Origin: an uncultured Muribaculaceae bacterium
Lineage (GTDB): Bacteria; Pseudomonadota; Alphaproteobacteria; Rs-D84
Assembly (NCBI GenBank): GCA_964619545.1
Contig: CAZUED010000003.1
Coordinates: forward strand, 163 to 64,162
Length of the DNA: 64,000 nucleotides
Reading direction: 5' to 3'
In this document: in pieces, positions 1 through 64,000 of the stretch
Numbering within the stretch: position 1 is the stretch's first letter
Layout: each line of letters begins with the position of its first letter
Notes under the pieces: generated by a model
The model's input: the letters and a program-made list of their open reading frames with translations, nothing else
What the model was told of the DNA's origin: nothing
Database searches by the model: none
Position numbers and translations under genes: made by a program

Positions 1-124
1 TTCGTTCTGGTGATTATTGAGCACCAGCCACCCTCTGATCCATTCCGAACCAGACAGGGAAACGATGTATCGCCGATGGTACTTTGGCTTAAGCCACGGA
101 AGAGTAGGTCGTCGCCAGAACGAA
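1..124 (+). rRNA. rrf: 5S rRNA (near-complete; 5' end at or just before the window edge)
   Basis: Helix I pairs 1-12 (ttcgttctggtg) with 113-124 (cgccagaacgaa). Internal motifs ccgaacc, gaaacg and cgccgatggtact match bacterial 5S consensus. Confidence 0.8.
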
Positions 125-160
125 ATTCATAAAGACATGTAAAGCCGAGACAATGAAATA

Positions 161-187
161 CCGCCCCATTTTTGGGGCGTTTTTTTA
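161..187 (+). terminator. Rho-independent terminator after the rRNA operon
   Basis: ccgcccca/tggggcg hairpin followed by a T-run. Confidence 0.6.
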
Positions 188-418
188 TCCGATGTCATTC
201 CTATCACAATAGTTATAAATTTTAGTTATAATTTTTACATGGTTCAAAATAATCCGGACTTAAATTTTCCAAATTATACGGCACAGAATATGCCGCCAAA
301 AAATCCATGTGAAACCTGTTTGTTTTGGGGAATCACATGTAATCAATTAATATGCTCGAATTTCCAAAAATATAAAGAAGATACGAAAAAATTTGCGCTG
401 AGCAATGAAATTTCTCCC

Positions 419-447
419 TTTAACAATTTATATTGATGTGATATAAT
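419..447 (+). promoter_or_regulatory. Sigma70-like promoter for the first Cys-rich secreted protein gene
   Basis: TTTAAC, 17-nt spacer, TATAAT. The predicted TSS (~454) falls just downstream of the ATG at 451, which argues for the ATG at 475 as the real start. Confidence 0.45.
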
Positions 448-474
448 CAGATGAAAGTAGAGAAGGGGTTTTTT

Positions 475-2439
475 ATGAAAAGCCGGTTTTTAGCGTATTT
501 TGTGTTCGCATTTAGCGCTGTTTTTGTATTGCCTGGGGCGGCTGATCCAATTGCTGGATATGGCCAGACTGCGCCTGTTGCAACAACAAGCGCAACACAA
601 TCTCCGCGTGCAACAGGTCAGCGCGGCGGTCGTGCGACCCCCAGCCCCACTGCGGCAGCCAAAGTTGGCGCAACACAATCAGCGTCGCGTAGTGTGTCAT
701 CAAGAAGCGTTGGTGCGCGTGCAACCGCAACATCTGCGCAAAATATAGTTTCGCGTGGCACCAGTTCGCGTACAACAAGCAGTCGCGCGGTACGCGCTCG
801 TACAGCAAGTTCAGCAACAACGGCCAGGGTTTCGCTGACCGGTACCGCAATTCGCGGCAGCAGCACTTCGACCACAACACTTGCTAACAAGCTTTATACC
901 GGGACATATTCTAATATTATTGATCCTACAACCGGTTTAATTTCAGCAGATGCCTACAGCAACTGTCTTGAATCTTATTATGCTTGCATGGATGAAATTT
1001 GTACGGCGCGTAATCCAGGACAACGTCGTTGCGCGTGCGCCGGTCGAGTAAAAACTTTTGCTAATGTAGAAGCGCAATTGCAGACAGCACGTGAAGATTT
1101 ATTAAAAGTTTCGGGACAATTGTCATTATTAATCCTTACCAAGGGCAAGGATGTTACGTCTGCATTTACTTTGACCGAGTCAGAAAAAGTTTTGAATTGC
1201 GTTTCTTGGCGTGATGCCAAAACCGCTGGAAAGACCGATGAATGGTGCGAAAGTCATACCATGCTGTCTGGCACAACAAGTTGCACCAGCTATTCTGGGC
1301 CACCGGCGTTTGTAGCGGAATACTGCTCTAGTAACGATTTTGTTCTGGGTGGATCCGATTGGATGAATGTCTTGAATGGGGCGGATTCTGATATACTTTC
1401 CAGCTTGGAAACCTATGCCAGCACGATAAACCAAGTCAATGTTATTACCACAGATAACACAAACAGCTTGTTCAGTTCATTCATGAATGTCAGCGATATA
1501 GTTGGACAGCTGGACGGCACCGGGAATTTGTTCAGTTCAACAGAAACGGCGCCCGATACTTTGGCCCAGCTGTGGGGGTATAACTTGTTCCAGTACGCCC
1601 ATAACAATGTTTGCAATCGTGTTCTGAATTCTTGCTTTAACGGAATTTATGAAGCATGCGGAAGCAATAACGGAACAACTGGTCCATATAATTATAACAA
1701 TACAATAACTGTTAACAATGATGGATCGGACTTGAATTTTGTTGTTCCAGGATCGTCTTCTTCAACCAGCACGAATACAGCAACTTGCTTTGGTTATACA
1801 AGCAGCAGTGGCGATCCATATTCAACGTTGCGCCGGCCAGTGGCGGATTCGCGCCGCAGCATTTTGCAAAAGTATGCACTGGACGCAAATGCTGATTGCG
1901 ATACGTATGGTGAAGAGTTGAAAAAGCAAGCGACAAATATGGCATATCAAAAGATAGCCGCGACTCAGTACCTGCAGCAAAAGCGTCTTGAATTCGCAAA
2001 TGAAGATGAAACAAATACAACTGCTGAATTAGTTGCTGCCAAAGAGTCTTATCGCAGTTGCGTCAGCGAGGTTTATGATTGCTATGACCAACAGACACGG
2101 ACTAATCCAACCTGGACTGCGGCACGTGTAAAGAACTATTGCTCGCAAAGCGCGGAAGTTCCCAGCTGCTATGAAACGATGGTATGTGATCAAGAAGTTG
2201 GTCGTTTGATTGATGTCGCAGACAGCATAACATGCACAAGTACCCAAGATTGGGCAGCGAACACTTGCCGCAATGTTGTCAGATTGTCAGAAATCTTGAA
2301 TGGCACGGGCGCGGCAGCGGTTTCGACTGGTGCGAACTCGGCAGGTTTGCGCGAGTACTGCTTGCAAAGCACCCCAGGTGTATATGGCGAAGGCAGTATA
2401 CGTGATTTTGGCACCGGCTGGGGTCCAGGAAGTTTATAA
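475..2439 (+). CDS. Large secreted Cys-rich protein, paralog 1. It has a signal peptide, a Ser/Thr/Ala/Arg-rich low-complexity region and a Cys-rich C-terminal region
   Basis: Track ORF 451..2439; start moved to M9, which sits after GAAGGGG and in front of a hydrophobic signal (MKSRFLAYFVFAFSAVFVLPGAA). Shares the motif C-x6-C-M-D-x2-C-x8-R-C-x-C with the next gene. Confidence 0.75.
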   Translation: MKSRFLAYFVFAFSAVFVLPGAADPIAGYGQTAPVATTSATQSPRATGQRGGRATPSPTAAAKVGATQSASRSVSSRSVGARATATSAQNIVSRGTSSRTTSSRAVRARTASSATTARVSLTGTAIRGSSTSTTTLANKLYTGTYSNIIDPTTGLISADAYSNCLESYYACMDEICTARNPGQRRCACAGRVKTFANVEAQLQTAREDLLKVSGQLSLLILTKGKDVTSAFTLTESEKVLNCVSWRDAKTAGKTDEWCESHTMLSGTTSCTSYSGPPAFVAEYCSSNDFVLGGSDWMNVLNGADSDILSSLETYASTINQVNVITTDNTNSLFSSFMNVSDIVGQLDGTGNLFSSTETAPDTLAQLWGYNLFQYAHNNVCNRVLNSCFNGIYEACGSNNGTTGPYNYNNTITVNNDGSDLNFVVPGSSSSTSTNTATCFGYTSSSGDPYSTLRRPVADSRRSILQKYALDANADCDTYGEELKKQATNMAYQKIAATQYLQQKRLEFANEDETNTTAELVAAKESYRSCVSEVYDCYDQQTRTNPTWTAARVKNYCSQSAEVPSCYETMVCDQEVGRLIDVADSITCTSTQDWAANTCRNVVRLSEILNGTGAAAVSTGANSAGLREYCLQSTPGVYGEGSIRDFGTGWGPGSL

Positions 2440-2460
2440 AGCACAAGGCGTAGATAATAA

Positions 2461-4704
2461 ATGAATAAAAATTCCAGATTTTGCAAAAAGTTTGGTGCAT
2501 GTTTATCTATGCCTTATGCTGTTTTTTTGATGTTCTGCATGGGTATAGCTGATGCAGCTGAAGTAAGTCGTGCACTTCCCGGAAAACAAGTTGCTATTTC
2601 AACGACATTCCAAAATCAGATACAATCCGAAGATGAAGTACCGGTGATAGAGCCCGGACAAGTTTCTGTACCCATATCGGTTTCACGTACGGCAGCATTG
2701 CCTGCACAAAGAAGTCAAAATGAAATAAGATCACGCACAGCGGCGACAGCTGTTCCACGCGATGCACTGAATGAAGCTGCGCGCCAAGTTGGACGCAGCG
2801 CCAAGGCCGAGGCAGCAAGTATGAATGCAACGGCACCAGTTCGTCGTGCGGGGATTTCTTTACGTCCGACAGCTGCCGAGGTTGGCGGCCGTGCAGCAGT
2901 TGTTACAGCTGGTACAACTACAGCTTCAAGTGTCAGCGCGGCAAGTCGTAGATTAACTTCACGTGCTGCAACTACAGGTCCCGATACAGCTGGGATTGAC
3001 GATACAATAGCTGTGACGGAATCATGCCAAGCGCAATATACCGACTGCATGGATCAGTTCTGCGCTGTCATTGATGCCAACCAAAAAAGATGCAGCTGCA
3101 GTAATCGTCTTTCTTCTTATTCGCGTGTAGAAACATCTGTAAAAGAAGCAAACAATCAGCTGAATGACGTCGCACAACGCATACGCTATGTGGGATTGTC
3201 TGCGGATGAAATTAGTGCGATTATGAGCGCGACCGAGGCTGAGATTGCATTACAAAATACCCGTGATACAACAGAATCACGGAATATGCTGGATGAAATT
3301 GAAAATCTTATTCGTTCGCCGGAAAATGTTGTTGCGCAAAGTTCTTCATCAACGATTGATTTGGACTTGAGTTTTGATGCAGAGGCTGATCCCATGGAGT
3401 TGTTTAATCTTTCCGGATCATCAACAGGGTCATTTTCTAATTTGCGTGGAACGGATTTGCTAAATGCCGCAAAAAAACGTTGCCAATCTGTGCTGACATC
3501 ATGCAAAGCCAAAGGTGCAAACGTCAATCAAATTACAGGTCGGTATGAAATAGAGATAGATAAAGACTGCATAACATATGAAAAAGGTCTGGAAAAGATG
3601 AATCAGACCTTGCGCACAAATGTTCGCAGTGCAACACAAATGTTGCAAAAGGCAAGACTTGCTGTGCTTGAAAATCATAACTCTTACGACGCCAAGGGTT
3701 GTGTTGGTGCTTTGGAACAATGCATGCACGACGAAATGGTTTGCGGAAGCGACTATTCTAAATGCCTTGATCCGACTAAACGCTTTATAGACGAAAGCGG
3801 AAAAGTAGTTTTGGGTCAAAATATTTCCATGATAAGAAACATTATGGCGAATTTTGATAATTCTATAATAGACGAGTCGTTTATAGGTTCAGCATGGGCA
3901 ATGTCGGGAATGTCTGGTTGTGATCAGGCACCAAATAATAATGGCAAATGCATTGTGAAGTATTTGTTGGGAAAAATCGGAATGGGCGAAGATAGCAGCT
4001 CTGGTTTGTGTCGCCCGGTTTTAGACAAGTGTCAAAAACAAACGTATGATGGCCGCGGCAAATATAATCCGAAAAACGCAATAGTCGTGGGCTATATACA
4101 GCGCGCAATGACTAATATTCGTGCTGCCCAGGAAAATATAATTTCAGATTACGCATCGACATGTATGGCGGAAATTGCAACTTGCTATTCCAAGCAGGTT
4201 ACGCAAATCAATGCATGGTCATCAAATGCCAACGTTCAGAATGTGTATTCAGTTCTGAAAGGCGCATGTCGTAATGTTGCACTGACATGCAGCTATGCGG
4301 TTTTCTCGGCCGACCAAACTGTGAATGGTTGCCCAATAACCAGCAATGATATGGCTGGAACCGATGGTGATAGGCAAAGCAAATGTATAGAAAACATTTC
4401 GGATATATTCTATCAATCAATGTTGTGTCCAGATTATTCGACATGGGTCCCGGCACAGACAGGTGCTATCGCAGGCACTATGTATCCTTATTCGCCCGAT
4501 ACACCGATCAGAGTGCATGTTAACGAGCGCTGTGTATGCCAATCAGGATATGGCGTAAATGCGGGTAGTTGTGAACAATGCCCGACCGGATACGCATTCA
4601 ATGCAAATTGCACTTATGCCAGTGCATCCCAAGGTTGTCCGATTATAGGATGCGGTTGCCCAGCGGGTACGACTTGGAATACGACTGCATCTGCGTGCCA
4701 ATAA
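2461..4704 (+). CDS. Large secreted Cys-rich protein, paralog 2, with an EGF/furin-like Cys-rich C-terminus
   Basis: 747-aa ORF with an N-terminal hydrophobic signal and an Arg/Ser/Thr/Ala-rich region. It has the same CxxYxxCMDxxC...RCxC core as paralog 1. The C-terminal end reads CVCQSGYG...CEQCPTGY...CPIIGCGCPAG. Confidence 0.75.
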   Translation: MNKNSRFCKKFGACLSMPYAVFLMFCMGIADAAEVSRALPGKQVAISTTFQNQIQSEDEVPVIEPGQVSVPISVSRTAALPAQRSQNEIRSRTAATAVPRDALNEAARQVGRSAKAEAASMNATAPVRRAGISLRPTAAEVGGRAAVVTAGTTTASSVSAASRRLTSRAATTGPDTAGIDDTIAVTESCQAQYTDCMDQFCAVIDANQKRCSCSNRLSSYSRVETSVKEANNQLNDVAQRIRYVGLSADEISAIMSATEAEIALQNTRDTTESRNMLDEIENLIRSPENVVAQSSSSTIDLDLSFDAEADPMELFNLSGSSTGSFSNLRGTDLLNAAKKRCQSVLTSCKAKGANVNQITGRYEIEIDKDCITYEKGLEKMNQTLRTNVRSATQMLQKARLAVLENHNSYDAKGCVGALEQCMHDEMVCGSDYSKCLDPTKRFIDESGKVVLGQNISMIRNIMANFDNSIIDESFIGSAWAMSGMSGCDQAPNNNGKCIVKYLLGKIGMGEDSSSGLCRPVLDKCQKQTYDGRGKYNPKNAIVVGYIQRAMTNIRAAQENIISDYASTCMAEIATCYSKQVTQINAWSSNANVQNVYSVLKGACRNVALTCSYAVFSADQTVNGCPITSNDMAGTDGDRQSKCIENISDIFYQSMLCPDYSTWVPAQTGAIAGTMYPYSPDTPIRVHVNERCVCQSGYGVNAGSCEQCPTGYAFNANCTYASASQGCPIIGCGCPAGTTWNTTASACQ

Positions 4705-4763
4705 AACCCTTGAAAATCGTGTGGTATTTGCTATGCTTTTCCTATTAAAAGGAAGAAAGCATA

Positions 4764-6308
4764 ATGAGTCAAGCATACGCCGTTCTGGCGCGAAAATACC
4801 GCAGTCAAGATTTTGCCAGTCTGATTGGACAGGACGTTCTTGTTAAAACCCTTACTACAGCAATCAATACAGACCGAATCGCGCATGCGTATATTTTTAC
4901 GGGCATTCGTGGAACTGGGAAAACCAGCACCGCTCGCATTCTGGCCAAGGCGCTGAATTGTTTAAGCGCAAATAAAGCAACCGCTGCCCCATGTGGTGTA
5001 TGTGAAAATTGCAAAGCGATTGCTGCCGGTCAGCATATTGATGTTTTGGAAATTGACGCAGCATCGCACACTGGTGTTGATAATATGCGCGACATTTTGG
5101 ATGCAGCCCAGTATCGTCCAACTAATGGCAGATACAAGGTTTACATTATCGACGAAGTGCATATGCTTTCAACCAGTGCATTTAATGCATTATTAAAAAC
5201 TCTGGAAGAGCCGCCCGAGCATGTTATTTTTATTCTGGCGACGACAGAAATACGAAAAGTTCCTGTAACTATTCTTTCCAGATGCCAACGATTTGATCTT
5301 GTACGTGTTTCAGTCGAAACACTTAAGAAACATTTTGCTTGGATTGCCCAGTCGGAAAAAGTGAATTTGACAGATGGTGCAAACGAATTGTTGTCGCGTG
5401 CAGCAGATGGTTCAGTTCGTGATGGTCTGTCTTTATTGGATCAAGCAATTGCGCAAACAGGCGGCAATGTGGATGAGGCTGCAGTGCTGTCCATGTTAAA
5501 ACGCGCGGACCGCGGCGTGGTCGTTGATTTTATGCAGACATTACTGTCGGGCGATGTTGCGGCCGCAATAGACAAGGCGGACTCTTTGTATGCTAATGGC
5601 GCGGATTTATCAATGTTGCTTACTGACATGATGGAATGGACGCACTGGGCGACTCGTATGCACCCCAGCTTGCATGCAGGTGATGCAGCTGCAATTCCAT
5701 ATACGGCTGATCAAAAAGAACAAATAAGAAAAATTAACGAAACGACTAGCCTGAATACTTTGTCGCGCATATGGCAAGTAATGGTTGCCAGTGTACCTGA
5801 AATGCAGACTGCTGGGAATCAAAAGCAATGCTTTGATATGCTGGTTGTTCGTTTAATGCGTGTTGCTGATATGCCGCCCATCAACGAATTAGTAAAGCAA
5901 ACAGCAACGTCTGCACCCCAAGCAAAACAGCAGATACATAAAGTTCCAGCAAAAGACAATGCATTTATAAAAATTTCAACGCCAATTGAACTTTCTGGCG
6001 CCCTTTCTGATGCCAAAGAACCTTTGTTAATGACTCATTGGGCAAATAATGTAGAGGTTGCAGAATTTTCAGATGGGCAAATTAAGTTTTTTGATCGTAA
6101 TGATGATCGTGATTTCCCTACAAAATTGCGTGATTTTTTACGTACCAAAACCGGCAAAGAATGGATTTTGGAAAAGATAGAACCAGAGCAGAAAAATCAG
6201 CCCATGCAAACCCCGACCGAGGCACAGCGCGCAGAACTTGAAGCCGATCCTGTGGTTGCAAACGCGCTGGATTTATTTGCTGGTGCCGAAATTATTTCGG
6301 TAAAATAA
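4764..6308 (+). CDS. dnaX: DNA polymerase III subunit tau/gamma
   Basis: Walker A (GIRGTGKTS), the clamp-loader Zn motif (CGVCENC) and SRC and DEVH motifs. Confidence 0.95.
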   Translation: MSQAYAVLARKYRSQDFASLIGQDVLVKTLTTAINTDRIAHAYIFTGIRGTGKTSTARILAKALNCLSANKATAAPCGVCENCKAIAAGQHIDVLEIDAASHTGVDNMRDILDAAQYRPTNGRYKVYIIDEVHMLSTSAFNALLKTLEEPPEHVIFILATTEIRKVPVTILSRCQRFDLVRVSVETLKKHFAWIAQSEKVNLTDGANELLSRAADGSVRDGLSLLDQAIAQTGGNVDEAAVLSMLKRADRGVVVDFMQTLLSGDVAAAIDKADSLYANGADLSMLLTDMMEWTHWATRMHPSLHAGDAAAIPYTADQKEQIRKINETTSLNTLSRIWQVMVASVPEMQTAGNQKQCFDMLVVRLMRVADMPPINELVKQTATSAPQAKQQIHKVPAKDNAFIKISTPIELSGALSDAKEPLLMTHWANNVEVAEFSDGQIKFFDRNDDRDFPTKLRDFLRTKTGKEWILEKIEPEQKNQPMQTPTEAQRAELEADPVVANALDLFAGAEIISVK

Positions 6309-6318
6309 GGAGAGAAAA

Positions 6319-6777
6319 ATGAGAGAGCAATGCGGACGCAGCCTGATTGAAATGCTTGGAGTGCTGGCCATCGCAGGTGTTATGACCGCTGGTGCAATTG
6401 CTATGTATAACATTGTGCGCACCCGACAGATTCGGATGGTGGCGACCCAAGATATGAAAACAATCGCAAATAATACAAAGCTGTTGTATGCCGCGCGCCG
6501 TGATTATACCGGCATATCCGCAGATTATTTGGTTAAGGCTGGCGCAATGCGCAATGAAAAATCTCCTTTGGCTGGCGCTCAGTTTTCTATTTCTGCAAGT
6601 CCAGGCCCCAAGGAATTCGCAATGGTTTTTGCAGAATTAAATTTTAATGATTGCTCTTGGCTTGCGACGCAGAATTTTGATTGGGCGGACAGAATTAGTG
6701 TGAATGGGTATTTTGAGTCCGCATCGACTTATTGTCGTCAGATGGATAAAAATGAAGTTGCGGTTTGGGTGAAATAA
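6319..6777 (+). CDS. Type IV pilin-like / pseudopilin protein (prepilin-type N-terminus)
   Basis: G|RSLIEMLGVLAIAGVMTAG fits the class III signal, with Glu at +5 and a hydrophobic helix. There is a C-terminal Cys pair. Confidence 0.55.
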   Translation: MREQCGRSLIEMLGVLAIAGVMTAGAIAMYNIVRTRQIRMVATQDMKTIANNTKLLYAARRDYTGISADYLVKAGAMRNEKSPLAGAQFSISASPGPKEFAMVFAELNFNDCSWLATQNFDWADRISVNGYFESASTYCRQMDKNEVAVWVK

Positions 6778-6826
6778 AAATTAAAGAGCAAAGAGTTCCA
6801 CGGTACATTAATATAAAAGATAAGCT

Positions 6827-7546
6827 ATGAAAGTAAAACTGAAATGTTTTTATAAAACTTCATTTGCAAATTGCTCGTTGCTCTTTTCTCTTTGCGCATT
6901 TTTAAGTGGTTGTGTCACATATCAAACGCCGCCGCGCAATGATTGGCCGATTATTTTACGTGGCGCGACCTTCTCTGAAATGACCGATACTATGAAAATT
7001 GCAAAGCGACCCGTTTTTATTGGTGGTGGTGGAAAAATAATAAACAAAGATGCCGGGCCAGAAAATATAAGTCAATATGGTAAAGAGCCCACGCCAACAG
7101 ACATTAGTCCAGCAGTATTAAAGTATATGGCTTCGCTGGAATATGAGTTATATGATTCTTTATTAAAACCGGGAATCCAGGTTCAGCGCGTGGGCACCGA
7201 TGTTGTTTTATTGCTGACACGTGATTCGTTTATGTATTTGGACGCACCAGAAGTTTCGGATGATGGTGAAGATACATTGAAAATCGTTGCAAAAATACTG
7301 AAAAAATATGATGCTACGTTTATGGAAATTTCGGGTTATACCGATGCAACAATAGACAAGAATGCGGCATCTGCACTTTCGTTGGATATGGCGCAAAGGG
7401 TTGGAATTTTTATGGCAAACCATGATATAAACCCTGCACGTATGTTTATTGTTGGTCGGGGCGCTGCACGTCCTATTGCGGCCCAAGATGATACAGGTCG
7501 GCGCATGAATCGGCGCGTTGAAATCAGATTGTCGCCAGCAAGATAG
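6827..7546 (+). CDS. OmpA-family peptidoglycan-associated lipoprotein
   Basis: Lipobox LSGC plus a C-terminal OmpA_C domain (SGYTD...NRRVEI). Confidence 0.8.
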   Translation: MKVKLKCFYKTSFANCSLLFSLCAFLSGCVTYQTPPRNDWPIILRGATFSEMTDTMKIAKRPVFIGGGGKIINKDAGPENISQYGKEPTPTDISPAVLKYMASLEYELYDSLLKPGIQVQRVGTDVVLLLTRDSFMYLDAPEVSDDGEDTLKIVAKILKKYDATFMEISGYTDATIDKNAASALSLDMAQRVGIFMANHDINPARMFIVGRGAARPIAAQDDTGRRMNRRVEIRLSPAR

Positions 7547-7613
7547 CAAATTTTCTGATTGAAATTTATTTTTTATGGATTACAATTAGCAAAGAAAACA
7601 AAAAGGAAGGAAA

Positions 7614-8273
7614 ATGAAAAACCAAAAACCGCTTCCAAAAAAAGCGAAAAACTACAAGAAAATTGGTCTTATCGCTGCTGTGGTTGTCGCCGTGGCTGCA
7701 TTGGGATTTTGGGCTGTTCGGTATTTTACCGCACCGATTTCAATTGAAAAAGCAATCGAGCATGTTTCAACTGAAGCGGTAAGCGGCAGCGACCTGCGTA
7801 TTGCGGTCGTACGTATGGATGCAATTCAGACCCAAGCAAAAGTTTTGGCCGATTTGCATAAACAACGCGAATCTTATGAGAATAAGCTGCGTGATGAATT
7901 GTCAAATCGTCAGAAAGAGCTAGAAAATGAAAAGGCAGAAATAGAAAAATCGCAAGATGTTCTTTCACGTGAAGCTTTACAAAAACGCGTTTCTGATTAT
8001 CAGCAGAAAGTTTCAAAGTTGCAGCAAGATTTGACTACTCGCGCCCAGGCAATAGATGCATCTTTCCAGAAAGCATTGGCCAAGGTACAAAGCGAACATC
8101 TGGATCCGATAATTGACGCTGTTATTACAAAAAAGAACTTGTCATTGGTTATTGATGGCCGTTTGGCTCGCACAGGCGGAGAAATCAAGAATCTGGACAT
8201 TACGGATGACATAGTGATTGCTTTGGATAAAAGAATCCCAAGCGTCAAAATGGAAACTCCAAAAGGGTTCTAA
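7614..8273 (+). CDS. skp: Periplasmic chaperone Skp/OmpH-like
   Basis: N-terminal hydrophobic signal/anchor, a coiled-coil body, and a position upstream of lpxD. Confidence 0.7.
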   Translation: MKNQKPLPKKAKNYKKIGLIAAVVVAVAALGFWAVRYFTAPISIEKAIEHVSTEAVSGSDLRIAVVRMDAIQTQAKVLADLHKQRESYENKLRDELSNRQKELENEKAEIEKSQDVLSREALQKRVSDYQQKVSKLQQDLTTRAQAIDASFQKALAKVQSEHLDPIIDAVITKKNLSLVIDGRLARTGGEIKNLDITDDIVIALDKRIPSVKMETPKGF

Positions 8274-8403
8274 AATAGTTCTGAATTAAATCGCCGCAAT
8301 CGCGGCGATTTTTTTAATATAAAAATGTTTTGTAAAAAACTTTGATTTTGTTGATTTTGCCTTTCTACTTTTGCCTTTTGTTTTTTTGTGTTATAATTCA
8401 CCT

Positions 8404-9147
8404 ATGAAAAAGTTTTTTGCTTCATTGTTTGTTATTAGTTTTTCATTGCTGTTCATGGCGCCTGTGCGTGCATCAGATGCCCCGGATTTCAAGATTTACG
8501 AAGACGTTTCCATAAATAATCAGCCAAAATCCATGCCAGAAATAGAGGAATTATTTCTTAATCCCCGTGCCCAGACAGAAAATCTTTGGGCTGCCGGAAA
8601 AAATTCAATGTTAGAAATTTCTTATACTGGTTGCCCATTTCATACAATTCGTGAATGCCTGATTTGGAAGCGTAAACCAGTAATAATGGAAACAATCCCA
8701 TTGCCAACGCGGCATATTAAAAAAACTGATGATTATCAAACCGCATTGGTAAAAAGGTACGAGGCTCTGATGCAGGCAGCCAGATCTTGTTGCACTGCCG
8801 GCATGGAGAACAAGTTGATAAATTCTGGCGCATCCGCTGGTTTGATTTATAAATTTATGGTTGATGATGCAAACTTTTACGGATTTGGGGATAGATGCTT
8901 GATGATAACAGATGAAGAACTGCAAGAAAACTATTCTGGGACTGCAACCGCAAGGGCGGTGATGGGTGTTCGTGATACATGCCTGTGTCAGCGGCGGGAT
9001 TATTTTGATGCACTACTGGCGCCATTTGACGATTTTCCAGACGAAGAGTATAATTATACTTATCAAGATGGATTGAAGCGCGAGGTAAATGTTTCAATCA
9101 GCAATGATGTACGTGCAGTCAAAGAAATTTTGACACGCTGCCTATAA
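8404..9147 (+). CDS. Secreted Cys-containing hypothetical protein inserted between skp and lpxD
   Basis: Track ORF 8371..9147; the signal peptide starts at M12 (MKKFFASLFVISFSLLFMAPVRA). Ten Cys residues. Confidence 0.55.
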   Translation: MKKFFASLFVISFSLLFMAPVRASDAPDFKIYEDVSINNQPKSMPEIEELFLNPRAQTENLWAAGKNSMLEISYTGCPFHTIRECLIWKRKPVIMETIPLPTRHIKKTDDYQTALVKRYEALMQAARSCCTAGMENKLINSGASAGLIYKFMVDDANFYGFGDRCLMITDEELQENYSGTATARAVMGVRDTCLCQRRDYFDALLAPFDDFPDEEYNYTYQDGLKREVNVSISNDVRAVKEILTRCL

Positions 9148-9215
9148 AAAAGTTAATAATCACTACATTTCCAATAAACTTGCACTGACAATTTCTGTGT
9201 GGTATTATTTCAATC

Positions 9216-10265
9216 ATGAAAAAACTAATACAATTTTTGTTCGGCCAATGTGCTGAAAAAACTACTGCCGGTGCGCTGGCTAAGAAATTTGGCATGGAGC
9301 TGCATGGTAATGCTTCGGTTCCAGTTCGTGGTGTTGCGCCTATTGCGGATGCAAAGCCCGGTGACTTGGCATTCTATTCAACCGAGAGAAATTCCGAAGC
9401 ATTCAAGATTTTACCGATTGAAACATTAAAAAATACCAAGGCATCGGTAATATTGGTACAAAAAGAAAATGTGAAATTTGCCCCAAAATGTGCAACTTTG
9501 CTGCTGACCGACAGCCCTCGCGCAAACATTATAAAAATCATAGGTGAAATTTATAAAGAAAAACCGCGACTGGGTGTTCATTGGGCTGCTAATATAGAGC
9601 ATGGGGTATTTTTCCGTAAACGCCGAAGTGTTTATGTTAGTCAGTTTGCAACTATTGAAAAGGGTGCGGTGATAGAACAGGGGGTGAAAATTTATCCGGG
9701 GGCTTTCATCGGTCGCGGTGTGGTGCTGGGGACTGGAACAATCGTTCATACTGGTGCACATATTGAAAATGCCACCATTGGTGCGAATTGTGTAATTCAC
9801 AGCGGTGCTGTTATTGGCAAGGAAGGATTTGGATATACGCGTCAAAATGGTAAGAATGTATTTATTCCGCACGTTGGTCGCGTGGTTATCGGGGATCGCG
9901 TTTCTGTTGGTGCAAATTCTTGCATAGATCGCGGAATGATGACAGATACAACCATTGGGGCTGGAACAAAGATTGATAACTTGATTCAGATTGCGCATGG
10001 CGTTGTTATAGGTCAAGAGTGTTTTTTAGCCGCAGGCGTTGGTCTGGCCGGTGGGGTTGTAATTGGCGACAGGGCAATGATTGGCGGTCATGTTGGAATT
10101 GCCAATGGTGTTAAAGTTGGTGATGATGCTGAAATAGGCGCGCAAAGTGGTGTTTTTCGCGATATTCCAGCGGGCGAGCGTCATATGGGCTATCCCGCAG
10201 TTCCGGGGATGGAATTTATGCGCGCTCATGCATGGGTCAAGAAAAACATGAGGGATAAGAAATGA
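9216..10265 (+). CDS. lpxD: UDP-3-O-acylglucosamine N-acyltransferase
   Basis: Left-handed beta-helix hexapeptide repeats and an LpxD N-terminal region. Overlaps fabZ by 4 nt. Confidence 0.95.
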   Translation: MKKLIQFLFGQCAEKTTAGALAKKFGMELHGNASVPVRGVAPIADAKPGDLAFYSTERNSEAFKILPIETLKNTKASVILVQKENVKFAPKCATLLLTDSPRANIIKIIGEIYKEKPRLGVHWAANIEHGVFFRKRRSVYVSQFATIEKGAVIEQGVKIYPGAFIGRGVVLGTGTIVHTGAHIENATIGANCVIHSGAVIGKEGFGYTRQNGKNVFIPHVGRVVIGDRVSVGANSCIDRGMMTDTTIGAGTKIDNLIQIAHGVVIGQECFLAAGVGLAGGVVIGDRAMIGGHVGIANGVKVGDDAEIGAQSGVFRDIPAGERHMGYPAVPGMEFMRAHAWVKKNMRDKK

Positions 10266-10690
10266 TGGTAGATACAAAGGGTGTAGAAGCTGTAATTCCA
10301 CATCGCGGCAATATGAGATTGGTGGATGAAATTCGCGAATTTAATGAAATCAGTGGTGTTGGTATAAAACATGTCAGGGATGATGAATTTTGGTGTGCCG
10401 GACATTTTCCCGGAAATCCGATAATGCCTGGTGTTTTACAGGTCGAGGCCTTGGCGCAAACTGCATGCTTTATTGTGTTCAAGCAAATGGGTGCAACAGG
10501 TAAGGACACTTTGGGCTATTTTACCACTATGGAAAAAATCAGATTTTCGCACATGGTAAAACCTGGCGATACGCTTGAATTGCATGTAGAAATTTTGGCA
10601 AAAAAATTAAACATGTATAAATTTCATGGAATTGCAATGGTTGGCGGGAAAAAAGTTTCCGAGGCTACATTTTCCGCAATCATGAATTAA
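10262..10690 (+). CDS. fabZ: 3-hydroxyacyl-ACP dehydratase
   Basis: Hotdog-fold motifs (HFPGNPIMPGVL). Confidence 0.95.
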   Translation: MMVDTKGVEAVIPHRGNMRLVDEIREFNEISGVGIKHVRDDEFWCAGHFPGNPIMPGVLQVEALAQTACFIVFKQMGATGKDTLGYFTTMEKIRFSHMVKPGDTLELHVEILAKKLNMYKFHGIAMVGGKKVSEATFSAIMN

Positions 10691-10794
10691 AATCGCTGTA
10701 CGTGCCTTTATCGGCAGTTAAATACTTGTATAAAGCATCGGGCGTCCATATAAATGGCGCCCGAATTTTTAATACGTGTTTTGCGAAAGAAACA

Positions 10795-10995
10795 CAGGTT
10801 ATGTTAGAGCATAAGTTATAGGGCATAACGCATAGATATTTTTTACCTTGTGCCTTATGCTCTAAAAACACCCATCCATTTTGTTCCAGGATTTTTAGGT
10901 CGCGGGTTTGCAGCAGTATAAAGTTTATTTTCCCTGAACCGACTTGTATCATAGTGTATCTATGTCTTATGCCTTTAGCCTTATGCTCTAAAACG
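10795..10995. repeat. Three copies of a ~35-40 bp repeat unit (consensus ...gccttatgctctaaaa...), one inverted and two direct
   Basis: Copies at 10799-10840 (reverse), 10845-10872 and 10960-10995. The track ORFs here contain the internal repeats IVLEHKAKG and VFLEHKAQG and are probably non-coding. Confidence 0.6.
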
Positions 10996-11096
10996 ATTGC
11001 GCAGTGTCGAAATTTTCGGCAAAAAATGCGTGGCATTATTTTCCTGGTATTATTTGTAAATCCGATAAGCATGAAAATCTCCGATTTTTATTTAAT

Positions 11097-11205
11097 TTTC
11101 AAAGTGCAATTGTGGTGTCGGCTTCACCGACAACCTATAAATAATTATTTTACCTGTGAGCAACGCGAACACATTAATTGCACATTGCACTTTGCTAATT
11201 GCTCA
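11097..11205. repeat. MITE-like element, copy A (~100 bp, with terminal inverted repeats AAGTGCAA...TTGCACTT)
   Basis: Its reverse complement aligns at ~80% identity to 18612-18720. Confidence 0.7.
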
Positions 11206-11616
11206 TTAGTTTTCCAGCCATCCTTTGATTTTTGCAGCTTGCGCGATAGTTTGCATTGCATCATTCCACAGGGCAGCTTTGGCATTTTCTGACCATTCAT
11301 GCTGATGTGGAGCGCGCCGCAAGTCTCCAAATTCTTTCAAGACTTCCAGTTGTTTGGGCGTTAGCTTGCCGGCCAGGTAAAGCCGAGTGATAAGAGTTTC
11401 AACATCAATAGCTTCACAAGGATATGGATTTCGTGCCACTGGTCTTCCGATACGCATACGCGCAATGCTGGCAGATGAAAGCGCATCCTTTTGTCGGCAA
11501 GTTAAAAACCAAAACCACATTTGATCGGCGTCTTGAAATTTTCTTTCTGGTGCGTCAAAAGCCGTAGAAGGTATATTTTTTTGTTTTAAGTTGGCGTTCA
11601 TTTTTTCTCTCTCCAT
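11206..11616 (-). CDS. Hypothetical small protein with a possible helix-turn-helix (LTPKQLEVL)
   Basis: ORF with two possible ATGs (11616 and 11601; the second follows GGAG). Lies inside the IR-bracketed block. Confidence 0.5.
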   Translation of the reverse strand: MEREKMNANLKQKNIPSTAFDAPERKFQDADQMWFWFLTCRQKDALSSASIARMRIGRPVARNPYPCEAIDVETLITRLYLAGKLTPKQLEVLKEFGDLRRAPHQHEWSENAKAALWNDAMQTIAQAAKIKGWLEN

Positions 11617-11741
11617 TTTACCCCGTATAATTACTGGGTATGCATTCCTACACTAAAAATAATTGAATTATATCAAATGATACAACTACAAATAGATACT
11701 GCGGTTAGGTTTCTGACATTTTTTGTTTTTTGATAAATTAA

Positions 11742-11775
11742 AAAAATTCGCCACTTGGGCGAATCGGAGAATTGT
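11742..11775 (-). terminator. Rho-independent terminator after the Cys-rich paralog 3 gene
   Basis: attcgcc-acttg-ggcgaat hairpin with a T-run on the minus strand. Confidence 0.5.
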
Positions 11776-11790
11776 AAATACTAAATAAAA

Positions 11791-13938
11791 TTATCTATCT
11801 TGACCGATTTTGGTAGATGTTCCGGATTTCAGGTTGTCATTGGCTATACGAAGTTGTACTTGGTATGCGTTTATACAATCTGTCATACTGGAATTAGTCA
11901 TAGAATCGCCACATTTTTCAAATTGAGATTCAGATAATTTCAATGTTGTTGACATTCCTTTCAGCAAGTCAGAATCAAATTTAAGCTGCTTTCTGGCATC
12001 TGTTTTATTTGATGCGGAACGTATTACGCTCAAGTTGTTATTCAAGCAAGAAATCATATCTGATGTGCTGTAAACCTCATTACAATCACGAGCACCATTT
12101 AATCTTACATTACCTTTAGAAGATTTGCTTGCACTAGTAGAAGAATCATCAGTAGTATCGCCGCCAGCGGCCTGTAATTTTGATACCAGAATGGATTTCT
12201 CCATCTGAGTCTTTAACCGCTTCATAGTAACGTCCAAAAAGTCATACTGACGTTTCATCTGTTGAGTAATAATTGTCGTTTTCAATGCGATTGTATCCGC
12301 CATCATTTGTTTGTCAGCGGCCGAGGTTGGATTTTTTGTACTTCCAATGTTATAAGCATGGGTGCTGCACAAAGCGATGGCTGAATTGATATAATCATTT
12401 CCGCTGTCTTCTTTGCACCCGTTATCAGCTGTGCCAATGGAAAGAATTGCGTCCAGATTGTTGTTTTTGACACACAGATTGCGATCTGGCAAACGTCTTA
12501 GCTGTGCCAAATTACTTATAACAGCTAACTGATCAGAATTTGTTGCACACCATTTTATTGCGTCGGCTGCAGATTCTTCGCCGCGAATTACACTTGGTGC
12601 GTCCTGGGCAATTATTCTGCGCAAAGTTTCTATATCAATCGTCGATTGCTTTTTGCGATTTTTAAATAACACGGAATTATCAATTGCGTCAGATGCACAT
12701 GCAACGCGAATCCCGCCAGAACTGCCCGCATCCATATCCAGCCAGTTTTGTTGAATGTCCTCTTGATTATTTAACATCTTTAACAAAGTGCAATGGGGCT
12801 GTTGAGATTTTACTCGGCGGTTCCCCTGAGCATCATTTTCGTATGCTATAGGCCAGTATCCGCGGCCGGTTTTTGTATCATAATCGCAAGTTATGCTTGT
12901 CTTATCATCAATTTTTTCAGTTTGATTTTGAGAACATGTCTCGCACATATATTGCCCCCAGACATTGCAAGAGCCATTCAGCATCATGTAAATATCTGTT
13001 ATATCAACGCCCAAAGATTGCGCTAAAACCAACGCATCATACAACTCGTCCAAAACTGCATCATACGGATCAAAGAATTTATTTGCCTTATCCTTGAACG
13101 CTTTGACTCGCCGAGGACCCTGGCAATTATTTCCATTAGAATCACAACGCGCATAATCAAAAACATTTTGCATTGTGTTTTTTAAATCTTTCATCGCAAC
13201 ATCAGAATTTTCAAGCTGGGTCAGTATTTGACCACCAATTTGTTCGCGTGCCAAAACATCTGCCGATACACCCGCATTGACTGCATTAGTAATTGTTTTA
13301 TCGGGTGCTGATGCGCTTGCTGCTTGGGCCGCGGCCTGTGCTTGCTGGGCCGCCAGTTGTTTTTGCTCTTCCAATGCTTGCTGAACAGCCGCGGCGGATT
13401 GAGCAGATTGTTCTTGCATCTGTTGCTGCATCTGCATCATCTGCGCTTGCATTTGTTCTATCTGAGTGTTTGATTGCGCCGCTGCTGCATTTGCAGCCTG
13501 CGTTGTTGCAGCATTTTGCGCCTCGGTTGCTTTTGCAATAGCGGCACTTACCATCTGTGCCGCCAATGTTTGGATTAAATCGTCACCATATTGCTCGCAC
13601 GAAGGATTACTTTTCACGCAACCTTTCACAATCGGAAGCGCCAATTCCATGGTTGTGCAGCCCGCGCACTTTGGCTGGGCGCAACGCAAAATAAGTGAAT
13701 TACAATTTCCAAAATCTGCAACCGGCCTTTGTTGCCCCAGTGGATTAGGGTTTATCGCGGCATTCCACTGATTGTTGTTCAATGCGCCGGCACTGCCGGT
13801 AAATACAGTTCTGTTACCTGAAATTCCGCCAGAATTTGCAAAAGAAGGCCCTGGTCCGCCGATAGGACTGTCGCCATAGGCAGTCCCCAGTGCAAAGCAG
13901 GCGGTACAAACAGATAAAAATCTGATTAAAATCTTCAT
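11791..13938 (-). CDS. Large secreted Cys-rich protein, paralog 3. It has a signal peptide, a Gln/Ala-rich coiled region and many Cys residues
   Basis: Track ORF 11791..13998; start moved to M21 (MKILIRFLSVCTACFALGTAYG). The motif C-x6-C-x4-C-x2-C resembles paralogs 1 and 2. Lies 67 nt downstream of virB10. Confidence 0.7.
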   Translation of the reverse strand: MKILIRFLSVCTACFALGTAYGDSPIGGPGPSFANSGGISGNRTVFTGSAGALNNNQWNAAINPNPLGQQRPVADFGNCNSLILRCAQPKCAGCTTMELALPIVKGCVKSNPSCEQYGDDLIQTLAAQMVSAAIAKATEAQNAATTQAANAAAAQSNTQIEQMQAQMMQMQQQMQEQSAQSAAAVQQALEEQKQLAAQQAQAAAQAASASAPDKTITNAVNAGVSADVLAREQIGGQILTQLENSDVAMKDLKNTMQNVFDYARCDSNGNNCQGPRRVKAFKDKANKFFDPYDAVLDELYDALVLAQSLGVDITDIYMMLNGSCNVWGQYMCETCSQNQTEKIDDKTSITCDYDTKTGRGYWPIAYENDAQGNRRVKSQQPHCTLLKMLNNQEDIQQNWLDMDAGSSGGIRVACASDAIDNSVLFKNRKKQSTIDIETLRRIIAQDAPSVIRGEESAADAIKWCATNSDQLAVISNLAQLRRLPDRNLCVKNNNLDAILSIGTADNGCKEDSGNDYINSAIALCSTHAYNIGSTKNPTSAADKQMMADTIALKTTIITQQMKRQYDFLDVTMKRLKTQMEKSILVSKLQAAGGDTTDDSSTSASKSSKGNVRLNGARDCNEVYSTSDMISCLNNNLSVIRSASNKTDARKQLKFDSDLLKGMSTTLKLSESQFEKCGDSMTNSSMTDCINAYQVQLRIANDNLKSGTSTKIGQDR

Positions 13939-14005
13939 ATTCTCTCTTGAAGCAAGTTTATCATAAAATGCGAGGAAATGCAAGCCTCCCTTTAACAAGT
14001 GGAAG

Positions 14006-16300
14006 CTAAATTATTGGGGGAAAGCAATCACCGCCAGCTGCTGGACAGCAGTTGAATCCTTGGCTACCCATGTCTGTATAAACCTCGCCCGTGCAACAGC
14101 CGTTTAAGTCTGGCGATGTACCATCTTCGCAGGTCAGTGCCGTCGTGGTGGTGGTTGCGGGTGGTGTTTCTTTGGCAAATGGATTTTTTATTGTACCGTC
14201 CGCATTGTATTGCAGGCCCAAAACTTGCTCGTTATATTCTTTTGTTCCCTTAGTTAATTGCTGGCCATTGGTTCCGACAATACCGGTTTGCTGCTGGTTA
14301 TTCCAAATAGCCTGCTGTTGGGCATTATTTATCGCTTGATACTGAATTGCTTTACAATATGCAACAACGGTACGATAGTCATAGCCAGCCTCGGAAATAG
14401 TTTGTGCTGTTACACCCGCACTCAGCTGTCCATTAGTGCCGCAGTATTTCTGTATATCAAATCCGCGAACTTGTCCAACCCATGATGCATCATCATAATT
14501 TGGTATGGCTTCGGACGCTTTATGAGAAACATATTGCGAAGGAGTCAAATTGCAATTTTCAAGCCCATTCACCTTGTCGCAGAAGTTCACAATTAAATCC
14601 TTTGGCGAATAAACCGTTATGCGCGTACCAGCGGCAATAGAAAATGGAGGAACCGTGTTGTCCAGCATATCAACCATTAATTTTTGCGCAACTCTGTTCC
14701 ATGTTGAAATAATTTCATTTTTTGCCAGCTCGGACGAGCGAACTTGACCACTTTGTGTAACCGTATTGTTATCCAGATCAATTTGATTTACGAACTTGTC
14801 TGAAATTGGCGCAATCAAATTAACAGCGGCAGGCACAACTGCCGTTATCATCGGCATTATGAATTGCTCCATATAATCTGTGCTGCCGTGACCTGGAACG
14901 CCAACGCGACCTTGGCTGTCGCCAGCAAAGGGCTCGTCCCCGGCAAAGCTGAATTCAACTCCGTCCGGTCTAACAAAGCGATACCATTTGATTTGCATAC
15001 GACCGATGGCTTTATACGGACCCGGCATTTCACCAGTCAAATAACCCAACATCAATGTTCCGGTCGGAATTATTATAGTGCGTCCGTTATCAGAATAGAC
15101 ATGTCTATCAACTGTTGCCTGAACTGGCAACATGGATTGACGCTCTATCTTTGCATCTGCACGTATTTCATTTACGATTGTCGCAGGAATAGGCTTGTAC
15201 TGGCGCAGAACAAAAGTGCGGTCATAGGGCTCGGTCGATATAAATGCATCGCCCGCAGATGAAGGTACCAGGTTACTTTCTGGTTTATATGCAAATGCTG
15301 GATTTATCTCTGACAAACGTTTTGCACCACCCGCAGCTCTGGGTAATTCTGCCGCTGCTGCATTTACTTGTCTTGCTCGATTTTGTACGCGTGCGTTCGC
15401 CGGATTGGACAATACAGGAACATTCGCGCTTGATGCAATAAATCCGATTCGATCAAAGTCAGAGCCTATTTTTCTGCTGGGATTTTTAAGATCGGTAATA
15501 AATCCGGTATCCAAATTATATTCACCCAGTGGGCTGGTGCAGTCCAAGTCAGAAAAAGGATGAAAAAGATAATGTCCACCTTGGGGACGTATCCATCCGA
15601 TTTGCTTTCCATATGCGTCATAGCCGCCGAATGCAAATTCATAGCAGCGCTCGGTATTTAATGCTGCTGTAGTTACTGGCGCAGGCAAATTTTCTGTTGC
15701 AAATTTTGGCGCAAGGGTTTCGACCGCCTCGGCCACAGGATTAATTTCAGGGGCAGTCAAAACAGGTTCTGGTTCTGGCAATTGCACTGGTTTTTGTGGT
15801 TCTACTTTTTTTGTAGATAAAGCAACAGGAATTTCAGCAGTTTGTGCCATTTTGGCCTCGGCACTGGCGGGGTAATACTCAATAAGTACTTTAATGCCGG
15901 TTGGTTCCAAGTCTGCAGCAGGCGTCCAAGTTAATTCTGCACTGCAAGGAATGCCAAGTGTAATTTCGCCCATATTTGTACAGGTGGTATCTATGCTTAA
16001 TCCATCAATTTTTTGGGATAGTTTTACGCTGGGAATCATTGCGACTGCATTCGAAGAAATTTTAATAGTCTGTGTCTGTTTTTCGCCAACTGGAATGTTT
16101 TGCCATGCGATCTCAGATGGATCCATGGTCAGCTCCAGAACTGGTTTTGATTCGGACTTTGGTTTATCCTTGGAATCGCGACCCATCAGAATAACCAGCA
16201 AAACAACGACTACCAAAAAAGCAGCGAACATCACGATCCACAGCACATGCCGTGGCATGGACTTTTTTACATCGCTGATAGTGGTTGTTATCATCGCCAA
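14006..16300 (-). CDS. virB10: Type IV secretion protein VirB10/TrbI-like with a long C-terminal extension
   Basis: N-terminal TM segment, a Pro-rich region and a TrbI-type domain (...VDRHVYSDNGRTIIIPTGTLMLG...). This is followed by a Q/N-rich stretch, a TTTTT linker and a tail with 6 Cys. Confidence 0.88.
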   Translation of the reverse strand: MAMITTTISDVKKSMPRHVLWIVMFAAFLVVVVLLVILMGRDSKDKPKSESKPVLELTMDPSEIAWQNIPVGEKQTQTIKISSNAVAMIPSVKLSQKIDGLSIDTTCTNMGEITLGIPCSAELTWTPAADLEPTGIKVLIEYYPASAEAKMAQTAEIPVALSTKKVEPQKPVQLPEPEPVLTAPEINPVAEAVETLAPKFATENLPAPVTTAALNTERCYEFAFGGYDAYGKQIGWIRPQGGHYLFHPFSDLDCTSPLGEYNLDTGFITDLKNPSRKIGSDFDRIGFIASSANVPVLSNPANARVQNRARQVNAAAAELPRAAGGAKRLSEINPAFAYKPESNLVPSSAGDAFISTEPYDRTFVLRQYKPIPATIVNEIRADAKIERQSMLPVQATVDRHVYSDNGRTIIIPTGTLMLGYLTGEMPGPYKAIGRMQIKWYRFVRPDGVEFSFAGDEPFAGDSQGRVGVPGHGSTDYMEQFIMPMITAVVPAAVNLIAPISDKFVNQIDLDNNTVTQSGQVRSSELAKNEIISTWNRVAQKLMVDMLDNTVPPFSIAAGTRITVYSPKDLIVNFCDKVNGLENCNLTPSQYVSHKASEAIPNYDDASWVGQVRGFDIQKYCGTNGQLSAGVTAQTISEAGYDYRTVVAYCKAIQYQAINNAQQQAIWNNQQQTGIVGTNGQQLTKGTKEYNEQVLGLQYNADGTIKNPFAKETPPATTTTTALTCEDGTSPDLNGCCTGEVYTDMGSQGFNCCPAAGGDCFPPII

Positions 16301-16321
16301 CGCAGACTCCTGAGCCTTTTA

Positions 16322-17797
16322 TTATTGAACTCTTACTACATTGCAAGCGGTCCCTTGGAACTTTGTCATTTTATCACAAAGCTTTTGTGCGCTTTCAATG
16401 TCCGACATGGGCCCAATACGCAGGCGATAAAGCCGCGCGGTTGCAGCGCCCGTACCCAGATCTCCAACTCCAGACTCGTCAACTGCGAAATAAACCATAT
16501 TACGATAAGGATTCAGCAGTCCTTGTCCATCATCACCACTGAATTTCGCCAGCAGCTTTGTCCAATAATCATTCAGTGCTTTGACAGAAGTATCGGATTT
16601 CAGCTCAACAGCGACACCTGCTTGATTAGAGGTTATAATTGGAATGTCGCTTTGCGGCAGGAACGAGCCCGCAGTATTGCGAACACTTGGCAGCATATTA
16701 ACGCCAGTCGCACCAGTTGATGCGCCATTTGTCGGCATTACCATCGGCGGTTGAAATCCATTAACCTGTTGGTCAGTGATTGGCTGCAACATTGCACCAG
16801 AATCAACCGGCATATTTCCATAACCAACATTTTGCAAGGATTGTGATGATTGCATGCTTTGCATAACGTTAGATTCAGCCAGTGCCATGACGCTGGAAGT
16901 GTCAGCAATCAAGAAGGGTTTTGCGCGACGCTTGATACAAACAATTCGCTGACCACTGCGCAATACCATATCCCCAACTGCTTCTACAATCAACAGGCGT
17001 CCGTTTTCACCATCAGTACGAAAACCGACTGGCGATTCACCACCTTCGACCAAGATAGAAACAACTGGTCTTTGAGTCATTGCGATAACCTTGTCGCCAA
17101 AATCAATATAGGTAAAGATTCTGTCGCGCCATACGCGTTCAGGCGCAATTACAAAGTCATCAGGATTCGGGACAAAAATGTCTAAATCAAAGCGGAACTC
17201 TGACGGATCAATTTTCATTGTTTTTATCCAGCCGTAATCTTCGCCGTCAACGCCCAAGGTAGAAGTTGAATTTTTCTTTGGGAAAATAGAGTTCATACCA
17301 GAAGTTTGACCAGCAGAAGAGCTGGTTGCATTTGGTATGCTAGAACGCCCATCCAGAACAACATCAACCTGGGAATAAGAAATTTCGCTGGAATTAGCAG
17401 GTTCGGAACGCAGATAGAATAAATATTTATTTCCTGATTTGCCAGTAATAATCAAATTTGTGTCGCTGCCCTGATTTGTTGCAACCGGTGTCATATAAAT
17501 TGTTCTGCCACCTTTTTGCGGATCCATTTGGAACAAACCTTCGTTACCAATGACGCCATCTTCGATAATTTCGCCTTCGGGCAAATTTATCATGGTTACC
17601 ATTCCATTACGCAAACGAATCGGAAGAACTGCGCCTGGCGCCCATGTCAGTTGGGCAAAGCCAGGTTTAGAACTGCCTGTGGCCATATTTGCCTCTGGGT
17701 TATCCCACGCATCCTGGACACCATAATCTTCGGCACTTGCCCCGCCAATACAAAAGGCAAAAATCAAAGGGCAAAGAGCAAATAATTTTATATTCAT
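16322..17797 (-). CDS. virB9: Type IV secretion protein VirB9-like with a C-terminal SPOR-like extension
   Basis: Signal peptide, and N- and C-terminal domains similar to VirB9/TrbG. About 190 extra residues end in a putative SPOR fold. Confidence 0.82.
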   Translation of the reverse strand: MNIKLFALCPLIFAFCIGGASAEDYGVQDAWDNPEANMATGSSKPGFAQLTWAPGAVLPIRLRNGMVTMINLPEGEIIEDGVIGNEGLFQMDPQKGGRTIYMTPVATNQGSDTNLIITGKSGNKYLFYLRSEPANSSEISYSQVDVVLDGRSSIPNATSSSAGQTSGMNSIFPKKNSTSTLGVDGEDYGWIKTMKIDPSEFRFDLDIFVPNPDDFVIAPERVWRDRIFTYIDFGDKVIAMTQRPVVSILVEGGESPVGFRTDGENGRLLIVEAVGDMVLRSGQRIVCIKRRAKPFLIADTSSVMALAESNVMQSMQSSQSLQNVGYGNMPVDSGAMLQPITDQQVNGFQPPMVMPTNGASTGATGVNMLPSVRNTAGSFLPQSDIPIITSNQAGVAVELKSDTSVKALNDYWTKLLAKFSGDDGQGLLNPYRNMVYFAVDESGVGDLGTGAATARLYRLRIGPMSDIESAQKLCDKMTKFQGTACNVVRVQ

Positions 17798-17876
17798 TTC
17801 ACATCCTTCCTAATTTTTTTCTCAAGCGAATTCAGCTGTGACATTTGCCACTTGCCGTTTGCTATTTAAGTTTATG

Positions 17877-18530
17877 CTATTGCATAAAATCGAGCGGATC
17901 ACTTCCCCCTGATTCCACCCGGTATTCCGAGACTTGCAGCCCCAGCGGATTTTCCTGTCTGTTGCCCCATTTCAATTCTGGCGTGTAGGTCAATCCTATT
18001 ACAATAGTAAAATCTTTTGGCGGGGTATGTCCAGCGCTTTCTGATGTGCAAAACCATCTGAATTTTACAGCGAATTTATCACTTCCGCGTGGCTCAATTG
18101 CGGGCGATTGAAACTCTACAGGGCACGAAAACTGAACGTTCGGAGAATCCTGCATGAAAGCAGACCATAACTGAGTTGTTGCAAATCTGGCATAAACCTC
18201 TCTAGATGACCAGATATAAACTGGGCCGTCTGGGCTGCGCCACTTGTACCGCATGGTATTTACATTGGGTGTTATTTCGTTGCGCGCGCGAATATATTCC
18301 TTGATGAAGCTTTCCTTGTAATCGATCATAGTTTTGTTATTTACTGGCAGTTGTTGAATTTCGATTATTTGACCCTCGACACGGCGCGCATTCAGCAAGA
18401 AAACCTGGGTCCTATTCAATGGGAACATGTTAGAGACTGCGAAAATCATGGCCAAAGCAGTTGCAATTGCTGCGGCCAGCACGAAAGACATCATGCGCGC
18501 GGTAAAAGCATTGGGTGTGACAACTGCCAT
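17877..18530 (-). CDS. virB8: Type IV secretion protein VirB8-like
   Basis: N-terminal TM segment, a periplasmic domain and the NPLG motif (NPLGLQVSEYRV). Confidence 0.78.
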   Translation of the reverse strand: MAVVTPNAFTARMMSFVLAAAIATALAMIFAVSNMFPLNRTQVFLLNARRVEGQIIEIQQLPVNNKTMIDYKESFIKEYIRARNEITPNVNTMRYKWRSPDGPVYIWSSREVYARFATTQLWSAFMQDSPNVQFSCPVEFQSPAIEPRGSDKFAVKFRWFCTSESAGHTPPKDFTIVIGLTYTPELKWGNRQENPLGLQVSEYRVESGGSDPLDFMQ

Positions 18531-18611
18531 TTTCTTCAGAATTCTCCCTTCTTTGCGCGATTGTAGTAAATTTCCAGATTACTATGCAAGGGAAAAGTTC
18601 AATTTTCAATT

Positions 18612-18720
18612 ATCAAAGTGCAATTAACGTGTTCGCTGCGCTCACAATTAAATAATTATAAAAGCATCGGTGAATGCCGACACCACAATTGCTAATTGAA
18701 TTTTGTACATTGCACATTAA
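18612..18720. repeat. MITE-like element, copy B (inverted relative to copy A)
   Basis: caaagtgcaatt...gccgacaccacaattgc aligns to the reverse complement of 11097-11205. Confidence 0.7.
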
Positions 18721-18729
18721 ACTTTTCCC

Positions 18730-18758
18730 TTGCCTTAAAAAAACTAATAGGGTAGAAT
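18730..18758 (+). promoter_or_regulatory. Sigma70-like promoter for the tRNA-Trp-secE-nusG unit
   Basis: TTGCCT, 17-nt spacer, TAGAAT. Confidence 0.45.
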
Positions 18759-18873
18759 ACTTTTCGCTTGATTTTGGTAATAAATGTGTTATTGTGCGCG
18801 AACGAAAATAAGATAAACTGGGGTGGAGTTCGCACGATTCCTGCGGTGCAGGCGCGTGGCAGACAAGAGTTTT

Positions 18874-18947
18874 AGGGGCATAGTTCAACGGTAGAATAGA
18901 GGTCTCCAAAACCTTTGGTGTGGGTTCGATTCCTACTGCCCCTGCCA
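18874..18947 (+). tRNA. tRNA-Trp (CCA)
   Basis: Cloverleaf folded by hand. The anticodon loop is CTCCAAA, the T-loop is TTCGATT, and CCA is encoded. Confidence 0.9.
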
Positions 18948-19018
18948 AAAAGCTTTTGTGATGGGTATAAAAATGTCCACCAAAAGCCAAGCGACCAGTT
19001 AAAAAGTTTGGAACACGT

Positions 19019-19198
19019 ATGAAGAAATTTCTTGATTACATCAAAGCAGTTCGCCAGGAATGGTTTAAAATTGTGTGGCCATCACGCGATGCGGTTATTC
19101 GCGCGACCATAATGATTTTGGTGTTTTCAGGACTTGCAGCGCTGTTCTTTTTTATCACCGATAGTGCATTGAATGCGCTGGTGGAGTGGATTTTTTAG
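19019..19198 (+). CDS. secE: Preprotein translocase subunit SecE (59 aa; below the track's size cutoff)
   Basis: Translation MKKFLDYIKAVRQEWFKIVWPSRDAVIRATIMILVFSGLAALFFFITDSALNALVEWIF. The position between tRNA-Trp and nusG is the conserved one. Confidence 0.8.
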   Translation: MKKFLDYIKAVRQEWFKIVWPSRDAVIRATIMILVFSGLAALFFFITDSALNALVEWIF

Positions 19199-19241
19199 AA
19201 AATGTGCAATCTGCACATAAAACGAATTGAGTGGAGCAATT

Positions 19242-19763
19242 ATGAATTGGTATGTCGTGAATGTTCATACAGGATGCGAGGATAAAGTAGCGCGTGAATT
19301 GCGTGAGCAAATCAATACGCGAAAATTAAATCCTTTATTCGGCGAGATACTGGTACCAACTCGCGAAGTATCCGAGGTAAAGGGCGGCAAACGCGTAAAA
19401 ACGGAAAGAAAATTTTTCCCTGGATATATCGTTGTTCAAATGCAAATGACTAACGAGACTTTTTCGTTGGTAAAGTTGCACCCTCAGGTTGTTATGTTCT
19501 TGGGACAAAAGCAAAAACCTGTAGCGATAACAGAGGATGAAGCCCGCCGTCTGATGAAACAGATGGAAGAGGGTTCGGCAAGTTTGGACGAGTCTGAATA
19601 CGAAGTCGGTCAAGAAATTCACATTATTGATGGTCCATTCATGAACTTTAACGGAATTGCCGCCGAGGTTGATAATTTGAAACAGAAAATGGTTGTGAAC
19701 GTTTTAGTGTTCGGCCGTGAAACCAGCGTCAGCTTAGACTTTAACCAGGTGGAAAAAGTTTAG
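19242..19763 (+). CDS. nusG: Transcription antiterminator NusG
   Basis: NGN and KOW domains. The ATG at 19242 follows GGAG; the track start at 19227 is a TTG. Confidence 0.95.
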   Translation: MNWYVVNVHTGCEDKVARELREQINTRKLNPLFGEILVPTREVSEVKGGKRVKTERKFFPGYIVVQMQMTNETFSLVKLHPQVVMFLGQKQKPVAITEDEARRLMKQMEEGSASLDESEYEVGQEIHIIDGPFMNFNGIAAEVDNLKQKMVVNVLVFGRETSVSLDFNQVEKV

Positions 19764-19896
19764 TTAAATCGAGTGGTTTAATTATAGGGATTTTTATGGT
19801 TTAGGAATGTTCTGAAAACCATATCCTGGAAACGGGAAATAAACGCGGAAGCAGTAGCCACTGCGCACCGCAAACTCTAAAACAACGGAGAAAAAA

Positions 19897-20328
19897 ATGG
19901 CAAAGAAAGAGTTCAAGGGGCTGGTAAAGCTTGTTGCCCCTGCAAAACAGGCGAACCCATCGCCTCCGATTGGCCCAATTTTGGGCGCTAACGGCGTTAA
20001 CATCGCCGAATTCTGCAAACAATTTAATGATGCAACCAAGGACATGGAAGCAGGTATGCCTGTTCCAGTCATTATTACTGTTTATACTGACCGCAGTTTC
20101 GAATTTATTATGAAATTGCCACCAGTGTCGTACTTTATTAAAAAGGCGTTGAAATTGAAATCTGGTTCTAAAAAGCCAGGTCGTGATTTTGTCGGAACTT
20201 TATCAATGGCCGAAGTTCGCAAAATTGCCGAAGGTAAAATGCCAGACTTGAATTGCTCTACCATTGATGCGGCCGCAAAAATCGTTGCCGGACAATGCCG
20301 TTCTATGGGCGTAAAGGTGGAGGAATAA
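19897..20328 (+). CDS. rplK: 50S ribosomal protein L11
   Basis: L11 motifs (PPIGPILG). Confidence 0.95.
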   Translation: MAKKEFKGLVKLVAPAKQANPSPPIGPILGANGVNIAEFCKQFNDATKDMEAGMPVPVIITVYTDRSFEFIMKLPPVSYFIKKALKLKSGSKKPGRDFVGTLSMAEVRKIAEGKMPDLNCSTIDAAAKIVAGQCRSMGVKVEE

Positions 20329-20331
20329 GAT

Positions 20332-21003
20332 ATGAAAACGACAAAAAGAATGAAAGCTTGGGAAGCATTGGATACAAAAAAAATATATGGTCTGAACGAA
20401 GCTATCGAAGTTTTGCGCGGCTATGCCAGCAAAAAATTCGATGAAAGTCTGGAAGTTGCGGTTCGCTTGGGTATTGATGTTACCAAGGCTGACCAAAACA
20501 TTCGCTTGATGTTGGCATTGCCAAATGGCACCGGGAAAAAAGTTCGTGTCGCGGTTATCACCAATGACAAACAAGATGAAGCCAAAAAAGCAGGTGCAGA
20601 TTTGGTTGGTGCAGACGACTTGATTGATAAAATCGCAGCTGGCGAAATGAATTTTGATCGAGTAATTGCATCCCCAGACATGATGCCAAAAATGTCAAAG
20701 GTTGCCCGTGTATTGGGCCCCAAGGGTTTAATGCCGAATCCAAAATTGGGTACAGTTACAAATAATGTTGCCGAAGCAATTAAAACGGCTAAGGCCGGTC
20801 AGGTTGAGCTGCGCGCCGAAAAGAAAGGCATAATTCACGCAGGCTGTGGCAAAATGTCGTTCAAGAATGAAGAATTATCCCAGAACGTTTTGGCGATAAT
20901 TGATACATTGAAAAAGGCAAAGCCAGCCAGCAGCAAAGGCCAGTATATTATTGGTGTTTGTGTGTCCACGACACAGGGGCCTGGGTTAAAGGTAAATATA
21001 TAA
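20332..21003 (+). CDS. rplA: 50S ribosomal protein L1
   Basis: L1 family sequence. Confidence 0.95.
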   Translation: MKTTKRMKAWEALDTKKIYGLNEAIEVLRGYASKKFDESLEVAVRLGIDVTKADQNIRLMLALPNGTGKKVRVAVITNDKQDEAKKAGADLVGADDLIDKIAAGEMNFDRVIASPDMMPKMSKVARVLGPKGLMPNPKLGTVTNNVAEAIKTAKAGQVELRAEKKGIIHAGCGKMSFKNEELSQNVLAIIDTLKKAKPASSKGQYIIGVCVSTTQGPGLKVNI

Positions 21004-21174
21004 AGAATTCTTGTCCAAGACTGATGGGGGAGAAATCCTTAAAAAAATAACCCCTCAATAGACAAAAGAGATGAATACTCTTTTGGGACAGAATGAAAGG
21101 GTGGAAAAATCCACCCTCCAAAAGAGCCCCAATCGAAAGATTGGAAAAAAGAAACGAAAGCAAAAGGATAAAGC
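21004..21174 (+). promoter_or_regulatory. rplJ leader, a possible L10(L12)4 autoregulatory structure
   Basis: Structured 170-nt leader (gggtggaaaaatccaccc hairpin) between rplA and rplJ. The autoregulatory role is inferred by analogy to E. coli. Confidence 0.3.
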
Positions 21175-21651
21175 GTGAAAAGAGATGAAAAATCCGCGCT
21201 GGTATCGTCTTTGCAGGAAAACATCAAATCCGCGAATGGTATTTTCGTTATAGAAAACCATGGAACAAGCGTGAAAGATTTCGAGGCTTTGCGTCGCGAA
21301 CTTGCGCCTGTTACTTCGGTATTCAAGGTCGTGAAAAATCGTTTGTTCAAGTTGGCATTGAAAGATTCCGGCTTTGTTGATGTTGAAAAGCTGATGAAGC
21401 GTCCAACGGCGGTTGCTATTGCAACTGACGGCTTGGCTGTGACCAAAGTTTTGGCAAAATTTGCTGAAACTCACCCAACAATAACAATTGTTGGTGGCCA
21501 AATGGATGCTGGTTTGCTGGATGCAAAAGCGGTAGAGCAATTGTCCAAACTTCCGTCATTGCTTGAAATTCGTGGCACGATTGCACGCATACTGATAGAG
21601 CCTGCGTCTCGTATCGCCCGTGTTTCTGCAGAATACGGAAAAAAGAATTAA
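21175..21651 (+). CDS. rplJ: 50S ribosomal protein L10 (GTG start)
   Basis: L10 family sequence with AAGGA upstream. Confidence 0.93.
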   Translation: MKRDEKSALVSSLQENIKSANGIFVIENHGTSVKDFEALRRELAPVTSVFKVVKNRLFKLALKDSGFVDVEKLMKRPTAVAIATDGLAVTKVLAKFAETHPTITIVGGQMDAGLLDAKAVEQLSKLPSLLEIRGTIARILIEPASRIARVSAEYGKKN

Positions 21652-21669
21652 AATCAAAAGGAAACTAAA

Positions 21670-22032
21670 ATGGCAGATATTCAGAAAATTGTAGAAGACT
21701 TGTCAAAATTGAGTGTTTTAGAAGCAGTTGAATTGTCCAAAGCTTTGGAAGAAGCTTGGGGCGTTTCTGCGGCAGCGGCAGTTGCAGTTGCAGCTGGTCC
21801 AGCAGCCGTAGCAGAAGAAAAAACCGAATTTGATGTTGTGTTGGCAGATGCTGGCAGCAATAAATTGGGTGTTATTAAAGCTGTGAAAGACGCAACTGGT
21901 TTGGGTTTGGGCGATGCAAAAGCGTTCGTCGAATCCGCACCAAAAGTTGTGAAAGAAGGATTGTCCAAGGACGATGCTGAAAAATTGAAAGCAACACTGG
22001 AAGCCGCAGGCGCTAAGGTGGAGCTGAAATAA
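21670..22032 (+). CDS. rplL: 50S ribosomal protein L7/L12
   Basis: Ala-rich hinge and conserved CTD. Confidence 0.95.
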
Positions 22033-22044
22033 AAAAAAGTAAAC

Positions 22045-22090
22045 AGCAAAGTGCAAAGTGCAAGTACGCGCTTTGCCTTTGCTTTTGCGG
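22045..22090 (+). terminator. rplL-rpoB intergenic hairpin (attenuator-like)
   Basis: Imperfect palindrome agcaaagtgcaaagtgcaag / cgctttgcctttgcttttgc. Confidence 0.4.
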
Positions 22091-22208
22091 ATAATTCTGA
22101 GATTGCTTTGCAATTTTTGAGTTATTCAATTGCATCTTGCACCCTGCAAAATGCAAATTTTGCAAAAATCGACAGGCGATTTTTGATATGCGACTAAGGA
22201 GCGAACAT

Positions 22209-25200
22209 ATGGCTGTTATCCAAAAATTCAGAAAGTATTTCGGAAAAAGTTTCTTGAAAACACCCCTGCGTGATTTAGTGGAAATTCAATATGATTCTTA
22301 TAGAGATTTTCTGCAAGAAAATGTTGCACCAAATGCGCGTCGCAATGTCGGCTTGCAAAATGTTTTCAAGTCTGCATTCCCGATAAAGGATTATGCGGGT
22401 ATTGCTGATTTAGAGTTTGTTGAATATACTTTGGACAAGCCTTTGTATAATGTCAAAGAATGCATGCTGCGTAATATGACATATAGCGCGCGTTTAAAAT
22501 TAAAGTTGAAACTTATAATTTGGGATGTTGCGGAAAATGGAAAGAAAACACTTCGCGACATCAAAGATCAAGAAATTTTTATGGGCGAAGTTCCATTGAT
22601 GACCGAACGCGGAACCTTTGTTTCGTCTGGTGTTGAACGTGTTATCGTTTCGCAAATGCATCGTGCACAGGGTGTGGTTTTTGGTCTGACCAAGGAAGCG
22701 AAAACTGCTGATGCGACAAACGCAACATATACTGCCCGTATTATTCCAGAACGCGGATCTTGGATTGATTTCGAAGAAGCCAAGGGCGTTATCTATGTTC
22801 GCATAGATCGCAAACGCAAAATCCCTGCATCTGTTTTGTTGCGCGCATTACCAGCTGCAAGTGATGAAAAAAAGTTTGAATCTGATCCCCGTCGCGCAGC
22901 TGTTTCCGGCATGACTGATGTGGAAATTTTGTCAGAATTTTATAAAAAGATTTCTTTATCGTTTGATGGAAAATTCTGGATTGGCGAAACAGCCGATTTT
23001 ATCGAACTTGGAAATTATCGTCTGAATTACGATCTTTTGGACGTTAAATCTAAAAAGCCGATTGCTGAAAAAGGCGAGCGTATTACCGCAAAAAAATGGG
23101 AAAAGCTGGTCGCGGCTAACAAAGAATTTGCAATAACAAAAGAAAGTGTAATCGGAGAATATTTATTTGATCCACTGGCCAATGGCGGCGAAACATTGTT
23201 CCCATCAGCCACAGAAATCACAGAAGAAATACTGGCGGATTTTGAAAAGCTGGATGTTAAAAATATATCAATTATCTCTATAGATAATATGTTTTATGGC
23301 GCACACATGCGTAATACTTTGGCAGCAAGCAAAACCACAACGCGCGACGAAGCATTAATTGAAATTTACAATGTAATTCGTCCGGGAGAGCGCCCAACAC
23401 CAGAAGCCGCTGCAGCATTGTTCGCGCATCAGGGATTTGATTCTTCTTATTATGATTTGTCAGCAGTTGGTCGATTCAAGATGAACAAGCGCTTGAAAAT
23501 TGATTCTGGCAAAAAACCAGAAGATGAAAGATTGTTAAGCAAACAAGATTTTCTGGCGACATTAAAAACTTTGGCAAACATTATTGATCGCAAAGATGTT
23601 ATTGATGACATTGATAACCTGTCGAACCGCCGTGTGCGTACGGTTGGAGAATTGCTGGAACAGCAATTCCGTATTGGTATGGCGCGTATCGAAAGATTAG
23701 TTCGCGAGCATTTGGCATCACCAAACATTTCAAACATGAAGCCCCAGGATGTTATCAATGTAAAGCCTTTGACGGCTTTGGTTGCTGAATTCTTTGGCAC
23801 ATCACAATTGTCGCAGTTTATGGATGCGTATAATCCATTGGCGGAATTAGAACATAAACGTTTGATTTCTGCAATGGGTCCTGGCGGCCTTAATCGCGAC
23901 CGCGCAGGCATTGATGTCCGTGACGTACATCCGACTCACTATGGTCGCTTGTGCCCGATACACACGCCCGAAGGCGCAAACATTGGTTTGATTAACCATC
24001 TTGCATCATATGCCCGTGTTAATCCGTATGGATTTATTGAAACTCCTTACTACATCGTTAAAAACGGAAAAATTACGGAAGAAATTGTCTATTTGACAGC
24101 TGACGAAGAAACTGGTCATCGTATTGCCCAGGGTAATACTGCGACAAACTCGGATGGAAAAATTTCCGAAGAAGTTGTGACTGCACGTGTTGATGGCGAA
24201 TTCGTAAAAATCCCGCGTGAAGAAATTGACCTTATCGACGTTGCACCGCGTCAGGTTGTGTCTATTGCGCCAGGACTGATACCATTTATTGAAAATGACG
24301 ACGCAAACCGCGCACTGATGGGATCAAACATGCAGCGCCAGGCAATTCCGTTAATGCGCGTTGATGCGCCAACAATCGGAACAGGTATTGAACGCGAAGT
24401 TGCACGTGATTCCAGAACTGGCAAAGTTGCAAAGCACAGCGGTGTTGTTGAATCTGTTGATGCAAATCGTATTGTGGTGAAGTGTATGAACAGCCGCAAT
24501 GTTGTAACCGGTGTTGACATCTATAATTTGGAAAAATTCCAGAAATCAAATTCAGAAACAATGATACACCAAAAACCATTGGTAAAGGTTGGCGATCGTA
24601 TTTCTGCCGGTGACATTATTGCCGATGGTGCCAGTATGAATTATGGCGAACTTGCACTGGGTAAGAATGTGTTGGTTGCCTTTGTGCCTTGGCGTGGTTA
24701 TAACTTTGAAGACTCTATAGTTATTTCTGAAAAGATTTCACGCGATGACGTATTTACTAGCATCAAGATTGTTGAAAAAGAGTTCAAGGCTCGTGATACT
24801 CAACTGGGCCCAGAAAGCTTTACACGCGATATTCCAAACGTTGGCGAAGAAGCACTGAAAAATCTGGACGAGTCTGGAATTATCTATATCGGCAGCCATG
24901 TGAAGCAAGGCGACATCTTGGTTGGTCGTGTATCACCTAAATCTGAAAGCTTGCTGACCCCAGAGGAAGCATTGCTACGCAGCATCTTTGGTGAAAAGGC
25001 TTTATCTGTAAAAGATACATCAATGCGCGTTGGTCCGAACGAGGAAGGCGTTGTTATTGGTGTGAACATCTTGACCCGTCATGGTGTGAAGAAAGACGAA
25101 CGCACGCAGATGATAGAGCTGCAAAAGATCGAACAGATAAACAAAAACCGCGAAGAAGAGATTGCAATTTTGGAGCGTGGATTTGCAGCCCAAGCATTCC

Positions 25201-26348
25201 AGATCGCTGAAGGCCTGACAATCGAAGGCGGTATTGGCAGCGTAAAGCCATTTATTGGTAAAAAGCTGACAGCCGAAGTTTTTGAAGGTATCCGCCCATC
25301 TGATATGAAAAAGATTCAGGTCAAAAGCAAAGAAGCCGCAGAAAAATTGGAAGAGTTGCGTGAACAAAATGCAATAACTTTGAAAAACTTGAACGAAAAG
25401 GCCGACGGGGAAGTTGCGCGCGTGACCGAAAGCAACTCGCTTAATGCAGGTGTATTGAAAGAAGTCAAAGTTTATATCGCGCATAAAATGAAACTGCAAC
25501 CCGGCGATAAAATGGCTGGCCGTCACGGAAACAAGGGTATCGTTTCCAAGGTTGTGCCGATTGAAGATATGCCACACATGGAAGATGGAACGCCGGTTGA
25601 TATAGTTTTGAATCCATTGGGTGTGCCCAGCCGTATGAACATTGGTCAGGTATTAGAAGTTCACTTGGGTATGGCCGCACGTGAATTAGGTAAACAAATC
25701 GGCGAAGTGCTGGATGAAGTAAAGGCAAAGCGCGCCGTGACCGATGACTTGCGCACAATGATTGGCAAAATCTATGGCAAGGATGTTACTCAGCAACTTG
25801 AAAAGATGACTGACACTGATGTTCGCGCCCAGGCTGCATTATTGCGCAGTGGTGTATCAATGGCAACACCGACATTTGACGGGGCTATGCCGGAAGACAT
25901 CAAAAAAATGTTAAAGATGGCAAAGCTTCCAGAGAGCGGACAATTCACTTTGTATGATGGAATGACCGGTGAAAAATTTGCACGACCAGTAACAGTTGGT
26001 GTTATGCATATGTTAAAGCTGCATCACTTGGTGGATGAAAAAATCCATGCGCGTTCAGTAGGCAGCTATTCTTTGGTTACACAACAGCCTTTGTCCGGTA
26101 AAGCGCACAATGGTGGACAGCGTTTGGGTGAAATGGAAGTCTGGGCGCTGGAAGCGCACGGCGCGGCCCACCTGATTAAAGAAATGCTGACCGTTAAATC
26201 GGACGACATTGCGGGCAAAAACAAGATGTATGAAACCATAATCAGCGGAAGCTATGACATTCAAACAGGCACGCCCGAGGCATTTAATGTCTTGACCCGT
26301 GAACTGCGCGGACTGGGCTTGGCTATGACACCGCGAAAGCTAGATTAA
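22209..26348 (+). CDS. rpoB: RNA polymerase beta subunit
   Basis: Start at MAVIQKF after AGGAG. The track ORF begins 72 nt upstream, inside the leader. Confidence 0.97.
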   Translation: MAVIQKFRKYFGKSFLKTPLRDLVEIQYDSYRDFLQENVAPNARRNVGLQNVFKSAFPIKDYAGIADLEFVEYTLDKPLYNVKECMLRNMTYSARLKLKLKLIIWDVAENGKKTLRDIKDQEIFMGEVPLMTERGTFVSSGVERVIVSQMHRAQGVVFGLTKEAKTADATNATYTARIIPERGSWIDFEEAKGVIYVRIDRKRKIPASVLLRALPAASDEKKFESDPRRAAVSGMTDVEILSEFYKKISLSFDGKFWIGETADFIELGNYRLNYDLLDVKSKKPIAEKGERITAKKWEKLVAANKEFAITKESVIGEYLFDPLANGGETLFPSATEITEEILADFEKLDVKNISIISIDNMFYGAHMRNTLAASKTTTRDEALIEIYNVIRPGERPTPEAAAALFAHQGFDSSYYDLSAVGRFKMNKRLKIDSGKKPEDERLLSKQDFLATLKTLANIIDRKDVIDDIDNLSNRRVRTVGELLEQQFRIGMARIERLVREHLASPNISNMKPQDVINVKPLTALVAEFFGTSQLSQFMDAYNPLAELEHKRLISAMGPGGLNRDRAGIDVRDVHPTHYGRLCPIHTPEGANIGLINHLASYARVNPYGFIETPYYIVKNGKITEEIVYLTADEETGHRIAQGNTATNSDGKISEEVVTARVDGEFVKIPREEIDLIDVAPRQVVSIAPGLIPFIENDDANRALMGSNMQRQAIPLMRVDAPTIGTGIEREVARDSRTGKVAKHSGVVESVDANRIVVKCMNSRNVVTGVDIYNLEKFQKSNSETMIHQKPLVKVGDRISAGDIIADGASMNYGELALGKNVLVAFVPWRGYNFEDSIVISEKISRDDVFTSIKIVEKEFKARDTQLGPESFTRDIPNVGEEALKNLDESGIIYIGSHVKQGDILVGRVSPKSESLLTPEEALLRSIFGEKALSVKDTSMRVGPNEEGVVIGVNILTRHGVKKDERTQMIELQKIEQINKNREEEIAILERGFAAQAFQIAEGLTIEGGIGSVKPFIGKKLTAEVFEGIRPSDMKKIQVKSKEAAEKLEELREQNAITLKNLNEKADGEVARVTESNSLNAGVLKEVKVYIAHKMKLQPGDKMAGRHGNKGIVSKVVPIEDMPHMEDGTPVDIVLNPLGVPSRMNIGQVLEVHLGMAARELGKQIGEVLDEVKAKRAVTDDLRTMIGKIYGKDVTQQLEKMTDTDVRAQAALLRSGVSMATPTFDGAMPEDIKKMLKMAKLPESGQFTLYDGMTGEKFARPVTVGVMHMLKLHHLVDEKIHARSVGSYSLVTQQPLSGKAHNGGQRLGEMEVWALEAHGAAHLIKEMLTVKSDDIAGKNKMYETIISGSYDIQTGTPEAFNVLTRELRGLGLAMTPRKLD

Positions 26349-26426
26349 ATGATAAATGGCGAAAGATGAGTGTTTGCATTCATCTTTCATCACATATCAT
26401 TCATCATTATTCAAGGAGCAAAATAA

Positions 26427-29400
26427 ATGACTAACATGCTGCAAAAGATTTTTGGCCAGATTGAAACGAAGGAGCAGTTTGATGCGCTGCAAATAAAAAT
26501 TGCGTCACCAGAAGAAATTCTGTCTTGGTCTCATGGCGAAGTTAAAAAGCCTGAAACCATCAACTATCATTCGTTAAAGCCGGAATCAGATGGATTGTTT
26601 TGCCAGCAGATTTTTGGCCCCAGCAAAGATTACGAATGCGCATGTGGAAAATACAAACGTGTTAAGTTCCGCGGTGTAGTATGCGAGCGTTGTGGTGTCG
26701 AAGTCGGATCAAGCAGTGTTCGTCGTGAGCGTATGGGACATATTAAATTGGCGACACCCGTATCTCACTTTTGGTTCATGCGCGAAGGAAAAATTGCTAC
26801 TCTTTTGAACAATATGCCGCAAAAAAAGTTAGAGCAGGTTATTTATTATGACGCTTATATTGTGACCGAGCCAGGTCTGACCAAGCTGAAACTTTATGAT
26901 GTTATTTCCGAAGATGAATACCAAGAAGCACTGACTGAATTCGGCGATGGAGCATTCCATGTTGGAATTGGTGCAGACGGCGTACGCAGTGTTATTGCAA
27001 ATTTGGATATGGGGGATGAGCGGACTCGTTTGCGTCAAGAGTTGTCGGAAACAAAATCCGAAGCAAAACGCAAAGGAATTATCAAACATCTGAAATTAGT
27101 TGAAGCATTCATGGATTCTAAAACAGAACCTGCATGGATGTTGCCGGATGTTTTGCCGGTTATTCCACCAGATATGCGTCCTTTGGTTACGCTCGAGGCT
27201 GGACATGTCGCTTCATCTGACTTGAACGATTTGTATCGCCGCGTAATTATTCGCAACAATCGTCTGAAAAAATTGATAGACTTGCGTGCACCAGAAATCA
27301 TCGTGCGCAACGAAAAACGTATGTTACAGGAAGCGGTTGATGCCTTGTTCGATAACGGACACAAAAGCCGCCCATTGGTTTCGCAAAATCGTCAAAAGTT
27401 AAAGTCTTTGTCAGATTCATTGTTGGGGAAGCAGGGTCGCTTCCGTATGAATATGTTAGGTAAACGTGTGGATTATTCTGGACGCAGTGTTATCGTGTCG
27501 GGCCCCAGCTTGAAATTACACCAGGTTGGTTTGCCGAAATCCATGGCACTGGAGCTGTTTAAACCTTTTGTTTATGCACGTTTATTGGCTGGCGACTATG
27601 CTAATACATTAAAGACCGCAAGAAAGATGGTCGAAGCCGGTGAAGACATTGTGTGGGAAATGTTGGAAAAGGTTATTTATCAGCATCCGGTCTTGTTAAA
27701 CCGCGCGCCATCTTTGCATCGTCTTTCAATGCTTGCGTTCGAGCCCATCTTAATCGAAGGTAAAGCAATTCGTCTACATCCGTTGGTTACCAAGGGATTT
27801 AATGCTGACTTTGACGGCGACCAAATGTCTGTCTATGTCCCTATTTCATTGGAAGCACAATTAGAAGCGCGTACATTAATGTTGTCTTCTAATAACGTGT
27901 TGTTACCTGCGAACGGCGAACCGGTTATAGTTCCATCACAAGACATGGTTTTAGGTGTTTATTATTTATCATTGGTAAATGGTGAACATAACGAAAAATC
28001 ACCACGTTTTGCATCAATGGATGAAATTTATATGGCATTGAATGCAAAGACAATTACTTTGCACACTCCAATCATTGCGCGTTATCACGCGGCCGAGGGG
28101 ACTCAAACCGTAAAGACGACTGCTGGTCGTATGATTTTGGGCGAATTGCTGCCGAAAAAACCTGGCATGCCATTTGACTTGGTAAATCAGGAAATGCCAG
28201 TCGGAAAGATAAAATCATTGTTGGCAACTACTTACGAACGTTGTGGCGACAAGGATATGATTGCTTTGGCGGATAATCTGAAAAATACAGGTTTCGAGCA
28301 AGCTGCACGCAGCGGAATTTCCATTGGCTTTGACGATATAAAAATTCCAGAAGAAAAACAGGAAATTATCGCCAATGCAACAACTCAGACAGAAGAAATT
28401 GAAACCCAGTATCAAAATGGATTGATTTCACGCAAAGAAAAATATAACAAAATTGTCGATATGTGGCATGGGGTTACAAACAGACTGGCGGATTTGGCTT
28501 TCTCGAACTTGCGTAAGTCCGAAGGCGATAACTGGAACAGCATCTCGATGATGCAGGCATCTGGTGCCCGTGGATCTAAAACCCAAATTCAGCAGCTGGC
28601 AGGTATGCGTGGAATGATGATGAAGCCGGACGGATCTATTATCGAGGTTCCGATTATCTCGAACTTTAAAGAAGGTCTGTCAATGGCGGAATACTTTACC
28701 AGTACGCACGGCGCGCGCAAAGGTATGTCCGATACAGCATTAAAGACTGCGAACGCGGGTTATCTGACACGCAGAATGGTTATCTTGGCTCAGAATACAT
28801 TTATTACCGAACATGATTGCGGTACAGATGAATCCATAACTGCAAAACCAGTATTTGATGGCTCTATGTTGTCTATTTCACTGGGCGATGTAGTTTTGGG
28901 CAGAACCGCAGCGCAAGATGTTGTGAATCCTGGAACTGGTGAATTAATCGTTAAAAGGGGCGACTTGATTACAAAGGCGGATTCAAAGAAAATTAATGAT
29001 TCCGGTTTGGGCAGTATTGAAATTCGCAGTGGTTTGACATGCAAATCTAATGGTTTGTGCGCAAAATGTTATGGTATGGATTTGTCGCGCGGTACTTTGG
29101 TGCATGTTGGTGAAGCAGTTGGTGTTATCGCTGGACAATCTATTGGTGAGCCCGGAACTCAGTTGACCCTTAGAACCTTCCACGTTGGTGGAATTGCGTC
29201 CTCTGGCAGCGGCAGCAACTTTATCGAAGCGCCAATGAATGGTCGCCTGGAACTGATTGATGCCGACTTGGTCACAAACAGCGCAGGCAAAAACATAGTT
29301 GTATCGCGCAACTCGAAAATAGCGGTCACCGATAACAAAGGTAATCATTTATTTACCGCAAAATTGCCGTATGCTTCGTGGCTGATTGTAAAAGATGGGG

Positions 29401-30551
29401 CAATGGTTGAAAAGGGAACAAAGATTGCAGAATGGGATGCGTACGCTAATCTGATTATTGCTGAAAAAGATGGAAAAGTTCAGTTGTCAGATATGATTGA
29501 GAATATTTCATTCTCGGAAAGTATTGATCCTATGACTGGAATAACCAGTCGCAAAATCTTGAACTGGAAAAACCAGACCAAGAAAGCATTGCAGCCGAAA
29601 GTATCGCTTTTGGGTGCAAATGGCGCAGTGGTTTCTTTGGGTGGTAAGAAATTGGCAGAATATATGTTGCCGATATACTCGGTTCTGAACGTTGCCGAAG
29701 GTGCATCCGTTCGTGCTGGCGATGTCTTGGCGCGTATTCCAATTGAAAGCAAAAAAGTTCATGACATTACCGGCGGATTGCCACGAATCAATGAACTGCT
29801 GGAAGTTCGTCATCCAAAGAATCCAGCGATACTGGCCGAAATTGATGGCGAGATTGAAATCGAAGACAGCGGAAAGAATAAAGTTGTTGTCCGTATTGTT
29901 CCTACCGAGGGAACGCCAGTGGAATATATGATTCCAAAGGGCGAACCACTATTAGTTCGCAGCGGTGACATTGTGAAAAAAGCCGATATGTTGGTCAGTG
30001 GTGATCCAGTCGCACAAGACATCTTGCGCATATTGGGTCAAAAAGCATTGGCGACATTTATGGTGAATCAAATCCAACAAGTTTATCGCTTGCAGGGCGT
30101 GGTTATCAACAATAAGCACATCGAAATCTTGATACGTGAAATGACCAGACGTGTAGAGGTCTCGGAACCGGGCGACACCCAGTTCTTGATGGGACAGGTT
30201 GTTGATCGTGTTGATTTCGAAGAAGAAAACGAACGCGTAGCACGTGAAAATGGGCGCCAAGCCGAAGCCAGCCAAATTTTGGTTGGATTGACCCGTGCCA
30301 GCTTGACCAGCCGTTCATTTATATCTAACGCGGCTTTCCAACAGACAACAAAGATCTTGGTGGATGCAGCGATAAATGGTGCAACCGATAAATTGGCAGG
30401 TATAAACGAAAACCTTATTGTTGGTCGCTTGATACCAGTTGGTACGGGCTCTTATGTTCGTCGAGTTCGCGAAATTGCCAAAGAGGAAGAGCGTCAGGAA
30501 AAACTGGCCAGCGAAAACTCTGGTGGTGAACAGCAAATGTTGGGAATATAA
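26427..30551 (+). CDS. rpoC: RNA polymerase beta' subunit
   Basis: NADFDGD motif and Zn-binding Cys residues. Confidence 0.97.
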   Translation: MTNMLQKIFGQIETKEQFDALQIKIASPEEILSWSHGEVKKPETINYHSLKPESDGLFCQQIFGPSKDYECACGKYKRVKFRGVVCERCGVEVGSSSVRRERMGHIKLATPVSHFWFMREGKIATLLNNMPQKKLEQVIYYDAYIVTEPGLTKLKLYDVISEDEYQEALTEFGDGAFHVGIGADGVRSVIANLDMGDERTRLRQELSETKSEAKRKGIIKHLKLVEAFMDSKTEPAWMLPDVLPVIPPDMRPLVTLEAGHVASSDLNDLYRRVIIRNNRLKKLIDLRAPEIIVRNEKRMLQEAVDALFDNGHKSRPLVSQNRQKLKSLSDSLLGKQGRFRMNMLGKRVDYSGRSVIVSGPSLKLHQVGLPKSMALELFKPFVYARLLAGDYANTLKTARKMVEAGEDIVWEMLEKVIYQHPVLLNRAPSLHRLSMLAFEPILIEGKAIRLHPLVTKGFNADFDGDQMSVYVPISLEAQLEARTLMLSSNNVLLPANGEPVIVPSQDMVLGVYYLSLVNGEHNEKSPRFASMDEIYMALNAKTITLHTPIIARYHAAEGTQTVKTTAGRMILGELLPKKPGMPFDLVNQEMPVGKIKSLLATTYERCGDKDMIALADNLKNTGFEQAARSGISIGFDDIKIPEEKQEIIANATTQTEEIETQYQNGLISRKEKYNKIVDMWHGVTNRLADLAFSNLRKSEGDNWNSISMMQASGARGSKTQIQQLAGMRGMMMKPDGSIIEVPIISNFKEGLSMAEYFTSTHGARKGMSDTALKTANAGYLTRRMVILAQNTFITEHDCGTDESITAKPVFDGSMLSISLGDVVLGRTAAQDVVNPGTGELIVKRGDLITKADSKKINDSGLGSIEIRSGLTCKSNGLCAKCYGMDLSRGTLVHVGEAVGVIAGQSIGEPGTQLTLRTFHVGGIASSGSGSNFIEAPMNGRLELIDADLVTNSAGKNIVVSRNSKIAVTDNKGNHLFTAKLPYASWLIVKDGAMVEKGTKIAEWDAYANLIIAEKDGKVQLSDMIENISFSESIDPMTGITSRKILNWKNQTKKALQPKVSLLGANGAVVSLGGKKLAEYMLPIYSVLNVAEGASVRAGDVLARIPIESKKVHDITGGLPRINELLEVRHPKNPAILAEIDGEIEIEDSGKNKVVVRIVPTEGTPVEYMIPKGEPLLVRSGDIVKKADMLVSGDPVAQDILRILGQKALATFMVNQIQQVYRLQGVVINNKHIEILIREMTRRVEVSEPGDTQFLMGQVVDRVDFEEENERVARENGRQAEASQILVGLTRASLTSRSFISNAAFQQTTKILVDAAINGATDKLAGINENLIVGRLIPVGTGSYVRRVREIAKEEERQEKLASENSGGEQQMLGI

Positions 30552-30572
30552 AACCCCAAGGGTAAATAAAAA

Positions 30573-30600
30573 GGGCGCGAAATGCGCCTTTTTATTTTTT
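30573..30600 (+). terminator. Rho-independent terminator after rpoC
   Basis: gggcgcgaaatgcgcc followed by a T-run. Confidence 0.7.
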
Positions 30601-30785
30601 TAATTATTATTTAATTAGTATGTAAAAATTATACATCCGAATCAAACCGCGCCTGTGCGCGGTTTTTGTATAGGCCTTTGTATGTAAAAAAATTGAACAA
30701 AAAATAAAAAAATTACAAAAAAAGGTCGTGCCGATTCGAAAAATAGGCAGATTTCTGGTAAAAATAAAGTTTCTTAAAAATCCTC

Positions 30786-30815
30786 TTGACGGGCGATTCG
30801 TTTTTGTTCTATGAT
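30786..30815 (+). promoter_or_regulatory. Sigma70-like promoter
   Basis: TTGACG, 18-nt spacer, TATGAT. Confidence 0.4.
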
Positions 30816-30881
30816 TCGTGTGTAGACAAGAGTATAGGCGATAAAAACCGCAGAAAATAGGGAAAAACAAAGGAGGGCGAT

Positions 30882-31211
30882 GTGCCGAAAAACATTAAAG
30901 AAATAATGATTGCGCTGGACAGCGTTCTCACCACAAGTGTTTGGGTAAATGGCGATCGCCAAATAGTTTCATTGGCTGACGAATTGCACATTGGGGTAGG
31001 AACAGCGCCACGTAGTATCGAGGATTTGCCTCGTGCGTCATTGGTGGGTGCATATGTATCTTTGCAAATTCGCACAGATAATTTTGACATTGCAGCAGAA
31101 AGTCTGGAAACAGAGGTTTTGGCATGCAAGGTCAAAGAAATGGTATTTGCGGAAGCAAAAAAGATAATGGACGCATCCGAGACAGAAGAAAAAATTGCCA
31201 AGGCTGCATAA
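30882..31211 (+). CDS. Hypothetical protein (GTG start)
   Basis: ORF with AGGAGGG immediately upstream. Confidence 0.4.
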   Translation: MPKNIKEIMIALDSVLTTSVWVNGDRQIVSLADELHIGVGTAPRSIEDLPRASLVGAYVSLQIRTDNFDIAAESLETEVLACKVKEMVFAEAKKIMDASETEEKIAKAA

Positions 31212-31344
31212 GTAAAAAGCGCCAAAGCGAATAAAGTTTCCGGTATCCGGAAGGAAGGGAGAGGCCGCGGGCAATTTGCCCGCGGTTTTTTGTTTAATTA
31301 CTGATTAATAAAAATAAATAGGCGGTAAGAATTTTTTAGAATTT

Positions 31345-31920
31345 TTAATGTTCAAAGCCAAGTGCGTGTGCCAGCTCTTTTGCAAATAAAGTTCGATAAT
31401 TTACATAAAATGCAAGATTGTCTGCACTATCTTCGCGCGTGTAATCTGGTGAATACCAGTGACCCACTATTTTTACAATGCCATACCATTTACCGCGAAC
31501 TTTCATAAAGCCGTATGCATGACGGCTGTTTTTACTATCTTTCTCTTGAAAATAAAATTTTGATATATCTACGTCTCGCATACATTTCATTTTATTCCAA
31601 AGCGTTCGAACAGCAGAAAAATTTTTATCGTGATTAGTAACAGCAATAGATTCAATTTCCTTTGGATTCACACCAATCATGTTTGCCATTATTTTCTGAA
31701 AGTTTTTCCAACAAGCAGCATCATAGCAAATAGTTGTTTGTTTGCGCGCTTTGCCATGATACTTATATTCCCAAGCCCAACCATTCGCAATGGCTTTTTC
31801 AACAAGTTCGGTCATTTCATGTTGAGATATATTGGTAACGGCCATGGGATTTTGTATATTATATTCGCATTGATGTTTTTTTTGATTTTTTAACACAGGA
31901 ATAGTTATAGACTCACTCAT
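31345..31920 (-). CDS. Hypothetical protein (191 aa, ends ...ELAHALGFEH)
   Basis: ORF; no family recognised. Confidence 0.5.
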   Translation of the reverse strand: MSESITIPVLKNQKKHQCEYNIQNPMAVTNISQHEMTELVEKAIANGWAWEYKYHGKARKQTTICYDAACWKNFQKIMANMIGVNPKEIESIAVTNHDKNFSAVRTLWNKMKCMRDVDISKFYFQEKDSKNSRHAYGFMKVRGKWYGIVKIVGHWYSPDYTREDSADNLAFYVNYRTLFAKELAHALGFEH

Positions 31921-32053
31921 AATACTCAGTCCTTATTTATTTTGGTCAAGATTATAGTCGTATATTATATTTCGTCAAGAGTTTTATAAATTGTTGCAAT
32001 ATGTAAATGTTAAAAAAATCGCCGCGTTTGCGGCGATTTTTTTCTTTTACAAT

Positions 32054-32308
32054 TTATTCAGCAACAACTGAAACTGTTTTACGATCGCGAACGCCACGTT
32101 TGAATTCTACGTGTCCGTTAACTTTCGCAAACAATGTGTGATCTTTGCCCATGCCGACATTTAATCCCGGATGAACAGTTGTTCCACGTTGTCTGACAAT
32201 AATGTTGCCAGCAATTACTTTCTGACCGCCGCCTTTTTTGACGCCCAACCGACGTCCGGCCGAGTCGCGTCCATTCGTAGATGCTGAACCTGCTTTCTTA
32301 TGTGCCAT
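32054..32308 (-). CDS. rpmA: 50S ribosomal protein L27
   Basis: [16 protein letters not shown]... Confidence 0.95.
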
Positions 32309-32342
32309 AATTTGCTCCTTTCAGTCGCAAATAGTCTATAGA

Positions 32343-32645
32343 CTATCCCTTGATTTCTGTTATCTTCAAGACCGTGATGTTTTGGCGGTGGCCTTTGGTT
32401 CTGCGATAGTTGTGACGACGTTTTTTCTTGAAAACCAAGATTTTGTCCGCACGTTCTTGCGCAATAACCTGGGCGGATACTTTCGCGCCTGAAACCAACG
32501 GATTTCCAATTTTATCGCCGACCATCAAAACCTGGTCAAAGTCAATTTTTTCATCAGCTTTCAGCTTTTCTACCTTTATGGTATCACCGGTTTTAACACG
32601 GTATTGCTTTCCACCGGTCTGAAATATTGCATAAATTTCTGCCAT
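32343..32645 (-). CDS. rplU: 50S ribosomal protein L21
   Basis: [17 protein letters not shown]... Confidence 0.95.
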
Positions 32646-33076
32646 ATTTTTACCCTTTTTTGCTCAGTTTGTAAAAAACTTTATGCAATAATAGCGTTTT
32701 TATAGCAAAAGTCAAGCTAAAATTCGTCGACTATAAAATTGTAAATATATTTTTTATTTATAGGTTTTAAGACAAAAATACCAATAATTTCGGTTATAAC
32801 AGATGGTCAAGGGCCATCGTATGTTTACTTATACATTTTTTGTGCAAAAAACTAACGAATCGCCAAAGGAAAAAATGCCCGAAAACGAGGCTATTCATAA
32901 AATCAAGCACCAAATACACATAATTGTAAAAAAAATTATCGCCCGGTACGCTAAAATACTATATCTTGTGTCTTAGAGGCTGGTTTGGCCACTACCTGTT
33001 GATTTTTTGTGATTCTGGGGAGGGCGCAAAAACAATAGTAAATATGTTTAAAAAGTAATATAAAGGGCCGATAATA

Positions 33077-34948
33077 ATGAACGAATCATTGAAACTTTTA
33101 TCCGATTTGGTTTATTACATGAAATACAGCCGGTATTTGCCAGATTTAAAGCGCCGTGAAACATGGAAAGAAACAGTTTTGCGTAATAAAGAAATGATGA
33201 TGGCTAAATATGCCCATATCCCCAATGTTTTTCCATATATTGATAAAGCTTTTGATCTTGTGTTGGAAAAAAAGATTTTGCCATCTGGCCGTTCTTTGCA
33301 ATTTGGTGGCGAAGGCATTCTGAAAAACAACAATAAAATTTATAATTGTTCTGCCATAGGGATTGATTCCATCAAGGCTTTTACTGATTTGATGTTTTTG
33401 TTGCTTTGTGGGTGTGGTGCTGGAATTTCTGTGCGTCATGTTTTCATAGATAAACTGCCATTATTGATACCAAAGTCTGGTAAAAAAGTAAAATTTAAAC
33501 CGGACGATTCTATCGAAGGTTGGGCGGATTGTTTGAACGAACTTTTGCATGCTTCGTTTGAAACCGGTGCGGATGTAGAGTTTGATTTTTCAGCTGTTCG
33601 GCCAAAGGGTGCATTAATTAGATCTTCGTTGTGCAGCGCACCAGGACCAGAGCCGTTGGCAGAAATGTTGAAAAACATCAAAACATTTATAGATAAAAAA
33701 ATTGCGGCCGAAGATTACAAAATGACATCGCTTGATTGCTTTGACATTTGTTGTTTGGCGGCCGATGCAGTTTTGTCTGGTGGAATTCGCCGTAGCGCAT
33801 TGATTACCCTGTTTGACAAGGATGATGAATTAATGCTGCATGCGAAAGAAGGTAAGTGGTGGGAAACTGCTCCTTGGCGTGGAAATTCTAATAACTCGGT
33901 TCAATTTGATCGTGCGACCACGACCAAGGAAGAGTTTGATAAGATTTTTGAACAATGCAAAAAATCCGAATGTGGCGAACCTGGATTCGTTTGGACCAAT
34001 AATCCAGAGTGGTGTGTGAATCCGTGCTGTGAAATTTCAATGCCCAGCCATGGTTTTTGCAATCTTTCATCTATAAATTTGGGCAGTGTTGAATCCCAGG
34101 AAGATTTTAATGATCGTGCTTATTGGTGTTCGGTCCTTGGGACTTTGCAGGCTGGATTTACAGATCTGAAATACATTGATTCTAAATGGAAAGAAACTGC
34201 CGAAGACATGTCTTTAATTGGCGTTTCCATAACTGGTATTGCATCTCATCCTGACATTACGCAACTCAGCTTTGAAGAAGCAGTATCGCATGTAAAAAAG
34301 GCAAATGAAGAAGTTGCAAAAATTTTGGGCATAAAACCGGCTGACAGATTAACCAATGTAAAGCCTGATGGAACTGGTGCACCAGTATTGGGAACCAGCA
34401 GCGGAATTCACAGCTGGCATGCAAAGCATTACTATCGTCGTATTCGCGTGAACAAGCTGGAGCCGATATATGAATACATGGTCAAAAATTTCCCAGACTT
34501 GGTAGAAGATGACAAGCGTAAATCCACAGACGGGGTTATAACTTTGGTTATTCGTGCACCCGAGGGAGCAGTTACTCGTCGTAATGAAACAGCCATAGAA
34601 TTTTTGGAACGTGTGAAGTATATTTTTGAACATTGGGTAAAGCCTGGACACATCCGCGGCGACAATTACAACAATGTTTCATGCACATGCAATGTAAAGA
34701 ATCACGAATGGGACGAGGTTCGCGAATGGATGTGGGAAAATCGTGAAAACTATACTGGAATTTCTTTATTGCCTTATTCGGATGCCAGTTATGAACAAGC
34801 CCCATTCGAAGATACTAATGAAGATGTATACAGAGAGTTTGCTGCAAAAAATTATAATTTCGAATTTGATAAGATAAAAGAAGAAAAAAATTGGGTGAAC
34901 TTTGGCGCAGCGATGGCATGTTCGGGCGGCGGATGCGAGGTTTTCTGA
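33077..34948 (+). CDS. nrdJ: Ribonucleotide reductase, class II-like (monomeric NrdJ type, presumed adenosylcobalamin-dependent)
   Basis: Thiyl-radical loop NPCCEI (N-x-C-x-E). Single 623-aa chain with no class I R2 partner. Confidence 0.8.
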   Translation: MNESLKLLSDLVYYMKYSRYLPDLKRRETWKETVLRNKEMMMAKYAHIPNVFPYIDKAFDLVLEKKILPSGRSLQFGGEGILKNNNKIYNCSAIGIDSIKAFTDLMFLLLCGCGAGISVRHVFIDKLPLLIPKSGKKVKFKPDDSIEGWADCLNELLHASFETGADVEFDFSAVRPKGALIRSSLCSAPGPEPLAEMLKNIKTFIDKKIAAEDYKMTSLDCFDICCLAADAVLSGGIRRSALITLFDKDDELMLHAKEGKWWETAPWRGNSNNSVQFDRATTTKEEFDKIFEQCKKSECGEPGFVWTNNPEWCVNPCCEISMPSHGFCNLSSINLGSVESQEDFNDRAYWCSVLGTLQAGFTDLKYIDSKWKETAEDMSLIGVSITGIASHPDITQLSFEEAVSHVKKANEEVAKILGIKPADRLTNVKPDGTGAPVLGTSSGIHSWHAKHYYRRIRVNKLEPIYEYMVKNFPDLVEDDKRKSTDGVITLVIRAPEGAVTRRNETAIEFLERVKYIFEHWVKPGHIRGDNYNNVSCTCNVKNHEWDEVREWMWENRENYTGISLLPYSDASYEQAPFEDTNEDVYREFAAKNYNFEFDKIKEEKNWVNFGAAMACSGGGCEVF

Positions 34949-34949
34949 T

Positions 34950-35405
34950 ATGAAGCTGAAAATCGTATTTGAATCTGAAAAAATCCGCGATGCATATCTG
35001 AATGGTCAGAAAAAATTCGCTTGGGCTAATGGGGATTCAGGAATTGATTTGCGCAGCGCAGAAGATGCATTTGATTTGCAGCCAGGGGAAAGAAAGTTGG
35101 TCAGTTCGGGGGTTCGAACTCAACTGATTGCGGAAAATGATTTGTGGGAGATTCAGCTTCGCCCAAGATCAGGAATGAATGCCAATGGTATTTATGTGGC
35201 ATTTGGAACGATAGATTATTCTTATACTGGTGTTATCGGGGCTGTGATGACGAATCAAACTTTACAGCCAGTCAGGGTCGAGTTTGGTGATCGTATCGCG
35301 CAAATCGTGGTATGTCCAATAGCAAAGCCAGAAATAGAATTTGTTGAAAACTTGAATAAAACAGACAGAAGCGGCAATGGATTTGGGTCAACAGGGATAA
35401 AATGA
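34950..35405 (+). CDS. dut: dUTP diphosphatase
   Basis: Start at MKLKIV, immediately after the nrdJ stop. dUTPase motifs (GDSGIDL, RSG, GTIDYSYTG). Confidence 0.88.
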   Translation: MKLKIVFESEKIRDAYLNGQKKFAWANGDSGIDLRSAEDAFDLQPGERKLVSSGVRTQLIAENDLWEIQLRPRSGMNANGIYVAFGTIDYSYTGVIGAVMTNQTLQPVRVEFGDRIAQIVVCPIAKPEIEFVENLNKTDRSGNGFGSTGIK

Positions 35406-35432
35406 ACCATTAAAAAAATTAAAGGGTTTGTC

Positions 35433-35975
35433 ATGGCACAAATTACAACCAAGAAAGGTGATTACGGAATGACTCAGCTGAATCCAGACAGGATTGCCAG
35501 CAAGACTCATCCTGTGATTGAAATTATGGGGTCCGTGGACGAGCTTTCATGCGCCCTGGGATTGTGTGATGACAAGTATGATGGTATACAGACCTTTTTG
35601 TCGGAAATGATGGGATACCTGTATTATAAAACGATTGATGAAAGACGTGTTGCGCAACAGATTTGGCAACTGGAAGATTATATTACGACTCACAATAATT
35701 CTATACCTCCGTTTTTTGTAAATCCACGTGGCTATGTCAGCTTGGCGCGCGCAATATGCCGTCGCGCAGAAAGACGTGTTGTGGAATTTATGGAGGCCGA
35801 GCGTAATGCATCCCTGGAAGAAAGATATGGATTGAATTTGCAGCCTATCCAGCAATACCTGAACAGATTGAGTGATTATCTGTTTGTAAAAAGCTTTGAA
35901 CGTGTCGTTGCTGAACCCAGCCTGTTCCAAGATGAGCTGGCGACAAATCCACAAGTATTTGCAGCTGTTGCATAA
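35433..35975 (+). CDS. ATP:cob(I)alamin adenosyltransferase, PduO type
   Basis: N-terminus TKKGDYGMTQL...IEIMGSVDELS matches the PduO/MMAB consensus. Confidence 0.82.
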   Translation: MAQITTKKGDYGMTQLNPDRIASKTHPVIEIMGSVDELSCALGLCDDKYDGIQTFLSEMMGYLYYKTIDERRVAQQIWQLEDYITTHNNSIPPFFVNPRGYVSLARAICRRAERRVVEFMEAERNASLEERYGLNLQPIQQYLNRLSDYLFVKSFERVVAEPSLFQDELATNPQVFAAVA

Positions 35976-36000
35976 AAAATCCGCCAATTTGGCGGATTTT

Positions 36001-36117
36001 TTATTCTGTTGGATAATTTCGTGGGAACTGGTCACCACCTGGGTGTTTCAGGTTGGATTTTACACCACAACCACCCAGCACAATAACCAGCATTAAAAAT
36101 AAAATTACTTTCTTCAT
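36001..36117 (-). CDS. Putative small lipoprotein (38 aa, MKKVILFLMLVIVLGGCG...)
   Basis: Not in the track (<60 aa). Lipobox LGGC; the stop abuts a bidirectional terminator. Confidence 0.35.
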   Translation of the reverse strand: MKKVILFLMLVIVLGGCGVKSNLKHPGGDQFPRNYPTE

Positions 36118-36164
36118 ATCCCGATTATACATTAGAAAAGTGAAAAATAAACAAAAAATGTCAC

Positions 36165-36193
36165 TTGCACGGCATTCGCAATTAAGTTATTAT
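36165..36193 (+). promoter_or_regulatory. Sigma70-like promoter
   Basis: TTGCAC, 17-nt spacer, TATTAT. Confidence 0.45.
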
Positions 36194-36237
36194 TCGCATG
36201 CTATAACAGATTATCAAATTATAAAAAAGGAAGGAAA

Positions 36238-36744
36238 ATGAGATTTGGAAAAGTTCTTATTGGATTGGGCTTTGCGGTTATTACTCAGGGCGCAATCGCC
36301 GGACAAAATATTGAAATTTATTATTCGCCATCATGCCCCCATTGTCACCATGCAATGGAGTTTATTGATAAAACTTTGAGCGTGCAGTACAAAGATTTGC
36401 AGGTCAACAAGGTAAATGTTGTCGAACAAAAAAATCGTGATGCATTCATGAATGTTTTGAAAAAATGTGAATACAAATCTGGTGGTGTTCCAGTGATGGT
36501 CGTAAATGGTAAATGCTTCCAAGGTTATGCCGAATTCATGAATACAGAAATAATGCAGGCAATGGGCCCGGCCGATGTTGCTAGTGATAAAGCTGTCGCA
36601 ACAGAAAAATCTGAATCTGTTGCCCAGCTTCCGCCCGAACAAATACAGCCGGCAGACAAGGGAACATCAACAATGCTTTATGTTTTGCTGGGTTTGTTGG
36701 TAGCAGCGCTGGGCGTAGTATTGTTCGTTAAGAAGAAAAAATAA
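36238..36744 (+). CDS. Exported glutaredoxin-fold protein (CPHC) with a C-terminal TM anchor
   Basis: Signal peptide, a Grx-like fold (CPHC ... GGVPVMVVNGKCFQGY) and a C-terminal hydrophobic helix ending in KKKK. Confidence 0.65.
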   Translation: MRFGKVLIGLGFAVITQGAIAGQNIEIYYSPSCPHCHHAMEFIDKTLSVQYKDLQVNKVNVVEQKNRDAFMNVLKKCEYKSGGVPVMVVNGKCFQGYAEFMNTEIMQAMGPADVASDKAVATEKSESVAQLPPEQIQPADKGTSTMLYVLLGLLVAALGVVLFVKKKK

Positions 36745-36806
36745 ATAAATAGGGGATAGGATTAGAATGCAGAAATTTTTCTGTTTATTAACTATTACTT
36801 ACAAAA

Positions 36807-37562
36807 ATGTTTGACTTAACTACTCTTGATTATATTTACATAGGATTGTTGTTGGTATCGACAATTTGGGCGTCGATTCGCGGTGGTGTGTATGAAACTG
36901 TGGCGACGATTTCTTGGATTGTTGCGGCATTGGCGGCGCGTTTTATATCACCCTTACTGGATGGATTGCTGCAAGGCTGGTTCAATCTGAATGAATCTAC
37001 GATTGGAACATTGGTTACTTCGTATTTTATCGTCTTTTTTGTAATTTTGGTCATATTTGGGCTGTTTAATCAAAAGCTGCGTGACCGCGTGCAAGATAGT
37101 ATGCTGAATGTAACCGACCATGCATTTGGAATTATTTTCGGCATTATTCGCGGTATAGCGGTAATGGGTTTGGTTTATTGGGTTTTACTTTGGTATTATT
37201 CAGACACAAAATTGCCTTCTTATATTACGACTTCGCGGACGCGACCAGTTATGCAGCTGACTACAAAGAAAATACATGACTGGTTTATCCCGGGTGACAA
37301 TAAATTATTAGAACGTGATATACAGGGCGAGCAAGAGGCACAAAAGATATATGAAAATCTGATAAATCCAGCAGTAAGCCCAAAAACCACATCACAACAA
37401 AATGCACAAACATCCAATGAAAAACCTGTGAAAGCTGAACCAGTTGCCAATACCACGAATGCTTCTGCTGAAATAAATTTGGATAAACCTGCCGAGGTTG
37501 GATATAAGGATTCCGAGCGCCAAGCCCTGGATAACCAGTTAATCCAAATTGAATCAAAGTAA
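36807..37562 (+). CDS. cvpA: CvpA-family membrane protein
   Basis: Four TM helices in a CvpA-like layout, followed by a hydrophilic tail. Confidence 0.75.
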   Translation: MFDLTTLDYIYIGLLLVSTIWASIRGGVYETVATISWIVAALAARFISPLLDGLLQGWFNLNESTIGTLVTSYFIVFFVILVIFGLFNQKLRDRVQDSMLNVTDHAFGIIFGIIRGIAVMGLVYWVLLWYYSDTKLPSYITTSRTRPVMQLTTKKIHDWFIPGDNKLLERDIQGEQEAQKIYENLINPAVSPKTTSQQNAQTSNEKPVKAEPVANTTNASAEINLDKPAEVGYKDSERQALDNQLIQIESK

Positions 37563-37601
37563 TAATAAATAAAAAAAAATCGCGCTGTTTAGCGCGATTT
37601 T

Positions 37602-38162
37602 TTATACACTCATTATATCTTGTTCTTTTTGTTTGGCCAGTTTATCTACTTCGGCCGCGCGCGCATCAAAAACTTTTTGTAAATCTTCTTCGTATCTGTG
37701 CTGATCGTCTTCGGAAATGTCTTTATCGTCTTTGGCGCGTTTTATTTTACCCATAGCATCCTGGCGGATGTTTCGCATAGAAATTTTTGCATCCTCGGCA
37801 TATTTTCCAGCAACTTTCACCAGTTCTTTGCGGCGTTCTTCTGTCAAAGGCGGCAGATTCAGGCGAATTACTCCGCCGGCGGTCATTGGGTTCAGTCCCA
37901 GGCCAGATTCACGAATTGCCTTTTCAACAGCAGCAGCGTTTGATAAATCCCACACGGAAATGGATAAAACCTGGGATTCGGGTGCGGAAACGGTTGCCAG
38001 CTGATCAACAGGCATTTCAGTTCCATATACGGGTACGCGAATACCATCCAGTAAATGTACGGACGCACGGCCTGTGCGCAGTCCTGCGAATTCTGTTTTT
38101 AATACTTCTATAGTTTGCAGCGTTTTTACCTCTGCTTCGGATTTTAAATTATCGTAATCCAT
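37602..38162 (-). CDS. frr: Ribosome recycling factor
   Basis: RRF family sequence. Confidence 0.95.
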   Translation of the reverse strand: MDYDNLKSEAEVKTLQTIEVLKTEFAGLRTGRASVHLLDGIRVPVYGTEMPVDQLATVSAPESQVLSISVWDLSNAAAVEKAIRESGLGLNPMTAGGVIRLNLPPLTEERRKELVKVAGKYAEDAKISMRNIRQDAMGKIKRAKDDKDISEDDQHRYEEDLQKVFDARAAEVDKLAKQKEQDIMSV

Positions 38163-38240
38163 TAAAGCTCCTTTTGGACTATAATCTTAGCAAAATCGTT
38201 TGACTTTTGGCAAGTGTAAATATAGAATGCGCAGATGTTC

Positions 38241-38316
38241 GGGGTTGTAGCTCAGTTGGTAGAGCACTTGCATGGCATGCAAGGGGTCGTCGGTTCGAGT
38301 CCGATCAGCTCCACCA
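38241..38316 (+). tRNA. tRNA-Ala (GGC)
   Basis: Folded by hand. G3:U70 identity pair, anticodon loop ATGGCAT, CCA encoded. Confidence 0.9.
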
Positions 38317-38355
38317 TGTTTTTTGAAAGACAAAAAATAATAAAAAGGTTCAGCT

Positions 38356-39048
38356 ATGAAAATAACGTCTTTATTTGATGTTCTTTCGCAGATTGGTAAA
38401 CCTGATTCAGGAAATCAAGATTATTTTTTTGCAAAACAAAGCTTTAATAGTTTCGACAGTTTTATAGTCGTAGGTGTTGGTCATAAATCAAGAATTTCCA
38501 ACATAGATAATTTCCGTACTTTTGATAATTATGTTTTAGATCATTTATATAAGTTTAACTTGGATTCATACGAATTAGTCGAAGAAATAGAAAAACATAA
38601 AATACATAAAAGAAGCATTTGTAAATCGCCAGAGAAAGAAGATACGTATTTCATGGGTGCGATAGAGGTTAAGGCTTTTAAGCAGCATCTTGAGATGGGA
38701 AATGGATTGTTAAGAAAATTCCCACAGATAGATAAAAAAATCATTCCTAATGGAATTGGTAAAAAATTTCATTTTTTTACGGATTTCCCAACTGATGATT
38801 ATTTAAGCGAAATGCCGTTCTTCCCAGGAATTGGGAAGGGTACTTTTGCATATTTTCAACCAGAAAACAAAGAAGAGTTACTTAATCAAATGCGCAATCT
38901 GGATGAATGGGTAGGGCGAAAGAAATCCATAACAGAAGAAGAGTTTGCATACGTAAAAAATTATAAAGAGTATTTGAATAAACGTGGCAAGAATTTACAA
39001 CAAAATGTAAATATGCCGGGAATGTTGGATGGACGTAGGGAAAAGTAA
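38356..39048 (+). CDS. Hypothetical protein, very AT-rich, lying between two tRNA genes
   Basis: 230-aa ORF rich in K, N, F and D, with no recognisable family. Confidence 0.5.
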   Translation: MKITSLFDVLSQIGKPDSGNQDYFFAKQSFNSFDSFIVVGVGHKSRISNIDNFRTFDNYVLDHLYKFNLDSYELVEEIEKHKIHKRSICKSPEKEDTYFMGAIEVKAFKQHLEMGNGLLRKFPQIDKKIIPNGIGKKFHFFTDFPTDDYLSEMPFFPGIGKGTFAYFQPENKEELLNQMRNLDEWVGRKKSITEEEFAYVKNYKEYLNKRGKNLQQNVNMPGMLDGRREK

Positions 39049-39114
39049 GATTGGACTTTTATATATTTTCCTTGAAAATCTAAATTTTGGATGCTAGGCT
39101 TGCAAAGCTTCGAC

Positions 39115-39191
39115 GGCGGATGTAGCTCAGTTGGTAGAGCGCCGGTTTGTGGTACCGGTTGTCGCGGGTTCGAACCCCGTCATTCGCCCCA
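39115..39191 (+). tRNA. tRNA-His (GTG) with encoded G-1
   Basis: Folded by hand. Extra 5' G paired to discriminator C73, anticodon loop TTGTGGT, CCA encoded. Confidence 0.9.
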
Positions 39192-39311
39192 TTATTAAAA
39201 AAAACCGCCGCAATTCGCGGCGGTTTTTATTTTTTACTAGATTTATCATATTTCAAGGGTTAATATGCTCGACCCAATAATTATAAGAAATAAAAAATAA
39301 AAGAGATAGAA

Positions 39312-39587
39312 ATGGCAAAAAATAAAAAAATAGATGGTTTTCGTATGCTTGTGTTAAAGAATGGACTTATAGATTTTAGTTCTACAATGAGTTTTATTTG
39401 TTTAAATTGTTCAAAGGGACAATGCGCAGGTGAATGTGAAAAAATAAAAGAGATTAAAAAAATTGAAGATATTAAAATTCAAGAAAATGATGAATTGAGT
39501 AAGGGCGATATTATATTTGATAATAGTGGTCGACTTATGAGTGTTATGAATAAGCTTTTAAATGAAAAATTACAAAATCAAAAGTAA
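39312..39587 (+). CDS. Hypothetical small protein with a C-x2-C...C-x3-C cluster
   Basis: AT-rich 91-aa ORF. It is flanked by two near-identical terminator hairpins at 39199-39236 and 39604-39640. Confidence 0.4.
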   Translation: MAKNKKIDGFRMLVLKNGLIDFSSTMSFICLNCSKGQCAGECEKIKEIKKIEDIKIQENDELSKGDIIFDNSGRLMSVMNKLLNEKLQNQK

Positions 39588-39634
39588 TAAATAACAGCTA
39601 TTAAAAAACCGCCGCAATCCGCGGCGGTTTTTAT

Positions 39635-40519
39635 TTATGACTCTCGGGTAATCATATAATCCATCAACTCTCGCAAATCGTCTGCGCGGTTATCAAAAAT
39701 GCTTAAGGCTGACTTTGCATCAACCGCAAATTGCCGGGCGTACTTTCTTGCGCCGTCCAATCCGTACAGCGAAATGTATGTTGCTTTGCCCGCCGCATCA
39801 TCTTTGCGCAAAGTTTTACCCACCTTTGATTCGTCGCCAATTGCGTCCAGAATGTCATCGGTAATCTGAAAGCACAATCCCATTGCGTCGGTGAATTTCT
39901 TTAATGCTGCGCGCTGCACATCACTTGCATTTCCCAATGTTGCACCAAACATGGTGCAAGCGTTAAAGATACAACCTGTTTTCAATGATTGAATTTCATT
40001 TACTTCTTCCAATGTTTGAAAGCTTCCCGTTTCAGCCTGAACATCCATCCATTCACCTAACAGCATTCCTTCGGTCATTTGCGAAAGTATACGGGCAAGT
40101 TCCATCCGAGTTTTAAAATTATCAGAAATCTTTTCATCAGTTGCCAGGATAAAGTAAGGACGATTTAACAAATAATCGCCGCCCAGCATTCCATCACACT
40201 CTCCGAATTTAGCCCAAGCAGATGCGCGCCCACGGCGCAGCCGGTCATTATCAATGCAAGGCATATCATCGTGTATTAATGAAAAGTTATGCACCATTTC
40301 AATGCATGCACCAGCCCGCAATGCAGGTTCATAATCAACACCAAACAATTTTGCAGATTGAATACACAAGAAAGTACGCAAACGTTTACCAGCGTCCAAT
40401 GCGGAATAGCGCGCGACATTAGCGGGCGCACCAGTCCAATCGGCACGAGAACTTGGAATCATTTCATCCAATACTTTATCAACATCATTTGCTATGCGTG
40501 AAAGTTCGGTTTTAAGCAT
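39635..40519 (-). CDS. ispA: Polyprenyl (farnesyl/geranylgeranyl) diphosphate synthase
   Basis: Two DDxxD motifs (LIHDDMPCIDND and FQITDDILD). Confidence 0.9.
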   Translation of the reverse strand: MLKTELSRIANDVDKVLDEMIPSSRADWTGAPANVARYSALDAGKRLRTFLCIQSAKLFGVDYEPALRAGACIEMVHNFSLIHDDMPCIDNDRLRRGRASAWAKFGECDGMLGGDYLLNRPYFILATDEKISDNFKTRMELARILSQMTEGMLLGEWMDVQAETGSFQTLEEVNEIQSLKTGCIFNACTMFGATLGNASDVQRAALKKFTDAMGLCFQITDDILDAIGDESKVGKTLRKDDAAGKATYISLYGLDGARKYARQFAVDAKSALSIFDNRADDLRELMDYMITRES

Positions 40520-40536
40520 TTGCCCCCCCTATAATT

Positions 40537-41595
40537 TTAATTCCATCCAAATACTCGTGCAAAATCATTCCACATCGTGAATGCGAACAAAGCCATTATT
40601 AAAATCCAGCCAAATAAAATCACAAAGTCCATACCGCGACCTTGCAATTTTTTACGAATCACACCCTCGACCCCCAGAATTAAAAGATAGCCACCATCCA
40701 AAACCGGCAAAGGCAACAGATTGATGATTGCCAAGTTAACCGACAAAAGTCCGATTATTGACAGCAATGCGAAAATGCCAGAGCTCATGGCTTTGCCGCT
40801 GACCTCGGCAATAGTAATAAAGCTGCCCAATTGTTTGGAAGAACGTTCGCCAGTTATTATTTGCTTTAATACACGGACAAGGGTTTTGCTTTGCACCCAT
40901 GTTTCGCGTGCGCCGCTGTATGCGGCCTGGAAAATGTTTTTCTTTTGTAATTCAGATCTTGTTCCATCCGCGACCAAACCCCATCTGTCACCCGGTGCAA
41001 TTTTAACCTGGACCAGTGATTCGCCGCGAATCAAGACTACATCCGCATCGCGTTTACCAGCCAGTTCTTTACCTAAAATAATTTCACCCCAGTTGGTAAT
41101 TTTCGCACCATCAATTCTTGCAATAGTATCACCTGCACGCACGCCTGCAATAAATGCAGGGCTGCCCTGGATAACCTGACCAACAACTGGCAATTGTACC
41201 ATACGTGGTTTTGCTGCAAACATTGCCGTATAAATTCCCCATGCCAGAAGGAAATTCATGATAACGCCGGCCGCAACAATCAATGCTTGTTTCCAAGCTG
41301 GGACAGAAAGGTAATGACCTTTCTTTTTTGCGGCGGAAAGTTTGGCGTATTTTTTACGATCAAACATATCTTCTTGGCCATATGCCGCGCAATACCCACC
41401 AAGTGGCAAAACAGAAATTTTCCACAATGTGCCATGCTTGTCATGCCATTTAATCAGTGCAGGTCCGAATCCGATAGAAAAAGTATTAACACGAACACCC
41501 GCCCAGCGCGCGGCCAGAAAGTGTCCCAGCTCGTGAATAAATACCACGACACCCAGAACAATCAATAAAGCAATAATCATTAAAAAAATATTCAT
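40537..41595 (-). CDS. rseP: RIP metalloprotease RseP (site-2 protease)
   Basis: HELGH motif, PDZ domain and TM segments. Confidence 0.9.
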   Translation of the reverse strand: MNIFLMIIALLIVLGVVVFIHELGHFLAARWAGVRVNTFSIGFGPALIKWHDKHGTLWKISVLPLGGYCAAYGQEDMFDRKKYAKLSAAKKKGHYLSVPAWKQALIVAAGVIMNFLLAWGIYTAMFAAKPRMVQLPVVGQVIQGSPAFIAGVRAGDTIARIDGAKITNWGEIILGKELAGKRDADVVLIRGESLVQVKIAPGDRWGLVADGTRSELQKKNIFQAAYSGARETWVQSKTLVRVLKQIITGERSSKQLGSFITIAEVSGKAMSSGIFALLSIIGLLSVNLAIINLLPLPVLDGGYLLILGVEGVIRKKLQGRGMDFVILFGWILIMALFAFTMWNDFARVFGWN

Positions 41596-41617
41596 TAAAT
41601 TTTTCCTTACTTATTAT

Positions 41618-42247
41618 TTACAGCATAACCAACCAGACCAATGGCAAAACCAAAATCCAGCCATCAAAGCGATCTATAAATCCACCATGTCCCGGCAGAG
41701 ATTTTCCAAAATCATCAATGCCAATTTTACGTTTCAAAGTACTGGCAATCATTCCTCCGTATTGTGACAGCAAGGAAATTGAAATTCCAATCCACATCAG
41801 CTGGGGCATAAAAGTATCTGTTCCCAGCAAACCATAAAGTACTGCAGCGGCTGTTCCGCATGCGATACCTGCGATTTGTCCGGACCATGTTTTGTTCGGA
41901 GAAACTTTTGGCCACATTTTATCACCGCCTATTTTGCGTCCAAAAAACCAAGCACCTATGTCAGCTGCAGATATAATCAACAACAGCAGTAAAATTATCC
42001 AAGGCCGAGTACCCACAAAATAAGCACTGACACCAACCAAAATCAGCCAAGCGCCAAATGCTACGCGCAATGTGCACAACTTTTTATCCTTTATCTTCAG
42101 CATCATGGTTTCAAGAATCATAATTGCAACAACCAATGGCGCCAAATAACGTACAACAGGAATTCCATAGTGTTCGGCAATCCCCGCGCCCAATGCAGCC
42201 AAGAACATTGCACCGCCGGTTAAAATTCTTTTCAAGGTATTAGTCAT
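41618..42247 (-). CDS. cdsA: Phosphatidate cytidylyltransferase
   Basis: C-terminal signature PGHGGFIDRFDG. Confidence 0.9.
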   Translation of the reverse strand: MTNTLKRILTGGAMFLAALGAGIAEHYGIPVVRYLAPLVVAIMILETMMLKIKDKKLCTLRVAFGAWLILVGVSAYFVGTRPWIILLLLLIISAADIGAWFFGRKIGGDKMWPKVSPNKTWSGQIAGIACGTAAAVLYGLLGTDTFMPQLMWIGISISLLSQYGGMIASTLKRKIGIDDFGKSLPGHGGFIDRFDGWILVLPLVWLVML

Positions 42248-42259
42248 TATATTTTCTCC

Positions 42260-42958
42260 TTATTTTCCAAATCTTCTTTGTCTGTCAGAGTATTCATCCA
42301 GCATTTTCTGAAAATCGCGTTTACCCAGTGCAGGCCAGTATTTTGGATAAAACATCAGCTCGGCATATGCCAGCTTCCACAGCATGAAATTAGAAATGCG
42401 TTGTTCATGACTGGTTCGGACAACCAAATCAATTGGCAATAATTCGCCCGAATCCATAAAACACTCCAAGTCATCTATATTAACAGAATTTCCATCAGCA
42501 ATCGCAGCATTCACAGCGCGTAAAATTTCGTCTTGGCCACCATAATCCAGTGCCATTACGATTGTGCCTGCTGTATTTTCAGATGTTTGTTTTTCTATTT
42601 TCTCAAAAATTTTGATGACTTTCGCAGAAAACCTGTCACGACGCCCTATAATTTTGACACGAATGTTTTTTTTATCAGCGCGGTCCGCATGCTGCTGCAA
42701 TTCTGCCGCTAGTAAATTCATCAAGTATTCTACTTCATTTTTTGGGCGCAGCCAATTTTCCGTAGAAAATAAAAAATAGCTGACCGTTGAAACGCCGCAT
42801 CCAATAAAAAACTCGGCCGACTTATCAACAATGTCAGCGCCCACTTTATATCCTGCAACAGCTGGTATTCCGCGATGCTTTGCCCAGCGGCGATTACCAT
42901 CGCATATAAACGCGATATGCTGTGGTATTTTGAGTTTTTTCTTTTTTATAAAAAACAT
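42260..42958 (-). CDS. uppS: Undecaprenyl diphosphate synthase
   Basis: DGNRRWA motif. Confidence 0.95.
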   Translation of the reverse strand: MFFIKKKKLKIPQHIAFICDGNRRWAKHRGIPAVAGYKVGADIVDKSAEFFIGCGVSTVSYFLFSTENWLRPKNEVEYLMNLLAAELQQHADRADKKNIRVKIIGRRDRFSAKVIKIFEKIEKQTSENTAGTIVMALDYGGQDEILRAVNAAIADGNSVNIDDLECFMDSGELLPIDLVVRTSHEQRISNFMLWKLAYAELMFYPKYWPALGKRDFQKMLDEYSDRQRRFGK

Positions 42959-43057
42959 GAACTTTCCTTACTCCGGCAATTTTATATTGTCAAATGGCAA
43001 AAAACAAGTTCTTTTAATCCTTGAAAAGCAAACTATAAATTGCTAGATTGCACAGCG

Positions 43058-45364
43058 ATGAAAAAACCATTATTTGTTATTCTGGGTATATTATCCTTTA
43101 TACCTGTATCTCACGCTGAAATAATTTCGCGGGTGGATGTCGTCGGCAATCGCCGAATGGACGCAGAATCCGTGCGATTACTTGCCGATGTCAAGACTGG
43201 TCAGAACTTGACCACCGAGGGCGTAAATCAGGCTGTAAAGCGTCTGCAGCAGTCTGGCTATTTTTCCAGTGTTCGTGCGCAAATAGATAATGGAGTTCTT
43301 AAAATAAATGTATCGGAATCACCAACTATAGACAAAGTAACAATCGAGGGTAATGACGATATTTCAACAGATGATTTACGAAAAGAACTGCGATTGAAAG
43401 AGCGTGGCACATTCGATGAATCGGTAATTGGCGCAGATGTTCAACGGATTTTGATGGTCTATCAACGTAAGGGATTTTTCGGAACACGTGTAAATCCACA
43501 AAAAATAGAGCAGGCTGATGGCCGCGTAAATGTTGTCTATGAAATTACCGAGGGGCATCCGACTTATGTGAAAGAAATTGATTTTAATGGGAATAAAAAG
43601 TTTTCATCAAGAACACTAAGGGGTGAGTTGCTATCGCGTGAGCATGCTTGGTGGCGCTTTATGTCACAATTTGATGTGTATGACGAAGATCGGATTCAAT
43701 ACGATGCCCAGTTGTTGCGGCAGTTTTACATGCGTAATGGATTTGCCGATGTTCAAGTTAAAATAGCAAGGGGGGCATTTACACCAGATCGTCAGTATTA
43801 TTCTGTTGTTTTCCAAGTAGAAGAGGGTGCGCGTTACAAGGTTGGAACACTGAAAATAGAAAATCCGTTCAAAGATGTTGATAACGAAGATTTGTATGAT
43901 GCATTGAAAATTGGCAAAGGTGACATTTATAATGTTGATCAGGTCGAGGCAACTATCGCTGCATTACGTGGTGTTGTTGCGGGCAGTGGATACTCTTTCA
44001 TAAACGTTGATGTTGTGCCAGAAAAAGATGATTTTGCGCGGACAATTTCTATGACTTTCAAGATTCAGAAAACGAATCGAATTTATTTGGACAGCATAAA
44101 CATACTGGGAAATGTCCGAACATTTGACAGCGTCATAGATCAACAGCTGGGTATTCGTGCAGGCGACCCGTTTTCATTACAGGAAATAGAGGCTGGTCGC
44201 CAAAGAATGATGCGTTCTCGTTATTATAAAGACGTCCAGATGATTCCATCACGCGTTGCAGATGCAAACTTGATGAATTTGGATGTTCAGATTGAAGAAC
44301 AGCCGACCGGTGAATTATCCGGCGGAGTTGGTTGGTCCAGCATCAATGGCTTTATGGTTGATGCAGGAATTACTGAAACTAACTTTATGGGTCGTGGTCA
44401 GATAGTTCAGTTAAAGGGAAGTCTTGCGCAATATACAAAACAAGCCACTTTTAGCTTTACCGAGCCATATCTATTTGGGCGTGAACTTTCCGCCGGATTT
44501 GATGTAAATTACACGGTTTATAATTATGGTAAATTGGGCAGCTATGGATACGATCGGGACAGCATCAGTGTAGCTGGAAGACTGGGGTGGAAACTGACAG
44601 ATCACTGGACCCAGGGATTGCGTTTGTCTGCAATGTATGATCAGAACTATGATTTGCATGCAACCAATGGTTGGCAACAAGCAAATCTGTATACTTTGGG
44701 GACAAATTTCAAGTATCAAAATTTGGATACGGATTTTACGCAAAATACTCATACTGGTGTGGTTGCAAATTTGGGAGTTGCTTATACTGGATTTGGTATC
44801 AGTACAGAACCATTTATGCGATATAACGGCGACATTACTGGTCTGTTGAATTTCTTTGATAACAGGTGGCAGTTAAAATCAAGTTTGGAATTTGGATATG
44901 TTCAACCACTGGATGGCGATTATATCAGTCGCGTGTATCGTTATTTCTTGGGCGGTGAATCTTTACGTGGTTTCCAAATTGCCGGGATGGGTTCCAGAAA
45001 TTGGGCTTATCAGAATTATGCGCTGGGTGGATTATGGAAGGCAAATGGCAGTACCCAATTAAATTTCCCGGTATTTATTCCTGATGAATACCAGGTTAAG
45101 GGTTTTGTCTTTGCGGACTATGGTATGGTTGGCAAGCCACCAAAAGATGAGTATAAATACCGTCCAACAATAGGGTATTCCTGTCCAGCATCAAACCCAG
45201 GATGTGATAACTTTATCGATCAGGATTTACGCACTAGCGTTGGTGTTGGCGTGTATTGGAATACACCGATGGGGCCGATGAATTTTTCATGGGGTTGGCC
45301 GCTGAAGCTGAATGAATACGACCGAGAACAAAGATTTTTGCTATCATTTGAAACTCAGTTTTAA
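43058..45364 (+). CDS. bamA: Outer membrane protein assembly factor BamA
   Basis: POTRA repeats and a C-terminal beta-barrel. The ATG at 43058 precedes the signal peptide; the track start is a TTG. Confidence 0.95.
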   Translation: MKKPLFVILGILSFIPVSHAEIISRVDVVGNRRMDAESVRLLADVKTGQNLTTEGVNQAVKRLQQSGYFSSVRAQIDNGVLKINVSESPTIDKVTIEGNDDISTDDLRKELRLKERGTFDESVIGADVQRILMVYQRKGFFGTRVNPQKIEQADGRVNVVYEITEGHPTYVKEIDFNGNKKFSSRTLRGELLSREHAWWRFMSQFDVYDEDRIQYDAQLLRQFYMRNGFADVQVKIARGAFTPDRQYYSVVFQVEEGARYKVGTLKIENPFKDVDNEDLYDALKIGKGDIYNVDQVEATIAALRGVVAGSGYSFINVDVVPEKDDFARTISMTFKIQKTNRIYLDSINILGNVRTFDSVIDQQLGIRAGDPFSLQEIEAGRQRMMRSRYYKDVQMIPSRVADANLMNLDVQIEEQPTGELSGGVGWSSINGFMVDAGITETNFMGRGQIVQLKGSLAQYTKQATFSFTEPYLFGRELSAGFDVNYTVYNYGKLGSYGYDRDSISVAGRLGWKLTDHWTQGLRLSAMYDQNYDLHATNGWQQANLYTLGTNFKYQNLDTDFTQNTHTGVVANLGVAYTGFGISTEPFMRYNGDITGLLNFFDNRWQLKSSLEFGYVQPLDGDYISRVYRYFLGGESLRGFQIAGMGSRNWAYQNYALGGLWKANGSTQLNFPVFIPDEYQVKGFVFADYGMVGKPPKDEYKYRPTIGYSCPASNPGCDNFIDQDLRTSVGVGVYWNTPMGPMNFSWGWPLKLNEYDREQRFLLSFETQF

Positions 45365-45366
45365 GC

Positions 45367-45396
45367 TTGACTATCCGCGTTAAAATTCTTTATAAT
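45367..45396 (+). promoter_or_regulatory. Sigma70-like promoter
   Basis: TTGACT, 18-nt spacer, TATAAT. Confidence 0.45.
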
Positions 45397-45423
45397 TTTT
45401 GATGAAAAGATAAAGGTGGGAAG

Positions 45424-45570
45424 ATGAAAAAAATTCTTTTGGGTTTGTTGGTTGTTTTCGCATTGGCTGGATGCGGGCAAGTTTATGATCGTGAACCAGT
45501 TGGTGTCGGATTTGACAATAATGAATTAAAATTATCTCCTTGCGCATGCATGCAGGTCTATCGCGCATAA
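45424..45570 (+). CDS. Putative small lipoprotein (48 aa, MKKILLGLLVVFALAGCG...)
   Basis: Not in the track. RBS AAGGTGGG, lipobox LAGC, and the promoter just upstream. Confidence 0.5.
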   Translation: MKKILLGLLVVFALAGCGQVYDREPVGVGFDNNELKLSPCACMQVYRA

Positions 45571-45582
45571 AGGCGCGAACTG

Positions 45583-46275
45583 GTGAGCGTCATGGATTTT
45601 CCGGCAGATTATGATACAAAGATGTTTCCGGAAACACGCTACCTTGGGATGGCGCGGGCTTTTGCGATTTGGTCCGCGATTTTGTTTTTATTAATTGCTG
45701 GACTTTCTTGGGCATTGGTTTGGACGATGCGTGCCAGCAGGGTAGAACCTGTTTTGGTTTCAATTTCTGCCGATGGTGCAACTTGGACGGCAGTATTGGA
45801 CGGAACAGGTCGCTTAAATTATTCTGTATCGCGCGCAATGCAAGAGGCAACAGTCGGAAAATTCACAAAACTTTGGTTCAGTATTTCGCGTGATGCAAAA
45901 GAAAATGAATCTAACTGGTGTCAATGCGAACAAACAAAATGTTGGGATGACGATGCGGCTGCGCCGCAGTGCAAAGTTTGTTGCGCTTCGGGCACCAGTT
46001 TATTTTCTAATTTCTTACAAGTTGTGAATGGTGACTTTCGTGAGCGGGCCGCGGCCGGCGAAGAATGGTCGATTGTTTCTGATTCGATTCGTGCAACACC
46101 TGTGGGTGAAATCTCTGACAATGGTGGATTATGGCGTGTTACTGCCAGTGTGAAAATGGGCGCGGGTCGGACGCAAAAGATAGAGGCGTTTGCACGTATC
46201 ATCAAAGCATCCGAAGGCTATCCATCAACAATGGGTTATTATGTCGCAGATTTTCATGCATATCCCGGGGAATAA
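45583..46275 (+). CDS. Hypothetical membrane-anchored periplasmic protein
   Basis: Single N-terminal TM segment and a ~180-aa exported domain with a Cys cluster (WCQCEQTKCW...CKVCC). Confidence 0.55.
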   Translation: MSVMDFPADYDTKMFPETRYLGMARAFAIWSAILFLLIAGLSWALVWTMRASRVEPVLVSISADGATWTAVLDGTGRLNYSVSRAMQEATVGKFTKLWFSISRDAKENESNWCQCEQTKCWDDDAAAPQCKVCCASGTSLFSNFLQVVNGDFRERAAAGEEWSIVSDSIRATPVGEISDNGGLWRVTASVKMGAGRTQKIEAFARIIKASEGYPSTMGYYVADFHAYPGE

Positions 46276-46283
46276 AAAATTAA

Positions 46284-46934
46284 ATGAAAACACTAGTATC
46301 ATTTTTTTTCGGAATTATTTTGATGGCTTTGGTCTTGGCTATTGCACTAACGGGCGGCAAGTCATTTGATGCCAGTCGAAATTTTTCTATAAATTCTGTA
46401 ATTTTTCAGCCTGCGGATTTATCGCGAGATCGGATTGAAAAGCCAATACCACTGGATGTTTTATCAGACGAGTTTGTGCGCGACAGCCTGATAAAAAAAT
46501 TTGTGAACGAGTATTTTTACATAGCGCCAGATAGCTTTGATATGGCGCGTCGTAGAAGAACAGACAGCACACTTGCAAGAATGTCCGATCCCGCAGTATT
46601 TGATCAATGGAATGAAAAGTTTGCCGAAGATATGGAAAATCTGGCAGATCAAAATGTAATGCGTCGGGTTATTGTAAATAGCATTAATCTGCCAGCTAAC
46701 AGCGAGTATTTCCAAGTGTCATATGACTTGCTGACATGGGATGTTGCGAACGACATCACTCGTCAGCCATTAATCCAAAAAAACAAATCAATGTCTGTTC
46801 GATTGGATTTCGAAAAAGGGGTTCGGCAACAGCAAACAAACGGCGCACGTTTTGATGTAAAAAAATATTTGGTTGATGGTGGTGATCCTGCTACAATTTT
46901 CAGATTCCGAGTGTTGGAAGTAGTTGTGAAATAA
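46284..46934 (+). CDS. Hypothetical membrane-anchored periplasmic protein
   Basis: Single N-terminal TM segment and a ~190-aa exported domain. Confidence 0.55.
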   Translation: MKTLVSFFFGIILMALVLAIALTGGKSFDASRNFSINSVIFQPADLSRDRIEKPIPLDVLSDEFVRDSLIKKFVNEYFYIAPDSFDMARRRRTDSTLARMSDPAVFDQWNEKFAEDMENLADQNVMRRVIVNSINLPANSEYFQVSYDLLTWDVANDITRQPLIQKNKSMSVRLDFEKGVRQQQTNGARFDVKKYLVDGGDPATIFRFRVLEVVVK

Positions 46935-46944
46935 GGGATAAATA

Positions 46945-47805
46945 ATGATGGTTGAAGTAAAAATACTTTTTAGAAAATTAATTAAATCGCTGGTGATAAT
47001 TGGTGTTGCCTTCATCCTTAATCCCTCATCCTTCATCCTTTCTGCGCAAGCTGCGGAAGAGGCGGATCCATTCATAATAAATGCGGCGCTGGGCGAAGAT
47101 GCGAAATTGCCAGATGCAAAAATTTCCGCACCCGAGCCAGTTCAGTTTGATACAGCGCCATTACCACTTAATGATGGCGCAGGCTTTTATGATGTTTCTG
47201 ACTTTGACATTTCGGGCATATATTTGGGTATGCCTTTCGAGGATGTTCAAACTTTGTTTTTCAAAAGCCATTCTCTTTATACGCCACTGAAAAATAATTC
47301 TATAATTTATACATTGGCAGGTGATTGGCGTATTAATTTGGACTATGAATGTCGCCAGCAAGGTATAGTTGTTCCAGCTGGTTTGGAAAATTGCATTTTG
47401 TCTGCGGCGCGAAAACGCGGATTGTTGTACCCGGCCCAGCTTCGTCTGATACGTGAATCCACTGGTGAAACGATAGACATTTATTTTACTAGCAATGCTA
47501 CAGATAACGTGGTTTGGCGGGTAGTATATAAAAATGATGTAAATGATTTAGAAGGCGCGGCAGAAAAGTTTTCGCGTCAACGGGATAATAAAATTTTGTC
47601 TTTTTGGCAGGATGTTGTCGATAAATACGGCCAGCCAAACAGCGGAAATGATAAATGGGCATCCAGTGATAATTCTTTTGATCCGATGCTGACGGCATAC
47701 TATGGCATGCTGGATTTGACCGACCAAGGCTTGATGGCGTCTGATGCAGCAAAGAATGTATCCGATGCGCGTGAAAATTTCCGGGCAAAACCTTATGCGT
47801 TCTAA
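46945..47805 (+). CDS. Hypothetical secreted protein
   Basis: ORF with a signal peptide. Confidence 0.55.
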   Translation: MMVEVKILFRKLIKSLVIIGVAFILNPSSFILSAQAAEEADPFIINAALGEDAKLPDAKISAPEPVQFDTAPLPLNDGAGFYDVSDFDISGIYLGMPFEDVQTLFFKSHSLYTPLKNNSIIYTLAGDWRINLDYECRQQGIVVPAGLENCILSAARKRGLLYPAQLRLIRESTGETIDIYFTSNATDNVVWRVVYKNDVNDLEGAAEKFSRQRDNKILSFWQDVVDKYGQPNSGNDKWASSDNSFDPMLTAYYGMLDLTDQGLMASDAAKNVSDARENFRAKPYAF

Positions 47806-48145
47806 AAACACTTATCGCGCGGGACTTTTTGCTGAGTTTTTGGCACGAGTTTATTTGCGTATTCATGGATTCAGTATTGTAAAATCCAGATACATAACGG
47901 GTCAACATACCAAACGTGCAGAAATTGATATAATTGCAATACGCGGAAATTTAATTGCGTTTATAGAGGTTAAAAATCGACCAAATGTCCGCACTGCATT
48001 TGATGCGATCGGTCATACCCAGGCGTTAAGGTTGCGACGTGCCGCCGAAACATGGATTGCAAAAAATCGTTGGCATGGTGATGCCAGATTTGATGTAATA
48101 GTTGTAACCCGTTTACATATTCGGTGGTTTAAAAACGCTTTGTAA
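47795..48145 (+). CDS. yraN: YraN/UPF0102 family endonuclease
   Basis: YRAGLFAEFLARVYL...EIDIIA...FIEVKNR. Start taken at MRSKNTY. Confidence 0.8.
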   Translation: MRSKNTYRAGLFAEFLARVYLRIHGFSIVKSRYITGQHTKRAEIDIIAIRGNLIAFIEVKNRPNVRTAFDAIGHTQALRLRRAAETWIAKNRWHGDARFDVIVVTRLHIRWFKNAL

Positions 48146-48228
48146 AATAAAATTTACATAATGGGTTTTTTAGTTTATAATTGCCCTGTTCTGCCAAGGC
48201 AGTTCTAAACCAATAAAGGAGAAAATAA

Positions 48229-48378
48229 ATGAAAAAAGCATTATTGTTGGGATTTGCAGTTTTAACATTGGCTGCTTGCACAGGTTCTTATAAATCTGGA
48301 AATTGCGAATATGATTTCTTGCTGCACAAAGACATCTCGATTTCCAAAGTAATTGGCAACGCAACAGGCGGCTGCTAA
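48229..48378 (+). CDS. Putative small lipoprotein (49 aa, MKKALLLGFAVLTLAACTG...)
   Basis: Not in the track. RBS AAAGGAG and lipobox LAAC, with a terminator following. Confidence 0.5.
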   Translation: MKKALLLGFAVLTLAACTGSYKSGNCEYDFLLHKDISISKVIGNATGGC

Positions 48379-48419
48379 AAATTAGAATAAATAAAACGCG
48401 GCGGTTGCCGCGTTTTATT

Positions 48420-48704
48420 TTATCACTGCTGATTTTATCAAGGATAAGTCTTCTTTAATTCCGTCTATTTTTAATTGCAGCTGACCAATACCCGATTCCA
48501 GAATTGTTGTTCTGTTTTCCAGCGTGGTTATGCGGGCATCAGATTTTTTATTTTTTCCATCTCTTCGTTTGACAGCATAGATTGCATATCAAATGCAGCT
48601 GCAATAAAAGATTGTTCTTGAATATCGTATGGGTTGGAAGTTTTTTTGTCAGCCAATTTCTTTTCAACAACTGCTATCAATTCTTTTTTATGTTTTTCAA
48701 ACAT
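48420..48704 (-). pseudogene. Disrupted coiled-coil protein gene, interrupted in a poly-A run
   Basis: MFEKHKKELIAVVEKKLADKK...EKIKN (58 aa) stops inside GAAAAAATAAAAAAT. The open frame continues in another frame (ITTLENRTTILESGIGQLQLKIDGIKEDLSLIKSAVIK). There is also an upstream in-frame TGA. Confidence 0.35.
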
Positions 48705-48819
48705 CCGAGTGGCATTTATAGATTCTGCAACTTTTTTTCAATCATCTGTAAGCACTAATGGCATAATTCATCCTTTGTAGTACAGGTCAATTATACTTTT
48801 AAATAATGAGTTTTCAATA

Positions 48820-49656
48820 TTAAATCCTAAACTCGGTTTTTGCCTGGACGGGACGCAAAGTTTGACCAAGTGGACGAACCGGGGCTGCGTTCAGGTCCAG
48901 CGCCCCAGCAATCGCGTCCAGACCGTCATCGTGCCCCGAATCGCCCATCGGCGTCCAACCCAGCATTTCAGACAGCAATGGAGTCGCCTGAATTCTTTGG
49001 TGGGCCCAAATACGACCCGTCGTCAGTAGTGGCTCTACCGCGTTCAGAATCCGAGATTCCTTGCGCGTGTGATTTATGATTTTTTGGATAACAACAGATT
49101 GGTCGTGTTTTTTTGCGACTTCGCGCAAAATCTCGGGCAAGGCGTTTCCCAGCCCATTTACTTCTATCCCGATTATATGCGCGCCATGTATTTTCATAAA
49201 TCCCAAAACTTTCTCGCACTGAGTCGCCAGTGGATGCAAATCATTGTCATCCACAATCAAGTACCGAACATCATGAATAAATGCGCGCCGATTTTTATCG
49301 TCTCGGTAAAGCAAGACACATACACTGGAATCGGCCCCTTTACGCCCGCCTGATGGATCCCAATAGCACGATACGCCCGTTATCAAAAATTCTTTATCAA
49401 TTCCCAGTTTCGCTGTGCGAGCATCAAACTCTCCGTCATAAAAATAAAGCGCGCCTGGATCCAGCCGCGCTTTATCTTCCGAAATATATTCCAGCATCAT
49501 TTGACTGGAAAAATGACGTGGTCCGACCGTTTCCCTTAATTCTTCTATTTTTTCCAGTGGAAAAATATCTGGCCATGCAGGTATGCCGCCAGAATCAATT
49601 ATCGGTAGGCGGAATAATTGGTATCCGCGTAAAAATGGCAAGGTCTGTTCATTCAT
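48820..49656 (-). CDS. Phage terminase large subunit, C-terminal nuclease-domain fragment
   Basis: RNaseH-like nuclease motifs (CYWDPSGG..D...VLLY..D...RAFIHDV.YLIVDD, GHDDGLDA). Confidence 0.6.
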   Translation of the reverse strand: MNEQTLPFLRGYQLFRLPIIDSGGIPAWPDIFPLEKIEELRETVGPRHFSSQMMLEYISEDKARLDPGALYFYDGEFDARTAKLGIDKEFLITGVSCYWDPSGGRKGADSSVCVLLYRDDKNRRAFIHDVRYLIVDDNDLHPLATQCEKVLGFMKIHGAHIIGIEVNGLGNALPEILREVAKKHDQSVVIQKIINHTRKESRILNAVEPLLTTGRIWAHQRIQATPLLSEMLGWTPMGDSGHDDGLDAIAGALDLNAAPVRPLGQTLRPVQAKTEFRI

Positions 49657-49726
49657 GGGAAAATAAAAAAAACGCGCTATGCGCGTCTGTTTGATGCCTC
49701 AATTATATCAAATTTTTCATAAAAAA

Positions 49727-51268
49727 TCAATCTAAAAATGGAACGTCAGCCATATCAGGCACTTCGGCATTACCATTGCTTGCGCTAGCAGGTGCAGAAT
49801 AAGATGGTTCTTCCGATTGATAACCTTCATCCAAATCATCAAACAAAGAATATTCCCCACTGAATTTCAGTTTAATCGTTTCTGGTTTTCCATGACGATT
49901 TTTACCGATAATCAATTCGGCCTTACCGCGTGATGCGTCCAGACGCTTGCGCCAATTGTCTGCCTTGTTGGTTGTAAATTTTTCGGAATGGTCACCGACA
50001 ACATCAGATGGATCGCGACCCTGCAAGTAATACTCTTCACGATAAGTGAACATAACAATGTCGGCATCTTGTTCAATAGACCCAGATTCGCGCAAGTCCG
50101 ACAGCAATGGTCGTTTGTCATCGCGTGATTCGACTGCGCGGGAAAGCTGAGACAGCGCGATAACCGGCGCATCCAATTCCTTGGCCAACATTTTCAGACC
50201 CCGGGTGATTTCTGATAATTCATTAACACGGCTGTCGTTTTTACGAAGAGTTGGTGACTGCATCAACTGCAAATAATCGATAACGATAAGTGCAATACCG
50301 CCATGCTTACGGGCAATACGGCGTGCGCGTGCGCGCATCATAGGGACACTCATCCCCGGGGTATCATCAACCAGCAAAGGAACATTAGATAGTGCATCAG
50401 AATACTGCGACATCCGCAGAAACTCTTGATCATTCAGGCTGCCGTTACGCATAGAACTGGATGGAATTTTCGCCTGGGACGACAGAACGCGAGCCGCCAG
50501 TTGAGATGCTGACATTTCAAGGCTGAAAAACACGACCGCGCCACGATACTTTTTATTTGCGCGATTTGCCATAATTGCGCTGGCCGCGTTAAAGGCAATA
50601 TTCATCGCAACCGTGGTCTTTCCCATAGCAGGACGACCAGCAATTATTACCAAATCAGACTTGTGCAATCCGCTGATAGATTTATCCAAATCACGCAGAC
50701 CTGTGGTCAGACCCGATAATTTTCCATCGGCCTTATAAGCAATTTCGGCTTCTTCTAATGCAACGCGAAGTGCCGCCCCCAGTGGAGATGCCCCGCGGTC
50801 GGACGATCCGGTGGTGGATAAATCAAACAGTTTTTGTTCGGCTATTTCTATTTGTCTGTCTACCGGATTGTCTAAATCTTCGACAAATGCCGAATCGGTA
50901 ATGTTTTGACCTATATTAATCAGGTGACGCCGCAAAGCATTATCATAAACTATTTTGGCATAGCTTTCTATATTTACAACAGATGCGCCGGCACTCGCCA
51001 GTTCTGACAAATACTCGACCCCGCCGACAGAATCAAGAACACCTTGTTGTGTCAGATAGTTTTTTGCCGTAATGATGTCAAATGGGATTCCGGCGGCGAA
51101 TTGCTTTTCGGCAAGTTTAAAAATCTCTTGGTGGGCGGGATGAGTAAAATGTTCAGAGTGTAAAAAATCGCTGACTTTTTCCAGTGCGCGGTTGTTCATC
51201 AAGACTGCTGCCAGCACGGCTTGCTCAGCTTCCAAATTAGTCGGTAAAGACTTGGGAGTAAAATCCAT
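49727..51268 (-). CDS. dnaB: Replicative DNA helicase DnaB
   Basis: N-terminal domain (LEAEQAVLAAVLMN) and Walker A (AGRPAMGKTT). No intein. Confidence 0.95.
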   Translation of the reverse strand: MDFTPKSLPTNLEAEQAVLAAVLMNNRALEKVSDFLHSEHFTHPAHQEIFKLAEKQFAAGIPFDIITAKNYLTQQGVLDSVGGVEYLSELASAGASVVNIESYAKIVYDNALRRHLINIGQNITDSAFVEDLDNPVDRQIEIAEQKLFDLSTTGSSDRGASPLGAALRVALEEAEIAYKADGKLSGLTTGLRDLDKSISGLHKSDLVIIAGRPAMGKTTVAMNIAFNAASAIMANRANKKYRGAVVFFSLEMSASQLAARVLSSQAKIPSSSMRNGSLNDQEFLRMSQYSDALSNVPLLVDDTPGMSVPMMRARARRIARKHGGIALIVIDYLQLMQSPTLRKNDSRVNELSEITRGLKMLAKELDAPVIALSQLSRAVESRDDKRPLLSDLRESGSIEQDADIVMFTYREEYYLQGRDPSDVVGDHSEKFTTNKADNWRKRLDASRGKAELIIGKNRHGKPETIKLKFSGEYSLFDDLDEGYQSEEPSYSAPASASNGNAEVPDMADVPFLD

Positions 51269-51371
51269 GTCTCAAACCATACAACACGAATTTTAATTTG
51301 CAATGATTTTTCTTGCTTTGTTATAAAAAAAAAACTACTCTGTTTGTCAATAAGAACAAGAGGATTCAGTC

Positions 51372-52388
51372 ATGGCATGGGAAGAAATCTGTTTTCCAAA
51401 TAACCTTAGAAATATAAGGTTGTCGCGCGGAATGCGTATGACCGAAGTCGCCAAAAAATCCGGCCTTTCGCTGTCAGCAATGTCCAAGGTTGAAAAGGGG
51501 GTGCGCCGGTTAAAACAAAGTCAACTGATGCAGCTTTGCACAATTCTGGACTGCAAGTTGGCCGACATCTTTATAAAGGCTGACGATGAAAAGGCTACCA
51601 AATGGCAATCTGAAATGCAACGTCGCTTGACTGAAAATGAAACCGCTGGTTTGAAGGTATTTGGTGCGGGGATACGGGTTTTACGCCGTGAAGTTGGTAA
51701 GACTATCGCCCAGGCGGCCCATGATGCTAAGATGACGCTAAGCGTATATCACAAGATAGAAACTGGCCAGCGAGAGGTTTATGAAAACGAAATAGAAAAT
51801 TTGGCAAAGGCAATGGGTAAATCGATTGATGAAATGTTCAAGGCAATCGCAGGACTTTATAATTCTGGTGCGCTGAACAGACAAATCGACAAGGCCGAAG
51901 AACGTGTTCGCGAAGCGCTGAAAGTTGGTAAGTCCGAATCTAATTTAGATATGGGCAGCGCGATTTATGGCGCAACGGTTTATGATTCTGTGCGGAAAAA
52001 TTTGGTTCCGGTATATGGAACCGCGAATGGAAAAAATATAGTATTTATGAAATCTGATGACAATATGCTGCCACCATTGCCAAAGATAAAAAGCGGCAGT
52101 GGGATATATGCTGTTCAGGCACCTGCTGGTCGGTTGGGACCGCTGTTTCCGCACAAATCACATTTGCTTGCAAATCCTGGTATAATGCCTGTGGCTGGTG
52201 ATTTAGCGGTTTTGTTTGATGATGATTACGAAAATATCGAGCCTCGTACCCAGGCGACCGCACGGATTGTCATGCTGAAAGAGGATAAAAATGGCACGCT
52301 AATCGGTGTTCAGTCTTATCCAGAAGAGAAAATACAGATAAAGAACGGCAAAAAGCGACTGCATAAAATTGTGCAGATTGTCTGTTAA
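51372..52388 (+). CDS. XRE-family regulator with two HTH domains and an S24/LexA-like C-terminal domain (phage-repressor-like)
   Basis: Two HTH_XRE segments. The C-terminal beta-rich domain resembles the CI/LexA C-terminal domain, but no clear Ser-Lys dyad was found. Confidence 0.65.
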   Translation: MAWEEICFPNNLRNIRLSRGMRMTEVAKKSGLSLSAMSKVEKGVRRLKQSQLMQLCTILDCKLADIFIKADDEKATKWQSEMQRRLTENETAGLKVFGAGIRVLRREVGKTIAQAAHDAKMTLSVYHKIETGQREVYENEIENLAKAMGKSIDEMFKAIAGLYNSGALNRQIDKAEERVREALKVGKSESNLDMGSAIYGATVYDSVRKNLVPVYGTANGKNIVFMKSDDNMLPPLPKIKSGSGIYAVQAPAGRLGPLFPHKSHLLANPGIMPVAGDLAVLFDDDYENIEPRTQATARIVMLKEDKNGTLIGVQSYPEEKIQIKNGKKRLHKIVQIVC

Positions 52389-52411
52389 TAATTTGTAAAA
52401 TAGAGAGAGAA

Positions 52412-53047
52412 ATGAGAGAACTGACTTCCATAATAGCGCAGCGCTTGTTGAACTTGTATCGCCAGGCTCATGTGATTGATGGCGGCTGGGCAGCTGTTAA
52501 TAAGGCATTGTTGGCCGAGGCAGATAATGAAGTTCTGGCCGATTTGCAAAAATTGCCGAACGGGGGAAAGTTGGTTCAGCATATAAAAAATTTGCAATCT
52601 GGAAAAACGGAAGTCAGCGGAATAGAACGCGAAGTTATACCATATGGTGGTAAGATGGACAGCGCGGTAAAGGCAACGCAAATTTCCAACAAGGATTTGA
52701 AAGAGTTAGAATCTGCGCTGGCAGAATTTCAATCAGACGAAGAACATATTGAAAAAATTAAAAATTTATCATTTGTTCAATCTTTTGGTGAAAAGTGGAT
52801 TTCCGGGGTTCGGTCATCATTATCTGGCAAGCCAGAGTTAGAGAAAAAATGGCTTGAAGTTTCCAGATCCGCACGGGCATATGATTTATGGAATAAAGCC
52901 TATGCCGTTTTAATTCCGCCAGTTTCGGACAGAGCACGTGCCGAGATTCAGGCAGAATTATCTGAATATGAAACTTATCTGCCGATGTTTGGCGAAGACG
53001 GAACGCAACTTTTATCGCGACTCCGCTCATTTGTAAGCAGTTTGTAA
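52412..53047 (+). CDS. Hypothetical protein
   Basis: ORF followed by a terminator at 53048-53075. Confidence 0.5.
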   Translation: MRELTSIIAQRLLNLYRQAHVIDGGWAAVNKALLAEADNEVLADLQKLPNGGKLVQHIKNLQSGKTEVSGIEREVIPYGGKMDSAVKATQISNKDLKELESALAEFQSDEEHIEKIKNLSFVQSFGEKWISGVRSSLSGKPELEKKWLEVSRSARAYDLWNKAYAVLIPPVSDRARAEIQAELSEYETYLPMFGEDGTQLLSRLRSFVSSL

Positions 53048-53074
53048 AAAAAACGCGGTGGTTCCCCGCGTTTT

Positions 53075-53731
53075 TTAATTTTCAACCTTATAAATTGTGT
53101 CAACTGCATGTGGTGTGCCGATATAAATCATGGTGCCGCTAGGGGAAAGAATAAAGTCCAGTTCCCGCAGACGCATGCGTAACATTTCTCGTTTTTGAGA
53201 AGTATTGCTGGTGTTGGGAACTTCCACGTCATCGCAGATAATCATATCGGCGCGCTGACCTGTTATATTTCCATGAATACCTTGGCAGACTACAGAAGGT
53301 TCCCGAATTCCAACTTGGCGCGAGATTGTAATTTTATGCATTCCCCATTCTTTTTTAACGTTTGGCAATAAATCTCGGCATTCTGGATGATTTTCCAGAA
53401 TATGTTTTATATGTGACACCATTCTTGATGCCAGATTGGATTCTGCAGAAAGAATAAGTATACGTGTTTGTGGTCTTATAGAAAGTACCCATGCGGCGAA
53501 AATGCCAACAACTGATGATTTTCCTGAATGTCTAAATGCCAATAAAAGCGCCCGACGGGGCGGATTTTCAAGGCTGTTTACCAGAAATCTCAAAATGTTT
53601 TTATGATGTGTTGGTGTTTCCATTCCCAGTATCTGGTTCCATGCATCTAAAAAATTTTTCGCGGATTCATAAAGTTCCATAATCATCAATACTTTCACTG
53701 GGGCCTGTATCTGCCGGGGTTCCATAATCAT
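53075..53731 (-). CDS. Phage terminase large subunit, N-terminal ATPase-domain fragment
   Basis: Walker A-like RHSGKSS, Walker B IICDDVE and the coupling motif IGTP. The fragment ends right after the ATPase domain. Confidence 0.65.
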   Translation of the reverse strand: MIMEPRQIQAPVKVLMIMELYESAKNFLDAWNQILGMETPTHHKNILRFLVNSLENPPRRALLLAFRHSGKSSVVGIFAAWVLSIRPQTRILILSAESNLASRMVSHIKHILENHPECRDLLPNVKKEWGMHKITISRQVGIREPSVVCQGIHGNITGQRADMIICDDVEVPNTSNTSQKREMLRMRLRELDFILSPSGTMIYIGTPHAVDTIYKVEN

Positions 53732-54215
53732 TTATCATTCGCGGCATGGCAGTACTCAGCACTGATAAAAGATTATTATAAAGCCCCAGTGCAGCGCCTC
53801 CACCAGTTTTATCTTCTATTAATTCTTTAATGACATCCATCTGATGCACGACATTGTCATGAATATTTTGCCACTGGGCAATACTGATTTCAACTGAGTT
53901 TAAATCTCGGAAAGCCTCTAGTATAAAATTAAAATCTGCGTTCAGGTTTTCGGGATCAATTTTTGCAGCTGGCTGATAATCGATAAAGCGGGATAGACTT
54001 ATCTTGCGAAATATATCTATACGAGAATTTTGCACGGGTGGATTTGCAAAAGAAATTATTCCACCAATCATATTCTCATCATATTGCAAATTATATTCAG
54101 TAGAATCCAAAATAACTTCATTGATTGCCACATGAACGTCTAATGGCTGAAAAAAAGGAAAAGCAAAGGCAAAGCAATATGCTTCGCCGTCACCGACATA
54201 AGAAATCTTGTACAT
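53667..54215 (-). CDS. Hypothetical phage-associated protein
   Basis: ORF sitting between the structural genes and the terminase. Confidence 0.4.
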   Translation of the reverse strand: MYKISYVGDGEAYCFAFAFPFFQPLDVHVAINEVILDSTEYNLQYDENMIGGIISFANPPVQNSRIDIFRKISLSRFIDYQPAAKIDPENLNADFNFILEAFRDLNSVEISIAQWQNIHDNVVHQMDVIKELIEDKTGGGAALGLYNNLLSVLSTAMPRMINDYGTPADTGPSESIDDYGTL

Positions 54216-54232
54216 TTTATAACCTTTGTTTG

Positions 54233-54580
54233 TCAGGCAATCAATCCATCCAGTCTGGAAATGAATGATTTCAACAGATTGGATTTTGGTGTTTTTATTT
54301 TATAAAGCTTGTCCAGATTGGATTTCTTTTTTTCATCAAATGGTTCTTCGGTTTCTTCACGCAGTCTTTTCAGAACAGCCTCTTCGGTCATTCCTTTATT
54401 TGTCATTCCTGCGCTGCCGTATTTTGCACGTTGTGCGGCTAATGTTTTTTTTACCAGATTGATTTTTGCTTTTTCATCCGCCGCAATTTTTTCTAAAATT
54501 CTTTTTCGTTCTGACACGTTTTCTTTTTTGTCTTGTTTTTGATTTAAGATGTCTGTGACATCTGATACAAGTTGTCCCAT
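54233..54580 (-). CDS. Hypothetical protein (K/E-rich)
   Basis: ORF. Confidence 0.4.
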   Translation of the reverse strand: MGQLVSDVTDILNQKQDKKENVSERKRILEKIAADEKAKINLVKKTLAAQRAKYGSAGMTNKGMTEEAVLKRLREETEEPFDEKKKSNLDKLYKIKTPKSNLLKSFISRLDGLIA

Positions 54581-54590
54581 TTTTTTCTCC

Positions 54591-56315
54591 TTAGATTAAA
54601 TACCAGCCTTCTACTGATATGCCCAGTATGCTTACAGGTAATGGTTCGCTACCCGATATAGTCCAAAGAGGACAGGTAGTATCGTCAATTGTTCCCAATG
54701 AACCTACAGAAACATCTCCGCAGTATCCAGGCGAGTCTACACCAAGTGCATCATTTGGAAGTTGTGCACGAACTGCATTTATAAATAAAGATTTGGTATT
54801 CAGGCATCGTGCGGAAATTTTATGCACTCGAATTTTTTTCGGAGCTCGTCCACTGGCGAATAAAGGCATCGCAGCAGCCGTATGTGAAAATCCGAATTGA
54901 CCAGAATCAAGAGTTTCTGCTGCTGAAAATTTTTCTATGAATACGCCTGATTCGCGCGCGACTATTACAAATGTTTCACCATTCAGCACAGCGACAGATT
55001 TGAATGATCCCAGTGTTTTGTAGATGCCCCAGGCAGAAATTTCCAATGCCGAGTTTTTATTCAGTACTGCCATGGAACCATCTGTCATCACCACAAACAA
55101 CTGGCGTGTTTTATCATTATATGCCAGATCCACGGGATGCTTCATCAAGTGACCGGAAATCGCGCACAAGTTTGGTGCATTGTAGTTTTCACCTAACTCA
55201 TCCATAATCATTTCTCTGATTTCGTTGCCACCTTTGGAAACAAAAATAGTGCTGCGGTCTATCTTTTGTGGCTGCAGATAAATCGAAGAAATACTTCCTG
55301 CATTGGTATGTTGTCTGATGTCCATGGATGATGGAGTTAATGGTTTTGCGCTGATTGCCCATTCGCCTGCTGTGGTTAAAATTTGTAAATTATCGCTGGA
55401 TACAACCGTGCAAATTTGTTGGCGTGCAGATGAAAGCAGTGTCAGAAAAATGGCTTGGTCATCCAATCCTGTTTCAGCATTAAAGTTTTGATGATCACCA
55501 ACGCATGACATCCAAACCCCACATGGCCACGCGCGCGAACCCCCAAATACCAATCGGTCCTGATGAAAAGTGATGCTGCGTGGCCATCCGCGGCGGACAC
55601 CAAATGCGGCTTCGCGCCAATCAGAAATTGCCGCACTGGGCAGCGAGTAAGTTCCATTAGTGTATGCAACGATAGTGGTAGAATTTACATACTCGTAAAT
55701 GACCCATTGCTTACCCATCAAGTAAAGTCTGCCATTGAGATTTTCAGGTGTCCAAAAAGCGGCACTGGCAGTAAAAGTAGCATAGTTATTCCCATTCGCA
55801 TTACTTGATACAGAAATTTTTATACCAGCTGCATCGTCAAATTTCATAAATGGCATATTTCGTGACATATCATCGTTTGTTGAAAAATCAAATGTGGACA
55901 GATAAAACGCGCCACCTGTTTTTTTCAGAACTCGTGGCTGAAAATCCTGATGCACGAAAATCATGGTATCAAAACGTTGCGCATATTGCATGTTACACAA
56001 TGCATCCGCGCCCCAAGGCGAGATCAAGGCCTGGACCATATTCTGACCATCATAAATTTTCATCTGACCATCAGAAATAGCCAGCATATAATTTTCTGAA
56101 TCGGAAATAGAAAAAGGAATCAAAATTGCACCATTTTTTGTCGCAGCAATCCGAATTGTTCCATTCCGCCGTGAAATAGCCCCCGATGCCAAGACATCCA
56201 TATTTTCCATACGCGACAAGCCGCGGGATGAAACATCCAAATCACCACGCGCAAAAAATTCTGGCGATACTTCCCCCAATGCGAAAGAGTTCTGATTGTG
56301 AATAAATTTTCCCAT
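54591..56315 (-). CDS. Putative phage structural protein, positioned like T7 gp12 (tail tubular protein B)
   Basis: 574-aa beta-rich ORF immediately downstream of the gp11-like gene. Confidence 0.35.
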   Translation of the reverse strand: MGKFIHNQNSFALGEVSPEFFARGDLDVSSRGLSRMENMDVLASGAISRRNGTIRIAATKNGAILIPFSISDSENYMLAISDGQMKIYDGQNMVQALISPWGADALCNMQYAQRFDTMIFVHQDFQPRVLKKTGGAFYLSTFDFSTNDDMSRNMPFMKFDDAAGIKISVSSNANGNNYATFTASAAFWTPENLNGRLYLMGKQWVIYEYVNSTTIVAYTNGTYSLPSAAISDWREAAFGVRRGWPRSITFHQDRLVFGGSRAWPCGVWMSCVGDHQNFNAETGLDDQAIFLTLLSSARQQICTVVSSDNLQILTTAGEWAISAKPLTPSSMDIRQHTNAGSISSIYLQPQKIDRSTIFVSKGGNEIREMIMDELGENYNAPNLCAISGHLMKHPVDLAYNDKTRQLFVVMTDGSMAVLNKNSALEISAWGIYKTLGSFKSVAVLNGETFVIVARESGVFIEKFSAAETLDSGQFGFSHTAAAMPLFASGRAPKKIRVHKISARCLNTKSLFINAVRAQLPNDALGVDSPGYCGDVSVGSLGTIDDTTCPLWTISGSEPLPVSILGISVEGWYLI

Positions 56316-56842
56316 TAGAACCTCGTTGATATAAGTGAAAAGTCAGGTATGTCATTGCTGGGTGACACAGTGCTGTCTATGAATTTTGCCGCGCGCAGCT
56401 CGGATTCAAACAATGCTGCAATGGTGCGTAATAAATTCTGGTCGCCGGTCAATGGCATACAGAATTCCCGTGCAAGTTGCAATGCAGCGACATTTGAAAA
56501 ATATGAAGGATAATTTTCTGGTCCCATTCGCACAACAGCAGTGATTGAAATTTTATCGGCCGGTGCAGAAATTCTGTTCCCGCTAGTTTGATAAAGCAAG
56601 CAATCACAATCCAAAACACGAAGAATTTCTACTGGCAAAAGAAAATCACCATCTGTGGTCTTGCTTAAATTGAATTTTTTCTGGGCAAATTTCCACGGAT
56701 GCGACGCCAGCAAAGAATCAATCGTAGTATCAAATAGGGTCTTTGCGACTTTGGCTGCAGCACTATCGTCGTTAAAAGACTGAATGGGATTTTCACCAAT
56801 TTTCAATAAAGCAATAGAACACAGATCAATTTTAGTAAGCAT
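56315..56842 (-). CDS. Tail tubular protein A-like (T7 gp11-like)
   Basis: N-terminal pattern IALLKIGENPIQSFNDDSAAAKVAKTLFDTTIDSLLASHPWKF resembles the gp11 N-terminus (recalled from memory, not searched). Confidence 0.45.
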   Translation of the reverse strand: MLTKIDLCSIALLKIGENPIQSFNDDSAAAKVAKTLFDTTIDSLLASHPWKFAQKKFNLSKTTDGDFLLPVEILRVLDCDCLLYQTSGNRISAPADKISITAVVRMGPENYPSYFSNVAALQLAREFCMPLTGDQNLLRTIAALFESELRAAKFIDSTVSPSNDIPDFSLISTRF

Positions 56843-56865
56843 GGGGAACTCCTGACTTTTAACTT

Positions 56866-57150
56866 TTATGCCAAAGCACTGGTTGTTACATTCTGGGATG
56901 TGATGTTAATTTTTTTGATTACGGTGTTGTCGGAAGCATTGATAATTACAATGTCGCCAATATTCATCAAAGTGCGGACCGGATTAAAAAAACCAGTAGT
57001 ACTGATGGTCGCAATACTTTCTTGGGCGGCATAGTGCCACAGAGTAAATCCATTTGCATACGCAATAACGGACAAGTTTTTGTTTTGGAAATACATGAAA
57101 AACTCCATTGTTTGAGGGATGAAGGAGGAAGTTTGAGGTAAAAAAATCAA
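56866..57150 (-). CDS. Hypothetical phage protein
   Basis: ORF between the capsid and tail-tube genes. Confidence 0.35.
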   Translation of the reverse strand: MIFLPQTSSFIPQTMEFFMYFQNKNLSVIAYANGFTLWHYAAQESIATISTTGFFNPVRTLMNIGDIVIINASDNTVIKKINITSQNVTTSALA

Positions 57151-57188
57151 TAAAACTAAAACCTAATCCTTCATCCCTCATTCTTTAA

Positions 57189-58004
57189 TTATTCGGCGCA
57201 ATTGATTTTGACGATCCCGTCCTGATCAATCAGCACGCTGCCCTGGGACATGCTGTTGCTGATAAAGTGCGCAGCGCGTTCGCCATTCCAAAAGATGTCA
57301 GATTTGACTTCTTGGCCACATGCATGACCGATAGCGGACGAGTGATACATAAAGCACTTACGCATATTGGTACCGGTTGGCAGGCCGTTATGCATAATCC
57401 AATTGATGCCCAACCACTTACGCAGTTCGAATCCACCAATCAAAGGTGTTTCGTTGCCGACGTATTCAGCCGAAACGAATTCATCCATAGACAAAAGCTC
57501 ATTCCACTGATGAACACCGACGACGCAGAATCTGCGACCATCGTCAGGAACGTCTTTAGAGTTCAATGCTTCGACCGCGGACAAAATAATTTCTTTGGTC
57601 AAAGCGGCAGTTCCATCTCCGACAGCGGTTGTTGCATTGGCCATAGATGTTATAATCAGCTCGTCAGTCTTGCGACCCAATGCATATGCACCTGCGCTTG
57701 CGACAACCCGACGTTCATCAATGTTGATTTTTAATTCATCCAAAGCATCAACCCAATCGCCCGCATAATAGTCCTGCAATACGCATTCAACAGGCTCGTG
57801 GTCCAAGTTCATGACAGGAACTAATCCGTGGCGAGATTTGGTAGTGGCAGTACCACGACCAACTTTTTGGAAAGTTGTACTGCTGCCTATAACGCCGGAT
57901 TTACTGCGTATTGTGTTGCGAAGCTTTGTCCCCATTTGTTGATAAGCAAGATGAACATCGGCCTCGAATTGTTTTACGAATATCTGGTCTATTGATTCAG
58001 ACAT
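57189..58004 (-). CDS. Major capsid protein, T7 gp10-like
   Basis: Several local pattern matches to gp10 as recalled (FVKQFEADV..., RRFCVVG, FMYHSSAIG). Strong RBS AAAGGAGA. Confidence 0.5.
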   Translation of the reverse strand: MSESIDQIFVKQFEADVHLAYQQMGTKLRNTIRSKSGVIGSSTTFQKVGRGTATTKSRHGLVPVMNLDHEPVECVLQDYYAGDWVDALDELKINIDERRVVASAGAYALGRKTDELIITSMANATTAVGDGTAALTKEIILSAVEALNSKDVPDDGRRFCVVGVHQWNELLSMDEFVSAEYVGNETPLIGGFELRKWLGINWIMHNGLPTGTNMRKCFMYHSSAIGHACGQEVKSDIFWNGERAAHFISNSMSQGSVLIDQDGIVKINCAE

Positions 58005-58311
58005 AGTTTCTCCTTTTTGATTGAAAAAAACCGGACATTATTGTCCGGTCATAAATAATTTGTTTTTCAGGTTCCGCGCAAAAGCGCGCCGTAAAAACAA
58101 ATATGCGGGTTCGTCAGAATTGTATGTCTTTTTCTGATGCTATGTTTTGCCTTATTATATACCAATTGTCCTTAAATCCGTTTTAGTGGTAGTTGCGAGA
58201 AAACAGCACATTACAGCACTTCATAGGTTGTAATGGGGCATTTTAGCACTAGAAAAGCGGTAATAAAAAATCCCGCTTTGCGGGATTTTTTATTTCAATA
58301 ATGTAATTACA

Positions 58312-58800
58312 TTATTTCTTTTTAGCAACTGGCTTTTTCGCCGGGGCTTTCTTAGCAACAGGCTTTTTAGCAGCTGGTTTTTTCGCAGCTGGCTTTTTCG
58401 CCGGGGCTTTCTTAGCGACAGGCTTTTTGGCAACCGGCTTTTTAACCGCAACTTTCTTAGCAGCAGGTTTTTTAGCAGCAGGTTTTTTAGCAGCAGGTTT
58501 CTTTGCCATTGGCTTTTTAGCAACAGGTGCTTTTACTGCCAATTTCATAACTTTTTTTGCAGCTGGTTTTTTTGCTGGAGCTTTCTTAGCAACAGGCTTT
58601 TTAGCGGCAACTTTTTTTACAGCTGGTTTTTTTGCAACTGCTTTTTTCACAGCTGGTTTTTTAGCAGCAGGTTTTTTAGCAGCTGGTTTTTTTACAACGG
58701 GCTTTTTAGCAGCTGGTTTTGCAGTTGCTTTCTTTGCCGCTGGTTTCAAGAATGAAAATGCCATTCTCTTCTCCTTCCTTTTTTTGTTTTTATAGAACAA
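58312..58800 (-). CDS. Histone H1-like Lys/Ala-rich protein (AKKP-type tandem repeats)
   Basis: About 25 PAAKK/PVAKK repeats and strong DNA-level tandem periodicity. An alternative start exists at M13 (58764). Confidence 0.7.
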   Translation of the reverse strand: MFYKNKKRKEKRMAFSFLKPAAKKATAKPAAKKPVVKKPAAKKPAAKKPAVKKAVAKKPAVKKVAAKKPVAKKAPAKKPAAKKVMKLAVKAPVAKKPMAKKPAAKKPAAKKPAAKKVAVKKPVAKKPVAKKAPAKKPAAKKPAAKKPVAKKAPAKKPVAKKK

Positions 58801-58876
58801 AAAATTTTTGTTCTTGATTACATTTTATCTGAAACAAAAAAATTAGTAAAGCGAAAAGAAAAAAATTACATAAAAT

Positions 58877-59575
58877 TTATGAATATAATTTTTTGAAACC
58901 AGTTTCTATTTTACGAATATATTCTGAATCATGATCACGCCAATATTTTGGATCTTTCATCATGTTGCGTAATTCATTATCAGATAGTTTTTCTGATGCA
59001 TGATTTCCAGTTGCAACATCTGGTTCCATTGATTGCATCATTTTATAAATGCTTTGGATTCCCTGGGGTGTAGAGCACAATGACTCAAATGCATCAGATG
59101 GTAAAAACTTTTCACCGAATGCATTGATAGCCTGCATGGCATCTTTCATCTTTTCTTCGCTACCGAAAAAATTTTGTAATGTGGCGATTGATTCTGACTG
59201 GGCGCGCAAAGAGAAAATTTCTGACAATGCTGGGGATAAAAATTCTTCAGCTATCGAATAAATTTTTTCAACTTGCTTTGGAGTCAATCCTGCATCAAAA
59301 AATTTTTTGCGAATCGTTTCATCATCAAACATCGGATTTGATGGATATTCGTCAGCAGTCTTTGGAACCCCCAATGTGCGCATAAATTTTTCACGTGAAT
59401 TTTCGTCGGCATCTTCGCCTGGGATGGATACCATGGTCCCGATTTTCTTTTCCAGTTCGGAATAAGACTTAATCAAAGCATCGCTGTTTAATGTTCCATC
59501 ATCGTTTTGGAATTTTTCTGGAATTTGCATTCTTTCCCCTTTGAGTTGATTTGCGTAAGAAATATATCCCCGCAA
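58877..59575 (-). CDS. Putative scaffolding protein (acidic, helical), in the gp9-like position
   Basis: Inferred from composition and its position upstream of the capsid gene. Confidence 0.35.
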   Translation of the reverse strand: MRGYISYANQLKGERMQIPEKFQNDDGTLNSDALIKSYSELEKKIGTMVSIPGEDADENSREKFMRTLGVPKTADEYPSNPMFDDETIRKKFFDAGLTPKQVEKIYSIAEEFLSPALSEIFSLRAQSESIATLQNFFGSEEKMKDAMQAINAFGEKFLPSDAFESLCSTPQGIQSIYKMMQSMEPDVATGNHASEKLSDNELRNMMKDPKYWRDHDSEYIRKIETGFKKLYS

Positions 59576-59720
59576 GAGTAAAAATTGAATTCATAGTCGT
59601 AAAAACATTTTCATCACCAACAAGATATGCCGTGATTGCGGATAAAATTCCAACGCCGGAAATTATGTAAGTCCGTTGTCCTGCAAAGAATCCGCCACTT
59701 AAAATTTTTGACATTCGCAT
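59499..59720 (-). CDS. Small two-TM protein, a possible holin
   Basis: 73 aa with two hydrophobic segments and a charged C-terminus. Adjacent to the cell-wall hydrolase. Confidence 0.3.
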   Translation of the reverse strand: MRMSKILSGGFFAGQRTYIISGVGILSAITAYLVGDENVFTTMNSIFTLAGIYFLRKSTQRGKNANSRKIPKR

Positions 59721-59737
59721 AAAAAACTCCGTTCAGG

Positions 59738-60190
59738 TTATTTATAGAAAAGCAGCCCATCAATATCTGCAATACTTCCTTTATCTGTTGCCCAATCTGG
59801 CAAAATGTCTTCGCGATGAAATCGAACTGCGCTACGAACAGAATCAGGCAGTTTCCCATTAATCATTCTTTTTAAGACACGCAAACACATTTGGAATTTT
59901 GGGTCATCTTCGGAAATTAAAAGATCGCTGTGGCGGGAAGATTCTTTTTGCAAACATTCAAATAAAGATTCGTCCGCTGCAATACAAGAAAAAGGCTGCA
60001 TAGATTGTTGATAAATATTTCCAATCATAGACGCCATGGCTTCAACCGCTGGCAAACTTGACGTGCGCGTTTCGGCATAAATAATTTTTCCCAGTTGGAC
60101 AAGTATTGTTTTTTCATCCTGAAACTCATTACGAGGCATTGTTTGCATTCGGACTTCCTTTGTATAAGAAAGACCCGCGCAGCAATGCAC
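59738..60190 (-). CDS. Cell wall hydrolase, SleB/Hydrolase_2 family
   Basis: AETRTSSL...QFSC...RFHREDILPDWA pattern. Confidence 0.65.
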   Translation of the reverse strand: MHCCAGLSYTKEVRMQTMPRNEFQDEKTILVQLGKIIYAETRTSSLPAVEAMASMIGNIYQQSMQPFSCIAADESLFECLQKESSRHSDLLISEDDPKFQMCLRVLKRMINGKLPDSVRSAVRFHREDILPDWATDKGSIADIDGLLFYK

Positions 60191-60292
60191 GGGTCAAAAT
60201 AACATAAAAAAAACGCGCATGGGCGCGATTAAATTTTTATTGTTTGATAGATTAATCATATCACAAAATCACAAAAAAAGCAACAAGAAAAA

Positions 60293-60976
60293 TTAAATGC
60301 TGATCTCGTCCCCATATGCCATTATGTATTCTTGTCCAGCGCGCAGCACCAATGCGCCATCATCATTCAGTCCGCATAAAACTGCCTGGCGTCCACGATA
60401 GGTAATAGTTTCGTTCAGATTTGCTGCCAAATCCATCCATCTATTTTTAACAATGACGAAGCCGCGAGATAACCAAATATCCATCTGTTTTGCCAAGGTT
60501 GCCAATAATTCGTCGCGAGAAATCTGGTTTGTATAATCTGAAACTTTAGTTGTTTGGTAATCAGCTCTTACACTGGGATTTGATTTAATGTTTATTCCAA
60601 TTCCGATTATTACAAATTCTTTGGCATATTCGATTAAAATCCCACTAATTTTTTTGCCATCTATTAAAATGTCATTAGGCCATTTTATTTGTGGCTGTAT
60701 ACCGAAAGAAATTAAAGTTTCTGCAACAGCAACGGCAACAGCGTATGAAAGTCTGGGCTCGCGATTTTCGATTTTATAAATAAAGCTGGCATACAGATTG
60801 CCATGATGAGAAACCCAAGTGCGACGATAGCGTCCGCGACCATTACTTTGTGAATCAGCTAAAATAATGGTGCGATCGGTTGCGTTTCCCAAACGAATCA
60901 AGTCCTGGGCATACGATTGAGTGCTGGGAATTTTATCAAAAGAGATAAGTTTATAATTTATATTTTCCACCTTCAT
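60293..60976 (-). CDS. birA: Biotin-[acetyl-CoA-carboxylase] ligase (class I)
   Basis: GRGRYRRTW motif. Confidence 0.9.
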   Translation of the reverse strand: MKVENINYKLISFDKIPSTQSYAQDLIRLGNATDRTIILADSQSNGRGRYRRTWVSHHGNLYASFIYKIENREPRLSYAVAVAVAETLISFGIQPQIKWPNDILIDGKKISGILIEYAKEFVIIGIGINIKSNPSVRADYQTTKVSDYTNQISRDELLATLAKQMDIWLSRGFVIVKNRWMDLAANLNETITYRGRQAVLCGLNDDGALVLRAGQEYIMAYGDEISI

Positions 60977-61358
60977 TTTTTATAAATTCTTTTCCAAAGA
61001 TTTTACGCAGCTGATAGATTGTCGTGCCCACCGCGTTTGTTGCGGCGCCTGGTGCATAGCCTAACTGCTGTTGCAGTTCACCGGCGTTTGCACCAAATGC
61101 GCCCGCGTGGTGCAGTGCAATAATTATTTTTTTCTGCGAACCTGAAAGAGTTGTAACACCGCAGATTTTTTTAATAATTGATACTTCGCGTGCATCACGC
61201 AGACGCAAAATTTCGGCTTTTAATTCAGCGGGAGAAAGTTTTTTATTTGCGGAAAAAATTACATCAGCAGATTCGCGTGCAGCAAACCCCGCGCCCAGGT
61301 CGGTCAGAATCCCGCGCCAAACCATATCATCAGTCCAAATCGTAATTCCATTAAACAC
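60951..61358 (-). CDS. Small protein with an OmpR-like winged-helix C-terminus
   Basis: ...TTIYQLRKIFG resembles an OmpR/PhoB wing. Confidence 0.4.
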   Translation of the reverse strand: MFNGITIWTDDMVWRGILTDLGAGFAARESADVIFSANKKLSPAELKAEILRLRDAREVSIIKKICGVTTLSGSQKKIIIALHHAGAFGANAGELQQQLGYAPGAATNAVGTTIYQLRKIFGKEFIKNEGGKYKL

Positions 61359-61421
61359 TGATTAGATTATAGACTAAAAAATCCCGCTGCCGCAAATAAA
61401 AATCGCCCATACGGGCGACTT

Positions 61422-64000
61422 TTATTTTTTGCCATATTTGACAGCTGCTTGGGCAGCGGCCAGTCTTGCAATTGGCACTCGGAATGGACTGCAAGAAACA
61501 TAGTCCAAACCAGCTTTGTGGAAGAATTCCACAGATTCTGGGTCTCCGCCGTGTTCTCCGCAAACGCCCAAGTGTATTTCATGACCTTTGGCTTCACGTG
61601 CCATTTTAACTGCGCCTGCAACCAGTTGTCCAACACCTGCTTGATCAATGCTGGCAAATGGGTCTGCAACATAGACTCCACGAGCGCGATACTCGTCCAA
61701 GATTGCGCCAGTGTCATCACGAGACATTCCAAGAGTTGTTTGAGTTAAATCGTTTGTTCCAAAACCGAAAAACTCTGCGCTTTGGGCAATTTCATTTGCC
61801 AATAAAGCAGCGCGTGGCAATTCAATCATGCATCCGACCTTGTATTTAACCCTTTCACCGGATTCAGCAAAAATCTGTGCAGCGGTTGAATCAATAATGG
61901 CCTTTACAATGTCTTGTTCTTTTTTCGAGCCTATCAAAGGAACTTCGATTTCAGGCAAAACTTTTACGCCAGATTTTACGCACTCGATAGCTGCGCCCAA
62001 GATAGCGCGGGTCTGCATTTCGCAAATTTCTGGATAAGTGATCGCCAAGCGGCAACCACGATGTCCCAGCATTGGATTTTGTTCATGCAACGCTGCGGTG
62101 CGCTCTTTAACGAACGACGCAGGCTTTCCAATATGATCGGCCAACAATTTGATGTCTTCTTCTGTATGTGGCAAGAATTCATGAAGTGGTGGATCGATCA
62201 AGCGGATAACGACAGGCAATCCATCCATAATTTTGAACAATTCAACAAAGTCCGCACGTTGATAAGGTAACAACTTGTTTAGTGCATTACGGCGACCTTC
62301 GGTTGTTTCTGCCAAAATCATTTCGCGCATATCCATAATACGTGAAGGATCAAAGAACATGTGCTCGGTACGAGCCAAACCAATTCCTTCGGCGCCGAAT
62401 TCCAATGCTTGTTTTGCATCACGTGGAGTTTCAGCGTTTGCACGAACTTCCAAAGTTTTGATTGAATCAACCCACTCCATCAACTTACCAAAGTTTCCAG
62501 TCATTTCGACAGAAACTGTTGGAACCTGACCCAAGATGATTTCACCCTTTGCGCCATCAATAGAAATCCAATCACCTTCGTTGATAACGTCGCCCTTGGT
62601 GGTTTTCATAGTTTTTGAAGCATAGTCAATTTTGATGTCTGCGCTACCTGAAACGCAAGGAGTCCCCATACCGCGTGCAACGACAGCAGCGTGAGAAGTC
62701 ATTCCACCACGAGCAGTGATAACGCCCTGGGCTGCGTCCATTCCAGCAATGTCTTCAGGGGAAGTTTCAATACGGACAAGGATAACTTTTTCACCACGAC
62801 CTGCCCATTCAACAGCGTCTTCGGCATTGAAAACTGCGCGTCCAACAGCCGCACCAGGGGATGCAGGCAAACCAGTTGCAATTACATTCTTGTTTGCTTT
62901 TGGATCAAGCATAGGATGCAACAAGTGATTTAATTGATCTGCACCAACGCGCAGTATTGCTTCTTCTTTATTCAGCAATCCTTCGCTAACCATTTCAACA
63001 GCGATACGAACTGCGGCGGCGGCGGTACGCTTTCCATTACGAGTTTGCAGCATCCACAATTTTCCATGCTCGATAGTAAATTCCATATCTTGCATGTCTT
63101 TGTAATGCTGTTCCAGTTTGTTGCGAGCAGCAACCAGTTCGGTATAAACAGCAGGCATAGCTTCTTCCAAAGACAAGCGTCCGCTGTCATCTTTCGCCAT
63201 AGGCTGTGGAGTGCGAATTCCAGCAACAACGTCTTCACCTTGGGCATTGATTAAGTATTCTCCGTAAAAGCGATTTTCGCCGGTCGCCGGATCGCGCGAA
63301 AAACATACGCCAGTTGCGCAATCATCACCGGCGTTTCCAAAGACCATCGCTTGAACATTGACGGCAGTTCCCCAATCGCCCGGAATGTTGTTTAATTTAC
63401 GATAAGTGATTGCTTTCTTTGACATCCAAGAACCGAACACTGCGCCAATACCGGCTTTTAATTGAGCCCATGGATCTTGTGGAAATTCTTTACCAATGTT
63501 TTTTCCAATTTCTTTGAATTTTTCAACCAACTCTTTCAAGTCATTGGCGGTCAGTTCGTTATCAAATTTGTATCCTTTGGATTCTTTCATGTGTTCCAAG
63601 GCATGCTCGAACAAGTCAATGTCTGCGCCCAAAACTACGTCAGAAAACATCATGATAAAACGACGATAAGAATCATAAGCAAAACGTTCATCGTTTGCAG
63701 CAGCGGCCAAAGCCTGTACCGTTTCGTCATTCAAACCCAAATTCAAAACCGTATCCATCATGCCCGGCATAGAAACGCGAGCTCCACTGCGAACAGAAAC
63801 TAACAAAGGATTAGTTTTATCAGCGAATTTTTTACCCATAACTTTTTCAATGTGGGAAATGCCCTCGCGAACTTGGTCATCTAAATCAGCAGGGTAAGAA
63901 TTGTTGTTTTCGTAATAGTACGTGCAAACTTCAGTAGTAACTGAAAAACCGGCAGGGACAGGCAGTCCAACAAGATTCATCTCGGCCAGGTTAGCGCCTT
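61422..64000 (-). CDS. ppdK: Pyruvate phosphate dikinase (5' end lies beyond the window)
   Basis: PEP-utilizer His motif GGMTSHAAVVARGMG and a C-terminal TIM barrel. Confidence 0.95.
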   Translation of the reverse strand, partial: GANLAEMNLVGLPVPAGFSVTTEVCTYYYENNNSYPADLDDQVREGISHIEKVMGKKFADKTNPLLVSVRSGARVSMPGMMDTVLNLGLNDETVQALAAAANDERFAYDSYRRFIMMFSDVVLGADIDLFEHALEHMKESKGYKFDNELTANDLKELVEKFKEIGKNIGKEFPQDPWAQLKAGIGAVFGSWMSKKAITYRKLNNIPGDWGTAVNVQAMVFGNAGDDCATGVCFSRDPATGENRFYGEYLINAQGEDVVAGIRTPQPMAKDDSGRLSLEEAMPAVYTELVAARNKLEQHYKDMQDMEFTIEHGKLWMLQTRNGKRTAAAAVRIAVEMVSEGLLNKEEAILRVGADQLNHLLHPMLDPKANKNVIATGLPASPGAAVGRAVFNAEDAVEWAGRGEKVILVRIETSPEDIAGMDAAQGVITARGGMTSHAAVVARGMGTPCVSGSADIKIDYASKTMKTTKGDVINEGDWISIDGAKGEIILGQVPTVSVEMTGNFGKLMEWVDSIKTLEVRANAETPRDAKQALEFGAEGIGLARTEHMFFDPSRIMDMREMILAETTEGRRNALNKLLPYQRADFVELFKIMDGLPVVIRLIDPPLHEFLPHTEEDIKLLADHIGKPASFVKERTAALHEQNPMLGHRGCRLAITYPEICEMQTRAILGAAIECVKSGVKVLPEIEVPLIGSKKEQDIVKAIIDSTAAQIFAESGERVKYKVGCMIELPRAALLANEIAQSAEFFGFGTNDLTQTTLGMSRDDTGAILDEYRARGVYVADPFASIDQAGVGQLVAGAVKMAREAKGHEIHLGVCGEHGGDPESVEFFHKAGLDYVSCSPFRVPIARLAAAQAAVKYGKK

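Follow-up and report, generated by a model that had tools for sequence, protein, structure and literature searches.

To our knowledge, only a handful of independently domesticated gene transfer agent (GTA) lineages exist, and the well-studied alphaproteobacterial ones all descend from siphovirus-like ancestors. The RcGTA-type GTAs of Rhodobacter and Caulobacter (Rhodogtaviriformidae) are chromosomal, vertically inherited sets of head, tail, and packaging genes that are kept under purifying selection, have no replication or integration genes, and go back to an HK97-like siphovirus. Control by transcription termination and antitermination is known for the Caulobacter GTA (bioRxiv 10.1101/2023.11.12.565669). 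From the gut, FpGTA of Faecalibacterium prausnitzii (Firmicutes), is a proposed podovirus-like element supported by packaged-DNA data and studied with a capsid-packaged long-read method; its authors call it both the earliest example of a podovirus-like GTA and the earliest GTA from the human gut (Nat Commun 2026, PMC12946183). Legionella phage LME-1 and marine phage Carin-1, which provide the closest solved capsid, adaptor, and nozzle (PDB 9EG4, 9EFK, and 8CK1), are complete and infectious; their genes run capsid, decoration, adaptor, nozzle, and they have a T7-like tail complex, full-length fibers and, in LME-1, a T=7 head. Uncultured podophages with a PF19821 capsid include the IMG/VR contigs L102 and L179 and Pelagibacter phage EXVC031P; those of the L102/L179 type carry a single 498-aa large terminase (TerL), contiguous portal, Bbp19, scaffold, and capsid genes, and a 614-aa fiber plus further large ORFs.

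The locus described here is shared by genomes of Candidatus Enterousia (order Rs-D84), a clade with reduced genomes of 0.75 to 1 Mb (PMC12306168). It resembles the RcGTA type in being alphaproteobacterial, chromosomal, vertically inherited, under purifying selection, and free of replication and integration genes, but its ancestry is that of a T7-like podovirus, it has no tail tube or tape-measure genes, and it is set apart by a split terminase, an H1-like gene in the head module, and a nested essential host gene. A terminator-containing leader before its capsid gene may be compared with the control of the Caulobacter GTA. Like FpGTA it is a GTA-like element of a gut bacterium, although of independent origin, from Alphaproteobacteria, and with evidence only from sequence. 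In the literature that we searched, no phage-like element of Enterousia or Rs-D84 is described. We consider it probable that Candidatus Enterousia and related Rs-D84 gut Alphaproteobacteria share a set of genes from a T7-like podovirus that is passed on vertically and maintained by selection, most likely with a GTA-like role, and that the copy in the window (the whole 64,000-nucleotide stretch of DNA analyzed) has recently become portal-less.

Within the window, the element extends over ~48389 to 60190, with dnaB and two other host genes inside (Table 1). A previous sequence-only reading had described it as a T7-like remnant at 53075 to 60190, between dnaB and birA. Its minus-strand ORFs are all real, nearly all of the identities that it proposed (hydrolase, scaffold, H1-like protein, capsid, tube A, nozzle, and terminase) were recovered by profile searches, and the T7-like architecture of the structural module is backed by T7 Pfam families for the scaffold, tube A, and terminase nuclease. 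The boundaries have to be redrawn: since the C-terminal half of the terminase lies on the far side of dnaB, the element starts ~4.7 kb further out, and dnaB is enclosed within the split terminase gene rather than flanking the module.

Table 1. Features of the locus in the window (coordinates refer to the 64-kb stretch)
Feature	Coordinates	Strand	Evidence
Deletion scar at the place of portal, Bbp19, and neighbors	48389..48809	-	tblastn, homology breakpoints, reading frames
Terminase large subunit, C-terminal lid and nuclease half (TerL-C)	48820..49656	-	phrog_38 positions 270-458 belong to TerL-N; here phrog_38 positions 481-710, 5e-39; PF22530 T7 RNaseH-like
Enclosed host DNA, three genes	49727..53047	.	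Same three genes, same place, 80+ loci
Replicative helicase dnaB	49727-51268	-	NF006606 607 bits (cutoff 540)
Double-HTH regulator	51372-52388	+	Within split terminase
211-aa protein (p211)	52412-53047	+	Within split terminase
Terminase large subunit, N-terminal ATPase half (TerL-N)	53075..53731	-	phrog_38 positions 270-458, 1e-40; PF03237
Truncated tail fiber, N-terminal tail-attachment domain and short C-terminus	53667..54215	-	Weak phrog tail-fiber N-terminus matches
Basic coiled-coil protein, 115 aa, small-internal-virion-protein position	54233..54580	-	Position only
Tail tubular protein B/nozzle (T7 gp12-type)	54591..56315	-	phrog_376 9e-83
Tail tubular protein A/adaptor (T7 gp11-type)	56315..56842	-	PF17212 7.6e-5 (above cutoff); phrog_394 5e-33
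Small ORF, head-decoration position	56866..57150	-	phrog_18004 8e-10
Major capsid protein (HK97 fold family PF19821)	57189..58004	-	PF19821 5e-69; phrog_3437 9e-73
Structured leader of capsid gene	58023..58110	-	Fold z-score -3.4; covariation
Lys/Ala/Pro-rich histone-H1-like protein	58312..58800	-	PF07382 2e-21
Scaffold (T7 gp9-type capsid assembly protein)	58877..59575	-	PF05396 "Phage T7 capsid assembly protein" 5e-9; phrog_3742 8e-15
Basic 73-aa small membrane protein, holin position	59499..59720	-	Hydrophobic window residues 17-35; pI 11.1
Cell-wall hydrolase (endolysin-like)	59738..60190	-	PF07486 E 0.0025 (weak); phrog_938 endolysin 4e-6

The modular order is that of the late region of T7 and the Autographiviridae (genes 8 to 12, 17, and 19), with T7-type scaffold, adaptor, nozzle, and large terminase, the latter split; a T7 Pfam family was also found for the portal of the relatives, while the T7-type portal (gp8, PF12236) is not in the 64-kb window. 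The phage RNA polymerase and gp14-16 core proteins of T7 have no counterpart in the element. Neither the window nor its relatives have an ORF for a single-subunit RNA polymerase at the locus or next to it. Ejection or core proteins (gp14-16) were not identified either, as the earlier reading had remarked for the core proteins, with only a 115-aa ORF and a 182-aa fiber stub between nozzle and terminase. An Autographiviridae prophage was rejected as an identification, the capsid matching no T7-group phage by tblastn and phage RNA polymerase, integrase, and replication genes being absent.

The two terminase halves tile T7 gp19 without overlap, TerL-N (37% identical to the Autographiviridae gp19 of >2,700 phage records) aligning to residues 1 to ~225 and TerL-C to residues ~228 to 540. 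Their lengths (218 and 278 aa) match the unsplit TerL of the phage-like contig L102, and most of the nearest cluster representatives are themselves full-length terminases (450 to 515 aa). What had been called the terminase is thus a terminase, but only its ATPase half, the nuclease half being found beyond dnaB. The Walker A motif is conserved in 78 of 78 loci and the nuclease Asp motifs in 83 of 83; the two-polypeptide terminase is a putative working enzyme. As to the enclosed genes, DnaB scores below the phage_DnaB cutoff and is of the cellular alphaproteobacterial type, and a pair of HTH and p211-like genes is likewise present in a gut contig that is unrelated and carries no phage genes.

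At the birA end, where a terminator-like hairpin follows birA (60172-60195), the SleB-like hydrolase of the earlier reading was recovered; its start is likely at 60148, giving 136 aa as in relatives and as called in the near-identical strain L096. The next protein, described before as having two transmembrane segments, shows one strong hydrophobic segment and a second that is only weak, and an ORF of 73 to 79 aa is kept at this holin position in relatives. The scaffold predicted from its acidic helices likely starts at 59530 (217 aa, against 217 to 218 aa in relatives). The H1-like protein, also anticipated, has its likely start at 58764 (MAFSFLKPAAKK...) and scores below the cutoffs of NF038053 and NF038052. 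All 53 loci whose sequence spans the gap from scaffold to capsid have a corresponding ORF in it, whereas the phage relatives have none and space the two genes by ~55 nt; the H1-like gene is an insertion specific to the domesticated element.

The capsid contains both peptides, FMYHSSAIG and RRFCVVG, by which it had been recognized, and has ~3,900 homologues, the best 120 at 71 to 92% identity. The capsid call was confirmed, but at the level of tblastn its T7 affinity was not: of 50,697 phage records, 118 were matched (Vibrio, Pelagibacter, and others), the tallied organism and host names including no classical T7-group phage, and the matches are to Pelagibacter, Vibrio, and Legionella LME-1-type podophages (7e-28 to PDB 9EG4 of LME-1, T=7). 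A T=7 head, as in this closest solved capsid, could hold more DNA than the ~15-kb locus, so that the hallmark of classical GTAs, a head without room for the genes that encode it, may not apply. The leader consists of a long stem around an invariant GGC...AUAACC, a terminator-like hairpin (58029-58050) with a U-run, and then the RBS. In 62 sequences, 95% of cells were paired, compared with 22 to 47% when the alignment was slid, and double changes numbered 26 against 5.7 in shuffles. The motif occurs once per locus, is not found in the phage relatives, and matched no Rfam family at threshold. The ORF after the capsid, listed before at 94 aa, likely starts at 57096 (76 aa); it is conserved in 75+ loci (dN/dS of 0.11) and weakly matches the LME-1 decoration protein 9EG4_H (E of 0.037).

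Both tail tubular proteins had been assigned correctly. The adaptor matches the connector 8CK1_E (1.7e-8) and the adaptor 9EFK_T, and the 574-aa nozzle matches the "Tail Nozzle" of 8CK1 (6.5e-31) and 9EFK_M and, aligned end to end, shares 29% identity with the 634-aa L102 nozzle. The 115-aa coiled-coil protein had no family match in profile searches; it is conserved (dN/dS of 0.24), and the ORF at the same position in L179 matches phrog_418, "internal virion protein," with no direct similarity found between the two. By position it is a putative, unproven small internal virion protein. The tail fiber was said to be absent and the full-length fiber is indeed gone, but one of the two small ORFs is an N-terminal stub (182 aa), residues 3 to 95 of which match the N terminus of the 614-aa L179 fiber (E of 2e-9).

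Overall, the gene set of the PF19821 podophages (capsid, post-capsid ORF, adaptor, nozzle, portal, and Bbp19) is matched, portal and Bbp19 only in relatives of the window. Identities to L102, L179, and EXVC031P are 46 to 66% for the capsid, 32 to 43% for the portal, 42 to 49% for Bbp19, and 42 to 49% and 32 to 38% for the two terminase halves, and the scaffold, adaptor, and nozzle belong to the same families. An autonomous viral organization is absent: host genes split the terminase, the portal and scaffold blocks do not adjoin, and early genes are lacking. LME-1 and Carin-1, with which the order capsid, decoration, adaptor, nozzle is shared, are complete, and the L102/L179-type phages lack the H1-like gene, the leader motif, and host genes in the module.

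The locus with the same split terminase was found in >80 species-level genomes of Candidatus Enterousia (~0.75 to 1 Mb). A portal scan gave relatives in 165 stretches of species-representative genomes, and the 80 loci fetched came from MAGs assigned to Enterousia, Alphaproteobacteria, or Rickettsiales, one of them a closed chromosome of 958 kb. Gene order is uniform (capsid ... TerL-N, p211, HTH, dnaB, TerL-C, portal, Bbp19, and an 86-aa gene, p86), also in 30+ capsid-ascertained IMG/VR loci, and ORFs are intact, with median lengths agreeing across 75 to 86 loci. The dN/dS comparison of capsid and tube genes proposed by the earlier reading revealed purifying selection, with values of 0.05 to 0.24 over all genes (NG86: capsid, 0.076; portal, 0.062; nozzle, 0.09; TerL-N, 0.12; TerL-C, 0.11; dnaB, 0.053), which are approximate because many pairs are close to saturation in dS. 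Conservation of the capsid exceeds that of DnaB and BamA, with a dN ratio of capsid to dnaB of 0.81. For capsid, portal, nozzle, and TerL-C, divergence between pairs of loci is correlated with that of dnaB (Spearman, 0.6 to 0.8), and divergence of the element correlates with the independent host marker BamA (0.80 to 0.86).

Both terminase halves and the portal are thus selected as strongly as the capsid, an argument for a function that includes DNA packaging. This weighs against a domesticated particle whose selected effect is something other than random delivery of host DNA to kin, such as killing or adhesion, transport of the H1-like protein or of some other cargo, or the packaging and export of particular DNA, and all domesticated head-plus-tail-plus-terminase sets that we know of are GTAs. 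We regard such a particle as unlikely, even though the fiber stub and the lack of ejection proteins make injection of DNA in the manner of a phage doubtful, a conserved clade-specific H1-like protein sits inside the head module, and the probable T=7 ancestry implies a head that is not obviously undersized.

The window itself carries an incomplete particle gene set, portal and Bbp19 being absent from its 64 kb by tblastn. In their place, the scar consists of a unique stretch of ~260 bp that contains a 58-aa ORF (48528-48704), a 5'-truncated p86 remnant (48418 to ~48609, only residues 20 to 86 found by tblastn), and the terminal terminator (48389-48420). Homology to the nearest species (L094, 86% nucleotide identity, portal present) stops at 48810, and homology to the sister L182, where the interval is intact, restarts at 48550, indicating a deletion of ~3.3 kb that removed portal and Bbp19 and truncated the next gene. 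The same junction is found in the independently assembled, 99.8%-identical strain L096, whose 47-kb contig also lacks both genes, and no portal of the window strain is among the top database homologues listed. The absence of a portal noted earlier is therefore real for the window but a lineage-specific deletion and not a property of the element: all 30 capsid-ascertained loci reaching that far keep the portal, a 407-aa PF12236 (T7-type) protein ~100 aa shorter than in LME-1/Carin-1-type phages. The portal is indispensable for packaging. Unless one is encoded elsewhere, the window copy is probably not able to package DNA at present. Selection on the genes that are left is not relaxed (dN/dS of 0.05 to 0.14 against L094, with no lengthening of the window branch), so the loss must have happened recently. 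Neighboring lineages have lost other blocks, L085 having no adaptor, nozzle, fiber, or TerL-N at the locus and L087 no TerL-C or portal nearby, so that, at least within the sub-clade of the window, the system can be lost or moved elsewhere.

These losses, together with the missing early, replication, integration, and ejection genes of a phage, might suggest a functionless, decaying prophage remnant that persists for lack of time or because dnaB, being essential, shields the region from large deletions. Linkage to dnaB is no barrier to point mutations and frameshifts, however, and every remaining ORF is intact in >80 species, with low dN/dS throughout, a capsid more conserved than DnaB and BamA, and conserved catalytic motifs in both terminase halves; unused DNA would not be expected to last in genomes of this size, and we judge a remnant of this kind quite improbable. 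Between the two options of the earlier reading, decayed or domesticated, the latter is the right one at clade level, decay applying only to the missing portal of the window and to a few neighboring lineages. An active or recently active temperate podophage that integrates beside birA and carries dnaB is very hard to sustain, despite all hallmark morphogenesis genes being present in most species and many such loci being listed as viral contigs in IMG/VR, given that no integrase, excisionase, replication initiator, polymerase, primase, or RNAP was found in or beside the locus among the ORFs of the window and its relatives, that DnaB is cellular, that the terminase is interrupted in every species, that divergence tracks BamA, and that genuine phage relatives are organized differently, with an unsplit terminase.

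A domesticated, podovirus-derived particle system, and as such a candidate gene transfer agent, is the best reading. Its head, tail, and packaging genes are resident and vertically inherited, the structural genes are under purifying selection, and there is no replication, integration, or lysogeny module; no small terminase was identified. We infer the GTA function from conservation alone. In its complete form the element encodes two lysis proteins, the scaffold and capsid together with a small decoration-like protein, the adaptor, the nozzle, a short fiber, a large terminase as two polypeptides (ATPase half and lid/nuclease half), a portal of reduced length, Bbp19, and one small membrane/coiled-coil protein. 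Relative to its phage ancestor it has lost the integration, replication, and transcription genes, most of the fiber, and the large ORFs that follow the fiber in phage relatives, and has gained the H1-like Lys-rich protein gene and the structured, terminator-containing leader. A subset of cells may express the particle genes, with read-through of the leader terminator gating capsid expression; podovirus-like heads would be assembled and loaded with host DNA by the two-piece terminase, and producer cells would lyse and deliver DNA to sister cells.

More tentatively, and with somewhat less than even confidence, we propose that Rs-D84/Candidatus Enterousia harbors an unrecognized GTA family, independently domesticated from a T7-like podovirus, with a two-polypeptide terminase around an essential dnaB operon, a histone-H1-like head-module protein possibly packaged with or condensing the DNA, and a riboswitch-like or antitermination leader gating capsid synthesis, three features not known in any GTA. 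The locus is a convenient marker of Enterousia in metagenomes. Although chromosomal, such loci are already being classed as viral contigs by virus-prediction pipelines (IMG/VR). If the proposal is true, this would be a second, unrelated T7-like GTA domestication, fixed in an entire order of uncultured symbionts with reduced genomes from the guts of humans and livestock, and would add to the evolutionary routes by which GTAs are known to arise. The element would also provide a natural experiment on whether a viral packaging motor works with its ATPase and nuclease as separate proteins and a concrete reason why ~1-Mb genomes keep ~12 kb of phage genes, and the particles may be the main route of recombination in these ~0.9-Mb genomes.

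The minus-strand ORFs that the sequence-only reading had listed at 53075-60190 are all present, and profile searches bore out the identities proposed for them (see the table). Their base composition is that of the remaining window. The ORF taken for the terminase does match one, although only as a fragment corresponding to the ATPase half (TerL-N). Because the lid-nuclease half (TerL-C) sits beyond dnaB, this set of podovirus-derived head, tail and packaging genes spans ca. 48389-60190 and encloses dnaB, so that of the two flanking genes originally proposed only birA is a flank. The T7 affinity holds for the scaffold, the Tube adaptor and the terminase, but not for the capsid, which belongs to another family and matched no T7-group phage in a tblastn search of phage records. 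The tail fibre, described as absent, keeps its N-terminal attachment domain; most of the rest is gone.

Features of the element in the window, with the dN/dS obtained across relatives
Feature	Position	Strand	Size, match or context	dN/dS
Endolysin	within 53075-60190	-	weak SleB/Hydrolase_2-like match	
Basic membrane protein		-	73 aa; beside endolysin	
Scaffold		-	Pfam "Phage T7 capsid assembly protein," 5e-9	
HC2/H1-like protein	58312-58800	-	Lys/Ala/Pro-rich; profile match 2e-21	
Capsid leader	58023-58110	-	directly upstream of capsid gene	
Capsid		-	PF19821, 5e-69	0.076
Small ORF after capsid		-	phrog_18004	
Adaptor (T7 "Tube")		-	phrog_394, 5e-33	0.19
Nozzle		-	574 aa; phrog_376, 9e-83; PDB 8CK1 "Tail Nozzle," 6.5e-31	0.09
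Small ORF		-	115 aa; between nozzle and TerL-N	0.24
Small ORF		-	182 aa; between nozzle and TerL-N	
TerL-N		-	218 aa; phrog_38 positions 270-458, 1e-40	0.12
p211		+	211-aa unknown protein; between TerL halves	
Double-HTH regulator		+	338 aa; between TerL halves	
dnaB	49727-51268	-	between TerL halves	0.053
TerL-C	48820-49656	-	278 aa; phrog_38 positions 481-710; T7 terminase RNaseH-like domain	0.11
Portal			in relatives	0.062

In alignment, TerL-N and TerL-C tile Berlinvirus gp19 (residues 1 to ~225 and ~228 to 540) with neither overlap nor gap, and the Walker A, Walker B and coupling motifs of the former, like the nuclease acidic motifs of the latter, are kept in essentially all loci. The split is the derived state, since the 50%-identity cluster representatives nearest to TerL-N are mostly full-length terminases (450 to 515 aa). 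The DnaB separating the two halves is not a phage helicase, as it scores above the cutoff of the NCBIfam cellular equivalog NF006606 (607 versus 540 bits) and below that of phage_DnaB, and its best PDB relatives are cellular DnaBs. The database search gave no phage homologue of p211. A double-HTH homologue (36% identity) and an 804-aa protein with a p211-like N terminus adjoin each other in the gut contig MT835708.1 (11310-15289), beside TrbL/VirB6-like (type IV secretion-like) and M23 peptidase genes; this record, labelled "Bacteriophage sp.," is an unrelated contig of higher GC with no phage genes near the pair. Both results argue against the regulator and p211 being phage genes, and the two appear to form a more widespread pair of host genes. 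Given the cellular type of the DnaB and this recurrence outside phages, the three enclosed genes are host DNA interrupting the terminase gene. Nothing suggests that the gene is rejoined by programmed excision or inversion, or the protein through a split intein: direct or inverted repeats at the flanks are no larger than expected by chance, there is no recombinase, and neither half has an intein-sized extension, which leaves no room for a split intein.

The orientation of dnaB varies: it is inverted in the window, its near-identical strain (L096), the nearest species (L094) and L089 compared to Enterousia proper and L085, in which dnaB (16714-18273 in L002), the HTH gene and p211 are codirectional and look like a single operon. 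At the end of the window dnaB (49670-49730), a promoter-like TTGATT-17-TATAAT with TG precedes a bidirectional terminator-like hairpin located immediately ahead of the TerL-C start, the second promoter-then-terminator arrangement within the element.

TerL-N shares 37% identity with gp19 of classical T7-group phages (~2,750 records), which TerL-C matches weakly. No T7-group phage was matched by the capsid in the search of phage records; matches were found instead to Pelagibacter phage EXVC031P (46%), 32-kb Vibrio podophages (33%) and a human-gut contig (64%). The closest solved capsid structure is that of Legionella phage LME-1 (T=7), in which portal, adaptor, nozzle and fibre make up a T7-like tail complex. 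The element falls outside Autographiviridae, with no RNAP, no core proteins and a different capsid family, and its nearest relatives are uncultured PF19821-capsid podophages. Phage-like IMG/VR contigs with 55 to 66% identical capsids present the ancestral layout. One of them (L102) has a single TerL of 498 aa (the two halves in the element add up to 496), followed in turn by a hydrolase, the portal (505 aa), Bbp19, scaffold, capsid, an ORF of 85 aa, adaptor and nozzle (634 aa); in another (L179), the nozzle is followed by a small "internal virion protein," the fibre (614 aa), more large ORFs and then TerL. Compared to these phages, the element has a split TerL, a portal missing ~60 C-terminal residues and some loops, a fibre reduced to its attachment domain, none of the large post-fibre ORFs or early genes, and an insertion of ~0.7 kb separating the scaffold and capsid genes.

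ORF lengths are uniform over 75 to 86 loci. We calculated dN/dS by the Nei-Gojobori method (NG86) for locus pairs with dS of <1.2, leaving out the TerL-N value against L089, which was an extraction artefact. This comparison across relatives, suggested by the sequence-only reading, returned for the capsid a value indicative of purifying selection, the pattern of domestication. Over all pairs, capsid dN was 0.81 times that of dnaB, and the pairwise divergence of structural genes followed that of dnaB (Spearman 0.6 to 0.8). Since dnaB is inside the locus, the test was redone with BamA, which is outside, and the correlations were 0.80 for both capsid and portal, 0.84 for nozzle, 0.86 for TerL-C and 0.88 for dnaB, with capsid p-distances below those of BamA. 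The pattern of selection and descent is that of a domesticated element and fits neither a prophage in decay nor a phage still in circulation. The module had been called decayed or domesticated, and at clade level only the second term fits the intact uniform ORFs, the low dN/dS and the BamA-correlated divergence. Domestication is well supported at class level.

The capsid has ~3,900 database homologues, the best 120 of which (71 to 92% identity) come from MAGs named "Alphaproteobacteria/Rickettsiales bacterium," the longest contig measuring 887 kb. When species-representative genomes were scanned with the portal, 165 stretches encoding a relative were obtained. Of the 80 fetched for comparison, most go by the name Candidatus Enterousia or uncultured Alphaproteobacteria, with the guts of humans, mice, chickens, pigs, horses and ruminants as their sources, and a closed chromosome of 958,618 bp is among them. 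Enterousia belongs to the order Rs-D84, with member genomes of ~0.75 to 1.0 Mb (PMC12306168). The order, identical in all these loci, is birA; hydrolase, 73-aa protein, scaffold, H1-like protein, capsid, ~76-aa ORF, adaptor, nozzle, 115-aa ORF, 182-aa ORF and TerL-N; then p211, HTH and dnaB; then TerL-C, portal (407 aa, PF12236), Bbp19 (PF25181) and an 86-aa gene; and, on the far flank, (DUF4223) and yraN. More than 30 IMG/VR "viral" loci, ascertained by capsid and not by portal, have the identical organisation, and every one extending beyond TerL-C has the portal. These entries (L104 to L150) are chromosomal Enterousia loci catalogued as viral contigs, a systematic provirus false positive; many are trimmed to begin exactly at the capsid gene, dnaB included. 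The peptidoglycan hydrolases in or beside the element differ by lineage (GH108-like, phage lysozyme PF00959, or a Mu-F-like plus PG-binding protein; sites at L019 12197-13054, L089 10688-, L095 13926-14447 and L182 1261-1761), which suggests that the component for lysis or wall digestion can be exchanged.

All 53 loci covering the scaffold-capsid gap encode a Lys/Ala/Pro/Val-rich, histone H1/HC2-like protein of highly variable length (38 to 167 aa) with a conserved start, MAF(T/S)FLKPAAKK; the gene is absent from the phage relatives. Its stop codon is followed by a terminator and then by a conserved leader, which immediately precedes the capsid gene in every Enterousia-type locus (e.g., L002 9900-10000). 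The leader consists of a long U-rich/A-rich stem around an invariant GGC...AUAACC and a short inner helix, then a terminator-like GC hairpin carrying a U-run, and the capsid RBS. Among 62 distinct sequences the inner helices were 95% paired, versus 22 to 47% with the partner slid, and 26 double-sided changes were observed versus 5.7 in shuffles, none of 500 shuffles being as high. Each locus has a single copy of the motif, which the phage relatives lack, and no Rfam family reached the gathering threshold, which argues against a known RNA family. The leader is thus a candidate new cis-regulatory RNA, which might gate capsid expression through terminator read-through. Enterousia loci (L002 ~9850-9900, L019 and L033) carry between the H1-like terminator and the leader an additional ~13-nt inverted repeat (TCAGTnnGAT ... 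ATCnnACTGA), missing from the sub-clade of the window, that could serve as an operator or form another hairpin. A 1.75-kb contig (L098, ERR15663783) has a capsid identical to that of the window followed by a same-strand 133-aa ORF in place of the 76-aa ORF and the adaptor, and may represent another structural variant or a misassembly.

The portal was correctly reported as missing: tblastn with a relative's portal found nothing in the 64-kb window. Bbp19 is absent too, and all that is left of the 86-aa gene is a remnant, truncated at the 5' end, that runs to the terminal terminator. A relocated copy in this strain was not apparent in the protein database either, where the best homologues all came from other species, the 91% match being in the canonical context of the sister species. 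The L096 contig, which comes from a separate sequencing run and matches the window at 99.8% identity across 16.8 kb, shares its junction. In L094 (86% nucleotide identity; capsid, 92%) and L089, the portal is directly 3' of TerL-C, and the intact interval in the sister species (L182) contains portal, lysozyme, 131-aa and 129-aa ORFs, Bbp19, an 81-aa ORF, DUF4223 and yraN. Homology of the window to L094 ends at 48810 and homology to L182 restarts at 48550, so ~3.3 kb was replaced by ~260 bp of unrelated sequence; the absence of portal and Bbp19 is a real deletion. All remaining genes have dN/dS of 0.05 to 0.14 against L094 (dS 0.4 to 0.7, TerL-C excepted), and with L089 as the outgroup the window branch is not longer than that of L094. 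Relaxed selection following the loss was not seen in this comparison; hence either the loss is recent or something elsewhere in the genome compensates for it. TerL-C is much more diverged from its L094 counterpart (9553-10389; dS 1.29, 81% amino acid identity) than its neighbours (87 to 94%), which hints at a recombination event beside the portal deletion. Two other members of this sub-clade have gaps of their own: the L085 locus is without adaptor, nozzle, fibre and TerL-N, and L087 lacks TerL-C, dnaB and portal nearby.

The element can be likened to known gene transfer agents (GTAs). It is unrelated to RcGTA, BaGTA and the recently described FpGTA, which its 2026 paper presents as the first podovirus-like GTA (PMC12946183). 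Full-text searches of the literature on Enterousia, Rs-D84 and T7-like or podovirus GTAs turned up no published account of this element. When complete, it encodes a procapsid set (scaffold, capsid and portal), a T7-type tail stub (adaptor, nozzle and short fibre), a two-piece packaging enzyme and lysis functions, all of them held under purifying selection at a locus passed on by vertical descent. From this we infer a putative GTA: podovirus-like particles would be assembled from its genes, host DNA would be packaged into them, and they would be set free by lysis. The H1-like protein might, speculatively, condense the DNA or be co-packaged with it, and any role of the HTH regulator is likewise speculative. 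Given the missing portal, present-day function in the window genome is unlikely. Where the element is complete, DNA uptake would depend on functions of the recipient, since it has no ejection proteins and little of the fibre; RcGTA also relies on recipient functions for uptake.
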